Virus record (IMG/VR): IMGVR_UViG_3300028326_000183
Location: 1,771-65,770 of that record
DNA: 64,000 bases
Reading direction: 5' to 3' (one strand)
Origin: a virus
Each line of letters starts with the position of its first letter. Position 1 is the stretch's first letter. This document shows positions 1 to 64,000 of this stretch, in pieces. The notes beneath the pieces were generated by a model. The model was given only the letters and a program-made list of their open reading frames with translations, made no database searches and was not told the DNA's origin. The position numbers and the translations under genes were made by a program.

Positions 1-1537
1 CGCCTGATATGCTGACTCTGTCTCCCAGGTCGTAAACGGGATCAGCCGCTCTTTCTATGGAGAACGCGCTGAACTTAACAGGCTGAAGGCCATTTGATAT
101 GTTGGTCACGATCACCGTCGCATCTTCCTTGCTCTTTACTGCTATGAACGGATTCGTCCCGAGATCGAGCGTGTATGATTTTATTCCGGTCCCCCAGTTG
201 CTGTTCTTTACCTTGAGTCTGGTGCTGTCATCTAAAGCAGCGTTCACTCTTCTTACGTCTTTTTCGCTGTCGGAGAACGTGCTTCCTTCATGCAGGAACG
301 TGTCCGCTGTTATTGCATCTACCGGATCGTCCCTGTAATTTCTGATCTCTATCCTGCCGTACCTGTTTGCTGCAGCGAATCCTCCGAGAGCAGCCGCGGC
401 TGACGACAGAACGTCACGCCACGTCTTCCAGTCTTTTGTATCAGAAACTGTCTTGAATAATATGCTGCTGCTTCCGTTTATGAGCGCTGCTGTAGCAGAT
501 GAGGAATTGTAAAAGCGGGTCGTTATACCGCTCTCAGACGATACGTAGCCGATCATATTCTTAAGGAACGTGTACGGACTTGAATCAAGGAATGCCGTGA
601 TGCTTTTTACATCTTCATCGTATTCTTCTTCGAACGCCAGCATATTGTCGTAACAGGTGAGAGCAACTCCGCCTTCCGAACTTTCGGCATTGTCCACGTT
701 CCATGTCCCTATGGGGATGTCGGCCCAGAAGTTATCGTTCCATGCTTCCTGATAAACATCGCAGCCGCTGAGCCCGACATCGTCACCGTATGAATCCGGG
801 AATTCGAAGTAAAGAGCATAGGTGTCAATATAACCGCCTTCCGGGGTGAAACCCACGAAGCTGTATCCTGAATCTCTGAAATCCGCGGTACCGATCAGCT
901 TTGTTTTGACTGAGTCGGTGTACACGCTTACGGTCTTCGACACATCGAAACCGGATGTCCTTACTGCCATAAGCATGTTTCCGTCAGAATCTGCAAGCGT
1001 CCCACCATCCGAAGCTTCTAGGCCCTGGTAGTAAGTACCCGGAAGATTGTTAAGAGAGATGTGCCTTATCCTCGTAAGACAGGGAAAGTTCCATTCAAGA
1101 GTTGCGCTTTCTGCTCCCGCGTCCCAGTATGTACTTCCGCTGCTTTCGAATGCGCGCCACGCTTCATATCCTTCCTTTTCATGCGATGCATGGATAGTTC
1201 CATAACTGTCAGCGGCTGTGATATCAGGCGATATCTCCGCGAAATCGCCGTCGAACTCACGCCTGTGGAACATTAGCTTTATTACCGCGCCGAGCCACTC
1301 CGACTTTTTTATATCCTGACGGATCACCGTCATATCCATCTCGCCCATATATACCTGGCCGATATCGATGCTGCCATCTCCCGCGCACTGGTTCTGGATA
1401 AGGAGGCTTCCCTGGAGGATGTCGTCTTCCGTAAGATCGATGACCGTGCCGTCCTTTAGAGTCACTGCTCCCGTAACATACCACTGATGCACTGCCGCGT
1501 TCATCGCCTTAAGATAATTTTCTGTTACGCCGTACAT
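1..1537 (-). CDS. Phage baseplate hub / tail-associated minor structural protein (5' part; runs off the left edge)
   Basis: Not in the ORF track because no stop lies in the window. Translated by hand from ATG 1537 (RBS AGGAGG) through ~360 with no stop: MYGVTENYLKAMNAAVHQWYVTGAVTLKDG...IPIGTWNVDNAESSEGGVALTCYDNML...TWRDVLSSAAAALGGFAAANR. Sits directly after the TMP and Dit-like gene. Confidence 0.75.
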   Translation of the reverse strand, partial: MYGVTENYLKAMNAAVHQWYVTGAVTLKDGTVIDLTEDDILQGSLLIQNQCAGDGSIDIGQVYMGEMDMTVIRQDIKKSEWLGAVIKLMFHRREFDGDFAEISPDITAADSYGTIHASHEKEGYEAWRAFESSGSTYWDAGAESATLEWNFPCLTRIRHISLNNLPGTYYQGLEASDGGTLADSDGNMLMAVRTSGFDVSKTVSVYTDSVKTKLIGTADFRDSGYSFVGFTPEGGYIDTYALYFEFPDSYGDDVGLSGCDVYQEAWNDNFWADIPIGTWNVDNAESSEGGVALTCYDNMLAFEEEYDEDVKSITAFLDSSPYTFLKNMIGYVSSESGITTRFYNSSSATAALINGSSSILFKTVSDTKDWKTWRDVLSSAAAALGGFAAANRYGRIEIRNYRDDPVDAITADTFLHEGSTFSDSEKDVRRVNAALDDSTRLKVKNSNWGTGIKSYTLDLGTNPFIAVKSKEDATVIVTNISNGLQPVKFSAFSIERAADPVYDLGDRVSISG

Positions 1538-1546
1538 TTGCCCCTC

Positions 1547-1927
1547 CTATAGTTCCTGAAAGTTAAGAGGGCAGTTCCATGCTCCCTTTATATCTTCGTG
1601 GTTAACGGATTCCCGGATAAGCTCCGGATTCCACCCGTCCGCGTAGCATTCGATCACGCAGTCAGACTTAGACAGGTCGTCGTAGTACTTAAGGTAAAAC
1701 GAAGTCTTGTCGTTCCATGCTGCGAGCCTATTCAGCCATGCGTCCGTTAAGCAGAAGGTGCATGACACGGTTACTTTCCTTGAGTCACGCACCACCTTTA
1801 TCGTCCTTCCTGATTCCGCTGTAAGTATGTCTTCCACTTTCTCCGGCTTAACGCTGTATGATTCCGGGTCCGGGAGCCTCTCCCACGTACTGTTATCGTC
1901 CGATAAGTAAAGATAACCCTTTAGCAT
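1547..1927 (-). CDS. Distal tail (Dit-like) protein
   Basis: 126 aa, immediately downstream of the TMP; the call rests mostly on position and size. Confidence 0.55.
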   Translation of the reverse strand: MLKGYLYLSDDNSTWERLPDPESYSVKPEKVEDILTAESGRTIKVVRDSRKVTVSCTFCLTDAWLNRLAAWNDKTSFYLKYYDDLSKSDCVIECYADGWNPELIRESVNHEDIKGAWNCPLNFQEL

Positions 1928-1928
1928 T

Positions 1929-4190
1929 TTAATAACCTCCCGATCTTCTGCTTACTTTTCTTACTGCATTAACTACCTGCGATTCGAGCGTAGTTTCTCC
2001 TATCTTGACCGTGCAGTATACAGGCTGTGACAGGTTAGCGCCGCTAACTGCCATTCCGGCCCTTACCGCATCGGTTAATCCCGACGTATCAAGGCTAACT
2101 GTCCCGTAACCAGGGCTTGCACCTGCTAACGTACCTGCCATGCTGCTTACCGATGACTTTAGCGCGCCTAACCTGCTGCTTATGCCGCTCGTGAACAGAT
2201 CCACCATGTCTGCGCCCGACTTATCGAAGTCCTTAAGAGGTCCTTCTTCCGGAACAGAGAAGTGTAGATGTTTTGCTATGAAGCTCGCTATTCCCTTCAC
2301 CTTACCGTAAAGGCTCTTCACATGACTCGCGAGCCCCTTTATAAAGCCGCCGACCAGGTCCTTGCCCCAGTTATATGCTTTTTTACCTAGCCCTCCGAAC
2401 CAGGATAGGAAGGACTTAACTTTGGAGAACACGCCCTTGATCTTACTGAATACCGCCCTTAACGCATTAAGGAGGATGCCCGCTAACGTCCTTATCCCCT
2501 TAAAGGCCAGGCTAAAGGCGTGCTTAAGGAGTGTCAGTGCTGCCTTTATCACCGCGAACTTTACCTTGATCACAGTAACTATAGCGTTAACGAATCCTTT
2601 AACGATCGTAACCACTGCCGACTTTATGCCTTTCCATACGTTGCCGAAAAACGAAGCCAATCCCTTCATGAGGTGCTTTATCGCGGTAACGGCGGATGAC
2701 AAAGTACTTTTGATGCCTTTCCATAACCCTTTCCAGAAATTCCGAAACCCCTCAGACTTATGCCAGAGAAGTACAAATACCGCGACTGCCGCAGCTATCC
2801 CCGCGATGATAAGTCCGACCGGGCCAAGCGCCGCCGCGATCGAAACGCCGAATGCTCTTATTCCTGCACCGGCTGCTGCTATGATGCCGGGGATTGCAGT
2901 GAACGCTCCCGCGATGACTTTTCCTATACCGCCGAAAAGAGGTCCCAGCCGCACAAGATTTGGCGCAAGCTGCATTATGCTCCCAAGGGCGCTTACGAAC
3001 GAGCCTATGGAAACTATGGCAGGACCTATTACAAGGCCGATGCCGGTTATTGCGAGCGCGACCTTTGCGATCACAGGGTGCTGCTTACAGATATCGATAA
3101 ACTCACGAAGCTTCGGCACGAGGTTCGAAGATATCCATTTTGCCACTTCAGCTACTGCCGGAAGAAGAACCGCACCGAGCTCTTCTGCGGTATCTCCGAG
3201 GACGTTCTTCGCCTGCTGTATCTTTCCGAGATCCGTACCTGCGAACTTGCTGTTCATCTCTCCCACGTTATCGGTTATGACCTGCGACAGCATCGCGGCC
3301 TTTTCTGATTCCGTGCCGTACTTTATGACATCTGCCTGCGCGTCTGAAAATGATATGCCGACTCTTTTAAGCGCTCCCACGTTCCCGTTCATGGCTTTAC
3401 CCATGAGGTTCGCTATCTGGGTTGCATCCTGAGCGGTCCCGTTATATCCTTTCTGCTGCACAAGCAGATTATCCATAGCAGGAAGCAGTTTGTTCACTGT
3501 CTCCGGCATCTTCGCAAAAGTAGCGAGCTGCTGCGCTCCGGAAAGAGTTACTTCATCTCCTACGACTCCTTCTCTCTGGAGCTTCGATGCGTATTCTTCA
3601 GTTGCCTTTGCAGCCGCTCTCGTAGCTCCCATCCTGGACCTGTAGATCTCTGTCAGTTTGTTTTCCGCGTTCTGCTGCGTGGTTGCGGCATCTATCGCCT
3701 GCTTACCTGCGTAAACCGCTGCGGCAGACATGACCCCGAGAGATCTGCTGACCGCCATACCGGCGTTCGTTATCTTTGATCCAGCGGACTTGAACTTTGC
3801 TCCTACTGCCGCCACTCTCTGGGCGCCGACGCTTCCGAACTTCTTCAGTTCATTTTCGAAGTGCTTCAGTTTCGATTCGCTTTCGATGATCTCACGCTGA
3901 AGAGCCTTGTATGAATCGGCGCCTAAGTCTTTTCCCGATGACACGTACTGCTCCTGGGCCGCCCTTAGAGTCTTGAGCCTTTCGGATGTATTCTTAACAG
4001 AGCTTGTAAGGGCATCCTGTTTCTGCTTAAGAAGTTCTACGTTCCCAGGATTGAATTTCAGGAGCCTTCCGACTTTTGTGAGTTCGGACTGAGTATTCCT
4101 CGCCTGCTTATCCACGTCCTTAAGGGCGTTTTTAAGAGGACCAGTATTCCCGCCGATATCAACAGTGATCCCTTTTATGTTGTTTGCCAA
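1929..4190 (-). CDS. Tail tape measure protein
   Basis: 753 aa; N-terminus MANNIKGITVDIGGNTGPLKNAL, coiled coil, Ala/Gly-rich hydrophobic region, W/F-periodic repeats; position after the chaperone genes. Confidence 0.95.
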   Translation of the reverse strand: MANNIKGITVDIGGNTGPLKNALKDVDKQARNTQSELTKVGRLLKFNPGNVELLKQKQDALTSSVKNTSERLKTLRAAQEQYVSSGKDLGADSYKALQREIIESESKLKHFENELKKFGSVGAQRVAAVGAKFKSAGSKITNAGMAVSRSLGVMSAAAVYAGKQAIDAATTQQNAENKLTEIYRSRMGATRAAAKATEEYASKLQREGVVGDEVTLSGAQQLATFAKMPETVNKLLPAMDNLLVQQKGYNGTAQDATQIANLMGKAMNGNVGALKRVGISFSDAQADVIKYGTESEKAAMLSQVITDNVGEMNSKFAGTDLGKIQQAKNVLGDTAEELGAVLLPAVAEVAKWISSNLVPKLREFIDICKQHPVIAKVALAITGIGLVIGPAIVSIGSFVSALGSIMQLAPNLVRLGPLFGGIGKVIAGAFTAIPGIIAAAGAGIRAFGVSIAAALGPVGLIIAGIAAAVAVFVLLWHKSEGFRNFWKGLWKGIKSTLSSAVTAIKHLMKGLASFFGNVWKGIKSAVVTIVKGFVNAIVTVIKVKFAVIKAALTLLKHAFSLAFKGIRTLAGILLNALRAVFSKIKGVFSKVKSFLSWFGGLGKKAYNWGKDLVGGFIKGLASHVKSLYGKVKGIASFIAKHLHFSVPEEGPLKDFDKSGADMVDLFTSGISSRLGALKSSVSSMAGTLAGASPGYGTVSLDTSGLTDAVRAGMAVSGANLSQPVYCTVKIGETTLESQVVNAVRKVSRRSGGY

Positions 4191-4204
4191 GTCTTCTCAC
4201 TCCT

Positions 4205-4402
4205 TTACATATCCCTGAAATTATCGAAGTCTTCCTGCTTTGCTTTTTCCGGCCAGTCATACTGATCGTTCATCTGCTCTGTGATCATGTCTAACGCGAG
4301 CCCTGTATCTAGCAGCCGTATTTCGGCAAGCGAAAGCCCCGTCTGCCGCAGCCTTAATATGTAAAGCGCTGTAGTAACGGGGCGGTCTATTTCTCCTTTT
4401 TT
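4205..4402 (-). CDS. Tail assembly chaperone GT extension (T segment, reached by -1 frameshift)
   Basis: -1 frame ...KKKGEIDRPVTTALYILRLRQTGLSL...NDQYDWPEKAKQEDFDNFRDM* overlaps the end of the G gene at slippery A_AAA_AAG; no good independent start. Confidence 0.75.
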   Translation of the reverse strand, partial: KKGEIDRPVTTALYILRLRQTGLSLAEIRLLDTGLALDMITEQMNDQYDWPEKAKQEDFDNFRDM

Positions 4403-4734
4403 TTTGACTGAACGGATGTCTTGCTGGACTTTGCCCAGAGGTCCATGATGTCTTTTGCCTGTTCTACCAGAGCCAGAGGAGACTCTATCGTCATCAGCCA
4501 TTCATATACTTCGGTCCTGCTTACATTCATAAGCTCCGTAAGCGTCTTCCCGGGCTGAAGAGCCATGACGCCAGCAAGCATCGAGACTGTCATGAACGCA
4601 TCTCCTGTTCCGTCGTCCATTTCCTCCATATCTTTTACGAGGTCTCCCCCGCTCACGTTATGATAGATTATCGGTGTTATCGCTGTCGCTTCGAACAGCA
4701 CTTCTTTTCCGTCTATATCGATCGTCTTCTTCAT
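4387..4734 (-). CDS. Tail assembly chaperone G
   Basis: 115 aa MKKTIDIDGKEVLFEATAITPIIY..., between the major tail protein and the TMP; ends CAG TCA AAA AAA AAG GAG AAA TAG. Confidence 0.85.
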   Translation of the reverse strand: MKKTIDIDGKEVLFEATAITPIIYHNVSGGDLVKDMEEMDDGTGDAFMTVSMLAGVMALQPGKTLTELMNVSRTEVYEWLMTIESPLALVEQAKDIMDLWAKSSKTSVQSKKKEK

Positions 4735-4746
4735 GTGTTACCTCCA

Positions 4747-5373
4747 TCAGCTTCCGGACGTTGAGCTTGTAGTTGTTTTCGTGTACTCAGGAGTTGGCAC
4801 TGCCGAGAACCAGCCTGTATATGCAGAGTCGGCTTCATTTGCGAATGCCTTCACGATGTTCTTCACCGTTCCGGCAGCATCGACAGTCATCGGCTGAGGA
4901 CTTGCCGTGATCGTGATCTCGTCATCGTCCGGCTCCTGCTGGTTGTCCTTGTTCTCACCTGAAAGGTCAGGCCTCGATGCCGTGCAGTTATACATCACGT
5001 GTCTTGTGTGATACTTGTCGCCTTTGAACTCGAAAAGACACGCGAACACAGGCATGTCCGCATCCGCATCTTCGTACTGAAGGCCCTTGGTACTGTCTTT
5101 TACCTCCGCGAGTACTGCCTGCCTCATAGCATCAGACAGCATTACTTCCTTCGCCGTAATCTCGTATCCTGTATTAGACGTATTGACGAGATAGTTTATC
5201 CCGTCGGCTCTCGTTATGCTCTGGCTGCCCTGAGCCTTTGCGGCTATCGATTCGATGCCGGGCTCCTTTACAGGAACTCCGTAAGTCACCATGCCGGTTG
5301 CGGGATCTTTTGTCCCGACGGCATAGTAGAAATTTAGCACATCAAAGTGCTTCTTGTTATTTGCTGTTGCCAT
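4747..5373 (-). CDS. Major tail protein (phi13-like family)
   Basis: 208 aa; motifs YGVPVKEPG, ADGINY, NTGYE, FACLFEFKGD, RHVMYNCTASRP; position. Confidence 0.9.
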   Translation of the reverse strand: MATANNKKHFDVLNFYYAVGTKDPATGMVTYGVPVKEPGIESIAAKAQGSQSITRADGINYLVNTSNTGYEITAKEVMLSDAMRQAVLAEVKDSTKGLQYEDADADMPVFACLFEFKGDKYHTRHVMYNCTASRPDLSGENKDNQQEPDDDEITITASPQPMTVDAAGTVKNIVKAFANEADSAYTGWFSAVPTPEYTKTTTSSTSGS

Positions 5374-5397
5374 ATTGTTTCCTCCTTTTGTTGCACT

Positions 5398-5424
5398 AAA
5401 AAAGCATCCTTTTTACAGGACGCC
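5398..5424 (-). terminator. Intrinsic terminator closing the moron at 5457-6777
   Basis: Minus strand GGCGTCCT-GTAAAA-AGGATGC followed by T6. Confidence 0.7.
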
Positions 5425-5456
5425 GATTATAATTTACGTACTATACGTTAAAAGCA

Positions 5457-6125
5457 TCAGTCAAGGTCAGAAGAGTATTCCACGTCTAATGCTCCCATGT
5501 TTTTCAATTCTTTAACCATTTCCGTTTCAAGCTGTTCAAACAACTGCTGATCGATATCGCCCAAGCTTTCCGGAACCAATGAATAACTGGTATTGTTATA
5601 TACGAAGCTTATCGATGCGTTCTTTACGAACCATTCTCTTGTAAAATCAATTGAAAGGGCCTTAGCTCTCCATTTTTCAACAAATTGTTTTAGCTCCGCA
5701 GGCAGTTCCATGTTATCTCCGTTGTCACTGATTTCTGTTGAACTTATATACCTGCTCCGATGTATCCATTCATATCCAGTCGGAGAATCATCGCATTCAA
5801 ATTGTTCATAATCATCGATGTTTTTGGTCGGCTTTGTATATGTAACGATTGGAACGCTCGAATCATATGCTGGATCTTCTTCATCAGCTGCCATCATATC
5901 CGGCATCGATGCTAAGATTTCGTCATTAAACTCTTCCTGCATTCTGATCATCATGCCGTGCTGATCCGCACCATCAAGTTTCTTAAGTTCTTCGTAGAAA
6001 ACTTTTTCATACTCATCCTCGAGCATGAGTTCATCGCCATAACATACTGCCTGTGAGATCTTTTGTCTGCTTATGATGTTCATGTGGTTATAAGCTTCAT
6101 TGAATTTTTTCTCATCAAATTTCAT
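5457..6125 (-). CDS. Hypothetical acidic protein (moron)
   Basis: About 222 aa, AT-rich; RBS GAGGTG before ATG 6125; no family recognised. Confidence 0.8.
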   Translation of the reverse strand: MKFDEKKFNEAYNHMNIISRQKISQAVCYGDELMLEDEYEKVFYEELKKLDGADQHGMMIRMQEEFNDEILASMPDMMAADEEDPAYDSSVPIVTYTKPTKNIDDYEQFECDDSPTGYEWIHRSRYISSTEISDNGDNMELPAELKQFVEKWRAKALSIDFTREWFVKNASISFVYNNTSYSLVPESLGDIDQQLFEQLETEMVKELKNMGALDVEYSSDLD

Positions 6126-6249
6126 TACTATCACCTCTATTCTAAAGATAATGATAGCATGATTCCTATTGATATAAGTCCCGAAATTTGCTCATACAGA
6201 AATCGCGTATAGAGGCTCTGTTTCTATACACGTACTGATATCACTCAAG

Positions 6250-6777
6250 TTATTTGTAATATCCTGTTTTCCAAAACCCTCTATTATGTTTTTTAGCATA
6301 TGACTGCGCTTTCTTGAACATTGAAACGTATTGAGTATTTGGAGCTATTGTCATCATTCTGGCGTATCCTATTTTAAGAAGTTTATAATTATAGAATTCT
6401 TTCCCGATGTATACATACGCGAGCATTCTTCCATACTTATCTGTCGGGTCTTTTCCCGGTACTATCTTTACGGTTTTACCTGTAAGTCTCTTCTTTGTGT
6501 ATTTACTGGCAATTTTCCCCTCTTTGCAGTTTCTGCTTGCATCAGGATTTACGCTTTCCGGGGTGTCCACTCCGATCAGTCTTGTTCTGGTATTTTCCCC
6601 GTTATACTTAACTATTATAGTATCGCCGTCAACTACTCTTACCACACTGCATTTTTGAGTTGTATATTCTGCTGCATACACTGCCACAGGCATATATAAA
6701 GACAAACAAATCAGTACTGTAAACGCTGTGAGTAATGCAATGATTTTAGATGCTTTGGTATTTCTATATGCACACAT
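6250..6777 (-). CDS. Secreted thermonuclease (SNase family)
   Basis: N-terminal hydrophobic signal ending VYA; SNase motifs VVRVVDGDT, RLIGVDTPE, DKYGRMLAYVY, LLKIGYAR. Confidence 0.92.
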   Translation of the reverse strand: MCAYRNTKASKIIALLTAFTVLICLSLYMPVAVYAAEYTTQKCSVVRVVDGDTIIVKYNGENTRTRLIGVDTPESVNPDASRNCKEGKIASKYTKKRLTGKTVKIVPGKDPTDKYGRMLAYVYIGKEFYNYKLLKIGYARMMTIAPNTQYVSMFKKAQSYAKKHNRGFWKTGYYK

Positions 6778-6814
6778 ATATTGCTCCTCTCCGGAATGTC
6801 GATATTACATCCAT

Positions 6815-6823
6815 ATTATATCA
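6815..6823 (-). promoter_or_regulatory. Extended -10 promoter of the SNase moron
   Basis: TGATATAAT about 40 nt upstream of the ATG, in the gap after the tail terminator gene. Confidence 0.55.
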
Positions 6824-6839
6824 CTGCCCTCGCTATTAT

Positions 6840-7160
6840 CTATACTTCCATTTCATATAGAACTTCGTAGAGAGATTCCGATTCTATCCACGTTTCGCTT
6901 TTATCATAAAAAATGCCGTAGCTGTCAAGCACGGCTTCAACTTCATCTTCTCTATCCGGCAGCTTCTTATCTGTATAAAGTTCGATATGAAGCACCTTGT
7001 TTTTACAATACACCCCGCCATCCGCAGATACATTGTCCGAACTTGGAAGCAGCATCAGAAGGAACGGAGGGTCAGGTGACTCCCCTTCGGCAAAATGATC
7101 ATACGCGAGCGGGAGCCCCATCTTCTTTATCATCAGTATTATCTCGCTGTGTTCCATCAT
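6840..7160 (-). CDS. Tail terminator / tail completion protein
   Basis: 106 aa LPLAYDHFAEGESPDPPF...IELYTDKK...ETWIESESLYEVLYE; position. Confidence 0.75.
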   Translation of the reverse strand: MMEHSEIILMIKKMGLPLAYDHFAEGESPDPPFLLMLLPSSDNVSADGGVYCKNKVLHIELYTDKKLPDREDEVEAVLDSYGIFYDKSETWIESESLYEVLYEMEV

Positions 7161-7525
7161 ATCTTCCTTTCAAGTTTCTGTTCGAGGCTTTCAAGGCCCT
7201 TCTCCTCGGCCGGCTTTATATGAGGCTGCGCTTTGGTCCTGCCGCCATTACGCATCGCATGACCATATTCAAGAAGATGAGCAAGGCGGTATCCGTTTTT
7301 GTCTGCATAGACAGTGTATGTAACCATGCTGCCATCCTCAGATTTCTTCTTGCTTCTCCAGCTTTTTTTGTATTTACCGGTAGCGCCTACCGGCGCATTA
7401 CTCCTTATATCATTCTTTACTTCATCCGCTGTCTCTTTTACAGCTTCCTTAACGATCTCGGTAGTTTCTTCCGTATACTCAGTAAGCTCATCCATGATCG
7501 CATCCGCCAGTTTCTCCGCTTTCAT
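7157..7525 (-). CDS. HK97 gp10-family neck protein
   Basis: APVGATGKYKKSW, YRLAHLLEYGHAMRNGGRT, PHIKPAEE; ATGA overlap with the upstream gene. Confidence 0.85.
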   Translation of the reverse strand: MKAEKLADAIMDELTEYTEETTEIVKEAVKETADEVKNDIRSNAPVGATGKYKKSWRSKKKSEDGSMVTYTVYADKNGYRLAHLLEYGHAMRNGGRTKAQPHIKPAEEKGLESLEQKLERKI

Positions 7526-7854
7526 CTTCTCACCTTCCTGCACCTGAACTTGAGCGCTTTCTTCTTATTGCTGAGATGATCGACCGCGAGGATGTCATAC
7601 AGCTCATCGTTAAGCACTATGCGGTATCCTGTTACATTCACTGACGCGGCTTTCCTGCAGTATCTTACCGTTACCGCCATCTCGCTGTTATCAACGGTCT
7701 CCCCTGCTGCCTCCGTCTCGCTGCCGCCTTCTCCCGAAATAGTCGCATTACATTTGTAATAATCTGTCCAGGTATTTACATGATTTCCGTATTCATCGGC
7801 ATCGACAGTCTGTTTCTGGAACATTACTTTCGTGTTCAGCAGTGCTATATCCAT
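7522..7854 (-). CDS. Head closure / head-tail adaptor (SPP1 gp16-like)
   Basis: 110 aa; DEYGNHVNTW, TVRYC, YRIVLNDELYDILAVD; position. Confidence 0.85.
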   Translation of the reverse strand: MDIALLNTKVMFQKQTVDADEYGNHVNTWTDYYKCNATISGEGGSETEAAGETVDNSEMAVTVRYCRKAASVNVTGYRIVLNDELYDILAVDHLSNKKKALKFRCRKVRR

Positions 7855-8129
7855 TAGAACCCCGCCTCTCTGCTTCCTGCAAGAAGGCTCCTGAGAGTCA
7901 GCATAAGTTCATGGAAGTCAGCTTCTTCCCTGTGTTCATAGCAGTACGCCGCAGTATACATTACGGCTGTCCTGGCATTCGCTGTTTCCGCTAACTTCGC
8001 GCTGTCGTCAGTCCTGATGATATCCATGCATATTCGTTCAGCAGATTCCAGAAGATGCCCTATAAGTTCATCGTCATCCGTATAGTCGACGTGAAGATAC
8101 TGCTTTGCTTCTTCAAGTGTGATCAGCAT
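7854..8129 (-). CDS. Head-tail connector (HK97 gp6-like)
   Basis: MLITLEEAKQYLHVDYTDDDELI...YEHRE. Confidence 0.9.
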   Translation of the reverse strand: MLITLEEAKQYLHVDYTDDDELIGHLLESAERICMDIIRTDDSAKLAETANARTAVMYTAAYCYEHREEADFHELMLTLRSLLAGSREAGF

Positions 8130-8206
8130 TAGTGCCTCCTTTTAGTGACCTCAGGGCCGCATATTAGGCTGCGGCCCCTCAGACTAACTTATATATATGT
8201 CAGGAC

Positions 8207-9397
8207 TTAAGCAGACTTCATCTGCATTGTCTTAACAGCTTCCGGAAGGATAAGCTTTCCGTCGGTACGTTCTGATGCAAGGAATCCGATCTGACCGTTT
8301 GCAGCGTAAAGCTCATTCAGTCTCTTAAATGATCTTCCCTGCCTGTCCGCGATCCAGTAGTATGAGTAATCACCAAACGTCATTACTTTATTACCGGCAG
8401 CGACTTCAGGCATGAATGTTGATGTCCTGTAAGCACAGTTAAGTATCGTATCAGGCTCTCCCATCTGTACAGACGGCTGCCATATGTACGAGCCGTTGTT
8501 ATCCTTAAGCTTCCTGAGAGCACTTACCGTAGTATCGTTAAGTATCCAGGATGCATTCGCCCTGTATGGCGCACGAAGTGAATAGTAGAGATCCATTACA
8601 TTATCGAAAGTAATGGAAGCTCCGGAAGTTGTGATCCCTACTTCAGCCGATGTTATAAGGCCGGTAGGTTTGCTCTTTCCGTCTCCAGAAATAAAGCCTT
8701 CCTCTTCCTTTGTGCCTATCCTTCTTCCGAACTCGTTAGCGATATATGATTCAAGGTCGAATGCATTATCGTTTAAAAGTTCTTCTGAAACCTTGATAGC
8801 GGTTCCCAGTTTATATGCACTGAGCGTTACCTGATTGAACTTGTCATCGCTTTCAGGATAAAGGCCGTTCTCGTCCATCCATGCAGCTTCTCCGTGACTG
8901 GCAACTACAGGAATCTTTCTATCGCCGCTCTGAGTAGTAATGACCGTCGCGATGCTTCTGAAGAAGTTTGCATCCTGCAGCGCGTCGATGAGCTTTCTTT
9001 CGAACTCATCCGGCACAAGGTACCCTCCGTCTGCGTCTGTGCCAATGGTCAGCACATCGTTCACATCATAGAAGCCTTTCTTTCTCAGGCTGTCCCAGAA
9101 CACTTTCTTGTATTCTGCTGATGCCGTCCCCTTCTTTTCTTCCTTTGGTGCTGTGCCTCCTGGGATGTTGGTTATAGGCTTTGAAGTAGGCTTTGCCATC
9201 TCTTCATCGATTGCAGCCTGCTTTTCCAGTCTGTCAATTTCTTTCCCGAGAGCTACAACGTCGGCCTCCATCTTGTCGTAAGTTTCAGCATCTTCTGCTG
9301 ATACGGTTCCTTCAGGAGACCTTTTTGTTTCAAGGAAAGCCTTAGCAGCCTCCCAGTCCTTGGCTCTCTTTTCTCTAAGTTCTAATATCTGGTTCAT
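8207..9397 (-). CDS. Major capsid protein, HK97 fold
   Basis: 396 aa; N-terminal coiled-coil delta domain, DGGYLVPDEF, SEELLNDNAFDLESYI, GDYSYYWIADRQG. Confidence 0.97.
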   Translation of the reverse strand: MNQILELREKRAKDWEAAKAFLETKRSPEGTVSAEDAETYDKMEADVVALGKEIDRLEKQAAIDEEMAKPTSKPITNIPGGTAPKEEKKGTASAEYKKVFWDSLRKKGFYDVNDVLTIGTDADGGYLVPDEFERKLIDALQDANFFRSIATVITTQSGDRKIPVVASHGEAAWMDENGLYPESDDKFNQVTLSAYKLGTAIKVSEELLNDNAFDLESYIANEFGRRIGTKEEEGFISGDGKSKPTGLITSAEVGITTSGASITFDNVMDLYYSLRAPYRANASWILNDTTVSALRKLKDNNGSYIWQPSVQMGEPDTILNCAYRTSTFMPEVAAGNKVMTFGDYSYYWIADRQGRSFKRLNELYAANGQIGFLASERTDGKLILPEAVKTMQMKSA

Positions 9398-9407
9398 TTG
9401 TTCCTCC

Positions 9408-10130
9408 TTAATGGCTGATTATATTCAGCCTTTTTTCAAGCATTTCAAAAGGCACCGCGTCTTCTGCAGCACCTTCAGGCTCTTCTTTCTTTGGTATTAA
9501 CTTTGACAGCATGGAGTTTGTTACAGCTGCTCTCGAAAACATCATTGCTTCCGGCGGCTCCATGCTCTGACCCGCATCAAACAGAATGTCGTCAGCGAAA
9601 CCCATCTCCTTTGCCTTTGATGCGTTGAGCCAGGTCTCTGCGTCCATGAGATGCGATATCTTTGCTCTGCTCATGCCGGTCTTTATCTCATATGCATTCA
9701 TGATGGATTCTTTTACTTCATCAAGCATGGCTATTGCTTTCTGCATTTCCGCTGAATCACCAATTGCTATTGTTGCCGGGTTATGGATCATCATCATAGC
9801 GACTGGGCTCATATATACATCTGTACCTGCCATTGCGATGACTGATGCTGCCGACGCTGCCAGGCTATCTATCTTGACAGTTACGTCATGCGGATAGTCC
9901 ATCAGCATGTTATATATCTGTGCTGCCGCAAACACATCGCCTCCGGGGCTGTTGATCCAGACAGTGATATTGCCATCCCCGCTTTCAAGTTCGTCCCGGA
10001 ACGTTTTCGGCGTTACTTCATCGCCGTACCATGTCTCATCAGATATCTGACCGTCAAGGTAAAGCGTCCTGTCAGATCCGAAAGCATCACCGTCTTCGTT
10101 CCTGATCCAATTCCAGAATTTATTCTTCAT
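9408..10130 (-). CDS. ClpP-type prohead protease
   Basis: INSPGGDV, IDSLAASAASVIAMAG, MMIHNP, MDAETWL. Confidence 0.95.
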   Translation of the reverse strand: MKNKFWNWIRNEDGDAFGSDRTLYLDGQISDETWYGDEVTPKTFRDELESGDGNITVWINSPGGDVFAAAQIYNMLMDYPHDVTVKIDSLAASAASVIAMAGTDVYMSPVAMMMIHNPATIAIGDSAEMQKAIAMLDEVKESIMNAYEIKTGMSRAKISHLMDAETWLNASKAKEMGFADDILFDAGQSMEPPEAMMFSRAAVTNSMLSKLIPKKEEPEGAAEDAVPFEMLEKRLNIISH

Positions 10131-11371
10131 TCTTTATCTCCTCCCGCCGCAAATATACCGGCGTCTTTTAATTTGGTCATATTGCCATTAACTAATACTA
10201 GGTCTCCGCCTTCTTCAGTCGGAATAGGATTCATGTCTTCAAGCTCCCTTATATCGTTTGCTGACATCCAGCCATTCTGCCTGGCTGTGGCATACCCGCT
10301 CATCCTGCTCTGGTAGTCGCCTCTCATTAGTCCGTCAACATTAAGCTTTATGAAATACTGCTGCTTTTCGCCCTTAGAAAAAAGCGCCCTCATCAGGCTC
10401 TGCTCCCATCTTATGACCCAGGGGTCAAGCGTGTACTTTACGAACTCAAGTGACTGCTGCTCTATATTTGAGAACGACGACTTCTCGAGATCTCCTATCA
10501 TGTGAGGCGGGATCCTGTAAAGCCTCGCTATCTCATCGATCTGGAACTTTCTCGTTTCAAGGAACTGCGCGTCTTCCGGCGCGATCCCTATCTGCTGATA
10601 TTTCATTCCTTCTTCTAAGACAGCGACCTTATGTGCATTACCAGACCCTTTATATACTTCGTTCCATGACTCCCGGACTTTTGCAGGGTCCTTTAGAATG
10701 CCTGGGTGCTCAAGCACGCCGCCGGGGTTCGCCCCATTTGCAAAGAAACTGGCCCCATATTCCTCGCAGGCTATCGTCATTCCGACAGCATTCTTAGCCA
10801 TTGCTATAGGCGAATATCCAACAAGCCCATCAAACCCCAGCCCCGGGATGTGAAGTACATCTTCTCTTCTTAGGATTACATTTCCATGCCTCTTAAAGTT
10901 TGGGTTCTCATCAGTGGTCCTTGTATAGATATAGAAGATCTCGCCGTTTTCATCACGGTCGACTTCCATTTTGTCGGGAAGCAGCGGATAGAGCGATGTA
11001 ACTCTTCCTGCACCGTCACGTATGATCTGCGCATAGGCGTTGCCCCAAATAAGGAGATGGCTCATTAGAGTTTCTCTGAATACGAATGAGGTCATCTCGG
11101 GATTAGGTTCGTCATGCAGTATGTGGTACAAAGGATGATCGTAAACCCGCTCCTTTGCGGTACCGTTATATCTATATATGTAAAGCGGAAGCGATGCTAT
11201 CGCCTCCGACAGGATCCTTACGCATGAATACACTGCCGTAGTCTGCATGGCGCTGTATTCCGTTACCTGCTTTCCGCTTGTAGTAGGTCCGAACAGATAT
11301 GTTCTGTCTGAACCCGTATAGAAATTCTTGGGCTCGTCTCTCGATTTAAACAGCCCCTTAAATGGATTCAT
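10127..11371 (-). CDS. Portal protein, HK97 family
   Basis: AVYSCVRILSEAIASLP, WGNAY, GFDGLVGYSP, QFLETRKFQIDEIARLYRIPP. Confidence 0.97.
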   Translation of the reverse strand: MNPFKGLFKSRDEPKNFYTGSDRTYLFGPTTSGKQVTEYSAMQTTAVYSCVRILSEAIASLPLYIYRYNGTAKERVYDHPLYHILHDEPNPEMTSFVFRETLMSHLLIWGNAYAQIIRDGAGRVTSLYPLLPDKMEVDRDENGEIFYIYTRTTDENPNFKRHGNVILRREDVLHIPGLGFDGLVGYSPIAMAKNAVGMTIACEEYGASFFANGANPGGVLEHPGILKDPAKVRESWNEVYKGSGNAHKVAVLEEGMKYQQIGIAPEDAQFLETRKFQIDEIARLYRIPPHMIGDLEKSSFSNIEQQSLEFVKYTLDPWVIRWEQSLMRALFSKGEKQQYFIKLNVDGLMRGDYQSRMSGYATARQNGWMSANDIRELEDMNPIPTEEGGDLVLVNGNMTKLKDAGIFAAGGDKE

Positions 11372-11396
11372 GTGATCGCGCTCCTTTCATTCCACG

Positions 11397-11422
11397 AAAA
11401 AAGCATCTCCGAAAAGATGCTT
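11397..11422 (-). terminator. Intrinsic terminator closing the 308-aa moron
   Basis: Minus strand AAGCATCT-TTTCGG-AGATGCTT followed by TTTT. Confidence 0.7.
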
Positions 11423-11532
11423 ATTTTACACGAATTGTTCTAATATTAATTATTTTTTATGATTTTTGCAGGCTTTACAGATGTCTCTCCAGTCTTTCTA
11501 TACTCATTTCTTAGACCTGAATATATATGCAT

Positions 11533-12459
11533 TTAACGTATTATTTTACTAACACCGACTTGCCTCAAGTCATAGTTGTTTGCCATATGGTCTTCAATAT
11601 ATTTCAGATCAGTTTCCCATGCGCATATTGCACTGGACATGTCAGCCGATTTTCTCTTTTTGTTTAGCATACAAAGCATTGATAATAATTCAATTACTTG
11701 ATTGGTAGTAACAAGTCCTCGTTCAATTAAAACTTCAAGCTTAAATTGGCGTTCATTTTTAGACAACCCATTTTTCGCTTCAACTGTATAACCATATCTA
11801 TGTACTATTGATTCCGGGTTTAACGAATTGAAATCACTATCATAGTATTCTTCACCTTTGTGATAAGTTGAATTGTCAATAATCGGGCAGTCAATAAAGC
11901 CACTATTATTCAATCTATTAAAAACATCTGTTGTCATAAAATATGTTTCGCATTTTCGACAATAATGCGCAACTGCCTTTTCATATCTCATTTGTCGGTT
12001 GGAATCTAATATTGGAACAATGATTCTTATATCCTCAGTATCATGATCACCACTAGAACATTTACTTCTGCCTTTCACTACAATATCATGTGCTGTAATA
12101 AAGTGATTACTTCTTCTGCTGTAACGTTCTCGATATAAAGTAAACTCATCTTCAAATACATAATTAACCTTTAGGATTGAATTGTTTGTGATATCGTAAA
12201 TGCAAACGTATAGTTTATCGTCCTTGTAAAATTTAATATTTGAATCAATTGATACTATCATGTTCGCTGGATGATCACGCCTAATTTTGCATTCTTTGTA
12301 CATCGGCCGTGCAAGCTTAAATGAATTGTTACGTTCAAATAGTACATATTTTAATTGCAATTGACATTCTTCATTTGCATTAATATCTAGCCTAATTGCA
12401 TTTTCTTCTTTAAGTCCATTTCTTAGTACCGTAATATCAACACTAAACTGCGAACACAT
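11533..12459 (-). CDS. Hypothetical protein (AT-rich moron) with a CxxC pair
   Basis: 308 aa, markedly AT-rich; HYCRKCETYF and ESIVHRYGY...W..DL motifs; no family confidently recognised. Confidence 0.8.
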   Translation of the reverse strand: MCSQFSVDITVLRNGLKEENAIRLDINANEECQLQLKYVLFERNNSFKLARPMYKECKIRRDHPANMIVSIDSNIKFYKDDKLYVCIYDITNNSILKVNYVFEDEFTLYRERYSRRSNHFITAHDIVVKGRSKCSSGDHDTEDIRIIVPILDSNRQMRYEKAVAHYCRKCETYFMTTDVFNRLNNSGFIDCPIIDNSTYHKGEEYYDSDFNSLNPESIVHRYGYTVEAKNGLSKNERQFKLEVLIERGLVTTNQVIELLSMLCMLNKKRKSADMSSAICAWETDLKYIEDHMANNYDLRQVGVSKIIR

Positions 12460-12498
12460 ATAATTATTCCTCTCGTGTAATAATATACTAGATGCTTA

Positions 12499-12658
12499 TT
12501 ATATCACAACTAGACCTCTTCCATCGTAGACAGATTCCGAAGTTTCATTCCCGCACCTTATGGCACGGTCGAGTGCCATGACTGTTGCAACAGCGCCATC
12601 GATTTTTTCAGTTGATTTTGCCTTATCCATTTTGATGTTCCCTACAGGATCCGTCCTT
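12499..12658 (-). pseudogene. Diverged duplicate of the last 160 bp of terL
   Basis: Translates RTDPVGNIKMDKAKSTEKIDGAVATVMALDRAIRCGNETSESVYDGRGLVVI*, versus the terL end RTDPAGNIKMDKAK...GNDTSESVYDDRGLVVI* (13833-13992). Confidence 0.95.
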
Positions 12659-12669
12659 TTGTTCCTATA

Positions 12670-13719
12670 TTAATTATTCTTTATATATCTGGTTGCACGT
12701 CCTGCCCCGATCTTTTTTATATGTCCTTCTTTTATCATGCGCCCTAGAACAGCTTCGACTGTCGTAGGACTTACATCAGGTAGGATTTTGCATATTTCAT
12801 TTTTCGATATAGGCGCAATACTTCCAAGGACCGTAGCCTCTATTCTGGCATTTTTTGTGATCTTCTTTCCATTTACAATGGCGAATCTCTTATCCAGTTC
12901 CTTATAGCACATGTATAGCGTCTGCAGGTAATTTACCATGAACGGTCCGTAGTCGTTTTGGTTCTCATACCATCCTCCTGATGACTGCTTCAACGCTTCA
13001 TAGTACTGCGGCTTGAATTTATTTATCTGCTCTTCGAATGATATATATTTGCCTACATCGTACCCGTTTTTATACATAAGAAGGAGTGAAAGGAGTCTTG
13101 ATATCCTTCCGTTTCCGTCTCTGAACGGATGTATGCAGAGAAAGTCCAGTATGACGCATGGGATTAGGAGTAACTGATTTACTCCTGCATCATCACGTGC
13201 TTCTTTATATGCTAATATGAACTGTTCCATTGCTGCTTCTGTTTCAGAAGCTGGTACAGGCCTGAAGCGCACCGAACGCGTTCCGCTGCTGTCTATTTCA
13301 AGTATGACGTTATCGTCTGTTTTGAATCTTCCACCGAACTCATATGATGTATATGACATCATGATTTCATGAAGCCTTAGTATAGTTGATTCACTAAGAT
13401 CCATATCATTATATCCAAGATGCACAGCATTTAATGCATCTCTGTATCCTGCTATCTCCTGCTCGTCATGGCTTAGAGGTGCGCTGCTTTCATTTACAAT
13501 AGCAGCAATCCTACTGTCACTTGTTACAATGCCTTCTATTTCATTTGAACTTTTTACTGACTGTACTTTCGCAACTTTTTCAAGTTCAGTGAATATCTCA
13601 CTGTAGCTGTCCTCGCGGGTATCGGACATTGTCCTAAGAGAATATATGCTTGCAGTTATCGATACAAGAGATGCCGGCAGCTTCCCATCTATCAAAAATG
13701 AATAATCGAATTTCTTCAT
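12670..13719 (-). CDS. Fic-domain protein with a probable C-terminal HTH
   Basis: Catalytic HPFRDGNGRISR; N-terminal SNEIEG inhibitory motif; C-terminal ISKNEICKILPDVSPTTVEAVLGRM...GRATRY. Confidence 0.93.
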   Translation of the reverse strand: MKKFDYSFLIDGKLPASLVSITASIYSLRTMSDTREDSYSEIFTELEKVAKVQSVKSSNEIEGIVTSDSRIAAIVNESSAPLSHDEQEIAGYRDALNAVHLGYNDMDLSESTILRLHEIMMSYTSYEFGGRFKTDDNVILEIDSSGTRSVRFRPVPASETEAAMEQFILAYKEARDDAGVNQLLLIPCVILDFLCIHPFRDGNGRISRLLSLLLMYKNGYDVGKYISFEEQINKFKPQYYEALKQSSGGWYENQNDYGPFMVNYLQTLYMCYKELDKRFAIVNGKKITKNARIEATVLGSIAPISKNEICKILPDVSPTTVEAVLGRMIKEGHIKKIGAGRATRYIKNN

Positions 13720-13731
13720 AATCTGCATCCT

Positions 13732-13830
13732 TTCTGCATATATTTATACCATTTTATATGCAGAAAAGCAAGATTATATGCATCAAATACGACTCTATCT
13801 GCATATATATTTGCATTTTATATGCAGATA
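13732..13830. promoter_or_regulatory. Tandem palindromic operators and promoter of the fic gene
   Basis: TCTGCATATA-N12-TATATGCAGA (13733-13764) and TCTGCATATA-N11-TATATGCAGA (13798-13828). The minus-strand TTGCTT-17-TATAAA promoter overlaps the first. Confidence 0.65.
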
Positions 13831-13832
13831 AT

Positions 13833-15434
13833 TTATATCACAACTAATCCTCTGTCATCATAGACAGATTCGGATGTATCATTCCCGCACCTTATAGCAC
13901 GGTCAAGCGCCATGACTGTTGCAACGGCACCATCAATCTTTTCTGTTGATTTTGCTTTATCCATTTTTATGTTCCCGGCAGGATCCGTCCTTATGAAGAT
14001 GTTATCCATCATCCATCGAAGAACAGGATGCCCGCCGTGCGCTATTCTCTTTTCAAGTGTCAGCTTCATCAGTTCTTTTGTCGGAGGAGACATTGAAGCA
14101 AAGCCCTGACCGAACGGTACGACCGCAAACCCCATACCCTCAAGATTCTGTACCATCTGTACCGCTCCCCAGCGGTCAAATGCAATTTCGCGGATGTTGA
14201 ACCGCTCGCCAAGGCTTTCTATGAATTTTTCAATGTAACCATAGTGAACTACGTTTCCTTCTGTCGTCTCCATAAACCCTTTCTTTATCCAGGTGTCATA
14301 TGGCACATGGTCACGCATTACCCTAAGATCCACATTATCTTCGGGTATCCAGAAATACGGGAGCACAATATATTTGTCCTCGTCGTTTTCCGGAGGGAAA
14401 ACAAGTACAAATGCTGTAATATCTGTAGTAGATGATAAGTCGAGACCTCCGTAACATATTCTGCCTTCAAGAGACTTCTCATCAACAGAAAACTCGCAGG
14501 CATCCCATTTATCCATTGGCATCCAGCGGACCGACTGCTTTACCCACTGATCGAGTCTTAGCTGCCTGAATGCATTCTCTTCTCCTGGGTTCTGCTTTGC
14601 TGATTCACATGCAGCTTCAACTTTATCTATCCCAATTGTAATGCCAAGAGAAGGATTGGCTTTCTTCCATACTTCCGGATCAGTCCAGTCGTCATTTACA
14701 TCAGCGCCATATATTACAGGGTAGAATGTAGGATCTACCTTTCTACCTTCCAGTATGTCCTTTGCTTTCTGATGCGTCTCATAACATATAGAATTGGTGT
14801 CGCTTCCAGCTGTAGTTATGAGGAAGTATAGAGGCTGCATCCTTGCATCTCCGGAGCCCTTTGTCATTACATCAAACAGTTTCCTGTTCGGCTGCGTGTG
14901 AAGTTCATCGAATACAACACCGTGAATATTGAAGCCGTGCTTGGAATATGCTTCTGCCGATAATACCTGATAGAAACTGTTCGTCGGCTGGTAAATTATC
15001 CGCTTCTGCGATGCCAGTATCTTGACCCTCTTTGCAAGCGCAGGACACATCTTTACCATGTCTGCTGCCACATCAAATACAATAGCAGCCTGCTGCCTGT
15101 CTGCAGCGCATCCATACACTTCAGCGCGCTGTTCATTATCCCCGCAGCAGAGGAGAAGCGCTACCGCCGCAGCAAGCTCACTCTTCCCATTTTTCTTACT
15201 GATCTCAATATATGCAGTGTTGAACTGCCTGTATCCATTAGGCTTTAGGATTCCAAAGATATCTCGCACGATTCTTTCCTGCCAGTCGATAAGCTCAAAC
15301 GGCTTTCCGGCCCAGGTTCCTTTGGTGTGACAGAGGCATTCTATAAAACCGACAGCATAATCGGCAGCATCTTCGTTATATGAAGATTTCTCTGCCATGA
15401 ACTTTGTCGGTCTATATTCCTTAAGCTTTCTCAA
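13833..15434 (-). CDS. terL: Terminase large subunit
   Basis: Walker A ISKKNGKS, Walker B FDELH, GGLDLS nuclease motif, KIDGAVA; TTG start. Confidence 0.97.
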   Translation of the reverse strand: MRKLKEYRPTKFMAEKSSYNEDAADYAVGFIECLCHTKGTWAGKPFELIDWQERIVRDIFGILKPNGYRQFNTAYIEISKKNGKSELAAAVALLLCCGDNEQRAEVYGCAADRQQAAIVFDVAADMVKMCPALAKRVKILASQKRIIYQPTNSFYQVLSAEAYSKHGFNIHGVVFDELHTQPNRKLFDVMTKGSGDARMQPLYFLITTAGSDTNSICYETHQKAKDILEGRKVDPTFYPVIYGADVNDDWTDPEVWKKANPSLGITIGIDKVEAACESAKQNPGEENAFRQLRLDQWVKQSVRWMPMDKWDACEFSVDEKSLEGRICYGGLDLSSTTDITAFVLVFPPENDEDKYIVLPYFWIPEDNVDLRVMRDHVPYDTWIKKGFMETTEGNVVHYGYIEKFIESLGERFNIREIAFDRWGAVQMVQNLEGMGFAVVPFGQGFASMSPPTKELMKLTLEKRIAHGGHPVLRWMMDNIFIRTDPAGNIKMDKAKSTEKIDGAVATVMALDRAIRCGNDTSESVYDDRGLVVI

Positions 15435-15446
15435 TCATTTCACCCC

Positions 15447-15471
15447 AATAAAAATAGCAGCCGCAGCTGCT
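15447..15471 (-). terminator. Probable terminator of the small-gene block upstream of terL
   Basis: AGCAGC-TGCG-GCTGCT followed by ATTTTTATT on the minus strand. Confidence 0.55.
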
Positions 15472-15509
15472 GCACGACCAAAAGAGCATCTTAGCTCTTC
15501 TGGCAATCT

Positions 15510-15734
15510 TTAGTTGTATTCTTTCATAAGTATCGCGAGCGCCGCTTTCGCTTCGTATGTCTCAGGCTTCATGTCCCAACCGCGATCGTAATTTGCGAGG
15601 AACTTACTTCCTTGTTTCAGTGTTAGCTTTGATATCCTGCCTTCATCTATCCCATAGACGCTGGACCCGTCATAGTATTTGACCGAGTAGTGGATGATGC
15701 AGCTTCCGATTTTCATTGCTCCTTCGCTGTGCAT
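15510..15734 (-). CDS. Small conserved phage hypothetical protein
   Basis: 74 aa, YGIDEGRISKL...NYDRGWD motif typical of these prophage blocks. Confidence 0.7.
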   Translation of the reverse strand: MHSEGAMKIGSCIIHYSVKYYDGSSVYGIDEGRISKLTLKQGSKFLANYDRGWDMKPETYEAKAALAILMKEYN

Positions 15735-15744
15735 GTCTTTCTCC

Positions 15745-16233
15745 TTATCTTTTCACCGTCGTCATGAACTCTGCGTCCTTGATTTCGTAGTTTTCGAATC
15801 CGCCTGCCTTAAGGTAATCTTCGACCTGCTTCTTTGCCTGGCTTGCGCTGCAGGTCATCACCATGAAGTCCTCTGTAACCGCCATCGGAAGCGATTCCGG
15901 CTCGACCGACTCTCCGCCAAAGTTTACTGTGACCTTGTAGCAGTGTCCTGTTTCTGCCGTGATTCCGAATGCCTTGTTAGCTTCTTCTTTCTCCTCCTGC
16001 GCTGCGAAGTAGTCGAAGTCTGAAATGGTAATCCCGAGGGCTCTCATCTTTGCGCCTTCAATTGTGATCTTTTCTATGCTTGCTGCGTATCCTGCTCCGC
16101 AGGTCTCCGCAGTGCTCCATGTAAGGCTTAAGATTTTCTCGGCTGCTTCTTTCTTCGCTTCTTCGAATCTTGCTGTTGCTTCGTAAAGCTGCTTCTGGAG
16201 TTCGTCTCTGTATTCTTTCATGTTCTCTGTCAT
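15745..16233 (-). CDS. Hypothetical protein
   Basis: 162 aa with RBS AAAGGA, directly downstream of the repeated promoter element. Confidence 0.75.
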   Translation of the reverse strand: MTENMKEYRDELQKQLYEATARFEEAKKEAAEKILSLTWSTAETCGAGYAASIEKITIEGAKMRALGITISDFDYFAAQEEKEEANKAFGITAETGHCYKVTVNFGGESVEPESLPMAVTEDFMVMTCSASQAKKQVEDYLKAGGFENYEIKDAEFMTTVKR

Positions 16234-16267
16234 TTTGGTTCCGTCCTTTCTCTTTGTTAATGTTCTC

Positions 16268-16313
16268 TTTTGGTATGTACATTAACGCTCTGAAAGGTAC
16301 ATATATCAAGCTA
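16268..16313 (-). repeat. Repeated promoter-like element, copy 1
   Basis: TTTTGGTATGTACATTAACGCTCTGAAAG (29 bp) identical to 17580-17608, followed by the shared ATATCAAGCTA; reads TTGATA...TAATGT on the minus strand. Confidence 0.8.
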
Positions 16314-16523
16314 TTTCAGAGTCTTTTTATGTATTTCTCTATCAATATACCAGCGTGCTTTTTCAAGGTCCTCGACGTATTTCCCCGGATCCTTTTTGCC
16401 GGCACGCGATATGTATTTCACGGCATTTCCAAGTGAGTAGCTGAGCCCTTTAGCTTCGATAAAATCGATTGTCTCTATTCCGCCATCACAGTAATGGTCA
16501 GGATGGTTTATGCTATCTCCCAT
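16311..16523 (-). CDS. DUF3310 / SaV-like protein
   Basis: INHPDHY, IETIDFI, GNAVKYISRAGKK, EDLEKARWY. Confidence 0.88.
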   Translation of the reverse strand: MGDSINHPDHYCDGGIETIDFIEAKGLSYSLGNAVKYISRAGKKDPGKYVEDLEKARWYIDREIHKKTLK

Positions 16524-16524
16524 A

Positions 16525-16704
16525 TCAGTCTGCCTCTCCGGTTATGATGAAGTTCACATATTCCTTACGGCTATCCTCGAGATAGTTCACGAGCTCATAT
16601 AGATTCATTTCGAAGGCAATGCGCTGCACTGCATTTGTATCAAACATATTCGTTCTGCCGGTATCTCTCACCTGCAGGATTTGCTCTTTCACTTTTTCAT
16701 TCAT
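16525..16704 (-). CDS. DUF5049-like small protein
   Basis: Below the ORF-track cut-off; hand translation MNEKVKEQILQVRDTGRTNMFDTNAVQRIAFEMNLYELVNYLEDSRKEYVNFIITGEAD* (59 aa). Confidence 0.8.
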   Translation of the reverse strand: MNEKVKEQILQVRDTGRTNMFDTNAVQRIAFEMNLYELVNYLEDSRKEYVNFIITGEAD

Positions 16705-16934
16705 TTCGTTTTCTCCTGTATGATTTTTATAACGTCTTCTCCCGGTATTACATTGAGGCTTGACCCATTATTCCAGGAAACCATTATGTCTCCAATATCA
16801 TCTATGCCTGTAATAGTTCCGGTTGTACCTGCTGGAGGCGCCTGCGGATCATTCATTGAAATAAGCTCAACCCTTGTTCCTGCAGGATACATGCTTCTTA
16901 ACGCAGAAACCATTTCTCTATTTGCTATCTTCAT
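16701..16934 (-). CDS. DUF4314-like protein
   Basis: YPAGTRVELISMNDPQAPPAGTTGTITGIDDIGDIMVSWNNGSSL. Confidence 0.85.
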   Translation of the reverse strand: MKIANREMVSALRSMYPAGTRVELISMNDPQAPPAGTTGTITGIDDIGDIMVSWNNGSSLNVIPGEDVIKIIQEKTK

Positions 16935-17565
16935 GTTTTGCTCCTCCCTTGAATGCGGATGAACCGCTGAGGTTCTTTAGAAGAATCTTCCTGTCTGCCT
17001 TGAACTCATCACCGATGAAGCCGAGCCTTAAAAGAAAACACCGGAATGCGTACTTTTCGTTTTCCACTTCATGGTCGCGTCCGGTGATTCTATTACTCTC
17101 TATTGCTACAGCTGCAAGTTTTGATATGAAATGCAGATATGCGTTTGACTCTTCAGGGCTTACGTCAGCTCTAAACCAAGGGAACGATACCTTCTCTCCT
17201 CCGACTTCGATCGGAAGGCTGCTGGCTCCTACGGCTTTCTTTATGAGGCTTTCCTTACTGTTTGTAAGGGCCTTAAGCTTTGCAATGTCATTCTCCTTAA
17301 ACATTGTTCTTGGAAGCTGCACCACCAGGCCGTCCACCTGACCCGTTTCCTTTGGAGTAAAGCCCCTTTCCATCAGACGCTCTGTAAGAAGCTCGAGCTT
17401 GCTGTTATCATCGCAGGAAATCGTGCCTTCCTTGTCTACTGTGTAGCTTCCGACCTTATATGCGCATGATGGCATTCCAAGGTAGCTGCTCTTTTCTCCT
17501 GTGATCTCGCTGATGCATTTAACCAGATCTTTTCTTTCTGTGCTTTCTTCGAATCTTATTTTCAT
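16918..17565 (-). CDS. Conserved phage protein often annotated 'virulence-related protein'
   Basis: YLGMPSCAYKVG, SKESLIKKAVG, VSFPWF, NEKYAFRCFLLRLGFIGDEFK...LLKNLSGSSAFK; RBS AAGGAGG before ATG 17565. Confidence 0.75.
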   Translation of the reverse strand: MKIRFEESTERKDLVKCISEITGEKSSYLGMPSCAYKVGSYTVDKEGTISCDDNSKLELLTERLMERGFTPKETGQVDGLVVQLPRTMFKENDIAKLKALTNSKESLIKKAVGASSLPIEVGGEKVSFPWFRADVSPEESNAYLHFISKLAAVAIESNRITGRDHEVENEKYAFRCFLLRLGFIGDEFKADRKILLKNLSGSSAFKGGAKHEDSK

Positions 17566-17579
17566 GTCTTGTACCTCCT

Positions 17580-17625
17580 TTTTGGTATGTACATTAACGC
17601 TCTGAAAGCACATAATATCAAGCTA
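17580..17625 (-). repeat. Repeated promoter-like element, copy 2
   Basis: Same 29-bp block as 16268-16296. Confidence 0.8.
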
Positions 17626-18847
17626 ATTCTGCAGCCTCTTTGTAAGTATATTTCTTTCCGCCGCGAACTACATATACATCTTCTGAAGATCCCGTCTGCT
17701 CTATCATGCGGCTCACTACTACGTCGCAGAACTTCTCATCAAGTTCGATCCCGTAGCAGATTCTGTCCGTCTGCTCGCAGGCGACCATGGTACTGCCGGA
17801 CCCTATGAACGGATCCAGAACGATGCATCCGCTCATTGAAGAATTAACGATAGGATATGCGAGAAGTGGTACCGGCTTCATCGTAGGATGATCGGTATTC
17901 TTCTTCGGTTTATCGTATTCCCAGATAGTAGATTCCTTTCTACCGCTGAACCATTTATGCTTTCCTTTCTTCTTCCAGCCATAAAGGATCGGTTCGTGCT
18001 GCCACTGATATGGAGACCTGCCAAGAACTAAGCTCTGCTTCTTCCATATGCAGCAGCCTGAAAGATAAAAGCCTGCATCCTGAAAAGCTTTCCTGAAGTT
18101 CAGTCCTTCGGTGTCAGCATGGAACACGTATATGCTTGCATCATCCTCCATTACCTTTTCAGTATTAGTGAATGCATCAAGCAGGAACTGATAGAACTTA
18201 CTGCTCCCCATGTTGTCGTTTTTGATCTTTCCTGCGCTGCCTTCATAGTCGACGTTGTACGGAGGATCCGTTACGACGAGATTTGCCTTGCTACTGTCCA
18301 TAAGTGCTTCGTATATTTCCTGTTTGGTGCTGTCACCGCAGATCAGGCGATGCTTTCCTATGAGCCACAGATCTCCAAGCTGCGTTACTGCTGGCTTCTT
18401 CAGTTCTTCCTCCACATCGAAGTCATCGTCCTGAATGTCATCATCAGTTAATAGCTTATTGATCTCGCTATCATCAAATCCAAGAAGGGTGACATCAAAG
18501 TCTACGCCCTGAAGATCTGAAAGTTCAACCGCCAGCATATCTTCATCCCAGCCGGCATTTAGTGCCAGCCTGTTGTCCGCGAGGATGTACGCTTTCTTCT
18601 GAGCGTCTGTAAGATTTTCCGCGAACACACATGGTACGGTTTTGTATCCTTCAAGCTTTGCAGCTTCGATCCTGCCGTGGCCCACGATGATGTTGTAATC
18701 TGCATCTATTACTGCAGGCGATACGAACCCGAACTCACGAAGAGAAGATCTAAGCTGTGCTATCTGATCCTTGTTATGAGTTCTGGCATTTCTTGCATAA
18801 GGAATCAGCTTATCAATATCCACCTGTTCAAATTTCTTTGTATCCAT
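17618..18847 (-). CDS. ParB-domain N6-adenine/N4-cytosine DNA methyltransferase
   Basis: N-terminal ParB (LIPYARNARTH, GHGR), TDPPY, HPTMKPV, LDPFIGSGST. Confidence 0.95.
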   Translation of the reverse strand: MDTKKFEQVDIDKLIPYARNARTHNKDQIAQLRSSLREFGFVSPAVIDADYNIIVGHGRIEAAKLEGYKTVPCVFAENLTDAQKKAYILADNRLALNAGWDEDMLAVELSDLQGVDFDVTLLGFDDSEINKLLTDDDIQDDDFDVEEELKKPAVTQLGDLWLIGKHRLICGDSTKQEIYEALMDSSKANLVVTDPPYNVDYEGSAGKIKNDNMGSSKFYQFLLDAFTNTEKVMEDDASIYVFHADTEGLNFRKAFQDAGFYLSGCCIWKKQSLVLGRSPYQWQHEPILYGWKKKGKHKWFSGRKESTIWEYDKPKKNTDHPTMKPVPLLAYPIVNSSMSGCIVLDPFIGSGSTMVACEQTDRICYGIELDEKFCDVVVSRMIEQTGSSEDVYVVRGGKKYTYKEAAELA

Positions 18848-19413
18848 TACTTACCTTTCCTTGACCGAAGCAGTTGCTCCATCATATCGTCCTGCGGGTT
18901 TCCCGTGAACGCAGCAGTGCAGTTCTGCTTTACAATGTCGTATATTTCATACCAGAGCAGATTTGCCTGCTTCTGAAACGACTGACTCATCTGTACAAAC
19001 GGACTTGTTATAGCGCCGCCTGTCGTTGGGTGCTTTCCAAGAAGTCCGTATGTGCTTATAGCGTCCTCGCACTGTATATATCTTGCGAAGCTTTGCGCAT
19101 ATCCTTCAATTAGTCTGTTACTCACGAACTTTTCGCAGCCACGTTCTTCAAGCCACTTCCATGTTTCTCTATATATCTCATCCGCGCCGAGCGGTTTACC
19201 GTCACGCTGCTTTGCTGATAGGTATCTGCTCGGGTCCGGCATGTCGCTCCCTTCAAGATCAGCTGGTTCTCCAATGCTGCCAGCTTCGAGCTCTGTCACA
19301 GGAAGTTCCATGATCGTAGCCGGTTTTCCTTTACTGATCTTATCCGCCAGAGCCTCCGGTTTATCGCCTGCTCTGACTCTTCTGCCTCCCCTGTTCGTCA
19401 TATCTTTCGCCAA
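18847..19413 (-). CDS. terS: Terminase small subunit (P27-like)
   Basis: NRGGRRVRAG, GKHPTTGGAITSPFVQMS; TTG start with RBS GAGGTG; position after HNH. Confidence 0.75.
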   Translation of the reverse strand: MAKDMTNRGGRRVRAGDKPEALADKISKGKPATIMELPVTELEAGSIGEPADLEGSDMPDPSRYLSAKQRDGKPLGADEIYRETWKWLEERGCEKFVSNRLIEGYAQSFARYIQCEDAISTYGLLGKHPTTGGAITSPFVQMSQSFQKQANLLWYEIYDIVKQNCTAAFTGNPQDDMMEQLLRSRKGK

Positions 19414-19469
19414 ATTATCACCTCAATTCCTTAAATCCCCCGTTTGAACCGGGATTTTTGTACGCGTGA

Positions 19470-19479
19470 CCCCGCACCG
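19470..19479 (-). other. Candidate cos site (CGGTGCGGGG)
   Basis: GC-rich decamer in the HNH-terS intergenic region, the usual cos position in HNH/HK97-type phages. Confidence 0.45.
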
Positions 19480-19524
19480 TTGCCCGGTTCCAGCCATTTT
19501 AGAGATCTTACCCGCCCCTGGGGG

Positions 19525-19884
19525 TCAGCGTCTTATTTTTCTGTCTCCTAGCTCGATATGCATCTTCGTATGGCATGACTGACAAAGACTCATAAGGTTC
19601 GAAGGATCATTCGTCCCGCCTTGTGATACAGGAATGATGTGGTGCACCTCCTGCATGAGTGTTGCACGCCCTTCGCTGAGGCACCGTTCGCACAGAGGAT
19701 GCTCCCTTGCGTACTTGTCACGTATCCTTTTCCATGAACGCCCGTATATCTTGTTTACGTCTTTGCTGCGCTCATACCTGTTGTACTGTTTGTCCGTGAG
19801 TTTCTTATGCTCCTCGCAGTACCTACCTTCACATAACTTCGGGCATCCGGGATAAGAACATGGACTTAGCGGTTTCCTAGGCAT
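19525..19884 (-). CDS. HNH endonuclease (terminase-associated, HK97 gp74-like)
   Basis: MPRKPLSPCSYPGCP...HPLCERC...VHHIIP...NLMSLCQSCHTKMH; TAATG overlap with the upstream ORF. Confidence 0.93.
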   Translation of the reverse strand: MPRKPLSPCSYPGCPKLCEGRYCEEHKKLTDKQYNRYERSKDVNKIYGRSWKRIRDKYAREHPLCERCLSEGRATLMQEVHHIIPVSQGGTNDPSNLMSLCQSCHTKMHIELGDRKIRR

Positions 19885-20090
19885 TACCACTCGCACCTCC
19901 CGCTATAATATTTGTCTGCTATGTCCATCTGTCGGTCTGATGGCAGGCACCGCAAAAGTTCTTTGCTGTGTTCTCTTGACTCCCGCGCCTCTTCTTTGGT
20001 TCTATAGAATGCACATGCTGTGCCGTCACACCGGCAAGCCCTTATTACCCTGCACACTTTTGCACTATCTGCTGCAAAACATTTTTCCAT
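19884..20090 (-). CDS. Small Cys-rich hypothetical protein
   Basis: 68 aa MEKCFA...CRVIRACRCDGTACAFY; RBS GGAGGG. Confidence 0.65.
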   Translation of the reverse strand: MEKCFAADSAKVCRVIRACRCDGTACAFYRTKEEARESREHSKELLRCLPSDRQMDIADKYYSGRCEW

Positions 20091-20106
20091 ATTGATTCCC
20101 TCCAAT

Positions 20107-20142
20107 AGAAAAACCTCCGGGGATTTTACTCCTCGAAGGTTT
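20107..20142 (-). terminator. Possible terminator between the early/middle and late regions
   Basis: Imperfect AAACCTTCG...CGGAGGTTT hairpin followed by a T tract on the minus strand. Confidence 0.45.
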
Positions 20143-20195
20143 ATCATCTTTTTCGTCAGTATAATACTATCACAAACTCGAACTCTCATTTACTC

Positions 20196-20618
20196 TCATT
20201 TACTCTTATCAGGCATGATTCTGTATATTTCTTTTAATGCTACGCTATGGAGATGGAATACATGCTGCACGCTGTAATACATATCAGTTGCTATCTGTTC
20301 CCAGCCTTCAAAACAAAGGTATCTCTTTTCAAGCAGCGTTTGGCATTCCGGGTTCTTCACTTTTTTTATTACTTCTGTGATTTCCTTCTTGAGGTCCACC
20401 AGTTCATCTATGTCATGATTGATTTCATTTTCAAGCTCAATGATCTTTATTATCACGTCCTCCATGCTGTGGGTGTTCTTGGTATTACTGACCGGCGCAT
20501 CATTAAGCGTTGCAGTAGCCTTTGTCGCAAGTGCGTGCAGCGATTCTGTCTGCATTATTTTACTATCGATTCGCTGGTCAATGTGATAAGCCTGACCCAG
20601 GTATTCTTTTGCTGTCAT
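20196..20618 (-). CDS. RinA/ArpU-like late transcriptional activator (DUF1492-like)
   Basis: MTAKEYLGQAY...LLEKRYLCFEGWEQIATDMYYSVQHVFHLHSVAL (sigma r4-like HTH). Confidence 0.85.
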   Translation of the reverse strand: MTAKEYLGQAYHIDQRIDSKIMQTESLHALATKATATLNDAPVSNTKNTHSMEDVIIKIIELENEINHDIDELVDLKKEITEVIKKVKNPECQTLLEKRYLCFEGWEQIATDMYYSVQHVFHLHSVALKEIYRIMPDKSK

Positions 20619-20842
20619 ATGTATTCCCTCCTGATCTTCTCCATGATCACATTACCGTCGCATCCAGTAAGTTCATAGAACCACTGTGAACGGAAGAACT
20701 TTTCAACTTCGATTATCTCTACTGACCTTGCTCTTCCTGGATATCTTTTCTCTCTGCATAAAAGGCTCCTGTAATCCTTTGCAGCTCTTACCACTATTGC
20801 CGTTGCAAGCCTTTGGTAAGGATCTTCGTTTTCGTATATCAT
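20615..20842 (-). CDS. Small conserved phage protein
   Basis: DPYQRLATAIVVRAAKDYR...EKFFRSQWFYELTGCDG; RBS GGAGG before ATG 20842. Confidence 0.75.
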   Translation of the reverse strand: MIYENEDPYQRLATAIVVRAAKDYRSLLCREKRYPGRARSVEIIEVEKFFRSQWFYELTGCDGNVIMEKIRREYI

Positions 20843-20923
20843 GGTATAACCTCCAATCGATATATCTTTTTCCGCTAAGCTTATGTTTTCATCCTGTGCT
20901 GCAAAGCTGCGTCGTATCATTGA

Positions 20924-21208
20924 TTAGTGCAGGAGGCCGTTAAGCACGGCCTGCACCTCGTCCACCGAGCGGACGACTGTCGCCGTCCCTCCGGCCGCGA
21001 GGATTTTTCTGATGGTCGCTTCCTGGAGCTTTGTAGGCTTGCCTTCTTCCGTCTTCACTTCGAATCCATAGAAGTGACCATCGACGCAGGCAATTATATC
21101 CGGGATGCCTGCCGTCCCATACATTCCGCCATGCTCCTTCCAGGCAAAGCAGCGCGGCACCGTCTTAAGGTACCTCATTATCCTTTTTACTATGTCCGAT
21201 TCTGACAT
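20924..21208 (-). CDS. VRR-NUC domain nuclease
   Basis: ESDIVKRI, GIPDIIAC, GFEVKTEEGKPTKLQ. Confidence 0.92.
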   Translation of the reverse strand: MSESDIVKRIMRYLKTVPRCFAWKEHGGMYGTAGIPDIIACVDGHFYGFEVKTEEGKPTKLQEATIRKILAAGGTATVVRSVDEVQAVLNGLLH

Positions 21209-21228
21209 TTTTTACCACCTATCTTTCA

Positions 21229-21387
21229 ATGTGTTCCGAAAGAATCGCCATTTTTCAATGGTTGGAACACATAGAACACGAGAAATCCTATTATACTGAC
21301 TTTTTAATTACAAAAAAACACGTATATGCATATTTTTTTTGTATATATATAGAGAGTTAGAAAAGTCGTGTTCCATGTGTTCCGAAT
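21229..21387. other. Probable phage replication origin
   Basis: 18-bp inverted arms GGAACACATAGAACACGA (21264-21281) and TCGTGTTCCATGTGTTCC (21366-21383), one mismatch, around a very AT-rich spacer; ATGTGTTCCGAA repeated at 21229 and 21376; lies right after the primase gene. Confidence 0.6.
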
Positions 21388-21444
21388 GGCTTGAATTTCC
21401 TTCCGTATATGGCGCACCTAGCCGCTGCAGCCGTTGCAAATGCT

Positions 21445-23940
21445 TCATCCCAGCATTTCTCCAAGTTTTATTCCGTTAAGAACACGTCTGCCGCCCAATC
21501 TGTCGATGTCGCGTTCCACATCGCTGCACGCGGAAAGAATCTGCTGCACGAACGTCTTCTGGGAATACGGCTTAAGCCCGCACTCATCGCAGTAGCTCTT
21601 ATACGCGCGGAACAGCTCCGTCGACCCTGTGGCAGACGAAGGATCGAGTTCGCAGTACTCTTTTACGAATGAAAGCACCGAGTCCGACTCTTCCCTGTAC
21701 TGCTGGAGCTCCGTTCTGTTGACCTGTGTTTCCGAGAAGCGAAAATCGTTGTTCATAAGTATCCTGAGACCTTCCAGAGCAAACAGAAAGATGCCGTCTG
21801 ATTCCATGCGGAATTTATCCAGGAGCCCGGGATCGCGTTTTTCAGGCGGCACGGTATGACTGAATCGTATGATGATGAGCCTCCTGTAAAAGCCCTCCGA
21901 CCTGTCCCCGTAGTTCCTCGGTATGCTGTTGCATGAGAACAGCAGCCTCGCACTCGACTGGAAAGAAAACGGATTCCTGTTCTTCTTCTCTACAGTGAGG
22001 TAATCCTCGCCTACGAGCGCCTTGAATATCCCGTTGTCGTCAATGTTCTTCGTGGGAAGGTCAGCGAAAATGTTAGCCAACTTGCCGAAAAGCTCCGCCG
22101 GCTTGAATCTTTCGTTCAGCGCCTGCCATGACACGTTCGACACATTCTGCTTCCCGAGAAGCACCTCGTTCAGGACCCTTAGAAGCACTGACTTTCCAGC
22201 TCCTGCTGCTCCTACTATGACGAAGCACTTCTGGGCTGCGTTCACCGGTATGAGGAAATACCCCATCATCTCCTGGATGAGTTTCACCTGGTCCATATCG
22301 CCGTCCATAGATTCCTCGAGGAACTTCTTGAACATTGGGCAGTCCGCCGTTTTGTCATAGGTAACGGCAAGCTGCACCGTCGAGAAGTATTCCGGCGTAT
22401 GTTCTGTAAGAGTATCTTCAAGCACGTTGTAAAGTCCGTTCCTCACATTGATGATGTAAGGATTGGAGTTCAGCTCCCGTATATCCTTCTGCACTTTTAG
22501 CCGCCACTGCTTCTCCGCGTCCATTATCTGATTCATCTTTGTCTCGCGTACCAGCATCTTATCCTGCACGAGTTTCTGCGCTTCCATATCACTCATCTCG
22601 GAATAAACACCTCCGCTGTATCCGAAATGCTGCTCTGCCGCGTAAAACACCTTCTCTGTATCTGCCATATTCTGAGCAAGGACCCCCGGAAGAAACCTGA
22701 GCCCTCCGTTCTCCATAGGCTCGTACCAGTCCGGAAGCGATGCTCCGGCCTTTGCTTTTTTCGCGGCTTTTCCAGCCTTGAACGCGCGACTCACATCTTT
22801 ATATACGGCTTTCAGCGATTTCAGGAACGACGCCTTAAGTTTTAAGTGGTCACGCAGCGCGACATCGATGATCACGTCTGCTATCACCACATCCTGGTTA
22901 TATAAGTAGTCACGCACGAATTTCTCTGCCATCTGAAGGTCCTCTATAGCGTTTCCTTTGCATGGGATATCCGAGATGATATCCTGCAGGACGTCAGCGC
23001 TAAGAGGCAGGTAGCAGAGAGCCGCGGGCGACCTTACCTGGCACTCGCCCTTTTCGAATTTCGGGCATTTGTACCCTTTCTCGCAGATGGTGCTGCAGTT
23101 GATGGGACCTGTACCGCTCTCCAAAAAATGGTTTATCTTTTTCTGCGTCACCGATTCGCTGTAACCTGGATACGGAGCGGAAAGCTCGTGTATCTTTTTC
23201 GTACCGCCGTCGAAAGATGCGAGGTTCGTTACCATTGCGTACCAGTCGTGCTCAGAAAGGTCTGCTGCATCTGTCCTGCAGTGCCTAAGAAAGTCGCAGC
23301 TACGCATTACGATGTCCAGGCCCTTCTGCGTGCCGTTTTTCTTTTCCGGCGACTTTTCATCTGCTTCCGGTAGTAGCTCTGACAGCTGATCCTGCGTGTA
23401 CTTAAGCTCCGGATGGAAACTTATGCACTCCACCATGACCCTCTTATCCGTCTTACAATGATAGAACCCCGGGAGTCTCATAACCCTGGATTCATTGACG
23501 CACATTGGATCCCCGCCGAACATCTTTACAAGCTGTTTCTGCACGGTGCGGAAACGCTCCACTTTTGCTGTGCCGTCCATAAAATAATATGTGTGGAGTG
23601 ATTTCTGCGTCCTTACTATCATGGAAGGCCGGAGCGGAAATGCATCGATCTTAGCCTGTTGCTCCTCAAATGTCCCGCCGTCCATTTCGAAGAACTGGGC
23701 GTTTATCCTCGTAATCGACTGATCGTTCTGCCCGCCGTAATTCACGACGAAGAACACTCCGCGGTCCTGCTCGTTGTGCTTATTTAAGTCTCCCTCTATG
23801 GTCTTGTATTTTCCGCATTCGCACTGCAGGTTCTGTCCGCGGAACATGCCGCGCTTCTTGTCATCGAAAACACGAAAGCATACGGTATCTGCCGGGTTGA
23901 AAAGGCTGCCAAGGATGTCGGCCGCTGTAATATTGATCAT
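21445..23940 (-). CDS. Primase-helicase (N-terminal RepB/AEP-like primase, D5_N, P4-type SF3 helicase)
   Basis: FFEMDG, TQKSLHTYY, DPMCVNESRVMRLPGFYH; INVRNGLY; Walker A GAAGAGKS; GFYRRLIIIRF; ATGA overlap at 23937-23940. Confidence 0.92.
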   Translation of the reverse strand: MINITAADILGSLFNPADTVCFRVFDDKKRGMFRGQNLQCECGKYKTIEGDLNKHNEQDRGVFFVVNYGGQNDQSITRINAQFFEMDGGTFEEQQAKIDAFPLRPSMIVRTQKSLHTYYFMDGTAKVERFRTVQKQLVKMFGGDPMCVNESRVMRLPGFYHCKTDKRVMVECISFHPELKYTQDQLSELLPEADEKSPEKKNGTQKGLDIVMRSCDFLRHCRTDAADLSEHDWYAMVTNLASFDGGTKKIHELSAPYPGYSESVTQKKINHFLESGTGPINCSTICEKGYKCPKFEKGECQVRSPAALCYLPLSADVLQDIISDIPCKGNAIEDLQMAEKFVRDYLYNQDVVIADVIIDVALRDHLKLKASFLKSLKAVYKDVSRAFKAGKAAKKAKAGASLPDWYEPMENGGLRFLPGVLAQNMADTEKVFYAAEQHFGYSGGVYSEMSDMEAQKLVQDKMLVRETKMNQIMDAEKQWRLKVQKDIRELNSNPYIINVRNGLYNVLEDTLTEHTPEYFSTVQLAVTYDKTADCPMFKKFLEESMDGDMDQVKLIQEMMGYFLIPVNAAQKCFVIVGAAGAGKSVLLRVLNEVLLGKQNVSNVSWQALNERFKPAELFGKLANIFADLPTKNIDDNGIFKALVGEDYLTVEKKNRNPFSFQSSARLLFSCNSIPRNYGDRSEGFYRRLIIIRFSHTVPPEKRDPGLLDKFRMESDGIFLFALEGLRILMNNDFRFSETQVNRTELQQYREESDSVLSFVKEYCELDPSSATGSTELFRAYKSYCDECGLKPYSQKTFVQQILSACSDVERDIDRLGGRRVLNGIKLGEMLG

Positions 23941-24386
23941 GCTTCTGCCTCCTCGATCTTGAAATAACGGACGGGTATATGAAGACGTTTTGCTTCCGAG
24001 ATCTCCTGCTTCATGCCTTCTGACACTATGCCGCCTCTTGTGAAGCACCACACTTCATCGCATAAAGCGAGAAGCGCGAGTCCGAACATGCAGCAAAGCT
24101 CTCTCTGCCCGGGGTCGCTATCATTGAATCCCATTGCGGGATACATGAGATGGCTCGCTATAGGCATCCTGCCTTTTGAAGCAGCATATCGGCATGCCAT
24201 CGCGGCATCCGCTGCATTCTTGCCCTTGTCGCCTGCGTAGCGCGAAGCAATGTAAACCTTCGGCCTTGTCTTCATCTCATGCTGCCTCCGCCAGACGCGT
24301 TTACGCTCTATGCGGTATTCTTTCATCATATTTCCTATTGCCTGCCCGGCCGTAGGGTCGGCGTAGCCTTCAGAATTTCTATACAT
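23937..24386 (-). CDS. Conserved phage protein (DUF4406/DUF7768-like)
   Basis: MYRNSEGYADPTA, VYIASRYAGD, PIASHLMYP, LALLALCDEVW, SEGMKQEI. Confidence 0.8.
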   Translation of the reverse strand: MYRNSEGYADPTAGQAIGNMMKEYRIERKRVWRRQHEMKTRPKVYIASRYAGDKGKNAADAAMACRYAASKGRMPIASHLMYPAMGFNDSDPGQRELCCMFGLALLALCDEVWCFTRGGIVSEGMKQEISEAKRLHIPVRYFKIEEAEA

Positions 24387-24388
24387 GC

Positions 24389-26320
24389 TTAGTCCTCCAG
24401 TTCTTCAAGTGTCCCGAATGTCCTGCCCGCTGACGCTTCAGCAGCAAGCGGTATATCGAACTCCAGAAACGGCTGCGGTTCCATACAGGACCTTATGTAG
24501 TCCGCAGCTTCTTTGAGCCTTGCTTCCGGGACGATAAATGTAAGTTCGTCATGTATCTGCAGGATTGGCTTAAGCCACGAGCGCTCCGGCAGACCTTTTA
24601 GTATCCTGCCAAGCGACAGTTTTAAGATATCCGCCGCAGTACCCTGGATCGGAGTGTTCATGCTGCAACGCTCTGCAAACGACTTCTTTCCCCAGTCATC
24701 AGATTTGATGCCGGGGAGATACCGCCTTCTTCCGAGCCATGTCTCCGAATACATCCTTCTCGCAGCCTCCGCTTTCGTTTCCTCTTGCCATGTGACAAGC
24801 CCGGGATAACCCGCTTTCAGATTCTCTATGATCTCCTCACATTCCCTGACTGATTTATCAACCCCCGCCTTGAACCTTAGCGTCCGCTGCAGGCCTCGAG
24901 GGAACAATCCATAAAACGTGCCGAAATTCACATTCTTAGCTATCGTCCTGCGCTCCTTGTATCCCGGAGCGTTCTTGTCTTTCGCCTGCTCATACGGGAC
25001 CGAGAATATGACGCTCGTCGTCGCGGCATGTATGTCGCCGCCGGACTTATATGTATCCATCATGATACGGTCGCGGCAGTAAAATGCTCCAACTCTAAGC
25101 TCTATCTGGCTGTAGTCGCAGCTTATGATGAGATGTCCCTCCGGCGCTCTTATGAAATTCCTTACGCCTATTGGGTCGTTGCTCTTCCTGGGCATGTTCT
25201 GCAGGTTCGGCCTGCTGCATGAAAATCTCCCGGTATCCGTGCTGAGCGAATAGAAGCTGGGATGTATGCAGCCTGTCGCAGGATCAAGATATTTTAGGTA
25301 TCCCGTGATATATGTGCTCGAGATCTTGTTCCATCTGCGGTATTCCTGTACGAGTTCGAAAAGCCTTGAAAGCTCCGGTCGGTTCGCGTCGCACCATTCT
25401 TTTAGCTGTATCATTACCGCGTCGTCAGCTGCAGCGCGGCTCGTCATCGTCGTCTTCATAACGGGAAGACGCAGATCCTGGAACAGGTACTTTTTGAAAG
25501 CATTCGTGGAGCAGTTGCTGCCGATGTCGATGCCTCCTATATAGAAATGTATCTCGCGGCGTATCCTGTCCATCTCGCGCTCCGCCTCTTCTTTTCGCTC
25601 ATCCATAAGACCGGTATCGACCGGCACTCCGTTATATTTCATGAGTCCAAGGTAGACAGATGTCGGGGATTCTATGTTCTCTACGATCCATCTGTGCCTT
25701 GGAAGATACTTATCGAACCAGGCATTAAACAGGTAATATAGCTGCAGCGCTTTGTCCGAGTCTTCGCAGCTGTAGCGTATGGTCTCCTGAGCCTCTGGAT
25801 CCAGTTCATCGAAATACCTGCCAGACGTCACATCGCTGAACGACGGCATCACGTCATGTAGCAGTTCTTCTGACAGTTTCTTAAGGCCAGAGTCCTGCAG
25901 CCTGCGGAACTCAGTACCGGTCTTAAGCGTCATCTGACTTGCGGCGATAGTGTCGTAGACAGGTTCCTGGATCACGATTCCGTATTTATATGAGAACATC
26001 GACTCGAATGACAGGTTATGCGCGATTTTTACGATGAACGTATCCGTTAGAAATTTCTCAAGGAACCGCGTGAACTCTTCCCTGCTGATATTTATCCCTG
26101 TTTTATGCGCGACCGGGATCTCTATGCCAGTCCCCGGTCTTACGCTTATGCTCATCGTGCAAATGTGGCTCTTTGCAGGATCGAGCGCAGCCTTGTCATC
26201 ATCACGGTACTCATCATCTGGCGATGTCTCATAGTCGAACGCTGCGACTTTGGCATTTCCGATATAAGCTAGTATCTCGGCTTCTGTCGTCACGCATTTA
26301 TATTCTTTTTTATCTTTCAT
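24389..26320 (-). CDS. Family A DNA polymerase with a 3'-5' exonuclease domain
   Basis: Exo AFDYET, AHNLSFE; motif A DYSQIELR, motif B RTIAKNVNFGTFYG, motif C QIHDEL. Confidence 0.96.
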   Translation of the reverse strand: MKDKKEYKCVTTEAEILAYIGNAKVAAFDYETSPDDEYRDDDKAALDPAKSHICTMSISVRPGTGIEIPVAHKTGINISREEFTRFLEKFLTDTFIVKIAHNLSFESMFSYKYGIVIQEPVYDTIAASQMTLKTGTEFRRLQDSGLKKLSEELLHDVMPSFSDVTSGRYFDELDPEAQETIRYSCEDSDKALQLYYLFNAWFDKYLPRHRWIVENIESPTSVYLGLMKYNGVPVDTGLMDERKEEAEREMDRIRREIHFYIGGIDIGSNCSTNAFKKYLFQDLRLPVMKTTMTSRAAADDAVMIQLKEWCDANRPELSRLFELVQEYRRWNKISSTYITGYLKYLDPATGCIHPSFYSLSTDTGRFSCSRPNLQNMPRKSNDPIGVRNFIRAPEGHLIISCDYSQIELRVGAFYCRDRIMMDTYKSGGDIHAATTSVIFSVPYEQAKDKNAPGYKERRTIAKNVNFGTFYGLFPRGLQRTLRFKAGVDKSVRECEEIIENLKAGYPGLVTWQEETKAEAARRMYSETWLGRRRYLPGIKSDDWGKKSFAERCSMNTPIQGTAADILKLSLGRILKGLPERSWLKPILQIHDELTFIVPEARLKEAADYIRSCMEPQPFLEFDIPLAAEASAGRTFGTLEELED

Positions 26321-26394
26321 ATGAAATGATCTCCTTATGCGAAAATCTCCGGGAGAGAACAAGCCCTCTCCCGAAGAATATCGTTACTACTGTC

Positions 26395-27147
26395 TTACTT
26401 AAGAGGTTCGATGATCTCACCTGTCTCTTCATCCACGAACGGCGTCTCATCGCTACCTGCAAGCGATGCAAGAGTGAGCCCCGCGGCATAGCTTTTCACT
26501 TGACCAACCATACTGCCGACAGCCGCAGTCTCCTGGCTGTCCAGCATACGTTCGAATGAGAAAGCCGCCTGTGAGTACGCGATGCCCGATACGCTCGTCG
26601 CTTTCTTTAGCGATATACGTGTCACAATACGCGAAAGTTTCCTGCCCTTAGAGAGCTGACGCTTTACATATTTCGTGAACTCTTTAAGCGATCCTGTCGG
26701 AAGTGACAGCACCATTGGGAAAAGTTCGTTCTCCATCAGGATGTATATCATGCGGCGGTTTTTGCAGGCTTTGCTCTGCCCTTCACCGCTTCCGAACCTG
26801 TTGTACGGACACGAGGCACACTTTCCGCCCGGACTTCCTGTACCGTTTACTCCGTCAAATGATCCGCAGTCGGGAGGGTTCGATCCGCCGTTGTATTTCT
26901 CCGTGTAATATGCATAAGCCGGATGGTGCAGCAGGATAACTCCGCTGATCTCCTTTACCATCTCAGTTTCGTCCCCGTCTCCCGGCACTTCGAAAGCAGT
27001 GCTTCCGCCTGCTGGTATCTTGATGCGGTCGAACGTAAGATCAAGACCCGCAAGGTCTTCAGCTGCATTTTCCAGGGCGTCGCTGCCCTTAAGAGCGGCA
27101 AAACCGCTGGTTTCCATAAGCTCGTTATTCTTTTTTGTATCTGACAT
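26395..27147 (-). CDS. Probable ssDNA-binding / annealing protein
   Basis: 250 aa, FDRIKIPAGG, PPDCGSFDG, CASCPYNRFGS, KACKNRR, LSLPTGSLK, acidic C-terminal tail; replication-module position. Confidence 0.6.
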   Translation of the reverse strand: MSDTKKNNELMETSGFAALKGSDALENAAEDLAGLDLTFDRIKIPAGGSTAFEVPGDGDETEMVKEISGVILLHHPAYAYYTEKYNGGSNPPDCGSFDGVNGTGSPGGKCASCPYNRFGSGEGQSKACKNRRMIYILMENELFPMVLSLPTGSLKEFTKYVKRQLSKGRKLSRIVTRISLKKATSVSGIAYSQAAFSFERMLDSQETAAVGSMVGQVKSYAAGLTLASLAGSDETPFVDEETGEIIEPLK

Positions 27148-27193
27148 CTATGTGTCCTCCATCTTATCCAAATAAATAATTGTTTTTTGTTTC

Positions 27194-27601
27194 TCAGCCT
27201 TTGCGTACGCCGACCGATACTTTCTCGAATACTGAGATCACGTCGGACAGCCACGAAGGTACTTCGTCGTTGTTCTCTGCTTTCTGTTCCTTTACGAAAC
27301 TCGAAAGAGTATTGGCGTTGACCGTTTCCACCACAATGCTGCCATATCCATTATCCTTAAGCGACTGCATGAGTTCGTCTTTTCGGCCTGACGCAGGTGA
27401 TGCGAACAGCCGTGAGTTCAGATAGAACGTGTTTCCGTTCCGTGAAAAACGCTCCACTTCTGACTCTGCCATCGCGTCTGACAGTGCGAGATCGAGTTCA
27501 TTTATCTCAGCTTCGGCAGCTTTTAGCTGCTCTTTTAACTCGGCTTTGCGGTCTCTTGCATCTTTGAGTCTATCTGCCATCTCGAAAATTTCATTGTTCA
27601 T
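27194..27601 (-). CDS. Phage replication-module protein (coiled coil plus small alpha/beta domain)
   Basis: 135 aa; RBS AAGGAGG; ETVNANTLSSFVKE motif. Confidence 0.7.
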   Translation of the reverse strand: MNNEIFEMADRLKDARDRKAELKEQLKAAEAEINELDLALSDAMAESEVERFSRNGNTFYLNSRLFASPASGRKDELMQSLKDNGYGSIVVETVNANTLSSFVKEQKAENNDEVPSWLSDVISVFEKVSVGVRKG

Positions 27602-27651
27602 TGTGCATCCTCCTTTCAATACCTGCCGAAGAAATCAACCCCTTAGCATCT

Positions 27652-29112
27652 TCAGTCAGTAAAAGGATTCCTGCCCTTCCGGTAATCATCGACTAGCATC
27701 TTTGCAAGGTCGATCTTTCCCCGGAGAGAACGGAGTATCTTGCGATCAACAGTACCGGCCGCAATAAGGTATATGTAATGACAGTTCTCTGTCTGGCTGA
27801 CCCTGTGTATGCGGGCTTTTGCCTGGTCGAAATTGCTCATAGAATAATCGAGCGAATAGAACACCATCGTGCTTGCCGCAGTCAGCGTAATTCCGAGGCC
27901 TGCTGCAGCGATCTGTCCAACGAACACGTAGCAGCCAGGATCCTTCTGGAAACGGCTTACCTCCCCGGCGCGGTCCTTTACGCCGCCGCGGATACAGGCG
28001 TAGCCTATCTTCTTTTTCTGCAGCATGGCTTCGATATCATTTAGCTCAGGAATAAAGCGCGCCATGACAACGACTTTCCTGCCCTCTTCCATAACTGAAT
28101 CGATGATGTCCGACAATGCGTCAAGCTTTGCGGTGCTTATCTGATGGGTATCCGATTCATCGTCCGTAAGATGCCCGCCTGTGACCTGCGACAGACGAAG
28201 AATCTTCGTAAGAACATTGACAGCCGTCACTTCACTGCCTTTGAGCTCTGTGAATGAATCCGCCTCAAGCTCTTCGTAGATCTTCATAGTTTTCGGTTCG
28301 AGTTGTACCGTGCGAATCTCCTCCGTTATCTCCGGAAGATCGAGGCACTCGGCCTTTGTCACGCGGTACGCGATGCTATGAAGCCTCCGAAGAAAATCGT
28401 TTAACATCCATTTTCTAAAACGCGGGATATGATTGCCGTAGCCGACCATATCAAAATATGTATTTCTAAATGTATAGAACGATGTGCCAAAGACGCTGCT
28501 GTTAAGAAAGCGATACTGACTGAAAACATCGAGCTCCTTGTTAGTGATAAGCGTCCCGGTAAGCAGCAGCTTATATGATGCATGGTCGCCCAGTTTGTGC
28601 ATGACCTTGCTCTGCTTGCTGCTATGCGATTTGATCTTGTGACCTTCGTCGGCGATGATAAGATCGGCGTCGAACTGCATGAGTTCCTTTTCCAGGATCC
28701 TTGCGGATTCGTAATTAACCACTACTATCTGCAAACCGTCGGAAGACACTTCCTTCAGCATCTTCCTTTTCTTGTCCGAAGTTCCCTGTAATATCGTCAT
28801 TGTATATGGGTACTCAGCGTACTGTTCATATTCTGACTCCCAAACACCCAGGATCGAAAGCGGCGCTACCACCAGCACCTTATTTACGAGGCCGAACTGG
28901 TAAAGGATCCCGGCAATGCCGATAGCCGCCAGGGTCTTGCCGCAGCCCATTTCCATAAGAAGCGCCACTCCCCTGCTCTTTGAATCCGACGGCAGAAGGC
29001 CAAACTTCCTGCAGGCGAAATCGAACGCCGCCTGCTGATGGCTGTACGGCCTTACCTTGACCGGCATCGGAAGAGATGGATTATCGATCTTCTTCAATAT
29101 ATCCACCTCCAT
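27652..29112 (-). CDS. SNF2-family (SF2) helicase
   Basis: LLMEMGCGKT, IIADEGHKIK, LTGT, GLGITLTAA, QAKARIHR. Confidence 0.94.
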   Translation of the reverse strand: MEVDILKKIDNPSLPMPVKVRPYSHQQAAFDFACRKFGLLPSDSKSRGVALLMEMGCGKTLAAIGIAGILYQFGLVNKVLVVAPLSILGVWESEYEQYAEYPYTMTILQGTSDKKRKMLKEVSSDGLQIVVVNYESARILEKELMQFDADLIIADEGHKIKSHSSKQSKVMHKLGDHASYKLLLTGTLITNKELDVFSQYRFLNSSVFGTSFYTFRNTYFDMVGYGNHIPRFRKWMLNDFLRRLHSIAYRVTKAECLDLPEITEEIRTVQLEPKTMKIYEELEADSFTELKGSEVTAVNVLTKILRLSQVTGGHLTDDESDTHQISTAKLDALSDIIDSVMEEGRKVVVMARFIPELNDIEAMLQKKKIGYACIRGGVKDRAGEVSRFQKDPGCYVFVGQIAAAGLGITLTAASTMVFYSLDYSMSNFDQAKARIHRVSQTENCHYIYLIAAGTVDRKILRSLRGKIDLAKMLVDDYRKGRNPFTD

Positions 29113-29302
29113 CCTTCACTTCTTTGATTTCGATGCCTTCAACAGATGCCCCCGGATTTAACACCAGTATCTCCGCAAATTCCCCGAACAGGAATCTCAT
29201 CAGCCTCTGTGGCATGCGAAGCGTTGTACCGCTTAGCACGTTACGCTTATTACCTTTGCAGTCAGAAACATTGACCTTTATGATATGTCTAGATTTACTC
29301 AT
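29081..29302 (-). CDS. Small hypothetical protein
   Basis: 73 aa, RBS GGAGGA. Confidence 0.7.
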   Translation of the reverse strand: MSKSRHIIKVNVSDCKGNKRNVLSGTTLRMPQRLMRFLFGEFAEILVLNPGASVEGIEIKEVKDGGGYIEEDR

Positions 29303-29434
29303 TCTTTTTCGTCCTCCACTCGTTAAGCATTATTTTGAATCGGAGGAAGTATGTCTTCCTCTGCTTCATGCCTTAAAAATCAACCCTTAGTGCTGCCTAG
29401 GAGGAGTGCGGCAGCCTGACTGACGCCACATAGC

Positions 29435-30040
29435 TCAGCCTTCCTTCTTCGGATAGTTGTGACGTTTTACCGGTTCAACGCCGAAGGCTTTATGCGCAAC
29501 TTTTCTGATGATCTTATTCTTGCGGTTAAGAACTGACTGGAGGCTCTTTTCCTTACCGGTGATAACGACTTCTTCCCGGCGAATATCCTCGAGTTGACGG
29601 TTCCTGCCGAAATGCTCGTAGTACAGGTCACGCTGCGCATCAGTGAGTTCTTCATCCACGACCTTTCTGATCTTCGCTAGATCTGGATCTTCTGGCTCCT
29701 GTTCATAATCCAGTCCATCTTGAGAACGAGACACTGCATCCCATGGATCTATGTTGTCGCTATATGAATCAGTGCTAAAAGTCTTCTGTTTCTTTTCGAA
29801 CAACGGGTCTTTCAGTTCGTTTTCGTAGCGGTCGTTAAGGTCCTCCTGATGATTCATTTCATCGATAAGGAATGTTAGTTCTTCTGTGATCTCGTCCTTT
29901 CCGACTTCAATTTTGAAAGTGACTTTTTTCTTCTGATCCGGATCCCATGTCTCATAACATATAAATTTTCCGTCGGCAGAAATGTAGCATTCTCTGTCTG
30001 GGTTGTAGTGTGCTCTGTACTCTGTTTCTTTGCTCTTCAA
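29435..30040 (-). CDS. Sigma-factor-like (region 4 HTH) regulator
   Basis: TTG start; ELTDAQRDLYYEHFGRNRQLEDIRR...SLQSVLNRKNKIIRKV resembles an extended sigma r4 HTH; first gene of the replication operon. Confidence 0.6.
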   Translation of the reverse strand: MKSKETEYRAHYNPDRECYISADGKFICYETWDPDQKKKVTFKIEVGKDEITEELTFLIDEMNHQEDLNDRYENELKDPLFEKKQKTFSTDSYSDNIDPWDAVSRSQDGLDYEQEPEDPDLAKIRKVVDEELTDAQRDLYYEHFGRNRQLEDIRREEVVITGKEKSLQSVLNRKNKIIRKVAHKAFGVEPVKRHNYPKKEG

Positions 30041-30370
30041 TTTAATCGTTCCTTTCCGTCCAAAGTGGTAACGGAAGGATGCAAAAGAGCCTGCTGCTGA
30101 AGATGACCACAGGTTCCAACTGTCCGAAAATGGGCGCAGGAAACTACGGTGGGTGCATCTTCATTCCAGTTACAGCTATATTCGCTGCATCTTGAACTCT
30201 TATGCATCCCGCCGTCCTAATGGCCATCTTGGACTTTGAGATATTAATGTGGATTTCCCTCGCAAGGGATGGGCACTATTCTTTAACTGCCCTAATGACT
30301 AATGGCCTTCCCTATTTCTTTTAAGTTCGGCCTGTAGCAGTGCGTTTCTACGGCATTCGTATTTCCTCCT
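30041..30370 (-). ncRNA. Candidate structured leader RNA
   Basis: About 330 nt with no long ORF; long-range TGAAGATG/CATCTTCA pairing, an RBS-sequestering hairpin, repeated GATGCA. Confidence 0.4.
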
Positions 30371-30461
30371 TTCCTGTTTGAAGTCTCAAAATACTCGTTA
30401 AATGTCTAATCTCGTGGTACCTTTAAAAAGCTTTTTACTAATTGCCACTTTAGATATTTGT

Positions 30462-30511
30462 AAAAAAAAACGGCCGGGGACACGTAAATAATTACGTATC
30501 TTCCCGGCCGT
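30462..30511 (-). terminator. Intrinsic terminator of the SOS small-gene operon
   Basis: ACGGCCGGGAAGATACGTAA-TTA-TTTACGTGTCCCCGGCCGT followed by a long T run on the minus strand. Confidence 0.8.
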
Positions 30512-30572
30512 CTAGCAGCTCTATGGAATAGCAGCTTATTGGTCCACTGCCGCTCATGGCGGTCTCGGACTC

Positions 30573-30728
30573 TTATTTTTTTTCCTTCTTTGGCTTAGCA
30601 ACGGTCTCTATATTGTCGTCACCCAGAAACCATATTGTTGTCGTGTATCCATGTTCCTGTATCTCTATCTTTCTTTCAATAGGATCCGCCTTGCAGACTG
30701 TTTTACCCTTATAGTTCTTAATATCCAA
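30573..30728 (-). CDS. Small protein, paralog of 31093-31299
   Basis: 51 aa from TTG, RBS AAGGAGGT; DIKNYKGKTVCKAD...IEIQEHGYTTTIWF. Confidence 0.6.
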   Translation of the reverse strand: MDIKNYKGKTVCKADPIERKIEIQEHGYTTTIWFLGDDNIETVAKPKKEKK

Positions 30729-30771
30729 TGGAACCGCACCTCCTTTTAGTGGCTCCCGTCTGTTATGCTTA

Positions 30772-31077
30772 TTACAAGATGCTTCTTCCGTGTTTATGCG
30801 GATCCGCTTCATAAATGTCCATTTGCGTCGGAGTTACAAAGTATCCCGTTTCGGTATCGATCTTCGCAAATCCGTACCTGTCACCCGATGCCTTTGTAAA
30901 CATCAGGATATACCCGCTGCCGATCTTATCGAACTCTGCTTCCGTGGTGTCTTCCGCAGGGAAGTGAAAGACAAGTTCCGGCTCGTCCCGTCTCAGATTA
31001 TAGTATATGAATCCTTCCATCTGTCTTTTGACAGCTCCTACATTACCGTTGCATTTAAGTACTTTATCGTATTTCAT
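30772..31077 (-). CDS. Hypothetical protein
   Basis: 101 aa, RBS GAAGGT. Confidence 0.7.
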   Translation of the reverse strand: MKYDKVLKCNGNVGAVKRQMEGFIYYNLRRDEPELVFHFPAEDTTEAEFDKIGSGYILMFTKASGDRYGFAKIDTETGYFVTPTQMDIYEADPHKHGRSIL

Positions 31078-31092
31078 GATGCACCTTCATCT

Positions 31093-31299
31093 TTACATTA
31101 CGACGGAATCAAGACCGTCTTTAATAGGTTCTGAAAGCTCTTTGAATCCGTCTTCCATGGTTATAGCACGGCAGTGCCCGTCATCAAGAAACTGCACTAT
31201 CGTCCAGTAACCGTTGCTGTTTATTTCTACTGTTCTCTTCTGACCGTCTACCTTGCAGATCAGACCGCCTTTAAAATCTCTTACTTCTCTTCCGTTCAT
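31093..31299 (-). CDS. Small protein, paralog of 30573-30728
   Basis: 68 aa; EVRDFKGGLICKVD...VEINSNGYWTIVQF. Confidence 0.65.
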   Translation of the reverse strand: MNGREVRDFKGGLICKVDGQKRTVEINSNGYWTIVQFLDDGHCRAITMEDGFKELSEPIKDGLDSVVM

Positions 31300-31309
31300 T
31301 TTACCCACC

Positions 31310-31582
31310 TCATATCTTGAACAGTTCCCAGTTTGCATCTTTGAACAGGTACCTTAGTTCGAACCTGTGCAGCACGCCTTCTATTTCGCTCTGGCAGCTG
31401 TATACCAGCATATAGTCACCGCACTGCTTACGCTTTTCGACATACAGAATGTCATCCACATTTATCCTGATGAGTTCTCCGCGTTCGTTTTCGAACTTGA
31501 TCTTGTACGGCCGGGGCTGATTTTTGCCAGCAGTAAATACAACCAGGGCATTTACCGGTTTGTTTATGACCTTCATGATCAT
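31310..31582 (-). CDS. Small beta-rich hypothetical protein, first gene of the SOS-boxed operon
   Basis: 90 aa; KPVNALVVF...PRPYKIK...FELRY...WELFKI; RBS AGGAGG. Confidence 0.75.
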   Translation of the reverse strand: MIMKVINKPVNALVVFTAGKNQPRPYKIKFENERGELIRINVDDILYVEKRKQCGDYMLVYSCQSEIEGVLHRFELRYLFKDANWELFKI

Positions 31583-31729
31583 GCCTCCTGACGTTATTCA
31601 ATTATTGCCTGTAGGGATACGATTAGTGATATATGATGCCTGTCCCCGGGCTCAGGAAGAGTTGGCTAGTGATATGGACGAAGGGAAAAGCTGTCCACGC
31701 CTTTAGGTTATCTCTCCTGATGTGCCTTT

Positions 31730-31758
31730 ATTATACGCGAACGGATGTTCTTTTTCAA
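31730..31758 (-). promoter_or_regulatory. SigA promoter with a LexA (SOS/Cheo) box in the spacer
   Basis: TTGAAA-17-TATAAT; GAAC-GGAT-GTTC at 31739-31750. Confidence 0.85.
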
Positions 31759-31891
31759 TAGGCAAAAGTGTATTTATTTATACGATTTGGTTATGATCCT
31801 GAGGGTAATTATACAAGTTTTAGAGCTGGTGTTTTTTTGCGTACTATATTTCTTGCGGCGTGATCCAAGAATATTCGACTGCATAATATAA

Positions 31892-31922
31892 GCCCGGCAC
31901 ATCTACTAATAATGCGCCGGGC
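31892..31922 (-). terminator. Hairpin closing the 217-aa/482-aa operon
   Basis: GCCCGGC...GCCGGGC stem followed by TTATATT on the minus strand. Confidence 0.5.
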
Positions 31923-31977
31923 ATATGCAGCAATATATGCTGAGATTGATACAAAGGTCTGTTATCAAGTCATATTT

Positions 31978-33426
31978 CTAAATAGCGGGCAAGTATCCAA
32001 TTTTATTCACACTGATTATTCCCCTACGAAGTATAGTAATATTGATCGTTTCATATTCAATTTTATCAATTTCATATGATGTTTGGGTACATACAATCTC
32101 TGCTTGTTCGATGTCAGTTTTTGTAATTGGAATAGTATCTATCCCAATCTCATTGAGTAGTTCATCAGACAGTGTGTAATCTTGGTCTACTAATCCAAAG
32201 CAAGTAACTCCTGTATCACAGCATAATGAGATAAATTTATTCTTTCCAATTTTATATAAAACTGCAAATGAAGTCCCAATTAAGCTACCTAATAGATAAC
32301 CCAAAACAGGGAATTGCCATGTTAAAGTTTGAACAATGGTCCCTCCTAACTTGGTTCCTATCAAGTACCCTCCTGTTACAAAGGCATAATCTGCAAAAGC
32401 ATCTGCCATTTCGTGTTTCGTCATCTTACCCGCTGCAACAAGAATACTGTCTTTTATTGCCTGCAAAACTATAGTGACTACAGCGCCAAGCAGCGTAGGA
32501 TCTATTGTCTCAAGATGTTTACCCAACATCCCTCTTCTACACATTATGTATAATTCATATGAAACAAACCCTCGGAGAAATCCATCCACACTTGCACTTA
32601 TTGCTATTTTCCCTGTATGTTTAAGCTGATCAATATTTATTTCTTTATTCTTTATTAGATAATCTATAGATTTGTATATTTCAGGTGCAAGTTGCACGGC
32701 AATGGTAATAGTCGCAGCAGTATATCCGGCTTTTAAAGATTGCCGAAAAACATAGTCATCATGAATAACACTATCAAGTGTCACGCCTACTTCTTTTGCA
32801 TTGAATTCTCCTTTTTGACCAGCACGTGCCATATTCTCAAGCTGTTTTCTACTTGCAGGGGTTGATTCTATTCCTTCTTTGTTACTTAGGTGATCTGTAA
32901 GTTCACGATCGGTTTCTTTAAATGCATCGGAAACACTTTTTCGTGATAAAGATTCTTTTAGCATTCGTCTTTGCGCTTCAGCATGTGCATCTTCAAGTTG
33001 ATCGCAAGGAATAAGTCTTCCTTGTCCTTTATAAAGCGGCTCCCCCGTTTTCTTGTCTATAACTGCCTGGGCTATAGCACTTTTACTACCATCCGCATAA
33101 CTTTTTGCACTGTAATTTTTACCTGATAATAGGCTAATATCAACAGACCCTTTTTTATTACTATTAAGCACTTTGGCCCTATCTAATGAGCCCGAAGCAA
33201 TAGCATCTATGTTGAAAGTCCCAGCGTGAAAGACTTCCTGTACATATCCTTGAAAATGCGGTATATCTTGCCTTCGATATGGATGCGTATTAGTGCTATT
33301 TCCCATCATCTCAATGGCTTTTTCAATTTTACACGTATATGTATTTCCTTCATTTGCCGCATTATCTGCACACACAAGACTTGCAGCAAATTCCCAACCA
33401 CGCTGGATATTACTTTTGTCAGTCAT
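31978..33426 (-). CDS. Hypothetical protein: possible N-terminal nuclease-like domain plus C-terminal membrane helices
   Basis: 482 aa; QGYVQEVFHAGTFN...SVDI...YSAKSY; several Gly-rich hydrophobic helices in the C-terminal half. Confidence 0.8.
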   Translation of the reverse strand: MTDKSNIQRGWEFAASLVCADNAANEGNTYTCKIEKAIEMMGNSTNTHPYRRQDIPHFQGYVQEVFHAGTFNIDAIASGSLDRAKVLNSNKKGSVDISLLSGKNYSAKSYADGSKSAIAQAVIDKKTGEPLYKGQGRLIPCDQLEDAHAEAQRRMLKESLSRKSVSDAFKETDRELTDHLSNKEGIESTPASRKQLENMARAGQKGEFNAKEVGVTLDSVIHDDYVFRQSLKAGYTAATITIAVQLAPEIYKSIDYLIKNKEINIDQLKHTGKIAISASVDGFLRGFVSYELYIMCRRGMLGKHLETIDPTLLGAVVTIVLQAIKDSILVAAGKMTKHEMADAFADYAFVTGGYLIGTKLGGTIVQTLTWQFPVLGYLLGSLIGTSFAVLYKIGKNKFISLCCDTGVTCFGLVDQDYTLSDELLNEIGIDTIPITKTDIEQAEIVCTQTSYEIDKIEYETINITILRRGIISVNKIGYLPAI

Positions 33427-33436
33427 TTGCTTCTCC

Positions 33437-34090
33437 CTATATATGCATGAATGTTTCTAGGTCTTTCTCATATAAATTGATAACACCATAAAATAACATT
33501 TGCCTAGTAAGTATCGCCCTTTCATTAAGAAAATCATCTGCATTCTCAACAGTCTTTACAACTGCATTTTTCCCTGTATCAACAACCTTTTTTGCCCTTT
33601 TTATCACATTTGCAACAACTTTAGAATCTTCTAAGGCGTCGGACATTGCTTCATCATCTCTTGTTTTTTTTATTGTATTATTTCGAGGTTTTATTTCTTC
33701 TGGTATTTTTAGCTCTTCCATTTTTTCTAGAAATGCTTTATGTTTATCCTTATCATGAAGTTCTTTTACATCTGCATAGACAACACCTTGATTGCCAGCC
33801 CAACCATATCTAACACCAAATTCATCGAATTTAACATCAATAACAGGAATCAACTTATCCGTATCTTTTACATCACCTAAAAATAGGACTTTGCTTTGAA
33901 TATTTCCTGCTTTTTTATTTGCCATCCAAATGGGTTCTTCCCAAGAAACGATTTGGATTGTATCATCTTTAGTTCCAATTATTATATCCTCATTTGTATC
34001 GTCATTTGACTCTACCAGTTTTCTCAATTGATTGTTTAGCATTTCATCCTTATACACAACGATCAGTGTTTTGGCTGTATCAAATATCAT
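33437..34090 (-). CDS. Hypothetical protein
   Basis: 217 aa, 10-nt gap to the next gene; no family recognised. Confidence 0.8.
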   Translation of the reverse strand: MIFDTAKTLIVVYKDEMLNNQLRKLVESNDDTNEDIIIGTKDDTIQIVSWEEPIWMANKKAGNIQSKVLFLGDVKDTDKLIPVIDVKFDEFGVRYGWAGNQGVVYADVKELHDKDKHKAFLEKMEELKIPEEIKPRNNTIKKTRDDEAMSDALEDSKVVANVIKRAKKVVDTGKNAVVKTVENADDFLNERAILTRQMLFYGVINLYEKDLETFMHI

Positions 34091-34280
34091 AATACTCCCC
34101 TTTACTATCTAACTATTTAGCAAATTCTATAAAAACATACTATCTACCGTACTGTATACTATGAATCCGTTTTTTAACTGCTACAGTAATACCTTCTGTA
34201 GCAGTTTAAAAAGTATTATTACTTTAACAAATGTCATATATTAATTTAGTGTTTATAATCGATAGAACAACTTCTCTATA

Positions 34281-34520
34281 TTATTCTGAATCTAAAAGCT
34301 TTAATTCCTCGTTTATTATTTTGCTAAGTTGCCTGAGCTCAATTTCAGTTAATGTTATTCCCTTTCCCATTTTTTCATGTTCAGAGTCCCAGTCTCTCAA
34401 ATCATATTTTGGCTCTGCCCCATTCCAACTTATACGATTCAATTCTTTTTTCCAACCTTTACTTCCTTCTGACACTACTCCAATCTGATTAATTATTTCA
34501 TGTTTAAAAGGTTCTTTCAT
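34281..34520 (-). CDS. PC4/YdbC-family ssDNA-binding protein
   Basis: IGVVSEGSKGWKKELNRISWNGAEPKYDLRDWDSEHEKMGKGITLT. Confidence 0.9.
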   Translation of the reverse strand: MKEPFKHEIINQIGVVSEGSKGWKKELNRISWNGAEPKYDLRDWDSEHEKMGKGITLTEIELRQLSKIINEELKLLDSE

Positions 34521-34531
34521 GATCATACTCC

Positions 34532-37500
34532 TTATTTGCACATTATTCTCCATGCTGGTTTATTATTTGTTGCAACCGCTCCACGCCTCTCATATGAATA
34601 CTTGTTTGAGAAGGCTTCAATTACAGATTCAAATTTATCCTTATTATCATTTGTACATATTACCCATAAAATACCACTATTAGCGCGGTTATCAATTACC
34701 TCGAAATCTTTTACTTTTAGCATGTGTATTAACTCATTATCTTTATCTGTACTATTATCTTGTTCTTCATTATTTGTCGATTTCGAGTCGCCATCAACAA
34801 TATCAAACAATGATATTTGTCCTTTAATGCCTTCTTGAATTCGGGCTTGTGATTTTGAATTAGCTATTTTTCTCGAAACGTCTGTTTTAGTTTTTTTTTC
34901 TCTTCCCTTCGTTTGAGCCTTTTCTAAATGAGCTGCATGTGATATCAATATGTTCTTTTCAGTATAATAGTCAGTATCATCACTTCGAATAGTATCTACT
35001 ATTTCCATAGCTCTTATTTTGACTCGTTCAAATAGTTCTGATGATTGCATATGAGAACTATTACTACCTGTTTCTGGTTCTATTCCATATTCTTTCAATT
35101 TAGCGAATACATTATTCATTGCGGCTTCCGGATTTCGGTAATACTTGCTGCCACGAATTCTAATAAATTTCCATCCTATTCTTTCAAGTATTGTTTGCCT
35201 TTCCATATCTGAAAGAATCTGTTCTTCTGTACTATGAAATTGTTCGCCATCGCACTCTACTGCTATTTTGTTATTTTTATATTTGACAACAATATCTATT
35301 CTATATCCACCCACAGGCCATTGCTGTTCGATATTATATCCTTCCGCAACGAGGGCATTACCTACGGATTCTTCGAACGGTGATTCGGATTTTTTGGCCA
35401 CTTCTTCTTTTTTATTATTAAATGCTTGTGGATTCTCAGCATACTCTAATAAATCTCTTCTCATATCACCTGTTTTAAGATCTTTTGTATAATCTAAGGA
35501 GTGGATGATCCATAATTGATCTTTAGCTCGGCTAACAGCAACGTTGTATCTCTGTTTCGTAGAATTGTCCACACCTTCTCCACTTTTTCTTAGCGGGCCA
35601 TCACCCTCATTACTATCAACCAGCGAAATAAATATCACATCTCGTTCGTCACCTTGAAAAGAAGATGCGTCACCACATAATATACGATGTTGTTCAATAA
35701 TATTTGGATCCATTGTTTCAATTATTTTTTCTTGAATATATTTTGCTTGCTGATTTCCTAACAATGAAATGGCTCCGAAAGTTTTATCTTTGTATTCATC
35801 TTGCTCAATACAAGCCATCATAAATGCAACTATATAAAATACTTCTTCTCTGTTATACTTGGAATGTTCAAACCTATTACCATTAACACGATAAGGAATT
35901 ACTGCCGGCAATAAATTAGATGAACTAGCATCTCTTAAAGGTTTGATTTTGTAATCATATGACAGTTTGTTGCTATAGCCAATTATTTCTGGCACACACC
36001 TAAAATGTTCTATTAACATCAGTGGTTGATATGTAGTTCTTGCTATATCATACAATGAAGTCTTGGCATCGTATAAATGCCAATTGGGAATACTGTCTTT
36101 GATATGCATTTGCATTAAATTATTAACACTCTCTACATCTACGCCAACCGCTAATGGACTGACTTGTTTGTCATCGCCAACAATAATAACTTTTTTAGAC
36201 ATATATAATATGGCAAGCGCTGTGATATCTGATTGGCTCGCTTCATCTATGATAATAACGTCAAAGCAATTGCTGCTAGGATTATATGTTTCCAATGCTT
36301 TATTCAAAGGCATAATCCAAGCAGGAACAGCTTCTTGACATAACGCCATAAGTTCTCTTGCACGTCTTCTTAACATTGGTGCATTTTTACCGGTACCTTT
36401 TCCTATCTTTTTGGTTGTTTGTTTCCACCCTTGCAAAGCTTGTTGCATCTGAAGATTCGCTTCGATTTTTAAGAGTAAATGATACCAAGCGCTTAATGTA
36501 GCGACTTCTTCTGTCTTAGCTCTCAGTTTTACGCTTAATTCAACTGACTTCTCCTGCAACTTTTCGAATGGTTCCCTTGTCAATTGATTAATAATACCGT
36601 CAAATTGCTTCCACTTCCAAGCATCCTCTATATTCTCTGGACATGTATTGCTGCCATAAACACCTTCACGATTAGATATTGCAACAGACCAATCTGGTGC
36701 ATTCTCATATATTCTATCTAAAATATCCTTTCGTTTTTCTAATATAGATCGCTTACCTAAGACTATTGATAGCTTTTTCCAAGTAGTATTATAACCGTTA
36801 CAGTCTCCTTTATTTAACGCCTCGGCGAGTTCATGACATAATGGTGAACTCATGAACTCTTTTCGTTTGAGGATATTTACTGTTTCTTCTTTTTTTATAC
36901 GCAAACTGCGGTATTTTATAAATGTATGTACAATAGTCAAATACAATGGAACTTTATTTTCAATGGCATCAAGTGATTTCTCGATACGCGTTGTAACAGA
37001 TTCAGATTTATTATTCTCTAATAGCTTTTTTGCATTGAACCCAGCCGCATTTATTTTGTCACAAATAGCATTAAAACTATTGTTATACCAATCCAAATAT
37101 TTACTTATTTCATTCGCATAGTTTGAAGTGATTTCATCAGCATCGGAATCAAATGATTCATACATTGGAAGGCCATTGTTTCCCATAAGATCATTCCACT
37201 GATTTGCTGTATCCTTTTTCTTTATCAACAAATTTAAATATTTTATTACTATTGCGCAATCATACTCAGACGAAGGCATCTTATCATTAATTAAAATCGC
37301 ATCTAGCGAAGGCTGTAATAGCTTGTTAGTAAAACGATTAATTTTTGTTATTTTCCCTTTTCTTTTATATAAATCTTGTATAATTTTATACTGTGAAATC
37401 AAATCCTCATATGACATTTCGTTATTAACTTGGATGTTTATCTTTTTCCCTGTTAAATCAACAAGAATTGATTCCAGGAATTCTGATGTATCTGTAATAG

Positions 37501-39508
37501 ATTCCACCAACTTTTCCCATCGTCTTCGATATTCTCCGCCTCTATTACCTTCCGCCGCTACTTTAATCATCCAATTATCAATATTTGGCATTTGTTTTAT
37601 GCATTCATCCAGGTCATCAACAGCATCCTGAGACTCGAATGCCCAGATCACATCATTATTAATTCCAACGATAGTATTATCATCATAATGACACTCCATT
37701 TCTACATGAAGATGGTTTTGTGCTTCTGTAATAATATTATTATATTTATCTGCAGAGGAATATATATTGTACATATCTTCCGGAGTCATAATTTCGTTCA
37801 ATGTTGGAAGGTTATGATTCAATTCTCTTTCTTCTTCAGCAGAAATTTGGTCATTACTACGATACAAAAACCGCAATTCATCCAACGATACCGGTAGCGG
37901 TTTATGCAAGTCCACCTGCCCTGGAATATATGATAAGACATCATCATTTTCATGTACAAATTTTGCCATATCTAATGGTGAAAATGATTTTCCATCTATT
38001 ATGACAGGTTGAGATTCACTATTTTTGATAGCAAATATCTTTTCCCGTACATCAGATAATATATCAATAATTTGATTGCGCTCATCTGATGCTGCTTCCA
38101 ACTTTCGTTGTACTTCTGTAGCTTGATGTCTTGAAATATATTCTGTAATCCCATCAATGGATCTTTCCATATCGCGTTTGGTATCATCCAACACCGAAAC
38201 ACATAGATCCTGTATTTGTGAAGGAACTTGCTCTTTTAAAACAGTAAGCGCTTTGTTTTTTTCACTTGTTACTAAAACATTTTTTCCTTCAGCAAGAAAA
38301 TTACCAACCAAATTAGCAATCGTATGAGTTTTACCTGTTCCTGGTGGTCCTTGAACCAGCACAGCGTTATAATCTCTTATTCTCTGCGCTATTTCAAGTT
38401 GTTCTCTATTTGCTTCTTTTGCCAGTAATATTTCTCGGTTCTCTCCACTTACTGCAGCAAGTTTCTCAGCATTAGATAAATCCGGATGTTCAACCAGTTC
38501 CATAATTCTTTCACCTGAGACTAAATCAGAAAGATATCCTGGAACTTTGTCAGTATCATTAATTGTTTCAATAATTCTATCCACAGCTAATCCTGTGCCA
38601 TCAATTTTTCTTCTGATAAATACAACCGGTTCCAATCGCATAATTAACTGATCGTCTTCAGTAGGCTCATTATCGTCTTCGACAATGATACTTTCCGAAC
38701 ATAATTGATGTGTTAATCGTCTTAGATAATCTGCTGCCGAATTACGATCTAAAGGATGATAATAATTTTCATGTAATTCTTGCTGCAAATCTCTAATAAT
38801 ATCATGATTAATAAAACTAATCTTTTGAAGTAGCGGCATATAAAGTTCAGGCTCTTTATCTGTATCACAAATGCAAATTGTATTGTTATCCGGGTCAAAA
38901 GAGAATCTTGCCCTTTTCAATAATACCGGATGGTGTAATGAGTGATCTGATGCTACTGTTATTATTCCGTTACCTACCATCAACTCCATAGTTTCGGTTT
39001 CATTATTTAATTCAATATAGGCTTTGTATAAGGATGAAAAAAAGTCTCTAGTTTCCAAAGTAATTTTTTGCTCAATAGCCCATTCCTTACAAATATTTAT
39101 CCATTTATTATACGCATCATTAATTTTTTCATCTTCGTTCGGATAATAATCGCCACGTAAATCAGCATCTTCATCCAAAAAGAAAGAGATGTTGTTAGTA
39201 ATATTTTTTATTGAAATATGCTCTTTCCAATCGGGAACCAAGAATTGTACAATTTGATCTGATGGAGGCGGACATTGAACATATTCTGGCTTTGTCACAG
39301 ATAATAATACAACATCCTCATCAGATTCATCGTTATCTTCTTCACTATCCATGAAAAAAACTTGTACATAATCAGGATCATCAGGAAAATCCGAGAATTG
39401 GTATTTCCAAGTTTGTTTATTAATATCAGTATTAACACTATATTTCAATTCAGATAAAGCTTTTATATATTGAAATAATGAAACTATTTTTTTAGAGTTA
39501 GAATTCAC
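34532..39508 (-). CDS. SF1 (Upf1/DNA2-like) helicase fused to a Vsr/MTES_1575-type restriction-like endonuclease
   Basis: QGPPGTGKT, IIDEASQ, VGDDKQ, HFRC, FQGDERD, RYNVAVSRAK; then SPFEE...YRIDIVV...AVECDGEQFH...RQTILERIGWKFIRI; long insertion between motifs I and II. Confidence 0.9.
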   Translation of the reverse strand: MNSNSKKIVSLFQYIKALSELKYSVNTDINKQTWKYQFSDFPDDPDYVQVFFMDSEEDNDESDEDVVLLSVTKPEYVQCPPPSDQIVQFLVPDWKEHISIKNITNNISFFLDEDADLRGDYYPNEDEKINDAYNKWINICKEWAIEQKITLETRDFFSSLYKAYIELNNETETMELMVGNGIITVASDHSLHHPVLLKRARFSFDPDNNTICICDTDKEPELYMPLLQKISFINHDIIRDLQQELHENYYHPLDRNSAADYLRRLTHQLCSESIIVEDDNEPTEDDQLIMRLEPVVFIRRKIDGTGLAVDRIIETINDTDKVPGYLSDLVSGERIMELVEHPDLSNAEKLAAVSGENREILLAKEANREQLEIAQRIRDYNAVLVQGPPGTGKTHTIANLVGNFLAEGKNVLVTSEKNKALTVLKEQVPSQIQDLCVSVLDDTKRDMERSIDGITEYISRHQATEVQRKLEAASDERNQIIDILSDVREKIFAIKNSESQPVIIDGKSFSPLDMAKFVHENDDVLSYIPGQVDLHKPLPVSLDELRFLYRSNDQISAEEERELNHNLPTLNEIMTPEDMYNIYSSADKYNNIITEAQNHLHVEMECHYDDNTIVGINNDVIWAFESQDAVDDLDECIKQMPNIDNWMIKVAAEGNRGGEYRRRWEKLVESITDTSEFLESILVDLTGKKINIQVNNEMSYEDLISQYKIIQDLYKRKGKITKINRFTNKLLQPSLDAILINDKMPSSEYDCAIVIKYLNLLIKKKDTANQWNDLMGNNGLPMYESFDSDADEITSNYANEISKYLDWYNNSFNAICDKINAAGFNAKKLLENNKSESVTTRIEKSLDAIENKVPLYLTIVHTFIKYRSLRIKKEETVNILKRKEFMSSPLCHELAEALNKGDCNGYNTTWKKLSIVLGKRSILEKRKDILDRIYENAPDWSVAISNREGVYGSNTCPENIEDAWKWKQFDGIINQLTREPFEKLQEKSVELSVKLRAKTEEVATLSAWYHLLLKIEANLQMQQALQGWKQTTKKIGKGTGKNAPMLRRRARELMALCQEAVPAWIMPLNKALETYNPSSNCFDVIIIDEASQSDITALAILYMSKKVIIVGDDKQVSPLAVGVDVESVNNLMQMHIKDSIPNWHLYDAKTSLYDIARTTYQPLMLIEHFRCVPEIIGYSNKLSYDYKIKPLRDASSSNLLPAVIPYRVNGNRFEHSKYNREEVFYIVAFMMACIEQDEYKDKTFGAISLLGNQQAKYIQEKIIETMDPNIIEQHRILCGDASSFQGDERDVIFISLVDSNEGDGPLRKSGEGVDNSTKQRYNVAVSRAKDQLWIIHSLDYTKDLKTGDMRRDLLEYAENPQAFNNKKEEVAKKSESPFEESVGNALVAEGYNIEQQWPVGGYRIDIVVKYKNNKIAVECDGEQFHSTEEQILSDMERQTILERIGWKFIRIRGSKYYRNPEAAMNNVFAKLKEYGIEPETGSNSSHMQSSELFERVKIRAMEIVDTIRSDDTDYYTEKNILISHAAHLEKAQTKGREKKTKTDVSRKIANSKSQARIQEGIKGQISLFDIVDGDSKSTNNEEQDNSTDKDNELIHMLKVKDFEVIDNRANSGILWVICTNDNKDKFESVIEAFSNKYSYERRGAVATNNKPAWRIMCK

Positions 39509-39619
39509 TGTAACACCTCATCAATTTATAACACACAATTCAAGCTTAAATATTATACCATATAATTTATATAACAATACGGGCATTGTAAGCACTTTAC
39601 TATAATATATGTGGCAATA

Positions 39620-40948
39620 CTAATTCCCTTCAAATTTGCTAAACTCAGACAAAAAATCATGCTCACTAATCTTGATCTTAAAGACAAACTCCTCATAGGT
39701 TGCAGAGTCTATCGGTAATTTCAACCCATGCTTTGTAACAAAAATATCATCCCTCGCTTCCACATTTTTTTCATAAGTAGAACCTCTATTCATCCAAAGT
39801 TTCTCATCAATAATTTCATTGATCTCCGGATAAAGATAATATCCTTTCTTAGCGTCAAATCTGAACATATATGCAAGTACCTGTAGATAATCCCTATTTC
39901 CAATATTATCAAAAGGTTTATACTTAGCATCCGCTATAACTCGGTTTTCACTATCCCGGCTTATGAAATCGGGATAGATAAGTCCTATATTATTCGTAAA
40001 AAGACGTTGAGCTCCTCTGCCGCCCTTGTTCATAGGATGAAAAAAAATATCTTCAACAAGCAAGTTGATGTACTCTTCCCACAGCCATGCGCCATCAAAT
40101 AAGATTCCATATATCTGCCGTGTGCCGGAACCGATCTGATGTTTTTGGCGTTGCAGGATTAAAAGGCAAAGACGTTGCAAGGCGCGATACTCTCTGTAAT
40201 AAGCATGTCTAATCGTTGATCGCTTATTCTCCGAGATGATCTTCCGCTTATCATATGGCTCGTAATCCGATGTCGCCTTAATGACCATATCCACTTCATC
40301 TTTTACCTTGACAATGAGATTACTGCCATAAGGTTTTCGCTTAATGTACTCAATCGTGTGCCGCACGAGCTCCATCAGATAGTTGTCGTAAGAATACTCT
40401 CGCTGGCTATATGCCACATTCCCGGTGAACGGAGTATTCATTTTCACGTGGAGAGCAATGTCTATTGCACCCTTGATATTCTTGTCATTATAGCTGTTGC
40501 GGATATATGTCTTGAAGAGACCCTTCCGCGCAGCTGACTTCAAATAGTATGGGAATAGGAAAAGCAACAGATTAAAGAGCTGGTTATCCTGATCCACATC
40601 TGTCTGCATGTCTACGATATTCGGGAAGTCAAGCACTCGATCAAGCAAGTACTGAAAGAAGTAATCATTTTCGTTCGTGCTGAATCGCGACTCAATCACG
40701 AGCCGCTCATCTCCATAGCCGAGAAACCCCATGACATTTCCGGAACGGTAGAAATCGTTGACGCTCTGAAGGATCATCTGATCACGCGTAATATCCTCGG
40801 CATCATCAATAATCTCAGGAAAAACAAACACGCCCTCGCGCTCCAACTGCTCCAGTGTCTTATCAGCAACCTTCCGGGTAATGCCGGCAACTGTAGAGAA
40901 ATCTGTTTTTTGTAATTTGGTATTGTCCTTAATCCTGAGTTGTTCCAT
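39620..40948 (-). CDS. mcrC: McrC-family restriction subunit
   Basis: FDGAWLWEEY, YPDF, ADAKYK, DYLQVLAYM; directly downstream of McrB. Confidence 0.9.
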   Translation of the reverse strand: MEQLRIKDNTKLQKTDFSTVAGITRKVADKTLEQLEREGVFVFPEIIDDAEDITRDQMILQSVNDFYRSGNVMGFLGYGDERLVIESRFSTNENDYFFQYLLDRVLDFPNIVDMQTDVDQDNQLFNLLLFLFPYYLKSAARKGLFKTYIRNSYNDKNIKGAIDIALHVKMNTPFTGNVAYSQREYSYDNYLMELVRHTIEYIKRKPYGSNLIVKVKDEVDMVIKATSDYEPYDKRKIISENKRSTIRHAYYREYRALQRLCLLILQRQKHQIGSGTRQIYGILFDGAWLWEEYINLLVEDIFFHPMNKGGRGAQRLFTNNIGLIYPDFISRDSENRVIADAKYKPFDNIGNRDYLQVLAYMFRFDAKKGYYLYPEINEIIDEKLWMNRGSTYEKNVEARDDIFVTKHGLKLPIDSATYEEFVFKIKISEHDFLSEFSKFEGN

Positions 40949-40970
40949 CAGTACCACCTTCATCCGTCGC

Positions 40971-43013
40971 CTAATAACCATATGCCTTGGCGAATCTCTT
41001 CATGATATCCTCTTCGTCATACATTCCCTGGATGTAATCCTGCAAGAGCGGCTGGAGATAGTCAGTCCAAAGCTGATCAAAGGTCAAGGTTTTGAGTTTC
41101 AGGTAATATGAAGCTCCGATCTGATAGTTTTCGTTCAGGTCCTCAACATCGGCTATTTCTTTATTCAAAGCTGACATACGCTGGATTGCTTCGGCCTCTA
41201 GAGCATCATCTTCCAGCAATGAGAGCATCTCAAGTCTATCATCAGCTTTCAGTTCGATGAAACGGAAGCGCCTGCGCATAGCGAAATCGAAACTATCCAC
41301 TGACCGATCGATATCATTCATGGTACCGATGATATAAACGTTCTCCGGAATATATAACTTCTCATCCGGATCTACGTGCAGGTTTGCATACTGGGTAGAT
41401 ATCTCGCCGGCCTGGCCCCTGTAACCAGGATCGATCGCGAAGAACAGCTCGCCAAAAATCTTAGAGATCTCTCCGCGATTGATCTCGTCGATAATGAAAA
41501 TGTATTTTTTCAGTTCTGTCTGCTTTGTCGCCGCCTTGGACTTGGTCTTTTTTGCGCTGATCACTTTGAATATGGCAAAGTCATAGGAGTACGCCTGCGT
41601 AGCAAATGTCTTTCCAAAGAAATTCGTAATATCCTTGATTTTACTAAACTTCTGCCCGGACTCCAACATCTTCCGGACTTCCTCGATATTGAGACTCAGC
41701 TTGTTAACGTTGGCATTACCAGGTATCGATATATTGATGTGCTTGTCATCCACGCTGGTGATACTGAACTCATTCCCATTGATTGTCTTGAAGATGTCCG
41801 TTCCAAGCTCAATGCTGGAAAAGAAATCCGTCATCGCTTCCTGCACAGAGACCTCTTTTTCAATGGTCTCTTTGGATTTCAGAGAATCTTCATAATTTTT
41901 CCTTGCTCTTCCAATAAACTTCTTAAACACGCCGTCCTGAAGTTCAAATCCCATTGACCCATCGTCATTCACTGTTGGCCTCAGGCCTTCCACGAAGTCT
42001 GTATAATCGTAGCTTGGATGGAATTGAACGAATTCCACCTGTTTCTTCTGCTCAGCGGTCAGCATCGTGTAATCGTCATAATAACCGTTACTAATGATAT
42101 CGGCAGCGATTTCCTTCGCCAGGTACGACTTTCCGGTACCCGGTGCCCCACGGAATATAATATTCTTCGACTCTATAAGCATAGAAGAATACGGATTTAG
42201 ATATCCGTTGAATTGCTGCACCAGTTCCTCAGAAGTTCTTCCTTGGCTTTCTGTTTGAGCACCTTCCTTCGCATCCTTTTCTCTGTAGACAAGAACGAAA
42301 TGATCGCCTGAAGTACCAAATCTTTTCAAACATTCTTGTACAAACAAGATAGTCGAAAAGATATTCCAGCAGTAAATAACAAAATATCGTCCATTGTCAT
42401 AGCCATACGTAAGATACTCTATAGTGTTACGGTGTTTACGAAATTCATCTACGCTTGGATAAATTCCACAAATCATTTCAGAGTTTGGATTATATCTACA
42501 AACAGGGAAGTTTTCTTTTTCCTCCACTGAAAGAGCCGCGATCTCTTTTTCATATATCTGACATGCGATTCTTGGCATGGTTTGATTTGAGTTACGGCGT
42601 TCACCCTTGGAATAATTCCGACGAATGACCTCTCCAGCAGAATTCCTGAAATATGTATCCAGAGGCTTATAATTATCACCAAGAAATAAATTATCAATAG
42701 AGAACCTATCGTCTGTCGAAGTAATGTTGTCTTTTGTAATTGATAATTCAAACTTCTCAAACTTAGTCTCAATTTGAAATCCTTTATTATGCAGAAAGTT
42801 CTTCGCTTCAACTGCATTATAGTTCTGCGTCGATATGTCAGTACCATTAGCGAGATAATCAGCGATAGCTACCACGTACTTTGGAGGGTATTTCTTTCCT
42901 TCGTCAGTGATGAGCTCATACATTGTACTCTTATTCTGAACAGGAACTCCATTCTTATCAATGTAATCGAGAGCCTTAATAATATCCGACTCATTTATTT
43001 TAGGAATAGCCAT
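40971..43013 (-). CDS. mcrB: McrB-family AAA+ GTPase
   Basis: GAPGTGKS, FVQFHPSYDYTDFVEG, IIDEINRG, IGTMNDIDRS, FAMRRRF. Confidence 0.93.
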   Translation of the reverse strand: MAIPKINESDIIKALDYIDKNGVPVQNKSTMYELITDEGKKYPPKYVVAIADYLANGTDISTQNYNAVEAKNFLHNKGFQIETKFEKFELSITKDNITSTDDRFSIDNLFLGDNYKPLDTYFRNSAGEVIRRNYSKGERRNSNQTMPRIACQIYEKEIAALSVEEKENFPVCRYNPNSEMICGIYPSVDEFRKHRNTIEYLTYGYDNGRYFVIYCWNIFSTILFVQECLKRFGTSGDHFVLVYREKDAKEGAQTESQGRTSEELVQQFNGYLNPYSSMLIESKNIIFRGAPGTGKSYLAKEIAADIISNGYYDDYTMLTAEQKKQVEFVQFHPSYDYTDFVEGLRPTVNDDGSMGFELQDGVFKKFIGRARKNYEDSLKSKETIEKEVSVQEAMTDFFSSIELGTDIFKTINGNEFSITSVDDKHINISIPGNANVNKLSLNIEEVRKMLESGQKFSKIKDITNFFGKTFATQAYSYDFAIFKVISAKKTKSKAATKQTELKKYIFIIDEINRGEISKIFGELFFAIDPGYRGQAGEISTQYANLHVDPDEKLYIPENVYIIGTMNDIDRSVDSFDFAMRRRFRFIELKADDRLEMLSLLEDDALEAEAIQRMSALNKEIADVEDLNENYQIGASYYLKLKTLTFDQLWTDYLQPLLQDYIQGMYDEEDIMKRFAKAYGY

Positions 43014-43105
43014 GTTACGATACCTCCTGTTTTGATGATTACTCGTACCTTATATGATATGCAATAATATTATTTATAATGTGTAATCATTTGCACATTA
43101 CTTTT

Positions 43106-46100
43106 TTATTCATTCATATCACTATTATCCGTCCAAAGTTCACACTGTGTCATTACAGTCTGAACAGCATCTTCCATTCCTTCTGGAGGATACTTATGTT
43201 TTCTTAGAAGACGTTTAATCATCATTCTCATTCTGGCCCGGGCCGATTCTCTCTTCTGCCAATCGATAGTCCGATTGTTTCTTAATGCCTCAGTCAGTTC
43301 TTTTGTTATAGCAATCAGTTCATCATTTTCATAGAAGTCCTTTATTGCCTCAGGCCTTGTTAATGCATCATAAAATGCCAGCTCATCTGGAGTAAGACCA
43401 AGTTCGTTTCCTTCTTTATTCGCGTCTGATATCTGTTTTGCAAGATTAAGAAGTTCCTCTATAACCTGCTCATTTGTGAGCATTCCATTGAGGTATTTAT
43501 TCATTATACTCTGCATAATTTCGCTGAATTTTGCTGACTTTACTACGTTTGTTTTGCGATAGATTTGCACCTGCTCAGCAATGAGTTTTCGTAAAACTTC
43601 GACAGCAAGATTCTTTTCCTTCATCTTTGATATTTCATCAAGGAATTTTGGATCGAAAAGTGAGAACTCCGTTTTCACATCAGAAAATAAGTTTATAACA
43701 CCCTCGCTCTTAATACTTGCTTTGAGAAGTTCATTAATTCTATCATTCATTTCCGTGAGTGATATCTTCTTACCTTCTCCTTGATTCATTAAGCGCATTA
43801 CAAGGACTCTAACCGATTCAAAGAATGCTGCCTCTATTCTTAAATCATGCTCTACAAGTGATGAACATAATGACAAGGCTTGCTTCATCAGTAATGCTTC
43901 TTTTATAAAATTTTCACGTTCCTGTTTTTTATCGACTGCTACAATAAAGTTAACAGCTCCGCTAATTGCTTTTGAGCGTTCTAAATTAGTTCCTGTAGAG
44001 AACTTCGAATAATCGTATCCATGAAACAGATCCTGACATATTGATAATTTCTCAAGGAACTTTGGATATGCTACTTTCCCAATATCCGGATTACCATAAT
44101 TGTTTTTATCACGAGCTGTATAGTCATTCATTGCCTGTTTCAGCGCAGAAGCTATACCTACGTAGTCAACAATCAAACCGCCTTCTTTATCCTTAAAAAC
44201 ACGATTTACGCGAGCTATAGCTTGCATTAGATTATGTCCACGCATTGGTTTATAAACATACATAGTTGCAAGCGACGGAACATCAAAACCAGTCAGCCAC
44301 ATATCAACGACTATAGCTATTTTCATATTGCTATTATCATCTTTAAACTCCGTTGCTAATTCATCTCTATGCTGCCGGTTTCCTATAACTGCTCGCCATT
44401 CTTCCGGATCCTTATTATTTTCTGTCATTACAACCTTAGCTTTTTCTTTCCAGCCAGGCCTAAGCTCCAGTATTTTACTATATATCTTCATCGCAATGGA
44501 ACGAGAATACGCAACTATCATAGCTTTTCCCGTAAGGAGTTCACTACGGTTATTTTCATAATGATCAATGATATCATTCACGAGTGAGTCAATAGTTGCA
44601 TCATTGCCAAGAACGACTTCCATATTTCCAAGTTCTTTTTTACTCTTTTCAATTACAGCCGGATCTGCATTATTGGCCATCAGATCATATTCTTGGTCAA
44701 TAAGATGCAGCGTTTTTTCATCGAACTTAAGCTTAATTACGCGGCTTTCATAGTATACCGGTCTAGTAGCGCCATCTTCCACAGCTTGAGTCATATCGTA
44801 AATATCAATATAATCTCCGAAGACCTCGCGAGTATCTCTGTCCTTCATCGAAATAGGAGTTCCAGTGAAACCAATATATGTGGCATTCGGGAGACTATCT
44901 CTTATGATACGTGCTGTGCCTACTTTAATTTCCCCAGTTTTCAGATCTATTTTTTCTTTCAGACCATACTGGCTGCGATGAGCTTCATCCGCCATAACAA
45001 TAATATTCTTTCGATCAGACAGTGGTTCGGAAGATTCTTCGAACTTTTGCATAGTAGTAAAAATAATACCATTTGCCTTACGTCCATCGAGCCAGTCTTT
45101 TAGTCCAACTTCATTTTTGCTAGGATTATCTCCTAGCTTTCTGCATGTTGCATGTACAGGATCCTGCCTAAGGAAATGTCTGCACTTTGCAAATTGTCCA
45201 TATAACTGATCATCAAGATCATTCCTATCTGTAATAACAACAATAGTAGGACTCTCTAATGCATCTTGCAGCAAATGCGCATAGAAAACCATAGATAGAG
45301 ATTTACCGGAGCCCTGTGTATGCCAAAAAACACCACCCTTACCATCGGTAACAGTTGCATTTTTTGTTGATTCAATTGCCTTCTTTACAGCGAAGTATTG
45401 ATGATATCCAGCTAGGATTTTGAATTGCTTTAGTCCCTCATCTGAAAAGCAAATAAAGTTCTCAATGATATCTAAAAGTCGCTCTTTGGTAAACATGCCT
45501 TCAAAGAATGTATCAAACTGTGCATATTGCGTATTTTCATAGTCTCCATCTTTTGTTTTCCATTCCATAAAGCGATCTTCACCAGATGTGATAGTACCTG
45601 CTTTACTCGTAAGATGATCACTAATTACACATATGCAGTTATATATAAACATTGATGGGATTTCCTGCATATAATTTCTGATCTGCCTAAAGCCTTCTGA
45701 CGCTTCAGTTTCCTCCCTTGACGGGGATTTCAGTTCCATGAGTACAACCGGTAATCCATTCAGAAAGATTATGATATCCGGACGCTTATTGCTATTTTCT
45801 ATAAAAGTCCACTGATTAGCAATAATGAATGAGTTATTATCAATATTTTTATAATCAGCAAGTATTACGCGTCCAGAACGTTCTTCACCATCAACAAAGT
45901 ATCTTACTTCAATCCCGTTCTGCAGATAATCCATAAAAATTGAATTTTTTTGCACAAGTTCAGCATTCTCGAAATTCTTCAATTTATTGATTGCATCAGA
46001 AACTGCGTCCTCTGGCATTCCCGGATTCAAACGATACAATGATGCCTCAAGTTCTGTATCATACAAAGGACTATTGAAATCACGATCAAGATCTGGCGCA

Positions 46101-46195
46101 TATATATGATTATATCCCATATCTTGGAATAGCTCTATTACAGTGTTTTCATAATCAGCTTCTGTATATATTCCCTGCAACCTCATCACTCCCAA
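43106..46195 (-). CDS. hsdR: Type I restriction endonuclease subunit R
   Basis: RPDIIIFLNGLPVVLMELKS, WHTQGSGKS, ADEAHRSQY, FTGTP, VVDMWLTGFD, QAIARVNR. Confidence 0.97.
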   Translation of the reverse strand: MGVMRLQGIYTEADYENTVIELFQDMGYNHIYAPDLDRDFNSPLYDTELEASLYRLNPGMPEDAVSDAINKLKNFENAELVQKNSIFMDYLQNGIEVRYFVDGEERSGRVILADYKNIDNNSFIIANQWTFIENSNKRPDIIIFLNGLPVVLMELKSPSREETEASEGFRQIRNYMQEIPSMFIYNCICVISDHLTSKAGTITSGEDRFMEWKTKDGDYENTQYAQFDTFFEGMFTKERLLDIIENFICFSDEGLKQFKILAGYHQYFAVKKAIESTKNATVTDGKGGVFWHTQGSGKSLSMVFYAHLLQDALESPTIVVITDRNDLDDQLYGQFAKCRHFLRQDPVHATCRKLGDNPSKNEVGLKDWLDGRKANGIIFTTMQKFEESSEPLSDRKNIIVMADEAHRSQYGLKEKIDLKTGEIKVGTARIIRDSLPNATYIGFTGTPISMKDRDTREVFGDYIDIYDMTQAVEDGATRPVYYESRVIKLKFDEKTLHLIDQEYDLMANNADPAVIEKSKKELGNMEVVLGNDATIDSLVNDIIDHYENNRSELLTGKAMIVAYSRSIAMKIYSKILELRPGWKEKAKVVMTENNKDPEEWRAVIGNRQHRDELATEFKDDNSNMKIAIVVDMWLTGFDVPSLATMYVYKPMRGHNLMQAIARVNRVFKDKEGGLIVDYVGIASALKQAMNDYTARDKNNYGNPDIGKVAYPKFLEKLSICQDLFHGYDYSKFSTGTNLERSKAISGAVNFIVAVDKKQERENFIKEALLMKQALSLCSSLVEHDLRIEAAFFESVRVLVMRLMNQGEGKKISLTEMNDRINELLKASIKSEGVINLFSDVKTEFSLFDPKFLDEISKMKEKNLAVEVLRKLIAEQVQIYRKTNVVKSAKFSEIMQSIMNKYLNGMLTNEQVIEELLNLAKQISDANKEGNELGLTPDELAFYDALTRPEAIKDFYENDELIAITKELTEALRNNRTIDWQKRESARARMRMMIKRLLRKHKYPPEGMEDAVQTVMTQCELWTDNSDMNE

Positions 46196-46196
46196 A

Positions 46197-46835
46197 CTAT
46201 CTTTTTTGTTTTAAACACATATCTGGATGAATACATTCATAATCATAACTAATACAGCTTTTACATTTGCAGATTCCATTGTTTCGATATTTGCAATCTT
46301 TTACGTTCAGTTTATTAGATTTTAGATTATTCTTTTTATTAGGCTTAGGTTTAGATTTAACAGATTTTATATAATCTTCGGTTTCAGCTACAAAAAACGA
46401 ATTCATTGAACGACTCAAAGTATCAGTTAATCTGTTTCTACTGCTACTTACAATGAGTCGTTCTAATTCAGTTGGAGCTAATTTTCTAATGCTTTTCAGT
46501 TTTATGTATATGGATGGAATGTAACCACTTCCATATATATATTCATCATAATACATAGGATATGCTTCTATCGGCCGTTTCTCTGTAATATCTATAAAAT
46601 GACATACAAATGCAGCTCCTTTTGAATATAATATCACTATTCCCTTTCCATCTTTAAATACATCACTAATGACTTTTTTCGATGGCGCACGTCCTAACTT
46701 TGCAAACCAGCAATATCCATATTGCCTAATAACATCTTCATGAAGCTGGATACAATTTGAAACAATATTGGTTCCGTATCGTAATATTAGAATTTTTTGT
46801 TCATCAGATAAACGCAAATATTTCTCCTTATACAT
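46197..46835 (-). CDS. Hypothetical protein inside the type I RM locus, Cys-rich C-terminus
   Basis: 212 aa; HEDVIRQYGYCWFAKLG; C-terminal C-x7-C-x-C-x2-C-x6-C-x5-C; extended -10 TGATATAAT at 46852-46860. Confidence 0.8.
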   Translation of the reverse strand: MYKEKYLRLSDEQKILILRYGTNIVSNCIQLHEDVIRQYGYCWFAKLGRAPSKKVISDVFKDGKGIVILYSKGAAFVCHFIDITEKRPIEAYPMYYDEYIYGSGYIPSIYIKLKSIRKLAPTELERLIVSSSRNRLTDTLSRSMNSFFVAETEDYIKSVKSKPKPNKKNNLKSNKLNVKDCKYRNNGICKCKSCISYDYECIHPDMCLKQKR

Positions 46836-46874
46836 AATAATCTTTTTATTTATTATATCATTGATTCTTTTACA

Positions 46875-47510
46875 ATAAACAAGAATTTAGAGCAGCAGGC
46901 ACAAGCACTTTTTAAGTCTTGGTTTATTGATTTTGAACCTTTCAATGGCTCGATACCTGCAAATTGGAGAACATCTACGCTGTCTCAAGTTTCGGAGATG
47001 GGCGCTGGCGGCGATAAGCCGCAAATCGTCTCTGATAACATGACGGCTGAATGTCCATATCCAATTTATTCTAATGGCATATCCAATGAAGGCTTGTACG
47101 GATATACTGATAAAGCGAAAATCTTTGATGAAAGTGTAACGGTCTCTGCCAGAGGAACTATAGGCTTTGTTTGTTTACGACATATTCCATATGTTCCTAT
47201 AGTTCGTTTAGTTACGTTAATCCCCGATAAAAATAAGATTTCAGCGAAGTACCTATATTTTTGGCTGCAATTGCTGCACATTGCAGGAACCGGAACAACA
47301 CAGCAACAACTTACAGTACCATACTTTCAATCAACCGAGATTCTTGTACCGGATAGTGATACCTTAGCAAAGTTTACGGATTTTGCAGATTCTGCTTTCA
47401 GTAACATTTGGTCAAATCAAGCTGAGAACGATAAGCTTGCAGCTTTAAGAGATACTTTGCTTCCCCGGTTAATGTCTGGTAATCTCGATGTATCCGACCT
47501 TGACCTTTAG
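46875..47510 (+). CDS. hsdS: Silent inverted hsdS C-terminal (TRD2) cassette
   Basis: Frame open from the repeat: INKNLEQQAQALFKSWFIDFEPF...GTGTTQQQLT...LRDTLLPRLMSGNLDVSDLDL*; no native start; opposite strand to the locus. Confidence 0.9.
   Translation: MNKNLEQQAQALFKSWFIDFEPFNGSIPANWRTSTLSQVSEMGAGGDKPQIVSDNMTAECPYPIYSNGISNEGLYGYTDKAKIFDESVTVSARGTIGFVCLRHIPYVPIVRLVTLIPDKNKISAKYLYFWLQLLHIAGTGTTQQQLTVPYFQSTEILVPDSDTLAKFTDFADSAFSNIWSNQAENDKLAALRDTLLPRLMSGNLDVSDLDL
46876..46889 (+). repeat. hsdS recombination core, site 1
   Basis: TAAACAAGAATTTA; extends to 23 bp of identity (46875-46897) with the inverted site 4. Confidence 0.9.
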
Positions 47511-48043
47511 GTCGTTAAATTCTTGTTTATACGTTCATTCTGTTCTATCTTATCGTCATATTGAGATAGCATTTCTGCAATCTTATTTTGTGTTCCTATA
47601 TCAGGTATAGAAACTAAAATATTATCAAAAGTATCACGCGTTATAGTATCAAACACAGATCCATGTGTAATCTTCTTCAGTTTTGAAATGCTATTCTTAA
47701 CCAAATAATACAGGAAAGTCTGATTAAGGCCATCCTTGCTTCGAATACCATAGCACGACTGATTAAAAGCCATCGGAAAAGGTATCATAGCCATTTCTCC
47801 AACGGTTCCTCTAGCAGAAATAATAATGTCATCTTCCTGTAGCATTTTTGTGGAACTATGTTCTAATCCCGCCTCGCTAATATGTTTCCCCGTTTCGTAG
47901 ACATAACGATTATCGTCGTTAAAGTCTTTAACTGAAAGCCACGGAATGTCTCCATCCCAATACTCTTGGATGGAAGTCTTCGGAGTACCACCGCCAATTA
48001 ATTCTATAGTATCGCTTAAACGCTGTTCTTTCCATTTGCTCAT
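47507..48043 (-). CDS. hsdS: Truncated hsdS N-terminal half (TRD1)
   Basis: 178 aa with its own RBS AGGAAGG; IGGGTPKTS, ISARGTVG, FNQSCYG, GSVFDTIT; ends INKNLTT*. Confidence 0.9.
   Translation of the reverse strand: MSKWKEQRLSDTIELIGGGTPKTSIQEYWDGDIPWLSVKDFNDDNRYVYETGKHISEAGLEHSSTKMLQEDDIIISARGTVGEMAMIPFPMAFNQSCYGIRSKDGLNQTFLYYLVKNSISKLKKITHGSVFDTITRDTFDNILVSIPDIGTQNKIAEMLSQYDDKIEQNERINKNLTT
47516..47529 (-). repeat. hsdS recombination core, site 2
   Basis: Minus-strand TAAACAAGAATTTA. Confidence 0.9.
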
Positions 48044-48056
48044 ACTCTGTACCTTC

Positions 48057-49046
48057 CTAACCTATATATTTCCTGTGCGCCCGCTTAACATTACTTTGTT
48101 TAACCATCGCGTACTGGAGCGTTGTATCTATCCTTTTATGTCCTAGTAGCTGCTGTAGCTGCTCTATCGGCATTCCTTTATCTATTGCCATCGTAGCGAG
48201 CGTCCGGCGAAACTTGTGTGGATGCACCTTGGGAATATCCAGCCGTTTCCCAAGCTCCCTGAGTCTACTCTCGACACCACCTATTTTCAATCGATTATAT
48301 GGTGCCCTTAATGTCACAAACAGTGCCGGATTATCGTCCGACCGCTTCTGCAAGTAATTCTGCATGTGTATTTTTGTCCGTGCATCGAAATAGACCACCC
48401 GCTCCTTTCTGCCTTTACCGAATACCACGCATTCCCGCTCTTCAAAGTTAATATCGTCCCTGTTCAGAAGAACCAGCTCCCCTACTCGCATTCCGGTTGA
48501 CGCTAATATATCAATCAGCGCCAAATCTCTTGGCTCCTTGCAGCTATCACGCATCTTTTCCAATGCCTCATCCGTATAGGTTTCCTTTATTATCGATGCT
48601 GTCTTTACCTTATGAATCCTGCGCACAGGACTTTTCAGGATATAGTCCTCATCCTCTAGCCACGAAAAAAAGCTTGATAGGATCCGGCGAATGTTATCAA
48701 CCGTAACCTTACTGGACTGTTTTTCCCACTGATATCCAGTCAGGTAAGTTCGAAGCTCATCTGTTGTAATCTCTCGAACTTTCTTTTCAACCTTCGCAAG
48801 CATTTTTTCAATTGTTGTCTTGTAGTATGTCAGCGTCTTTTCCGAGCAGCCTTCGATTCTCTTCGCCGAAAGGAATGACTCTAACAACTGTTCATTCGTT
48901 GCACCAATATTAGTTTCTTGCTCCGCCTCCGTTATCTCCTTTTGGAATAGCGCATGTTCCAATACTTCCTGCAGCCTTTCCAACTGTGCATTGTTGAGGC
49001 TACCGAGCATGCCTTGCACAACCTCGTTTATTACTTTCTGTTTCAT
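48057..49046 (-). CDS. Tyrosine recombinase (Xer-like) of the hsdS shufflon
   Basis: STGMRVGEL, GKGRKER, HPHKFRRT, LLGHKRIDTTLQYA. Confidence 0.95.
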   Translation of the reverse strand: MKQKVINEVVQGMLGSLNNAQLERLQEVLEHALFQKEITEAEQETNIGATNEQLLESFLSAKRIEGCSEKTLTYYKTTIEKMLAKVEKKVREITTDELRTYLTGYQWEKQSSKVTVDNIRRILSSFFSWLEDEDYILKSPVRRIHKVKTASIIKETYTDEALEKMRDSCKEPRDLALIDILASTGMRVGELVLLNRDDINFEERECVVFGKGRKERVVYFDARTKIHMQNYLQKRSDDNPALFVTLRAPYNRLKIGGVESRLRELGKRLDIPKVHPHKFRRTLATMAIDKGMPIEQLQQLLGHKRIDTTLQYAMVKQSNVKRAHRKYIG

Positions 49047-49140
49047 GGTCATTTCTCCTTTAATTAATTGTAGAGAATGACTACGGAGTGGCAGTCTCTC
49101 GTTTTAACTCTTGCCACTCACAAGAGTTATGGTCGTATAT

Positions 49141-49154
49141 TAAACAAGAATTTA
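49141..49154 (+). repeat. hsdS recombination core, site 3
   Basis: TAAACAAGAATTTA immediately beyond the hsdS stop; a GAGTGGCA/TGCCACTC inverted repeat lies next to it (49086-49119). Confidence 0.9.
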
Positions 49155-49159
49155 GTGGA

Positions 49160-50248
49160 TTAAATGTCAATGTCTGAGACATCAAGTTCACCGGACATTA
49201 GCTGTGGCAACAATGAATCCCTAAGCTCTGCTAGTTTAGTATTTTCCAGCAAATTAGCATCATACATAGCCATAAGCTGACCTGCTGTGTTCTCATATTG
49301 TTGAAGAGTCTCTTTGTCAGGAAGAAGAACAGATACTTTATTCATATCTCCCTGAGTGATAAGGGGCTGGGTGGAACCACGGTTCATTGCGTGATAATCA
49401 ATTCTTTGTAAGATTTGATATGTGTACTCATAAAAGTCGCTCGTAATTACAAGAGTATTATCAGATGTCCAGCAAGGAGAATTAAAACGCTGAATTACAC
49501 CGTGTGTTCCAACGCGTCCGGTAACAAGGATCTTGTTGATATGATTTGGTTCAGACGTGAAGCCCATCACTGAGGCAGCACCGACTATTGGGGTTTTTGA
49601 TATATCAGTTTTTTCTGATGATTTCATCGGTGGGCGTTTGCCGCTTGCGAGCGAAGCAATATCAGAAAGAATTCCTTTTTTCCATGAGGATGGGCAGATG
49701 CCATCATACTGGATAATATCCTCAAATTGTGCCTGATAAAGTGATGATACTTGCTGCTCTAAATTCTTGTTTATCTCATTATTCAAATATATTTTGTCAT
49801 CAAGCGCCCCTATTATTGATATTATTTTCCTTTGGTCATTTATCTGTGGAATTGCCAACGGTATAGCGTTCATATTTGTTTGACTAAGCTTTGGCTGTGC
49901 TGATCCAGTAATATACCCAGACAAATCCATGCTATTAATTAAATAGTATAGATAATGTAAATCACATTTCGAATTATTCCTCAAAATATGAGCATGATTA
50001 TTGACCCAAAATTTTCCTTTCACTAATTGAGCAATATTTTGCTTATGCGATTTAAGATTTTCACCATCTTCTGCAATTAACAGATACTCACCATCAAAAA
50101 TATAATCATCAACGTAATCTATTACACCTTGAGCGCCATAATATCTATATTTACCTCCTCTATTCTTTCTTTGTATAGAAGATAGTGGTACACGCATACG
50201 ATCATAATTTTCCGTTACTTCATCAAATCTAAAAATTTCAGATTTCAT
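49160..50248 (-). CDS. hsdS: Type I RM specificity subunit (currently full length)
   Basis: Two TRDs joined by the INKNLEQQ conserved region; GSAQPKL, GSTQPLI; ends LRDSLLPQLMSGELDV; start overlaps the hsdM stop. Confidence 0.95.
   Translation of the reverse strand: MKSEIFRFDEVTENYDRMRVPLSSIQRKNRGGKYRYYGAQGVIDYVDDYIFDGEYLLIAEDGENLKSHKQNIAQLVKGKFWVNNHAHILRNNSKCDLHYLYYLINSMDLSGYITGSAQPKLSQTNMNAIPLAIPQINDQRKIISIIGALDDKIYLNNEINKNLEQQVSSLYQAQFEDIIQYDGICPSSWKKGILSDIASLASGKRPPMKSSEKTDISKTPIVGAASVMGFTSEPNHINKILVTGRVGTHGVIQRFNSPCWTSDNTLVITSDFYEYTYQILQRIDYHAMNRGSTQPLITQGDMNKVSVLLPDKETLQQYENTAGQLMAMYDANLLENTKLAELRDSLLPQLMSGELDVSDIDI
49760..49773 (-). repeat. hsdS recombination core, site 4
   Basis: Minus-strand TAAACAAGAATTTA inside the expressed hsdS. 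Confidence 0.9.
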
Positions 50249-51743
50249 ACCCAATCGCCCCCAATTTCTTTTTGATTTCATCTTCAAGCTTATGGGATTT
50301 TTCAAACATCTCCGAAAGCTCCGAAGTAAGACGTGTCATCTTTTCATCAAACGGTTCACCATCTTCTTCCTGTTCTTCAATACCCACATAACGCCCCGGT
50401 GTCAAAATATAGTCTTGTTTCGCTATATCCTCAGTGGTTGATACAGCACAGAATCCCTTCTCATCTTCCAGTGTACCATTCTGGAAAGCCTCAAAAGTAT
50501 CTGCAAGTCTTTGAATATCATCTTCAGAAAAGTCACGGTGTTTTCTGTCTACCATATGCCCCATTTTACGGGCATCAATAAATACTGTCTTACCTTTCTG
50601 CTTTTTACCCTTCGTAATAAACCAAAGTGTTACCGGAATCGTCACGCTATAGAAAAGCTGAGTAGGCATTGCTACAATACCCTCAATCAAATCATCTTCT
50701 ATTATTTTCTGTCTAATATCTCCTTCTCCACCGGATTGAGTTGAAAGAGCTCCATTTGCAAGTACTAGTCCTATCTTCCCTCCCGGCGCAAGGTGATGAA
50801 TCATATGCTGAATCCATGCAAAGTTGGCATTGCCTGCTGGAGGAAGTCCATATTTCCAACGGACATCATCTTTCAATTTTTCCTGGCCCCATGGATTATA
50901 ATTAAATGGAGGATTTGCAAGTACAAAATCAGCTTTTAATGTTGGATGAAGATCATTTGCAAATGTATCTGCATGATATGGCCCGAGATCTGCATCAAGA
51001 CCGCGAATTGTTAAATTCATAATAGCCATTTTCCATGTATCAGGATTTGCTTCCTGACCGTATATAGAAATGGCTTCTCGATTCGTTGAATGCGCCTGAA
51101 TAAATTTTGCGCTCTGAACAAACATTCCGCCAGATCCGCAGCAAGGGTCGTATACACGACAATTTGAATATGGTTTCAATATAGCAACAAGAGTATTTAA
51201 AATACTCGATGGTGTGAAGAATTCTCCACCACCTTTTCCTTCTTTTGCAGCGAACTGTGATATGCAGTATTCATATGTCCTTCCAAGAAGATCTTTGGTA
51301 CCATCCGTTTCATGCATGTCCATATTAGTGAAAAGATCAACGACATCACCTAATACACGTTTATCAAGATCCGGGCTCGCATAATTTTTTGGTAAGACAT
51401 TCTTCAATTTTTTATTATCAGCTTCTATAGCACGCATAGCATTATCTATTACAGTGCCGATTTCAGGTTTATGCGCTGCTGCCGCGATTACGCTCCATCT
51501 TGCATCTTCCGGAACAAAGAATACATTATCTTCAAGATAGGCGTCAACATCATTTTCAAATCCATCACCCTCATCAATAAGTTGTTTGTATTTTTTCTCG
51601 AATGAAGTGGATATGTATCTTAAAAAAATCAGTCCAATAATAACATTCCTATACTCTGCCGCAGGGATATGTCCCCATAACACGCAGGCCGCATCCCATA
51701 GTTCTTTCTCAAATCCGATATTCGCATTATTCTTTTCTGCCAT
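50238..51743 (-). CDS. hsdM: Type I RM methyltransferase subunit
   Basis: GEFFTPSS, YDPCCGSGGMF, ANPPFN, LTPGRYVG; extended -10 TGGTATAAT at 51772-51780. Confidence 0.97.
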   Translation of the reverse strand: MAEKNNANIGFEKELWDAACVLWGHIPAAEYRNVIIGLIFLRYISTSFEKKYKQLIDEGDGFENDVDAYLEDNVFFVPEDARWSVIAAAAHKPEIGTVIDNAMRAIEADNKKLKNVLPKNYASPDLDKRVLGDVVDLFTNMDMHETDGTKDLLGRTYEYCISQFAAKEGKGGGEFFTPSSILNTLVAILKPYSNCRVYDPCCGSGGMFVQSAKFIQAHSTNREAISIYGQEANPDTWKMAIMNLTIRGLDADLGPYHADTFANDLHPTLKADFVLANPPFNYNPWGQEKLKDDVRWKYGLPPAGNANFAWIQHMIHHLAPGGKIGLVLANGALSTQSGGEGDIRQKIIEDDLIEGIVAMPTQLFYSVTIPVTLWFITKGKKQKGKTVFIDARKMGHMVDRKHRDFSEDDIQRLADTFEAFQNGTLEDEKGFCAVSTTEDIAKQDYILTPGRYVGIEEQEEDGEPFDEKMTRLTSELSEMFEKSHKLEDEIKKKLGAIGYEI

Positions 51744-51980
51744 AATTAATTCCTTTCTATTCACGATATAAATTATACCATAAATATATTCAAAATCTTT
51801 TGCTCATTATTATACATGTTATTTAAATTGCGATATGTGACATTATTTACGTCTACGAGAAGAACTCCTTACAGAATGATAGAATCTGCAGGCCCAACTG
51901 ACGATGAAAATCATCGACAATGCTTGTTTTGATGAACCGGTATTAAAGAAACGACATGTCAGTTCATATCGAAAAAGTAT

Positions 51981-52067
51981 TGGTGCGACTGGAGGGAGTC
52001 GAACCCTCAATCTCTCACGAGCAACGGATTTTAAGTCCGTCTTGTATGCCAGTTCCAACACAGTCGC
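51981..52067 (-). tRNA. tRNA-Leu (anticodon TAA), CCA encoded
   Basis: GCGACTG/CAGTCGC acceptor stem, anticodon arm ACGGA-CTTAAAA-TCCGT, long variable arm, GGTTCGACTCC T-loop, ACCA end. Confidence 0.93.
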
Positions 52068-52070
52068 ATA

Positions 52071-52223
52071 TTATTCCAATTCTTCGATTGCTTCTTTCAG
52101 CTCCTCTAAGGTATCATAATCCTCAGCGTCCAGTCCAAGCTCTGCCGCCCGCTACAGAAGATCTTCGTTATCATCAAAGCCGCCCAGCATATCAAATCCT
52201 ATCAATTCTTCAAAGAAGTCCAT
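52071..52223 (-). pseudogene. Small acidic ORF interrupted by an in-frame TAG
   Basis: MDFFEELIGFDMLGGFDDNEDLL*RAAELGLDAEDYDTLEELKEAIEELE*; TAG at 52152-52154. Confidence 0.6.
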
Positions 52224-52226
52224 TGT

Positions 52227-52604
52227 TTATTCCTCCGAATACTCCTTCCCCTCGTATGTCATATTAAGAGTTTTAAGTTCATCAAGAGATTTCAATTCTA
52301 CAATGTCAACCATCCTCCAGGGACTGTATCCATTCCATAATTGGTGAAACGGATAATGATGCTGCATTATTGTCATTTTAGTTAAATTTCGATCAGTCAT
52401 AAAACACAAATCCGGCATTTCCGAAATACCGAAAGTCTGCTTTATCATTTCAGCGTAGTTATCATCTTTATTACATTCTTTACAACGTTCCAAAGAAGAC
52501 GTTCCATTACTAAACTCATATGACTTTTTTAGAATCTCAAATTCATCAAATGAAACCGCTATAAAGAATTGCTGTCCTTCCGGATTAAAACTGATTACTT
52601 TCAT
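52227..52604 (-). CDS. Hypothetical protein
   Basis: 125 aa, RBS AGGAG; follows the YolD-like gene. Confidence 0.7.
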   Translation of the reverse strand: MKVISFNPEGQQFFIAVSFDEFEILKKSYEFSNGTSSLERCKECNKDDNYAEMIKQTFGISEMPDLCFMTDRNLTKMTIMQHHYPFHQLWNGYSPWRMVDIVELKSLDELKTLNMTYEGKEYSEE

Positions 52605-52620
52605 TACGATTCTCCTAGTT

Positions 52621-52941
52621 TCAATTAATCTCCGTTAGTGCACTCACCGGTATACTTATCTCCCCGACATACAGCATGCCGTCTTTCAGTTTACTTACCT
52701 TTCCGATCACGGTAAGATATTCACCGCCGCAGTAGTATCTTGCTGTTATATCATCTCCGGCTTTCAGATCCCTGATCCTCCTGTCGAGCTCAGCTGCCGC
52801 TTCTTCCGACAGTTCCGTCCTTTCCGTTCTGGCCATTTCTCTTTCCTTCAGGCGCAGTGCATGATCCAGGCCGGTGACCGCTGCGAAAGGCTTGAACTGC
52901 TTGGCGCGGTCAGATACTGTCATCTTACTTCTTTCCGCCAC
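52621..52941 (-). CDS. YolD-like protein
   Basis: DRAKQFKPFAAVTGL...ELSEE...ITARYYCGGEYLTVIGKV; overlaps the end of the polymerase gene. Confidence 0.85.
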   Translation of the reverse strand: MAERSKMTVSDRAKQFKPFAAVTGLDHALRLKEREMARTERTELSEEAAAELDRRIRDLKAGDDITARYYCGGEYLTVIGKVSKLKDGMLYVGEISIPVSALTEIN

Positions 52942-54187
52942 TTTTATGCCCTCCTATCTGCACATTTCTGTCTCGCGTTGTAGCAGCTTCTTTTAGATCC
53001 ATGCCCTTAAACATAGCATTCTTCCCGTATTTCTTTTTTACCGAAAGTACTGCCTCCTGCATTTTCTGCTCGCTGACATCCGAATCATCAAAAAACGAAA
53101 GCTGTTCTATCCCAGTATTCTCTGTGGTCCTGTTGCAGCATATATTGACGCGCCTTATAGATTTATCGTGATCTACTATTCTTTCATAAAGGTCTACTGC
53201 CGCAGGAACGATCGTCTTTGCTGAATTCGTATCCATATCGAAAGAGACCGTGCCGTTCGCAGGATCAGTATGCAGCTTATTCGAATATCCGACTCTTATT
53301 GTGACCGAGGCAGTGATGAGATTCTTTTCAACGAGATCAAGGCAGAGCGCATCCATCATTTCACGTATTATGAGCTTTCCTTCTTCAAAGGAATAATCAC
53401 GCATCAGTACCTGGCCGCTTGTGATGCTGTTCGTCTTTGATTTATACGCTTTGATATCAGCTATAGTTACGGGTTCCCTGCCCCACGCATGATCTATGAG
53501 AAGCTCCGCGTCGATCCCGAATGTCCTGTAAAGAAGCTCTTCATCAGCATGAGCAAGCTGCCCCATGGTGAATATGTTACAGTTCTCAAGTCTTTTTGCT
53601 ATCCCCGGGCCTATGCGCCAAAAGTCTGTCAGCGGCCTGTGATCCCATAAGGTCTTTATATACCGTTCTTCATCGAGATATCCGATGAAATCAGAAGAAT
53701 GCTTAGCAGTAATATCGAGCGCGATCTTCGTAAGATACAGGTTGGTGCCGATCCCGCATGTCGCCCTTATACCTGTTTCACGATACACCTCACCCATCAG
53801 GAACTCGGCCATTTCTTTCGCATTTTTTCCGTAAGTTTTAAGATAAGGTGAAACGTCAATGAATGCCTCGTCGATCGAATAGACATGGATATCGTCTTTG
53901 GAAATGTACTTAAGATAAATACCGTAGATTTCAGCTGCGTAGTCGATGTATTTCTGCATCCTCGGCTCCGCCATGATATAATCGATGCTCCTCGGGATCT
54001 CAAATACTCTGCATCGGTTTTTCACGCCAAGAGCTTTCATGGAAGGAGATACAGCCAGACATATCGTCTTATCTGAACGCTCCGGATCGGCAACGACCAG
54101 ATTGGCCGTCATTGGATCCAGTCCCCTTTCCACGCATTCGACAGAAGCATAAAAAGACTTAAGATCTATACAAAGATACATTTTCAT
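52925..54187 (-). CDS. Y-family translesion DNA polymerase (UmuC/ImpB/DinB-like)
   Basis: CIDLKSFYASVE, YSIDEAFID, GIGTNLYLTKIA, FWRIGPG. Confidence 0.95.
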   Translation of the reverse strand: MKMYLCIDLKSFYASVECVERGLDPMTANLVVADPERSDKTICLAVSPSMKALGVKNRCRVFEIPRSIDYIMAEPRMQKYIDYAAEIYGIYLKYISKDDIHVYSIDEAFIDVSPYLKTYGKNAKEMAEFLMGEVYRETGIRATCGIGTNLYLTKIALDITAKHSSDFIGYLDEERYIKTLWDHRPLTDFWRIGPGIAKRLENCNIFTMGQLAHADEELLYRTFGIDAELLIDHAWGREPVTIADIKAYKSKTNSITSGQVLMRDYSFEEGKLIIREMMDALCLDLVEKNLITASVTIRVGYSNKLHTDPANGTVSFDMDTNSAKTIVPAAVDLYERIVDHDKSIRRVNICCNRTTENTGIEQLSFFDDSDVSEQKMQEAVLSVKKKYGKNAMFKGMDLKEAATTRDRNVQIGGHKSGGKK

Positions 54188-54206
54188 GCTTCACCTCCCG
54201 TCTCAA

Positions 54207-54247
54207 GAACATACGTTCAGTATAACATTTAGGGCCATATGTTTCAA
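54207..54247 (-). promoter_or_regulatory. SigA promoter with a LexA box just downstream of -10
   Basis: TTGAAA-17-TATACT; GAAC-ATAC-GTTC at 54207-54218. Confidence 0.88.
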
Positions 54248-54561
54248 TTCCTTATTCATATCATATTTATTAGAAATAATATTGATGTGATCGAATGTAT
54301 CGCCAGTCAAAGCGCTTCCGCCCGCTGCAGAAGATCTTCCTCAGCTTCATTTCGAGCAGAAAATCCTCCCGGACCAATTTCATTTTATCATTGATCCGAA
54401 AGAATTAACATATTACTAAGCCACTATGGTTTACACAAAATGGCTTACAGTCTTGTACAAGAAAATATCCGCACCCCACACTCGTTAACATGTAAAAATA
54501 GAAACAAGCTACCACATAGGTTAATAAGCCCATGTGATAGCTTGCTTCTTTACGATTTAAG

Positions 54562-54771
54562 CTACTTATCACCATACCTGCTATTCCAGCAGTCAATACA
54601 CATTACTTCACCATATTCTTCAGTAATAAATGAGGCTAGATACTCTCCACCACAAAGTGGACATGTATAGAAAACATTTTCTCCAGAATCATCATAAGTA
54701 TGTTGCTCGAGTTCATCGTAATTTACATTCTCATCATATTCAACATCTGTATCACTATTGTATTTAATCAT
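54562..54771 (-). CDS. Small acidic zinc-ribbon protein
   Basis: CPLC...CIDC; RBS GGAGG. Confidence 0.7.
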   Translation of the reverse strand: MIKYNSDTDVEYDENVNYDELEQHTYDDSGENVFYTCPLCGGEYLASFITEEYGEVMCIDCWNSRYGDK

Positions 54772-54785
54772 ATAATACTTCCTCC

Positions 54786-54980
54786 TTAATCTTCATTTGG
54801 ATTGCTGAAATCTTCGGCAGATTCATAAATATCATCTGATGAGATACTGTTTTTGTGACCGCATTCTGTGCATTTCCATACGTAGTGATGGTCATCAAAA
54901 TCTGGCTGATTGTTTAGATAAGCATTACAACGGTCACAGTACCAATCGATATCAGGAAATCTTTCTCCCATAATTTTCAC
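54786..54980 (-). CDS. Small zinc-ribbon protein
   Basis: WYCDRCNAYLN...WKCTECGHKN; RBS GGAGGTG. Confidence 0.75.
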   Translation of the reverse strand: MKIMGERFPDIDWYCDRCNAYLNNQPDFDDHHYVWKCTECGHKNSISSDDIYESAEDFSNPNED

Positions 54981-55016
54981 CTCCTTTATATGTGACGATT
55001 ACGTCCTGATTGTCTA

Positions 55017-55157
55017 TTAATCTTCTTCGGTTTCATTCTGAGCAGATGTGGTTAACTCCATCATTTTTTGTGCGTAAGTAGTTCCATCAATTTTTTCATC
55101 AGCATACTCCCTCATTAACTCATCAATCTGTTCTTTCAGTTCATTTCTTTCACTCAT
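55017..55157 (-). CDS. Small acidic protein (46 aa)
   Basis: Hand translation MSERNELKEQIDELMREYADEKIDGTTYAQKMMELTTSAQNETEED*; start overlaps the stop of the upstream gene. Confidence 0.6.
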   Translation of the reverse strand: MSERNELKEQIDELMREYADEKIDGTTYAQKMMELTTSAQNETEED

Positions 55158-56220
55158 AAATATCTTCTCCCTTCGTGGGTGTTAAACTTTTTAACCATGT
55201 TTCAAAATCCTTCTTTGCCATGCTGCCATGCAGCACTTCCTGCTTCTTACTGTCGGCTTCGATCTGTAACGTACTGATAAGCCCCGATACTTCGTCAGCC
55301 CTATCTGAATGTCGCCGTTTCTGGTTATACAGTCTCCCGTATGCGTTCTTAATGAGACGATCCAGATCGTTTTTTTTGAGCTTCTTCTGGTGCAGTAGCT
55401 GAGGATAATAATCCTTACACAGTCGCGCCGGGTTCTGCGGCGACGGAAAACTACAGTATTTTGCATCTGACCTTTTTGCCGTGAAAAACTTACCGCAGTC
55501 AGGGTTCTGACACCGTCTTATAACTACATCAGAATTTTCTATATGAACGAACTCAAATATCACAAGAGAGAGGAAGCTGTTTATTACGTAGTAATTATTC
55601 GTCCCGCCCGAGGCATCCAACATAAACTTCATTTCTATGCCCGGGACGATATCTGGATTCTGCAAGCTGCCTAGCAGATCATTATATTTTGCCTTTTCCT
55701 GTTCATCCGCTGTCCCCGATAATGTTTCTGCCAAAGCTGTAAAGAAGCTGAAGGCGTTTACTAGGTCGACATAGTAGTTATTGAAGCAAAGACGAAGAAA
55801 TGTGCCGACGTTTGAGAATCCAATATCATCGAATAGCATAATATTCCCTTCTCTGACCCTCCGTACCTCTTCCAGACGGAGCCTCACCCTACTCTGACTG
55901 TCGAGTGCCCGGTATTGTTCTATTATCCGGATAAAACTGCCCTGTGCGATCCGCTGTGCCGGATATAAGTCGTTATAGAGAAGCGAGGAGAGAACATAGT
56001 CCTCTGCTTTCTCAATGCTGTCCTGTGTCAGCGCATCCTTGTTCATAGGGCAGTTATTAATGCAGTTATGCAGGATACGGCTGATGTCATCAAGAGTCTC
56101 TCCCTGAAATATTAGACACATCAGGTTTCCAACCGGGTAGCTGGAGTACTCTTCATATCTAGATTTCAACACACAGTTCTTGCCGTCCTCATAAGAAATT
56201 ATCAGACCGTTCGTACGCAT
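55150..56220 (-). CDS. CGNR/DUF6076-like protein with a C-terminal zinc finger
   Basis: RRCQNPDCGKFFTAKRSDAKYCSFPSP...LCK. Confidence 0.7.
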   Translation of the reverse strand: MRTNGLIISYEDGKNCVLKSRYEEYSSYPVGNLMCLIFQGETLDDISRILHNCINNCPMNKDALTQDSIEKAEDYVLSSLLYNDLYPAQRIAQGSFIRIIEQYRALDSQSRVRLRLEEVRRVREGNIMLFDDIGFSNVGTFLRLCFNNYYVDLVNAFSFFTALAETLSGTADEQEKAKYNDLLGSLQNPDIVPGIEMKFMLDASGGTNNYYVINSFLSLVIFEFVHIENSDVVIRRCQNPDCGKFFTAKRSDAKYCSFPSPQNPARLCKDYYPQLLHQKKLKKNDLDRLIKNAYGRLYNQKRRHSDRADEVSGLISTLQIEADSKKQEVLHGSMAKKDFETWLKSLTPTKGEDIYE

Positions 56221-56392
56221 ACCTGAACTCCTTTCCCTGATGCAGGCTGGTGACCATGCAGTTGCACTAGATGTTTTATCGCTAACGATAGTTTATATTA
56301 TAGTAGAAAAGTCTATAAAATCCAGGCTTTTTGTTAGACAATATAAAATTATATATAAATGCAGATTATCTATTGGTAACAGCAGCACTACT

Positions 56393-56430
56393 AAAAAAGC
56401 ACCCCAGCGGAATGAAGACCGCCAGAGCGC
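56393..56430 (-). terminator. Strong intrinsic terminator with no annotated gene upstream
   Basis: GCGCTCTGGCGG-TCTTCATT-CCGCTGGGGTGC followed by T6. Confidence 0.65.
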
Positions 56431-56553
56431 TTATGGGTCAGTTGAGTTTTTATGTATTGATGGTCTGGCCGTCACTCAGGGTACAATTCACGTCAGATGT
56501 AACCGCCTATGGCTCATTAATTATGCTGAGCTGTTGGCACTATTATAATCAAG

Positions 56554-56594
56554 AATAAAATAATGGGGGCAACCTTCAAACCGAAAGCTACCCC
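56554..56594 (-). terminator. Terminator of the surface protein gene
   Basis: GGGGTAGCTTTC-GGTTT-GAAGGTTGCCCC followed by ATTATTTTATT. Confidence 0.6.
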
Positions 56595-56602
56595 GATAAC
56601 TT

Positions 56603-59600
56603 CTAATATTTTATATATTTAGCTCCGCTTGGAACCCCGCTTTTCTTCAGCATTTTTTTGTATTTATCATATTTTGCCTTCGGAATCTTGAACGTACAGC
56701 TCTTTGCGCATGTTTTGAATGCTCCGCTGCTGATCCTGGTGACATTCTTTCCCGCAAACCTGACAGTCTTGAGTTTGCTGCATTTGCAGAAGGCTTTCAA
56801 ACCGATCGTCTTCACATTCTTTCCGACCGTCACTGACGTAATTTTTGTATTACTGTTGAACGCCTTTGATGCGATACCCGTCACGTTGTACCGGTACCCG
56901 TTTATCGTTACTGCTGACGGCATTGAAACACTCTTGTATGTCTTCTTTACATGCTTCAGAACACTAACAGATCCGTATGTCCCTGCCGCTTTCGATGTCG
57001 CTGACGCTGAAAGTTTTGAAGATACATCTGTTACCTTGTATATGATGTTTCCGGCTGCTGCCGCAGCGCCTTTGACATTCGTCTTTATTCCTTTTGCAGT
57101 AATACTGACTTTCCCTGTCACATACTGTCCGCTCACTGTAAACGCTCCTGTAGATGCGTTATAAGTATACTGACTTTCTGCCAGCACTTTTCCTCCAACT
57201 GTCACTGTAATCTTCTTTGGCAGACTGTATCCCGCGTCAGGCACTATCTTGCCTGAGAAATTTTTCCCATTCTCCGGCGGATCATTGTAAGTTACGTCCC
57301 CGCCTGTTATACCTGATGAAGGTACCTCATATGTGCATACCGCAGTAATAGTTATATCTCCTGTGACCTCTTTTGCAGGTACAGTCACCTTTCCGTCCTT
57401 GTATGTAAAATCAGTGATGGCTTTGCCTCCAACAGATACGGTAATATCCTCCGGAAGTTCAGCTCCGTCAGATGGCGTTATTGTTCCTGTAAAGTCCGAA
57501 CCGACCGCAGCTGCAGAGCCGCTGCCCGATCCTGCTGTAATATTCCAGTTTACACTGTACGTTGATGTTACCGTGTCAGGAACGACATTGACTTTCGCAG
57601 TCATTTCAGCGGACGTACCAGTCAATTTATATGTAACATTATATGATCCTGTTTTGCCGGCTTCTATCGATGTCCAGTCAGCATCTGCAATGGTTTGTGT
57701 AAGAGTTGCTGCCAGATCACCTGAGCTGACAGGCGCTCCGTTTTTGACCGCAGTCACATTGTTATAACTGCTGCCGAACAGGGCCGCTTTAGTCAGTGTC
57801 TTAGCCTGAGTCACAGTTATCGCAGCATCGCCTGCGTAAACTGCAGAAACATTGTTCTGATCGACCGACGAGCCGTCAGGCATCACGAAAACATGCACGG
57901 TCTGCGAAGCATCTGTCTTTGTAGGATCAGCCGGTGTCCTGACCGCATATGTCACATCATACTGCCCTGCTTTTCCTTCCTGTATTGCTGCCCAGTCTGT
58001 TGTTTTTGCAAATGTCTGCGTTGACGCATCTTTACGATCCGGAGTCGATGAATCTGTCAGTATGGCATTCGCCTGATCTATAAACACGTGATTGTATCCT
58101 GCAGACGAAGTACCATAGAGTATATCAGATGTCTTCCCTGCAAAATCACTCTTTGCTGCGCTCGATGTTGTGATGTATGAGCCGGCCTGCACTGCGTCAC
58201 CTGTATCGGAAGCGATGGCTGCACTGTCTGGAACGACAGTTACTTTCGCAGTCATCTTGGCAGAAGTGCCCGGCACTGTATATGTAATATCATATGATCC
58301 TTCCGTACCCGCCTTTATTGCTGTCCAGTCAGCGTCTGCAATGGTTTGGGTAAGAGTCGATGATAAATCGCCTGATTTTACGAGCGATCCGTTTTTGACT
58401 GCAGTCACCTTGTTGTAGCTGCTGCCGAACAGAGCCGCTTTAGTCAGTGTCTTTGCATTGGTCGCTGTGAGAGTGATCCCGCTAGCATGAACTGCTGCAG
58501 CTTTGCCATTATCTATACTTGAGCCGTCAGGCATTATGACAACATGTGCAGTCTGTGATGCATCGGTCTTTGTAGAATCCGCCTTTGTCCTGACCGCATA
58601 TTTCACATCATACTGCCCTTCAGTGCCTGCCTGTATAGCAGACCAGTCAGCAGCCGTGATGGTCTGCTCTGAAGCAACTTGACGAGTTGAAGCCGATGAA
58701 TCTGTCAGGATAATGTTGCTCTGGTCAATGATCACTCGGTTATATTCATTAGATGTTCCTGTAGTCGAAGTGCCATAAAGTATATCAGATGCCTTTCCGG
58801 CAAAGTTACTCTTTGCTGCGTCTGATGTAGTTATATACGAGCTGGCATGAAGCGCGTCGCCCGTATTGCCGACGATCACAGCATCGTCAGGCATGACCGT
58901 CACTGTTGGAGTTATACTAGTCCAGCTATTATCTCCCCGATCCTGGATTTGATACATGACGTCATAAGTGCCTGTGGTACCAGCCTTGATAGCATTCAGA
59001 TCGACATCATCGATCGTCTGCGGAATAAGCGTTTTGATATAAGGATCGTCGTTATCAACTATATCAATATCATTATCATTAGCATTTCTGTAAAAACCTA
59101 CTACATAATTGTAACCTGATCCATACAGGGCATCCTTCGTCAGTGTTTTCGCTTCAGAACTTGTAACCGTAACGCTGTCGGCAATAACCGCATCATTCAG
59201 CCCTGTTACATAAGCGGAATCCTTTACAATTATAATGCGTACTTTCTGCGTTCTTGCGTCTCCGCAGGCATATGTTACCGAGTAGCTGCCCACGGTCCCG
59301 GCCTTGATATTGTCCCAGTCACCGTTTGTAAAAGTCTGTGTAACAACCGTAGTGTCATTTATTGGATCAGAAATAGTCTCACCATTAAAAACGGCATGGA
59401 CGTCGTTGTACGTTGAGCTCATAAGACCGCGAGAACTTGTCATTGCCCCAAAAACATTTTTTGCATCAGCTGATTTCATTATTATAGTCTTTGAATATAT
59501 CGCATCATCGCCATCGGTCGTAGGACCTGTGACCGAACCGTCCGGCACCACGGCTACTTTAACGGTCGCGGTCGCACTGCTGCCTGCTGAATAAGTGACA

Positions 59601-59941
59601 TCATACGAGCCTATAGTGCCGGCTTTTATCGATGTCCAGTCTGCCGAATTTTGAAATGTCTGAGTGATATTTGACGATGTCCCGGCGGAACCATTTACAG
59701 AACCTGACACGTTATTGTAGAGGCGTGTTGCGCTCGCGTTCAAATTCCGACCATACAGCAGTTCTGCACTGCTGAGCGCCTTTGCCTGGGTCACAGTCAG
59801 GATCGTATTCTGTGCCGATACCTTATCATTTCCTGATTCAGCCAGCGCCGGCACAGTGCCTGTCATGCACATCAGGATACACACTAACGCTGTCATAAGA
59901 ATACATAAAAGGCGGTGTTTAACTGAAGCTGTTTTTCTCAT
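56603..59941 (-). CDS. Secreted/surface protein: signal peptide, seven ~100-120-aa Ig-like repeats, two small beta domains, C-terminal BspA-type (LRR_5) module
   Basis: MRK...ALA signal; repeats with DW..I.AG..G.Y.V.Y ending in V.PD; C-terminal GIASKAF...TIGLKAFCKCSKLKTV. Confidence 0.85.
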   Translation of the reverse strand: MRKTASVKHRLLCILMTALVCILMCMTGTVPALAESGNDKVSAQNTILTVTQAKALSSAELLYGRNLNASATRLYNNVSGSVNGSAGTSSNITQTFQNSADWTSIKAGTIGSYDVTYSAGSSATATVKVAVVPDGSVTGPTTDGDDAIYSKTIIMKSADAKNVFGAMTSSRGLMSSTYNDVHAVFNGETISDPINDTTVVTQTFTNGDWDNIKAGTVGSYSVTYACGDARTQKVRIIIVKDSAYVTGLNDAVIADSVTVTSSEAKTLTKDALYGSGYNYVVGFYRNANDNDIDIVDNDDPYIKTLIPQTIDDVDLNAIKAGTTGTYDVMYQIQDRGDNSWTSITPTVTVMPDDAVIVGNTGDALHASSYITTSDAAKSNFAGKASDILYGTSTTGTSNEYNRVIIDQSNIILTDSSASTRQVASEQTITAADWSAIQAGTEGQYDVKYAVRTKADSTKTDASQTAHVVIMPDGSSIDNGKAAAVHASGITLTATNAKTLTKAALFGSSYNKVTAVKNGSLVKSGDLSSTLTQTIADADWTAIKAGTEGSYDITYTVPGTSAKMTAKVTVVPDSAAIASDTGDAVQAGSYITTSSAAKSDFAGKTSDILYGTSSAGYNHVFIDQANAILTDSSTPDRKDASTQTFAKTTDWAAIQEGKAGQYDVTYAVRTPADPTKTDASQTVHVFVMPDGSSVDQNNVSAVYAGDAAITVTQAKTLTKAALFGSSYNNVTAVKNGAPVSSGDLAATLTQTIADADWTSIEAGKTGSYNVTYKLTGTSAEMTAKVNVVPDTVTSTYSVNWNITAGSGSGSAAAVGSDFTGTITPSDGAELPEDITVSVGGKAITDFTYKDGKVTVPAKEVTGDITITAVCTYEVPSSGITGGDVTYNDPPENGKNFSGKIVPDAGYSLPKKITVTVGGKVLAESQYTYNASTGAFTVSGQYVTGKVSITAKGIKTNVKGAAAAAGNIIYKVTDVSSKLSASATSKAAGTYGSVSVLKHVKKTYKSVSMPSAVTINGYRYNVTGIASKAFNSNTKITSVTVGKNVKTIGLKAFCKCSKLKTVRFAGKNVTRISSGAFKTCAKSCTFKIPKAKYDKYKKMLKKSGVPSGAKYIKY

Positions 59942-60403
59942 CTTGATATCCTCCTTATCTCGATTCTGTATATGGATTATTTTCCCCTTATTTTCATCAT
60001 CTGCTGTAATATTACAATTAACTAAAAATTATATACCCCATATCATCATTTTACAATTCCCATTCGCAAATAACCAGACAGCCCGTTTTCGGACTGTCTG
60101 ATATCGATATATAATTTTCTCGCATTTGCTTCAGCTCTTTACATCTGAACACTTGCTGAATACAACTTTTTTGTAAAATAATAGGCCGGCTGGTTGTCTT
60201 TTAGGTCGAACATGTATCGCATTCTTTCAAGCAATAGGTGTTCATTATCATCAAATCTGCTCTGCCAAGCATGTCCGAAACGTAACCATACTGTCTCCAC
60301 AACCCTACCCCATAACAATCCCGTCTCCACAACTCTATCCCTGTAACCATCATTTCAACTCGACCTGCCCTTATGGAGCAGTTCCCGCTAACTCGATTTG
60401 ACT

Positions 60404-60463
60404 AAAAAAATAAGGCTTCCCGCAGGTGAAGCATATTCTATCACCTACGGAAAAGCCTTATTT
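60404..60463 (-). terminator. Long hairpin terminator after the rlmD-like fragment
   Basis: TAAGGCTTTTCCGTAGGTGA...TCACCTGCGGGAAGCCTTA followed by T7 on the minus strand. Confidence 0.7.
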
Positions 60464-60482
60464 ACTGGGCTTTCAGCCCTTC

Positions 60483-60524
60483 TTATTTATCATTTCTTGA
60501 CATCAATGCTATCGTCTCGACGTG
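60483..60524 (-). mobile_element. Displaced 3' end of rlmD/rumA (att-like junction)
   Basis: CAC GTC GAG ACG ATA GCA TTG ATG TCA AGA AAT GAT AAA TAA = HVETIALMSRNDK*, the RlmD C-terminal HVET..L.S motif with no gene body upstream. Confidence 0.65.
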
Positions 60525-60959
60525 GCACGATCGCTCCATCTTGATGTCCGATTATTGACCTGTTACCGTGAACAGGAAAAAGTCAGCTCCGTTCGTACGC
60601 GGGAATATATCCACGCGGGTATTTTCCCTTATCTCAAGCGGATTTCCGATAGATTTATTTCCACGTACCGATATGCTTTTTCGGTTCATCAGAACATATC
60701 CAATGTACACTAATACCCGCAAACGCTCATTTTATCAGCATTTCTCAATTTCATAGGTTGAGGCTGTTGACATCCATTCTGAACACTCTGGCACGATAGC
60801 ATCAGATTGATGTCGGGTATGTGTTTTGCTATTTTTGCGTTCACGGGAACAGGTCGATAGGGATTTTTATAGGCATTTTCCGTTAGCGGAAACATATCAA
60901 CAGTAATATTCAGCTTTTATCCGTTCTCGGATACAAGTCAATAGTAGAGCTCGAATGTT

Positions 60960-62420
60960 TCAAAACGGCAAAAGTCGGTCGGTCAACTCAATTATGTTTA
61001 TATTTGGGAAAGCGTAGTTGTTATAAATAGAGGCAATTATGATTTGGTGGTCTTTAAAGTCCTTGGCAAGAATATCCATCATTTCATGGACGTTCTCCAT
61101 ACTCACTTCACGCCCACTCGGTGAGTCCAAGATTATGGGCAAACAAACACCAGTGTGCCTTTGAATCAGCTTGACATATGAAATTTTGAAAGCGAACACG
61201 ACCTTGTGGAAGATCGCCCCTGACAATGACTTTAAGTCGTTAGTAAAAATGTAATCGTTCCTTGCGCTTACATATTTTTCGTCCAAACCGAGTCGCACGG
61301 CATATGACGAAATCAGTTGATGTAGCTCTGCTATAAGTGGATTATCCTGCTTAACGCTTTTTATCAGCTTTTCTTCTAATGCCCGTCTTTCTTTTTCCAT
61401 TTTATCTATTATCTTTTGGGTTGCCACAGCGTCTACATTTATTCTTGAGATTTCTGAATCAAACTGCTGAAGGCTTGTAGTCACATCGACCAGGGTTGCC
61501 TCTTTGTCTTGCTGCGCTTTTAGAACTGATATCTTTCTGTCAATTGCGACAAGCTGTTCAAAATAAATTTTTTGTTTTGCCACAAGCAAATCAGCGGTAT
61601 CTCCATAACCGACTAGGGTGTCCTTGTTGACTGGCACCTCGTCACCATTCGGGGCTTTCACTCTTAGCCTAAAAGAGGTAATGAACTTTTCAAAGTTCGT
61701 ATTCTTGCGGATTACGCTTTTTATGCGACTAAGTTCTTCCTCAATTGGTTTCCGTTCGCAATACAAGATGTCCAGTCCACTTTCAATATCATCTGCCGGA
61801 GAGTCAATGAAGGCAGTTTCGCCAAGCTGGTTAATTTCAGCCTTATATGTTGCCACATCAAGCATATGCTTGTATTTCTGAATCTCACGCTTAATGACAG
61901 CGAGTCGTTGTGCTAACTCGTCATTGGTGCGATTTGACAGACCACGAAGCAAGGATTCAATTGAAAAATGTATATTGCCAATCGCTTTGCCTCGGTTAAG
62001 TAAAGTCCATCCTTTTTCTTGGTCAACGTAAAAAGCGCCAAGGAGATTGTCGACCACTTCAAGGTTAGAAATGCCATATATTGAGGAGTGTAACTCATTT
62101 TGCTCAACCGGAAGCGAATATCCTTTCTCTATTCCATTGTGTAGCACTTCGATGTAGTCCCTATTTCTGGTTAGTACAAAGTTTTCATCACTAGCGCCAA
62201 TAACCGTCAGAACTGTTTCATAATCAGAAAAACGTATACCACGGGTATTTGGAATCTGGTAGCCCAAGGCGTACATCATCATTCGTAGCAAAGTTGTCTT
62301 ACCGACACTGTTTTTTGTGCTAAAAATAACATTAGCATTTTCCCCGAACGAGAAAACCTTCTGGTTATCGCTCAAAAGAGTTAACTGATTAGCGTTTACC
62401 TGCAACGAAACTATTCTCAT
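60960..62420 (-). CDS. lmuB: Short SMC-like ABC ATPase, Lamassu LmuB-like
   Basis: Walker A STKNSVGKTT, Q-loop FYVDQEKGW, coiled coil, LSGA signature, Walker B IILDSP. Confidence 0.78.
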   Translation of the reverse strand: MRIVSLQVNANQLTLLSDNQKVFSFGENANVIFSTKNSVGKTTLLRMMMYALGYQIPNTRGIRFSDYETVLTVIGASDENFVLTRNRDYIEVLHNGIEKGYSLPVEQNELHSSIYGISNLEVVDNLLGAFYVDQEKGWTLLNRGKAIGNIHFSIESLLRGLSNRTNDELAQRLAVIKREIQKYKHMLDVATYKAEINQLGETAFIDSPADDIESGLDILYCERKPIEEELSRIKSVIRKNTNFEKFITSFRLRVKAPNGDEVPVNKDTLVGYGDTADLLVAKQKIYFEQLVAIDRKISVLKAQQDKEATLVDVTTSLQQFDSEISRINVDAVATQKIIDKMEKERRALEEKLIKSVKQDNPLIAELHQLISSYAVRLGLDEKYVSARNDYIFTNDLKSLSGAIFHKVVFAFKISYVKLIQRHTGVCLPIILDSPSGREVSMENVHEMMDILAKDFKDHQIIIASIYNNYAFPNINIIELTDRLLPF

Positions 62421-63409
62421 AATTTCACCTTGCCTTTTATATCCGCTATGATCTTTCGGCTTCTTAGAACATTAGCTACAGTCACACGGATAACTATCTC
62501 TTCGGTGGTCGAATCTGCACTTTTTAAGTCAAAGCTATTCTTATAATTTTTCCAATTTTCCTCAATGAAATTTTTGGTTCGTTCTTTCGATTTCATCTCC
62601 GGGTGGAACTCGTTATAATCACTGAGAATGCAGGAAACAAATTCAAATCGCTCGCTGTTGTTGTTGATAACGCTTCTGTATTTTTGCAGAATCTCAGCAA
62701 CATCGCTGTCGTCGTAATCTTCAAGTTCAGCATCGTCTTCGCTTACTTCACAGAGTATTGCTATAACAGGCCAGACCATTCGCTTTTTTGTGATTGATGT
62801 TGTTAATTGTGATGCATTGACCGCAAAGGAATGTTGCCACAGTGCCAGCAAGTCACTTGTCGAAATTTTATGAACGCCAAGTTGATTAAGGAATTCTGTT
62901 GTTAAAGTTATCAGAACTTTATACCGCTCGTCATCGTTCTCACCGTGGAATTGCATCACGCAAACCGTCAGTAATGCCTTGTCAAAATCGTATCCTTTCA
63001 AGGAGCAAATATCGTTAATTGCCTCCTGACAAGCGGTAGGCAGTTCCGAAAAAGGTACAATGTTAAGCGGGCTGCTGAACTTAAACATAGTCGTCATGTC
63101 ATTAAACGGGTTTGGGGAATTCGTAATAAAAACAAGTTGTTCAACGTCAGATATCTTTGCGGCATTGTTAAGTGTTCGTAGCCCAGCTTCCAGTTTTTCT
63201 TTAACGTGACTGTAGTCGTCAGGCTTCATAACTGCTTTTGCTTGTGACATCAATGTTTTTCCGTCAGCGAAAGTAATCTCGACATCTTCTGATTGCCCCT
63301 CAACTTTGACCTTGGAGGCTTTCTCAATGTTTTTAAGCATCAGCATAATTGCCGCATTACTTTGAAAATCCCATCCAAAGGCGGATGCCGATGCGTTTGA
63401 AGACTTCAT
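62417..63409 (-). CDS. lmuA: Lamassu LmuA-like effector with an N-terminal Cap4/Mrr-type nuclease
   Basis: ASASAFGWDFQ, EGQSEDV, QAK PD-(D/E)xK-type motifs; ATGA overlap with the ATPase gene. Confidence 0.72.
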   Translation of the reverse strand: MKSSNASASAFGWDFQSNAAIMLMLKNIEKASKVKVEGQSEDVEITFADGKTLMSQAKAVMKPDDYSHVKEKLEAGLRTLNNAAKISDVEQLVFITNSPNPFNDMTTMFKFSSPLNIVPFSELPTACQEAINDICSLKGYDFDKALLTVCVMQFHGENDDERYKVLITLTTEFLNQLGVHKISTSDLLALWQHSFAVNASQLTTSITKKRMVWPVIAILCEVSEDDAELEDYDDSDVAEILQKYRSVINNNSERFEFVSCILSDYNEFHPEMKSKERTKNFIEENWKNYKNSFDLKSADSTTEEIVIRVTVANVLRSRKIIADIKGKVKL

Positions 63410-63460
63410 TTGATTATCCTCCCTTCGTCAGTATATCAGCATATAGTTATTGCAGGGGAT

Positions 63461-64000
63461 TTACTCCACACCCAAAGCCTTAAACACTGCTTCCTGCGGT
63501 GTTGAGTAAAATATTAAACTGAATGCGCCGATAAGGTCTGACGGAACCGTTCCAAGTTCGGCGGCTGATGTTATTGGTATTAATACTTTCTTCGCTCCGG
63601 CATCGAGGCAGACTTGCAGGACGCTCGCCAGTTCTTCTACCTTGAGGATTGTGCCACTGATGCTGATTTCACCGAGGACTGCAAGGCTTGATAGAGTAGG
63701 TTTGCCAAGGGCGCAGGATGCAAGTGCTATCACTGTCGGCAGGGTCAGAAACTTCGTCATCCCGATGCCGTTAAGGTCTTGGTAGTTGATAATGTAATCC
63801 TTCGTGGTCGTGCTGAGTTGACCGCTTATCTGGTTGCCGCTTGCTTTCAGGTAGTTGAACGCGGTGTTTGTGGCTTCCTTTGCGTCACGGTCGGAGCCAA
63901 GCCCAGTGCGTTCGAACTTGCCGTTGCCGGGAAGCATCTGCGTTTCAAGGCGGTATACACCTATCATACCGCTCTTGCCCTGCGAGATTGTGTAGACATT
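63461..64000 (-). CDS. brxL: BREX Lon-like protease BrxL, C-terminal part (runs off the right edge)
   Basis: Frame open to the edge: NVYTISQGKSGMIGVYRLETQMLPGNGKFERTGLG...LAVLGEISISG...DAGAKKVLIP...AVFKALGVE*. Confidence 0.88.
   Translation of the reverse strand, partial: NVYTISQGKSGMIGVYRLETQMLPGNGKFERTGLGSDRDAKEATNTAFNYLKASGNQISGQLSTTTKDYIINYQDLNGIGMTKFLTLPTVIALASCALGKPTLSSLAVLGEISISGTILKVEELASVLQVCLDAGAKKVLIPITSAAELGTVPSDLIGAFSLIFYSTPQEAVFKALGVE

Follow-up and report, generated by a model that had tools for sequence, protein, structure and literature searches.

A mobile two-gene unit at the meeting of phage genes and a low-GC island, encoding a soluble protein and a putative membrane relative of YeeR: a candidate anti-phage module

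The window analysed here, a stretch of 64,000 nucleotides that takes up nearly the whole of a 66.6-kb IMG/VR virus record rated 100% complete by CheckV, carries on its minus strand two adjacent genes, A and B, which together constitute a self-contained and horizontally mobile two-gene unit. Gene A (33437-34090) encodes a soluble protein of 217 aa and gene B (31978-33426) a predicted membrane protein of 482 aa that is a remote member of the YeeR superfamily, and the pairing is preserved in Bacillota, Atopobiaceae, Bifidobacteriaceae and Streptococcus. To judge from sequence comparison, the pair falls outside all catalogued systems, and its sole relative is the uncharacterised YeeR family. The best explanation for the pair is an anti-phage module, acting through abortive infection or exclusion, with a membrane-acting effector; this is a serious possibility, if one that falls somewhat short of an even chance.

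An earlier note on this DNA had described a standalone two-gene operon with a hairpin on each side, and the two reading frames, the 10-nt gap between them and both hairpins were all recovered. The genes are co-oriented and each is preceded by a Shine-Dalgarno site on the minus strand, 5 nt upstream of its ATG: GGGGAG (34095-34100) for A, and GGGAGA (33432-33437) for B, which overlaps the final base of the stop codon of A. On the 3′ side of B lies a terminator-like hairpin (31892-31922, minus strand; -25.8 kcal/mol, z -4.4) with a 12-bp stem that contains 8 GC pairs, and a second hairpin (34177-34207, minus strand; -17.5 kcal/mol, z -5.8) is found upstream, in the interval between a PC4-like gene and A; both are much stabler than shuffled sequence. 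The upstream hairpin is followed on the coding strand by UUAAAAAA and not by a U-tract, and is therefore not a canonical terminator on the strand of A and B. Between this hairpin and A no promoter passed a consensus scan, so that transcription of the pair may need read-through or a weak promoter.

The pair is located where phage genes meet a low-GC accessory island. To its left is a phage early/replication module with an SNF2 helicase gene (27652-29112) and a strong promoter at 31758. To its right are the PC4-like gene, a gene for a 1658-aa helicase-REase (PDC-S37/Hhe-like in PADLOC, MTES_1575 in Pfam), McrBC and a type I restriction-modification system that includes two hsdS genes along with a tyrosine recombinase; farther right are a tRNA-Leu gene and genes for a Y-family polymerase, a BspA-type LRR protein and a Lon_C-like protein. 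The GC content of the pair (0.35-0.36) matches that of the defence genes on the right (0.31-0.36), as opposed to the prophage on the left (0.42-0.53). Thus, both the AT-richness that had been ascribed to the pair and its placement at a junction of prophage and defence island were confirmed.

By direct search, neither protein could be assigned to a family. Searches of A and B against Pfam, PADLOC, PHROGs and NCBIfam gave no significant match for either (the HMMs of PADLOC-DB 2.0 yielded 0 families at E <= 1 with A and with B), PDB sequences searched with profiles of the two proteins gave no match, and comparison of the B model with PDB, BFVD and the Swiss-Prot part of AFDB by Foldseek returned nothing at E <= 0.001. 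A tally of Pfam matches for 96 divergent members of the B family and 10 longer variants likewise showed scattered noise only, in keeping with the earlier failure to assign either gene to a named system. The pair is nevertheless widespread in Gram-positive bacteria of the human gut, the oral cavity and the rumen, its carriers (~130 species genomes) including Streptococcus pneumoniae and S. mitis, and it is without any annotation. Word-indexed searches yielded 584 relatives for B and 920 for A, none of which has a name, and an exhaustive profile search placed the B family at 987 clusters at 50% identity.

Fetched for comparison were 80 loci from species-representative genomes, among them those of Atopobiaceae, Lachnospiraceae, Oscillospiraceae, Bifidobacteriaceae and Streptococcus pneumoniae, mitis and suis, and 10 loci from IMG/VR. 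Of 96 loci, 91 have a homologue of A immediately upstream of B and on the same strand, at a distance of -61 to +16 nt, and this order persists down to an identity of 32-34% between B and the query; the co-occurrence of homologous pairs that the standalone-operon claim implies is thus borne out. The five exceptions consist of B genes with a truncation or frameshift, a case at the end of a contig and locus L043, in which A could not be detected, so that an intact B gene stands without A in at most one locus; broken B genes are those of L047, L070 and L085. Clustering of the 902 ORFs around the pair gave 674 clusters; the loci represent 70 independent contexts, and across these contexts there is no conserved third gene. 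Such near-absolute coupling, combined with mobility, indicates that A and B are a functional unit.

The regions that carry the pair are defence-rich and mobile. In phage NatCom_9287, which has a 65-kb genome, the pair comes after an LlaJI-type restriction enzyme and two methyltransferases; at loci L104-108 it has a prophage integrase on one side and the host flank on the other, and is accompanied by an ApeA HEPN defence gene; and at L100/101 a small Xis/Int element carries it as cargo, along with HicAB, a Macro-domain gene and part of a terminase gene. In Bifidobacterium, as in a Christensenellales MAG, the pair forms a small islet among metabolic genes, where an HTH gene or a short ORF precedes it, and in six Streptococcus species it occupies a single fixed site, in the order Tex, SprT, PspC-domain gene, A, B, ABC/FtsX transporter. 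The majority of copies are chromosomal with no phage genes nearby, and the pair is rare in sequenced phages (one full match in 50,697 records), with 10 IMG/VR contigs carrying it.

Among the 120 nearest neighbours are GmrSD/HEC-05, type II and III REases, type I and II MTases, Drt4, DolB, PDC-S11, PDC-M55C, mad2/3 and TnpV, and ADP-ribosylglycohydrolase genes are neighbours in four loci. As a distance control, 106 genes lying 7-10 kb off at the same loci yielded 172 PADLOC families, against 259 for the 120 nearest, and they include AbiEi, PDC-S01 and mad3; this control, which compares 106 with 120 proteins within these loci, gave no gradient of defence genes with distance. The defence-island setting that had been claimed for the pair holds as far as defence and mobile neighbours are concerned, in this window and elsewhere; an enrichment was not discernible from the comparison with genes 7-10 kb away.

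Protein A has no hydrophobic segment and is soluble. It consists of an acidic alpha/beta N-domain with a strand-helix pattern (residues ~1-130), a Lys/Glu-rich linker of variable length and low predicted confidence (~131-185) and, at the C-terminus, a helix that is conserved (~186-217). At least 95% of 82 sequences share L9, G39, W50, E52, L69, G72, G92, G96, W97, G99, F120, Q197, Y207, L211 and F214, with E52 as the sole charged residue at this level. No HTH, RHH or antitoxin family was detected in A with Pfam, PHROGs or NCBIfam. The AlphaFold2 model is unusable (pLDDT 49), and Atlas feature searches with the whole protein and with its N-domain gave no usable match; a low-confidence Atlas model bears a weak resemblance to a CheY-like receiver (TM <= 0.46). 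A TIR-like domain (a strand followed by W-x-E) was also considered and dropped, as Pfam and NCBIfam were without a match and no tool spoke in its support.

Protein B begins with an alpha/beta N-domain that has a conserved polar set (E64, N72, D96, K108, Q120, Y132, R137 and R162); a helical stalk and a hydrophobic hairpin of the glycine-zipper kind come next, and the C-terminal domain is acidic and conserved. The N-terminal domain spans residues 1-222 (32761-33426, minus strand) and is modelled with pLDDT >90 over residues 30-230; AlphaFold2 places in it a helix at 55-78, strands at 84-86, 97-99 and 104-106, a helix at 113-120, a strand at 136-138 and further helices. Residues 223-396 (32239-32760, minus strand) form an amphipathic helical hairpin and the glycine-zipper region, modelled as a long helical hairpin (223-297) and three helices between 310 and 394 at a pLDDT of ~70. 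The acidic C-terminal domain, residues 397-482 (31981-32238, minus strand), has a net charge of -9, and the last 85 residues of the protein are without a usable model (pLDDT <50).

Across 96 representatives of B with 27-48% identity, G60, E64, K108, Y132, G286 and G380 are invariant, and N72, D96, Q120 and a C-terminal motif are conserved in at least 90%; in addition, T70, Q135, R137 and R162 reach a conservation of at least 95% among 79 sequences. The C-terminal motif, near-invariant, reads S-F-C-x-D-x-G-x-T-x-F-G-L-V-x-Q-x-Y, and is accompanied by R468-G469. Hydropathy is membrane-grade over 310-335 and 371-393, which bears out the Gly-rich hydrophobic helical C-terminal half noted previously, and Lys/Arg clusters lie before the first of these helices and after the second. 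Structural neighbours of B in AFDB carry the name 'glycine zipper'. The likeness to pore-formers that had been suggested for this half is another matter, since matches of B to the colicin pore domain and to Bcl-2/Bak are at the noise level for helical proteins, and the glycine zipper and Lys/Arg clusters fit a constitutive membrane hairpin and a pore-former equally well.

One family does show a relationship to B, namely YeeR. Alignment of the B profile with a YeeR profile by hhalign extends over 297 columns (98.2% probability, E 4.2e-14, identity ~18%), from D96/K108 through the helical part to the glycine zipper, and places B on residues ~434-754 of the ~840-aa YeeR proteins. On this alignment B belongs to the YeeR superfamily as a remote member with a shortened N-terminus, homologous to the C-terminal half of YeeR. 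The YeeR of E. coli K-12 (b2001, in the cryptic prophage CP4-44), a truncated form of the ~840-aa proteins that is annotated only as an inner membrane protein, aligns to B more weakly as a single sequence, over the conserved core. As far as these tools show, the relationship was previously unannotated; in the precomputed annotation PF27347 (YeeR_C) is assigned to 120 of the 120 listed YeeR matches and to none of the 120 listed matches of B. In the Atlas, clusters related to B have YeeR_C on 12-26% of their members, and a model from the cluster with 26% superposes on B with TM 0.49/0.58 over 281 residues. The link unites two big sets of 'hypothetical proteins' and supplies both with conserved residues for mutation.

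In YeeR and B the same motifs recur, with the YeeR form first: AAE/QE, N, GADR/SVDI (D96), QTKY/SAKSY (K108), Y132 and VPKDQY/LIPxDQL; a glycine-zipper hydrophobic segment is common to both in the same order, residues 1-222 of B correspond to the YeeR_C region, and both genes reside in integrative islands adjoining defence genes. However, the N-terminal multi-TM region and the Cys-rich segment of YeeR are absent from B, which starts ~60 residues ahead of the conserved E64 and lacks any hydrophobic segment at its N-terminus, while the C-terminal domain with the SFCxDxGxTxFGLV motif is B's own. The partner is a further difference, because B is paired with A whereas YeeR loci are without it: full-length YeeR of Enterobacteriaceae is found in a CP4-type island adjoining dndBCDE, where an A-like gene was looked for and none was found, and the 481-aa gene upstream of this YeeR has only the membrane module in common with B. 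A literature search on YeeR, the A/B pair and glycine-zipper defence systems found no functional data.

The earlier note had also seen a PD-(D/E)xK-type nuclease core in B, on account of a QE..HA.TFN...SVDI...YSAKSY string. The string is present (residues 63-110), with conservation of its E64, D96 and K108, and the alpha-beta-beta-beta-alpha-beta order seen in the model fits such a core; on the other hand, the residue two before K108 (position 106) is S in 59, G in 19 and Q in 1 of 79 sequences and is never acidic, so that B has no canonical (D/E)xK, and no convincing match to a nuclease family or structure was obtained. Variants of the PD-(D/E)xK fold are known in which a non-acidic residue stands in the (D/E)xK motif and a Glu is borne on a helix (Cfr10I-type). 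A variant active site of this kind, making use of E64, would be the only one that could apply to B. A nuclease function is doubtful, though a fair minority chance is left to it.

Two-gene defence systems with a membrane-spanning component include Kiwa (KwaAB), type II Thoeris (with a TM effector) and Zorya. The A/B pair resembles these in being a small operon for a soluble and a membrane protein that is found in defence islands and mobile elements, but its domains are unrelated and it has no sequence or profile similarity to their PADLOC models. If the pair is an anti-phage module, B would sit in the membrane as a hairpin with both large domains in the cytoplasm, an N-in/C-in topology that is suggested by the Lys/Arg clusters flanking both hydrophobic helices. 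A might dock onto B via its C-terminal helix, a contact to which the synteny points, and would either hold B inactive or pass a phage cue to it. Upon infection, B could oligomerise via its glycine zippers and permeabilise the membrane; alternatively, or in addition, its E/D/K pocket could bind or cut nucleic acid at the membrane.

Several lines of evidence argue for the anti-phage reading. These are (i) the strict synteny (91/96 loci) and the absence of a conserved third gene across the 70 contexts, (ii) the flank of Hhe-like helicase-REase, McrBC and type I restriction-modification genes in the window, (iii) the contexts in NatCom_9287, at the ApeA-bearing prophage end and in the Xis/Int element, together with the recurrent defence neighbours, (iv) the full-length YeeR in the CP4-type island adjoining dndBCDE, (v) the hydrophobic hairpin and glycine zipper, the YeeR homology and the invariant polar residues of B and (vi) the occasional broken B genes, which are common among costly accessory genes. 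Against it stand the negative PADLOC result, genes 7-10 kb away that are about as defence-rich as the nearest ones, the fixed, housekeeping-like site in the six Streptococcus species, the islets among metabolic genes in Bifidobacterium and the Christensenellales MAG, and the single full match among the phage records. Should the pair prove to be a defence system, it would represent a new type of membrane-anchored effector, relevant to phage therapy and gut phage ecology; should it not, it would still be a conserved membrane module in need of an explanation. A narrower form of the anti-phage reading, which is unlikely, would make A and B an anti-phage branch of the YeeR superfamily, in which a divergent nuclease-like or nucleotide-binding domain with the E/D/K residues, at the inner face of the membrane, targets phage DNA or collapses the membrane; if this were true, the E. 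coli y-ome gene yeeR and hundreds of unannotated genes from gut, oral and rumen bacteria would gain a function.

The fixed Streptococcus site, with its PspC-domain gene before the pair and ABC/FtsX transporter after it, also brings in a different explanation, namely an envelope or membrane-physiology module, for instance for membrane stress sensing or repair or for cell-wall-linked signalling, with no dedicated anti-phage role. The pair would then serve an ordinary accessory or core function and be carried by mobile elements at times. The islets among metabolic genes agree with this, as do the annotation of YeeR solely as an inner membrane protein and an Atlas cluster in which YeeR_C is fused to choline-binding cell-wall repeats. 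Against it speak the extremely variable position (70 contexts), the copies at the ends of prophages, in a phage genome and in a small integrative element, the defence genes that recur nearby and the low, foreign-looking GC content in this window, and we regard it as an improbable account.

The order of the genes, with A before B, fits the layout of type II toxin-antitoxin pairs, in which case B would be a membrane toxin and A a labile antitoxin with a protease-sensitive linker, the two acting as an addiction module that stabilises its carrier elements. The close spacing, the low-confidence linker of variable length in A, the broken B genes, the other toxin-antitoxin genes near the pair (HicAB, AbiEi) and the small HTH gene or short ORF upstream in some loci all point in this direction. 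However, no DNA-binding domain and no known antitoxin domain can be recognised in A, the two proteins exceed the size expected of a type II pair, and B occurs intact without A at L043 at most, which leaves a low probability for addiction as such; moreover, it overlaps with the anti-phage reading, as many toxin-antitoxin pairs are defence systems. Least probable is a pair in the service of the phage, which might, for instance, exclude superinfecting phages at the membrane, set the time of lysis or act in counter-defence: the complete virus record that makes up the window, the adjoining phage early operon, the copies in the 65-kb phage genome and the 10 IMG/VR contigs, and the ADP-ribosylglycohydrolase (four loci) and Macro-domain neighbours, which can be counter-defence functions, would suit it, but most copies are chromosomal with no phage genes close by, the GC content of the pair is unlike that of the prophage backbone, and at loci L104-108 the pair lies outside the integrase, on the host side.

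The yeeR gene of E. coli K-12 (5780-7309 of its locus, L103) encodes a protein of 510 aa which, in a comparison with P0411 and the other YeeR homologues matched in the search, proves to be truncated relative to these proteins, most of which are about 820-850 aa long. The longer homologues extend further, into a helical and glycine-zipper region, so the domain named YeeR_C (Pfam PF27347) is central in the full-length proteins. The helical/glycine-zipper membrane module of B, the 482-aa YeeR-like protein, is also present in the product of an unannotated 481-aa gene immediately upstream of the enterobacterial YeeR gene (L114:5519-6964; hmmsearch E ~7e-9, four sequences searched). The island in L114 therefore contains two paralogous membrane-module proteins, with dndBCDE alongside.

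The gene for the 217-aa soluble protein, A, is in two pieces in three independent assemblies (L005:7351-7990, and likewise L006 and L015), with the N-domain on a 202-aa ORF and the conserved C-terminal helix on a 68-aa ORF that overlaps the first in a different frame; this split is a frameshift inside the variable linker. The same three loci carry an additional, unrelated 202-aa gene after B. Frameshifts or stops divide B into two or three ORFs in L047, L070 and L085, and in the first two of these A is intact beside the broken B.

Upstream of A, the Bifidobacterium loci (L109-L113:8658-9008) have a short ORF of 70-116 aa, its start varying, that shares 8 nt with the start of A, and an HTH_26 gene lies ahead of A in L002-L004; together these suggest an optional upstream regulator. 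The A-B pair is also repeatedly adjoined by ADP-ribose-processing genes: of its 120 nearest neighbours, 4 are ADP-ribosylglycohydrolase genes, and in L100 (12204-12746), as in L101, a gene for a Macro-domain protein lies two genes downstream.

The 66.6-kb virus record is classed as complete by both IMG/VR and CheckV. About half of it, however, is low-GC defence cargo (window 31.9-52 kb), with a helicase-REase, McrBC and a type I R-M shufflon. The shufflon recombinase aside, window 1-64000 yielded no phage integrase. Towards the right end, two genes of 330 and 486 aa (60960-63409), neither with a Pfam match, precede a co-oriented Lon_C-like gene of 168 aa (63461-63967), and the three may form another uncharacterised module.

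Follow-up and report, generated by a model that had tools for sequence, protein, structure and literature searches.

A probable SsuCC20p-type specificity shufflon with four identical 14-bp sites in a Type I restriction-modification operon of a virus record

The stretch of DNA analysed here (the window) comprises 64,000 nucleotides of the virus record IMGVR_UViG_3300028326_000183 (positions 1,771 to 65,770), and the host is most likely a gut Firmicute. Within an array of defence genes that run in one direction, with phage genes adjoining, lies a Type I restriction-modification operon in the order hsdM, hsdS-A, tyrosine recombinase, a truncated hsdS-B adjoining an inverted TRD2 cassette, orf212 and hsdR. 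Its features are as follows, with the supporting evidence in brackets.

50238..51764, minus strand: hsdM, Type I methyltransferase subunit (Pfam N6_Mtase 2.2e-106 and HsdM_N; PADLOC MTase_I 3e-197)
49160-50248, minus strand: hsdS-A, complete, 362 aa (ORF)
49774..50248, minus strand: TRD1a, fixed N-terminal half of hsdS-A (Methylase_S match and ORF)
49760..49773, minus strand: core site 4 (read in frame as INKNL, midway along the hsdS-A central helix)
49155..49759, minus strand: TRD2a cassette, now fused to TRD1a to give the complete hsdS-A (stop codon 5 nt before site 3)
49141..49154, plus strand: core site 3, orphan and non-coding (5 nt past the hsdS-A stop; same place in relatives)
49053..49140, minus strand: conserved structured leader of the recombinase gene (alignment of 31 loci)
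48057..49052, minus strand: tyrosine recombinase, 331 aa, annotated as xerA or xerD in relatives (Pfam Phage_integrase 6e-31 and SAM_4; NCBIfam NF040815, 245 bits, cut-off 220)
47507..48043, minus strand: hsdS-B, truncated, 178 aa, with TRD1b and part of the central helix, ending INKNLTT-stop (ORF)
47516..47529, minus strand: core site 2, at the end of TRD1b (exact core match)
46890..47510, plus strand: TRD2b cassette, parked inverted (Methylase_S 3.8e-14; stop codon 5 nt before site 2)
46876..46889, plus strand: core site 1, at the start of the TRD2b cassette (exact core match)
46197..46835, minus strand: orf212, protein directly upstream of hsdR (ORF without a family match)
43106..46195, minus strand: hsdR, Type I restriction subunit (Pfam HSDR_N, SWI2_SNF2 and T1RH-like_C; PADLOC REase_I 1.7e-293)

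The end of hsdM overlaps the start of hsdS-A, both hsdM and hsdR are intact, and four Methylase_S domains are found in the locus. TRD1a and TRD1b are co-oriented and lie outside the TRD2 cassettes, which share one build (core, TRD2, stop codon, 5 nt, inverted core). The recombinase gene is tightly enclosed, with an 88-nt leader between site 3 and its start codon and only 13 nt between its stop codon and hsdS-B, which has its own ribosome-binding site. The product of orf212 has no match in Pfam, PHROG, NCBIfam or PADLOC; it possibly combines a PUA-like N-terminal domain with a Cys-rich tail, and comparison with a protein atlas led to PUA-like clusters (feature score 0.95, TM 0.65), which is to be read as a lead only.

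The 14-bp core TAAACAAGAATTTA occurs exactly at 46876(+), 47516(-), 49141(+) and 49760(-), as the preliminary description of this DNA had noted, so that orientations alternate + - + -. Four copies compare with a chance expectation of 0.04, none of 100 shuffles reached that number, allowing one mismatch reveals no fifth copy, and the 66.6-kb record contains none elsewhere. An inverted pair thus surrounds each TRD2 cassette, with the recombinase in the middle. In the AlphaFold model of hsdS-A the central helix spans residues 136-176 and the core residues 159-163. Across related loci the core occurs as 11 TAAA-N6-TTTA variants (synonymous in some cases), whose middle bases differ between loci and match within one locus; all four cores are identical in 86 of the 90 related loci that have at least four, and in 148 cassettes the stop codon and the core are 5 nt apart. 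Conservation of the cores solely for encoding INKNL was rejected: because site 3 is non-coding and the synonymous variants are matched within each locus, the core behaves as a DNA site and not as a protein motif, and the four sites of a locus evolve in concert.

As assembled, straight through and in one state, the contig carries exactly one complete hsdS, namely hsdS-A with 362 aa, while hsdS-B is cut to 178 aa, in agreement with the state first described. The rearrangement products proposed at that stage were reproduced in silico: (i) inversion between sites 1 and 2 gives an hsdS-B of 382 aa, (ii) inversion between sites 3 and 4 cuts hsdS-A to 165 aa, ending INKNLVD-stop, and (iii) inversion between sites 1 and 4 gives TRD1a+TRD2b with 369 aa. 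Each of the four TRD1 x TRD2 fusions keeps the reading frame, and the proposed figure of up to four full specificities stands.

It might nevertheless be argued that an active ancestor has passed on the sites and the recombinase and that specificity is now fixed as TRD1a+TRD2a, given that a single arrangement was assembled and a second sampling of the element was not found. Specifically, a search of the collections for proteins that fuse the TRDs of the window differently returned no copy in another state. The best match to hsdS-A is 70% identical, TRD1b has one match (72% identity), and TRD2b is without relatives in viral contigs and reaches at most 74% identity in metagenomes (about 72% over its full length); with no close relatives of these TRDs (about 72% at most), the same element was therefore not found in another state. 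Against such a relic speak the four exact cores, the full-length recombinase scoring above a curated NCBIfam cut-off, and the intact hsdM, hsdR, TRD1s, cassettes and leader, since a decaying locus should have lost one or more of them. We consider a frozen locus very unlikely, and this copy would accordingly still be active.

The relatives of the locus can be observed directly in different states. About 230 related loci were mapped, of which 69 are viral, 80 genomic (of at least 579 matches among species-representative genomes) and 79 from gut metagenomes; the layout is very common in Firmicutes and found on plasmids and viral contigs too, and most complete loci have four alternating cores in the same places. 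Three pairs of nearly identical loci differ by rearrangement: one cassette is flipped between L161 and L163 (99.2-100% identical), two cassettes have traded places between L171 and L175 (97.4-99.7%), and L202 and L203 (99.9-100%) differ by a flip of the whole block plus a flip of the segment with the recombinase and TRD1b. In all three pairs every breakpoint lies at a core, and the arrangements differ in nothing else. Relatives therefore rearrange at these cores, as expected of the four-site shufflon with a dedicated recombinase that had been proposed, and rearrangements of more than one kind occur in nature. Fourteen contigs, three of them from isolate assemblies, end exactly at cores, eight of them on both sides and the other six on one side. 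A swap of cassettes without inversion is what excision followed by reintegration would be expected to produce, and the L171/L175 swap, the direct core pair bounding contig L106 and a recombinase module repeated in tandem in L088 and L157 are indirect hints of a circle carrying the recombinase, like that of the tvr locus.

Taken together, we favour a recombinase-driven four-site specificity shufflon of the SsuCC20p type, in which one complete hsdS is strongly favoured, with a probability of about 0.82. The fixed N-terminal halves, TRD1a after hsdM and TRD1b after the recombinase, would share the mobile C-terminal halves TRD2a and TRD2b, and the four identical cores would split the locus into the movable segments X (TRD2a), Y (recombinase and TRD1b) and Z (TRD2b). 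The tyrosine recombinase would exchange strands at the cores; an inverted pair would lead to inversion of X, Y, Z or the whole XYZ block, and a direct pair to excision of a segment as a circle that is then reinserted. For this copy we infer these pathways from its architecture and from its relatives. The specificities so reached, all in frame, would be 1a+2a (the present one), 1a+2b, 1b+2a and 1b+2b, in most cases with one complete and one truncated hsdS, and states with two complete genes or none would be possible and rare.

This last point is where the proposed shufflon departs from the preliminary description, in which hsdS-A and hsdS-B are separate ON/OFF genes whose cassettes flip independently, so that states with two specificities at once, or with only truncated half-subunits that dimerise and read symmetric sites, would be regular. 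Each cassette does have its own inverted core pair, and the L161/L163 difference is a clean single-cassette flip. Among 63 dereplicated loci with the recombinase co-oriented, however, 59 have one complete hsdS, two have two (L161 and L185 in the strict table) and two have none (L113 and L190; L138 also looks both-cut), where free flipping would put 50% of loci in the both-full and both-cut states (59 versus 4, binomial p = 1.4e-13). For S. suis SsuCC20p, assemblies and long reads likewise contain no state with two complete or only truncated hsdS genes (PMC10790761). Both-full and both-cut states thus exist, and on these counts from relatives and from S. suis they are rare; two specificities at once would be an uncommon state. 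As for half-subunits, 28 of 41 central-helix residues are kept in the truncated products (AlphaFold model), but the wild-type S. suis methylome listed bipartite motifs only and hsdS genes with a single TRD in another S. suis system were judged probably non-functional (PMC10790761); a complex prediction for two truncated hsdS-B copies (score 0.19, mark 0.32) speaks neither for nor against binding. Independent switching of the two genes is accordingly improbable in our view.

The bias towards one complete gene is a statistical rule, broken by 4 of the 63 loci. An absolute version, in which single-cassette flips never happen for purely mechanistic reasons, was dropped given L161/L163, L185, L113 and L190. 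On the recombinase tree (62 loci) at least 16 state changes are needed, compared with 20.2 +/- 2.0 for shuffled labels. Loci with an inverted recombinase segment are split 3 to 3, and cassette orientations may be constrained with this segment co-oriented and free with it inverted. The inverted recombinase segment is also the state in which any cassette orientation yields exactly one complete gene.

The recombinase gene itself may be regulated through its leader. The alignment predicts three elements there: a hairpin, a helix between the loop of this hairpin and sequence further downstream, and a helix in which the ribosome-binding site is paired. Counting of pairs showed helix 2 to be 100% paired, with changes on both sides in 4 of its 6 pairs. 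In 62 of 99 further loci a covariance model of the leader matches a single time, directly upstream of the recombinase gene, and no Rfam family matches the leader. A promoter within the leader was considered and rejected, as the promoter-like match present there has a -10 box that is not conserved in the alignment. Judging from the predicted helices, pairing with the recombinase ribosome-binding site probably holds the switching rate low. We put forward, at somewhat less than even odds, an unpublished pair of features, namely the one-complete rule (through selection or site asymmetry) and a pseudoknot-like leader of about 88 nt that would be a new cis-regulatory RNA setting the switching rate.

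Switchable Type I systems alter both the range of phage resistance and the genome-wide methylation pattern of a cell and, should the defence array prove to be phage cargo, a prophage would provide its host with a restriction barrier that can change. Because SsuCC20p already shows the behaviour of such a locus, this copy alone adds little; more is added by the comparison across relatives, whose arrangements are biased to exactly one complete specificity gene.

Several published systems resemble this locus to different degrees. The pneumococcal ivr/SpnD39III (PMC4190663) and other clade-1 invertons share with it a Type I specificity switched by recombinase-driven rearrangement of hsdS, but ivr has one expressed hsdS with silent partial copies in opposite orientation and several repeat sets, so that both TRDs are exchangeable, whereas here there is a single core type, the TRD1s are fixed and the TRD2 cassettes alone move. 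The clade-2 (TvrR-like) 'epigenetic invertons' (Huang et al. 2020, PMC7672463) are Type I systems in which several hsdS genes of mixed orientation surround a tyrosine recombinase, a likeness judged from the layout. That inversions would give truncated HsdS and ON/OFF switching was already noted there (PMC7672463), in a survey without a site map, state statistics or experiments for this layout. The tvr/SpnIV locus (Kwun et al. 2018, PMC6265443) has the same succession of hsdM, TRD sequences, recombinase, TRD sequences and hsdR, short core repeats at TRD borders and the recombinase inside the mobile part, and TvrR drives excision and reintegration there (PMC6265443). Its repeats are all direct, so that no inversion occurs, whereas the cores of this locus alternate; the upstream hsdS alone is active in tvr; and the tvrAT toxin-antitoxin pair is absent here because the 88-nt leader and the 13 nt leave no room for it beside the recombinase. 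RNA structure limits recombinase expression in tvr through a 19-bp hairpin and the U tract behind it; in this locus the pseudoknot-like leader with its helix at the ribosome-binding site would have such a role.

The preliminary description compared the locus with ivr and tvr; the closest published system, which it did not name, is SsuCC20p (Willemse & Schultsz 2016, PMC5198162; Roodsant et al. 2023, PMC10790761). It has the same layout with 14-bp inverted repeats, requires xerD for switching, carries an active hsdS downstream of xerD, and in every case has one complete hsdS (PMC10790761, PMC5198162). In S. suis an inverted xerD is absent from assemblies and reads and the mechanism is unknown according to the authors (PMC10790761), so pathways may differ between members; the inverted recombinase segment and single-cassette flips found here in relatives are not seen in that species. 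Excision and reintegration could explain the S. suis 'TRDs switching place' events, for which the authors offered no mechanism. The published repeat, TAAATCATCATTTA / TAAATGATGATTTA (PMC10790761), has TGATGA in the middle where the core of this locus has CAAGAA; TRDs and host differ too, and this locus, unlike SsuCC20p, stands in a long defence-gene array with phage genes adjoining. The recombinase is 63-64% identical to those of two related loci (L051 and L053) in which the SsuCC20p repeat is found exactly, and there is no close relative of it among the cultured phages of the phage collection. Shared by both systems are hsdM, hsdR, four TRDs and a tyrosine recombinase between two hsdS genes, C-terminal TRDs each set between identical 14-bp inverted repeats of the form TAAA-N6-TTTA, extra hypothetical genes, one complete hsdS as assembled, and prophage-associated DNA. 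The locus is thus an SsuCC20p-type shufflon, of a kind already studied in Streptococcus suis.

The core TAAACAAGAATTTA, a 14-bp repeat, occurs in exactly four copies in the window, at 46876(+), 47516(-), 49141(+) and 49760(-) (sites 1 to 4), where 0.04 would be expected by chance; in 100 shuffles the count always stayed below four. No fifth copy was found in the window, even with one mismatch allowed, and no further exact copy across the whole 66.6-kb record. The exact-match count and chance test bear out the positions and alternating orientation in the preliminary description, a model's reading of the sequence alone, and gene calls confirm the full hsdS-A (362 aa) and the cut hsdS-B (INKNL-TT-stop) that it proposed. 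Every gene of the restriction-modification (R-M) locus lies on the minus strand, and the features are arranged as follows:

50238-51764, minus strand: hsdM
49160-50248, minus strand: hsdS-A, 362 aa, with two Methylase_S domains
48057-49052, minus strand: tyrosine recombinase, 331 aa
47507-48043, minus strand: hsdS-B, 178 aa, with one target-recognition part (TRD) and the C-terminus INKNLTT-stop
46890-47510, plus strand: inverted TRD2 cassette
46197-46835, minus strand: orf212, an unknown gene, 212 aa
43106-46195, minus strand: hsdR

Both TRD2 cassettes share the order core, TRD2, stop, 5 nt, inverted core. Inverting the stretch between sites 1/2 in silico gives an hsdS-B of 382 aa, between sites 3/4 a 165-aa hsdS-A with the C-terminus INKNLVD-stop, and between sites 1/4 a TRD1a+TRD2b gene of 369 aa; these are the flip products that had been predicted, so that, taken with the positions, the earlier description and its numbers are right. 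Cutting out a circle at one direct core pair and putting it back at the other, again in silico, yields TRD1b+TRD2a (375 aa). In the hsdS-A model (mean pLDDT 90.6) the core falls at residues 159-163, and the truncated product would therefore retain 28 of the 41 residues of the central helix (136-176) and lack the C-terminal helix (312-352).

Relatives of the recombinase were found at 69 loci in IMG/VR and in at least 579 matches in species-representative genomes, 80 of which were kept; TRDs were mapped with a home-made profile and cores by pattern search. The genomic hosts are chiefly Lachnospiraceae and other Firmicutes, including Megasphaera, Streptococcus and Listeria, and plasmid copies, annotated as xerA, come from Lactococcus, Ligilactobacillus, Enterococcus and even Methanosphaera. 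The recombinase on the archaeal Methanosphaera plasmid (hits H20 and H21) is 59.6% identical to that of the window, and the family thus crosses domains.

Most of the complete related loci are built as hsdM, TRD1, core, TRD2 (either orientation), core, recombinase, TRD1, core, TRD2 (either orientation), core and hsdR, and core orientation alternates in every four-core locus of this build. In 148 cassettes, 5 nt separate the stop codon from the core that follows. The cores take the form TAAA-N6-TTTA in 11 variants, and four identical copies are present in 86 of the 90 related loci having at least four cores. Because certain variants differ only synonymously (INDNL is encoded by both TGAT and CGAT cores) and site 3 is non-coding, this identity within loci points to a constraint on the DNA itself, as expected if strand exchange requires matching overlap regions. 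More distant recombinases (56-65% identical; loci L052, L056, L058-L063, L065, L068, L070 and L075) occur where all TRDs are co-directional and direct copies of TAAATCAAAATTTG border the recombinase and one TRD, with two hsdM genes in most of these loci.

The recombinase family truly rearranges at its cores. Between L161 and L163 (99.2-100% identical) one cassette is inverted, between L171 and L175 (97.4-99.7%) two cassettes exchange places with orientation kept, and between L202 and L203 (99.9-100%) the whole block and the middle segment are inverted, all breakpoints lying within cores. Both ends coincide precisely with cores in eight contigs, and one end does so in another six. Of the eight, five (L099, L118, L120, L132, L143) consist of the recombinase and TRD1b segment alone, L106 (a Bariatricus isolate) adds a cassette to it, and L123 (Roseburia inulinivorans DSM 16841) and L211 cover all three segments. 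A repeat of only 14 bp would not by itself interrupt an assembly, so such ends imply reads with alternative junctions. The recombinase segment runs opposite to hsdM and hsdR in several loci (e.g. L028, L057, L072, L084, L128, L136 and L180), and the recombinase-TRD1-cassette module stands in tandem copies within L088, L157, L213 and also L062, which is what integration of an excised circle into an intact locus would produce. Many IMG/VR contigs (L013-L018, L025, L027, L033, L045, L048, L049, L051, L053) terminate close to the stop codon of the recombinase (a few bases away at most), on the border with TRD1b; these are probably assembly breaks, where a conserved recombinase meets the variable TRDs of co-existing strains.

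The locus most likely works by segment inversion together with circle excision and reinsertion. The cores mark off three segments, X (TRD2a), Y (recombinase and TRD1b) and Z (TRD2b), each of which, like the whole XYZ block, lies between an inverted core pair and should be invertible. Sites 4/2 and 3/1 form direct pairs, at which a circle of about 2.2 kb could be excised and then reinserted at the other pair, relocating cassettes without flipping them, which is just how L171 differs from L175. Sixteen arrangements would be possible, with four complete specificities reachable. Searches of viral, metagenomic and other collections with the window's hsdS-A and TRDs did not resample its element.

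In a strict, dereplicated table of related loci with a co-oriented recombinase, 59 have exactly one complete hsdS, two have two and two have none (59 vs 4, binomial p = 1.4e-13 against 50%). An inverted middle segment would leave exactly one complete gene whichever way the outer cassette points, and in such loci the orientation products are evenly divided, three against three (Fisher p = 0.012, on small numbers). The upstream-complete and downstream-complete states change at least 16 times on the recombinase tree of 62 loci (20.2 +/- 2.0 when labels are shuffled on the same tree), so the state is labile; intermediate states are nonetheless rare, owing either to selection against them or to unequal recombination rates of single-flip hybrid sites.

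The stretch of about 88 nt from site 3 to the start of the recombinase gene is a conserved leader (49053-49140, minus strand), with a hairpin, a pseudoknot-like second helix joining the hairpin loop to downstream sequence (paired in 100% of cells, both sides changing in 4 of 6 pairs) and a nearly invariant third helix formed with the AGGAGA ribosome-binding site. When a covariance model derived from 31 loci was run on 99 others, 62 gave a single match immediately 5′ of each recombinase gene; the model did not find the motif in the distant relatives with all-direct repeats, and no Rfam family matched the leader. The leader probably limits translation of the recombinase, a role comparable to that of the attenuator restricting tvrR expression in pneumococcus (PMC6265443).

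The record, an IMG/VR viral contig, carries capsid, portal, terminase, polymerase, primase and tape-measure genes. Its R-M locus is part of an array of co-directional defence genes (helicase-nuclease, McrBC, YolD/UmuC, PDC-M46 pair) that extends to the right end, which interrupts a brxL gene; the left end falls within tail genes, and with both ends inside genes the record is a fragment. The array is either phage cargo or adjoining host DNA. It includes a 1658-aa SF1 helicase (34532-39508, minus strand) with a C-terminal MTES_1575/DUF559 nuclease, matching the PADLOC models PDC-S37, MkoC and Hhe, and a Lamassu-like PDC-M46A/B pair at 60960-63409. Only the C-terminal third of BrxL is present (63461-63967), with the reading frame continuing past the record's end, so that the contig is cut inside a BREX-like system and the genome is incomplete despite a 100% completeness estimate. 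Between shufflon and hsdR, orf212, whose stop abuts the hsdR start, had no match in family libraries. A protein atlas gives a lead to PUA-like domain clusters (feature score 0.95, TM 0.65); the protein has a Cys-rich C-terminus and may be a modified-base reader joined to the R-M operon. A homologue was found in one other locus only, L159.

The closest published system is SsuCC20p of S. suis, located in an 18-kb prophage-like region, where xerD occupies the centre of a locus of hsdM, hsdR and four TRDs; TRD2 and TRD4 are each bracketed by 14-bp repeats of identical sequence (TAAATCATCATTTA and its complement), switching requires xerD, an active hsdS sits downstream of xerD, and every assembly and long read has exactly one complete hsdS (PMC5198162, PMC10790761). 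Its exact repeat TAAATCATCATTTA is present in L051 and L053, whose recombinases are 63-64% identical to that of the window. Pneumococcal tvr shares the gene order and carries its recombinase within the mobile portion, but all of its repeats are direct and tvrAT is present; the distant loci with direct TAAATCAAAATTTG copies resemble that layout, although they lack tvrAT. That truncated HsdS and ON/OFF switching would result in clade-2 loci of mixed orientation was already remarked by Huang et al. (PMC7672463). The window locus adds another member to the known kind that SsuCC20p represents.
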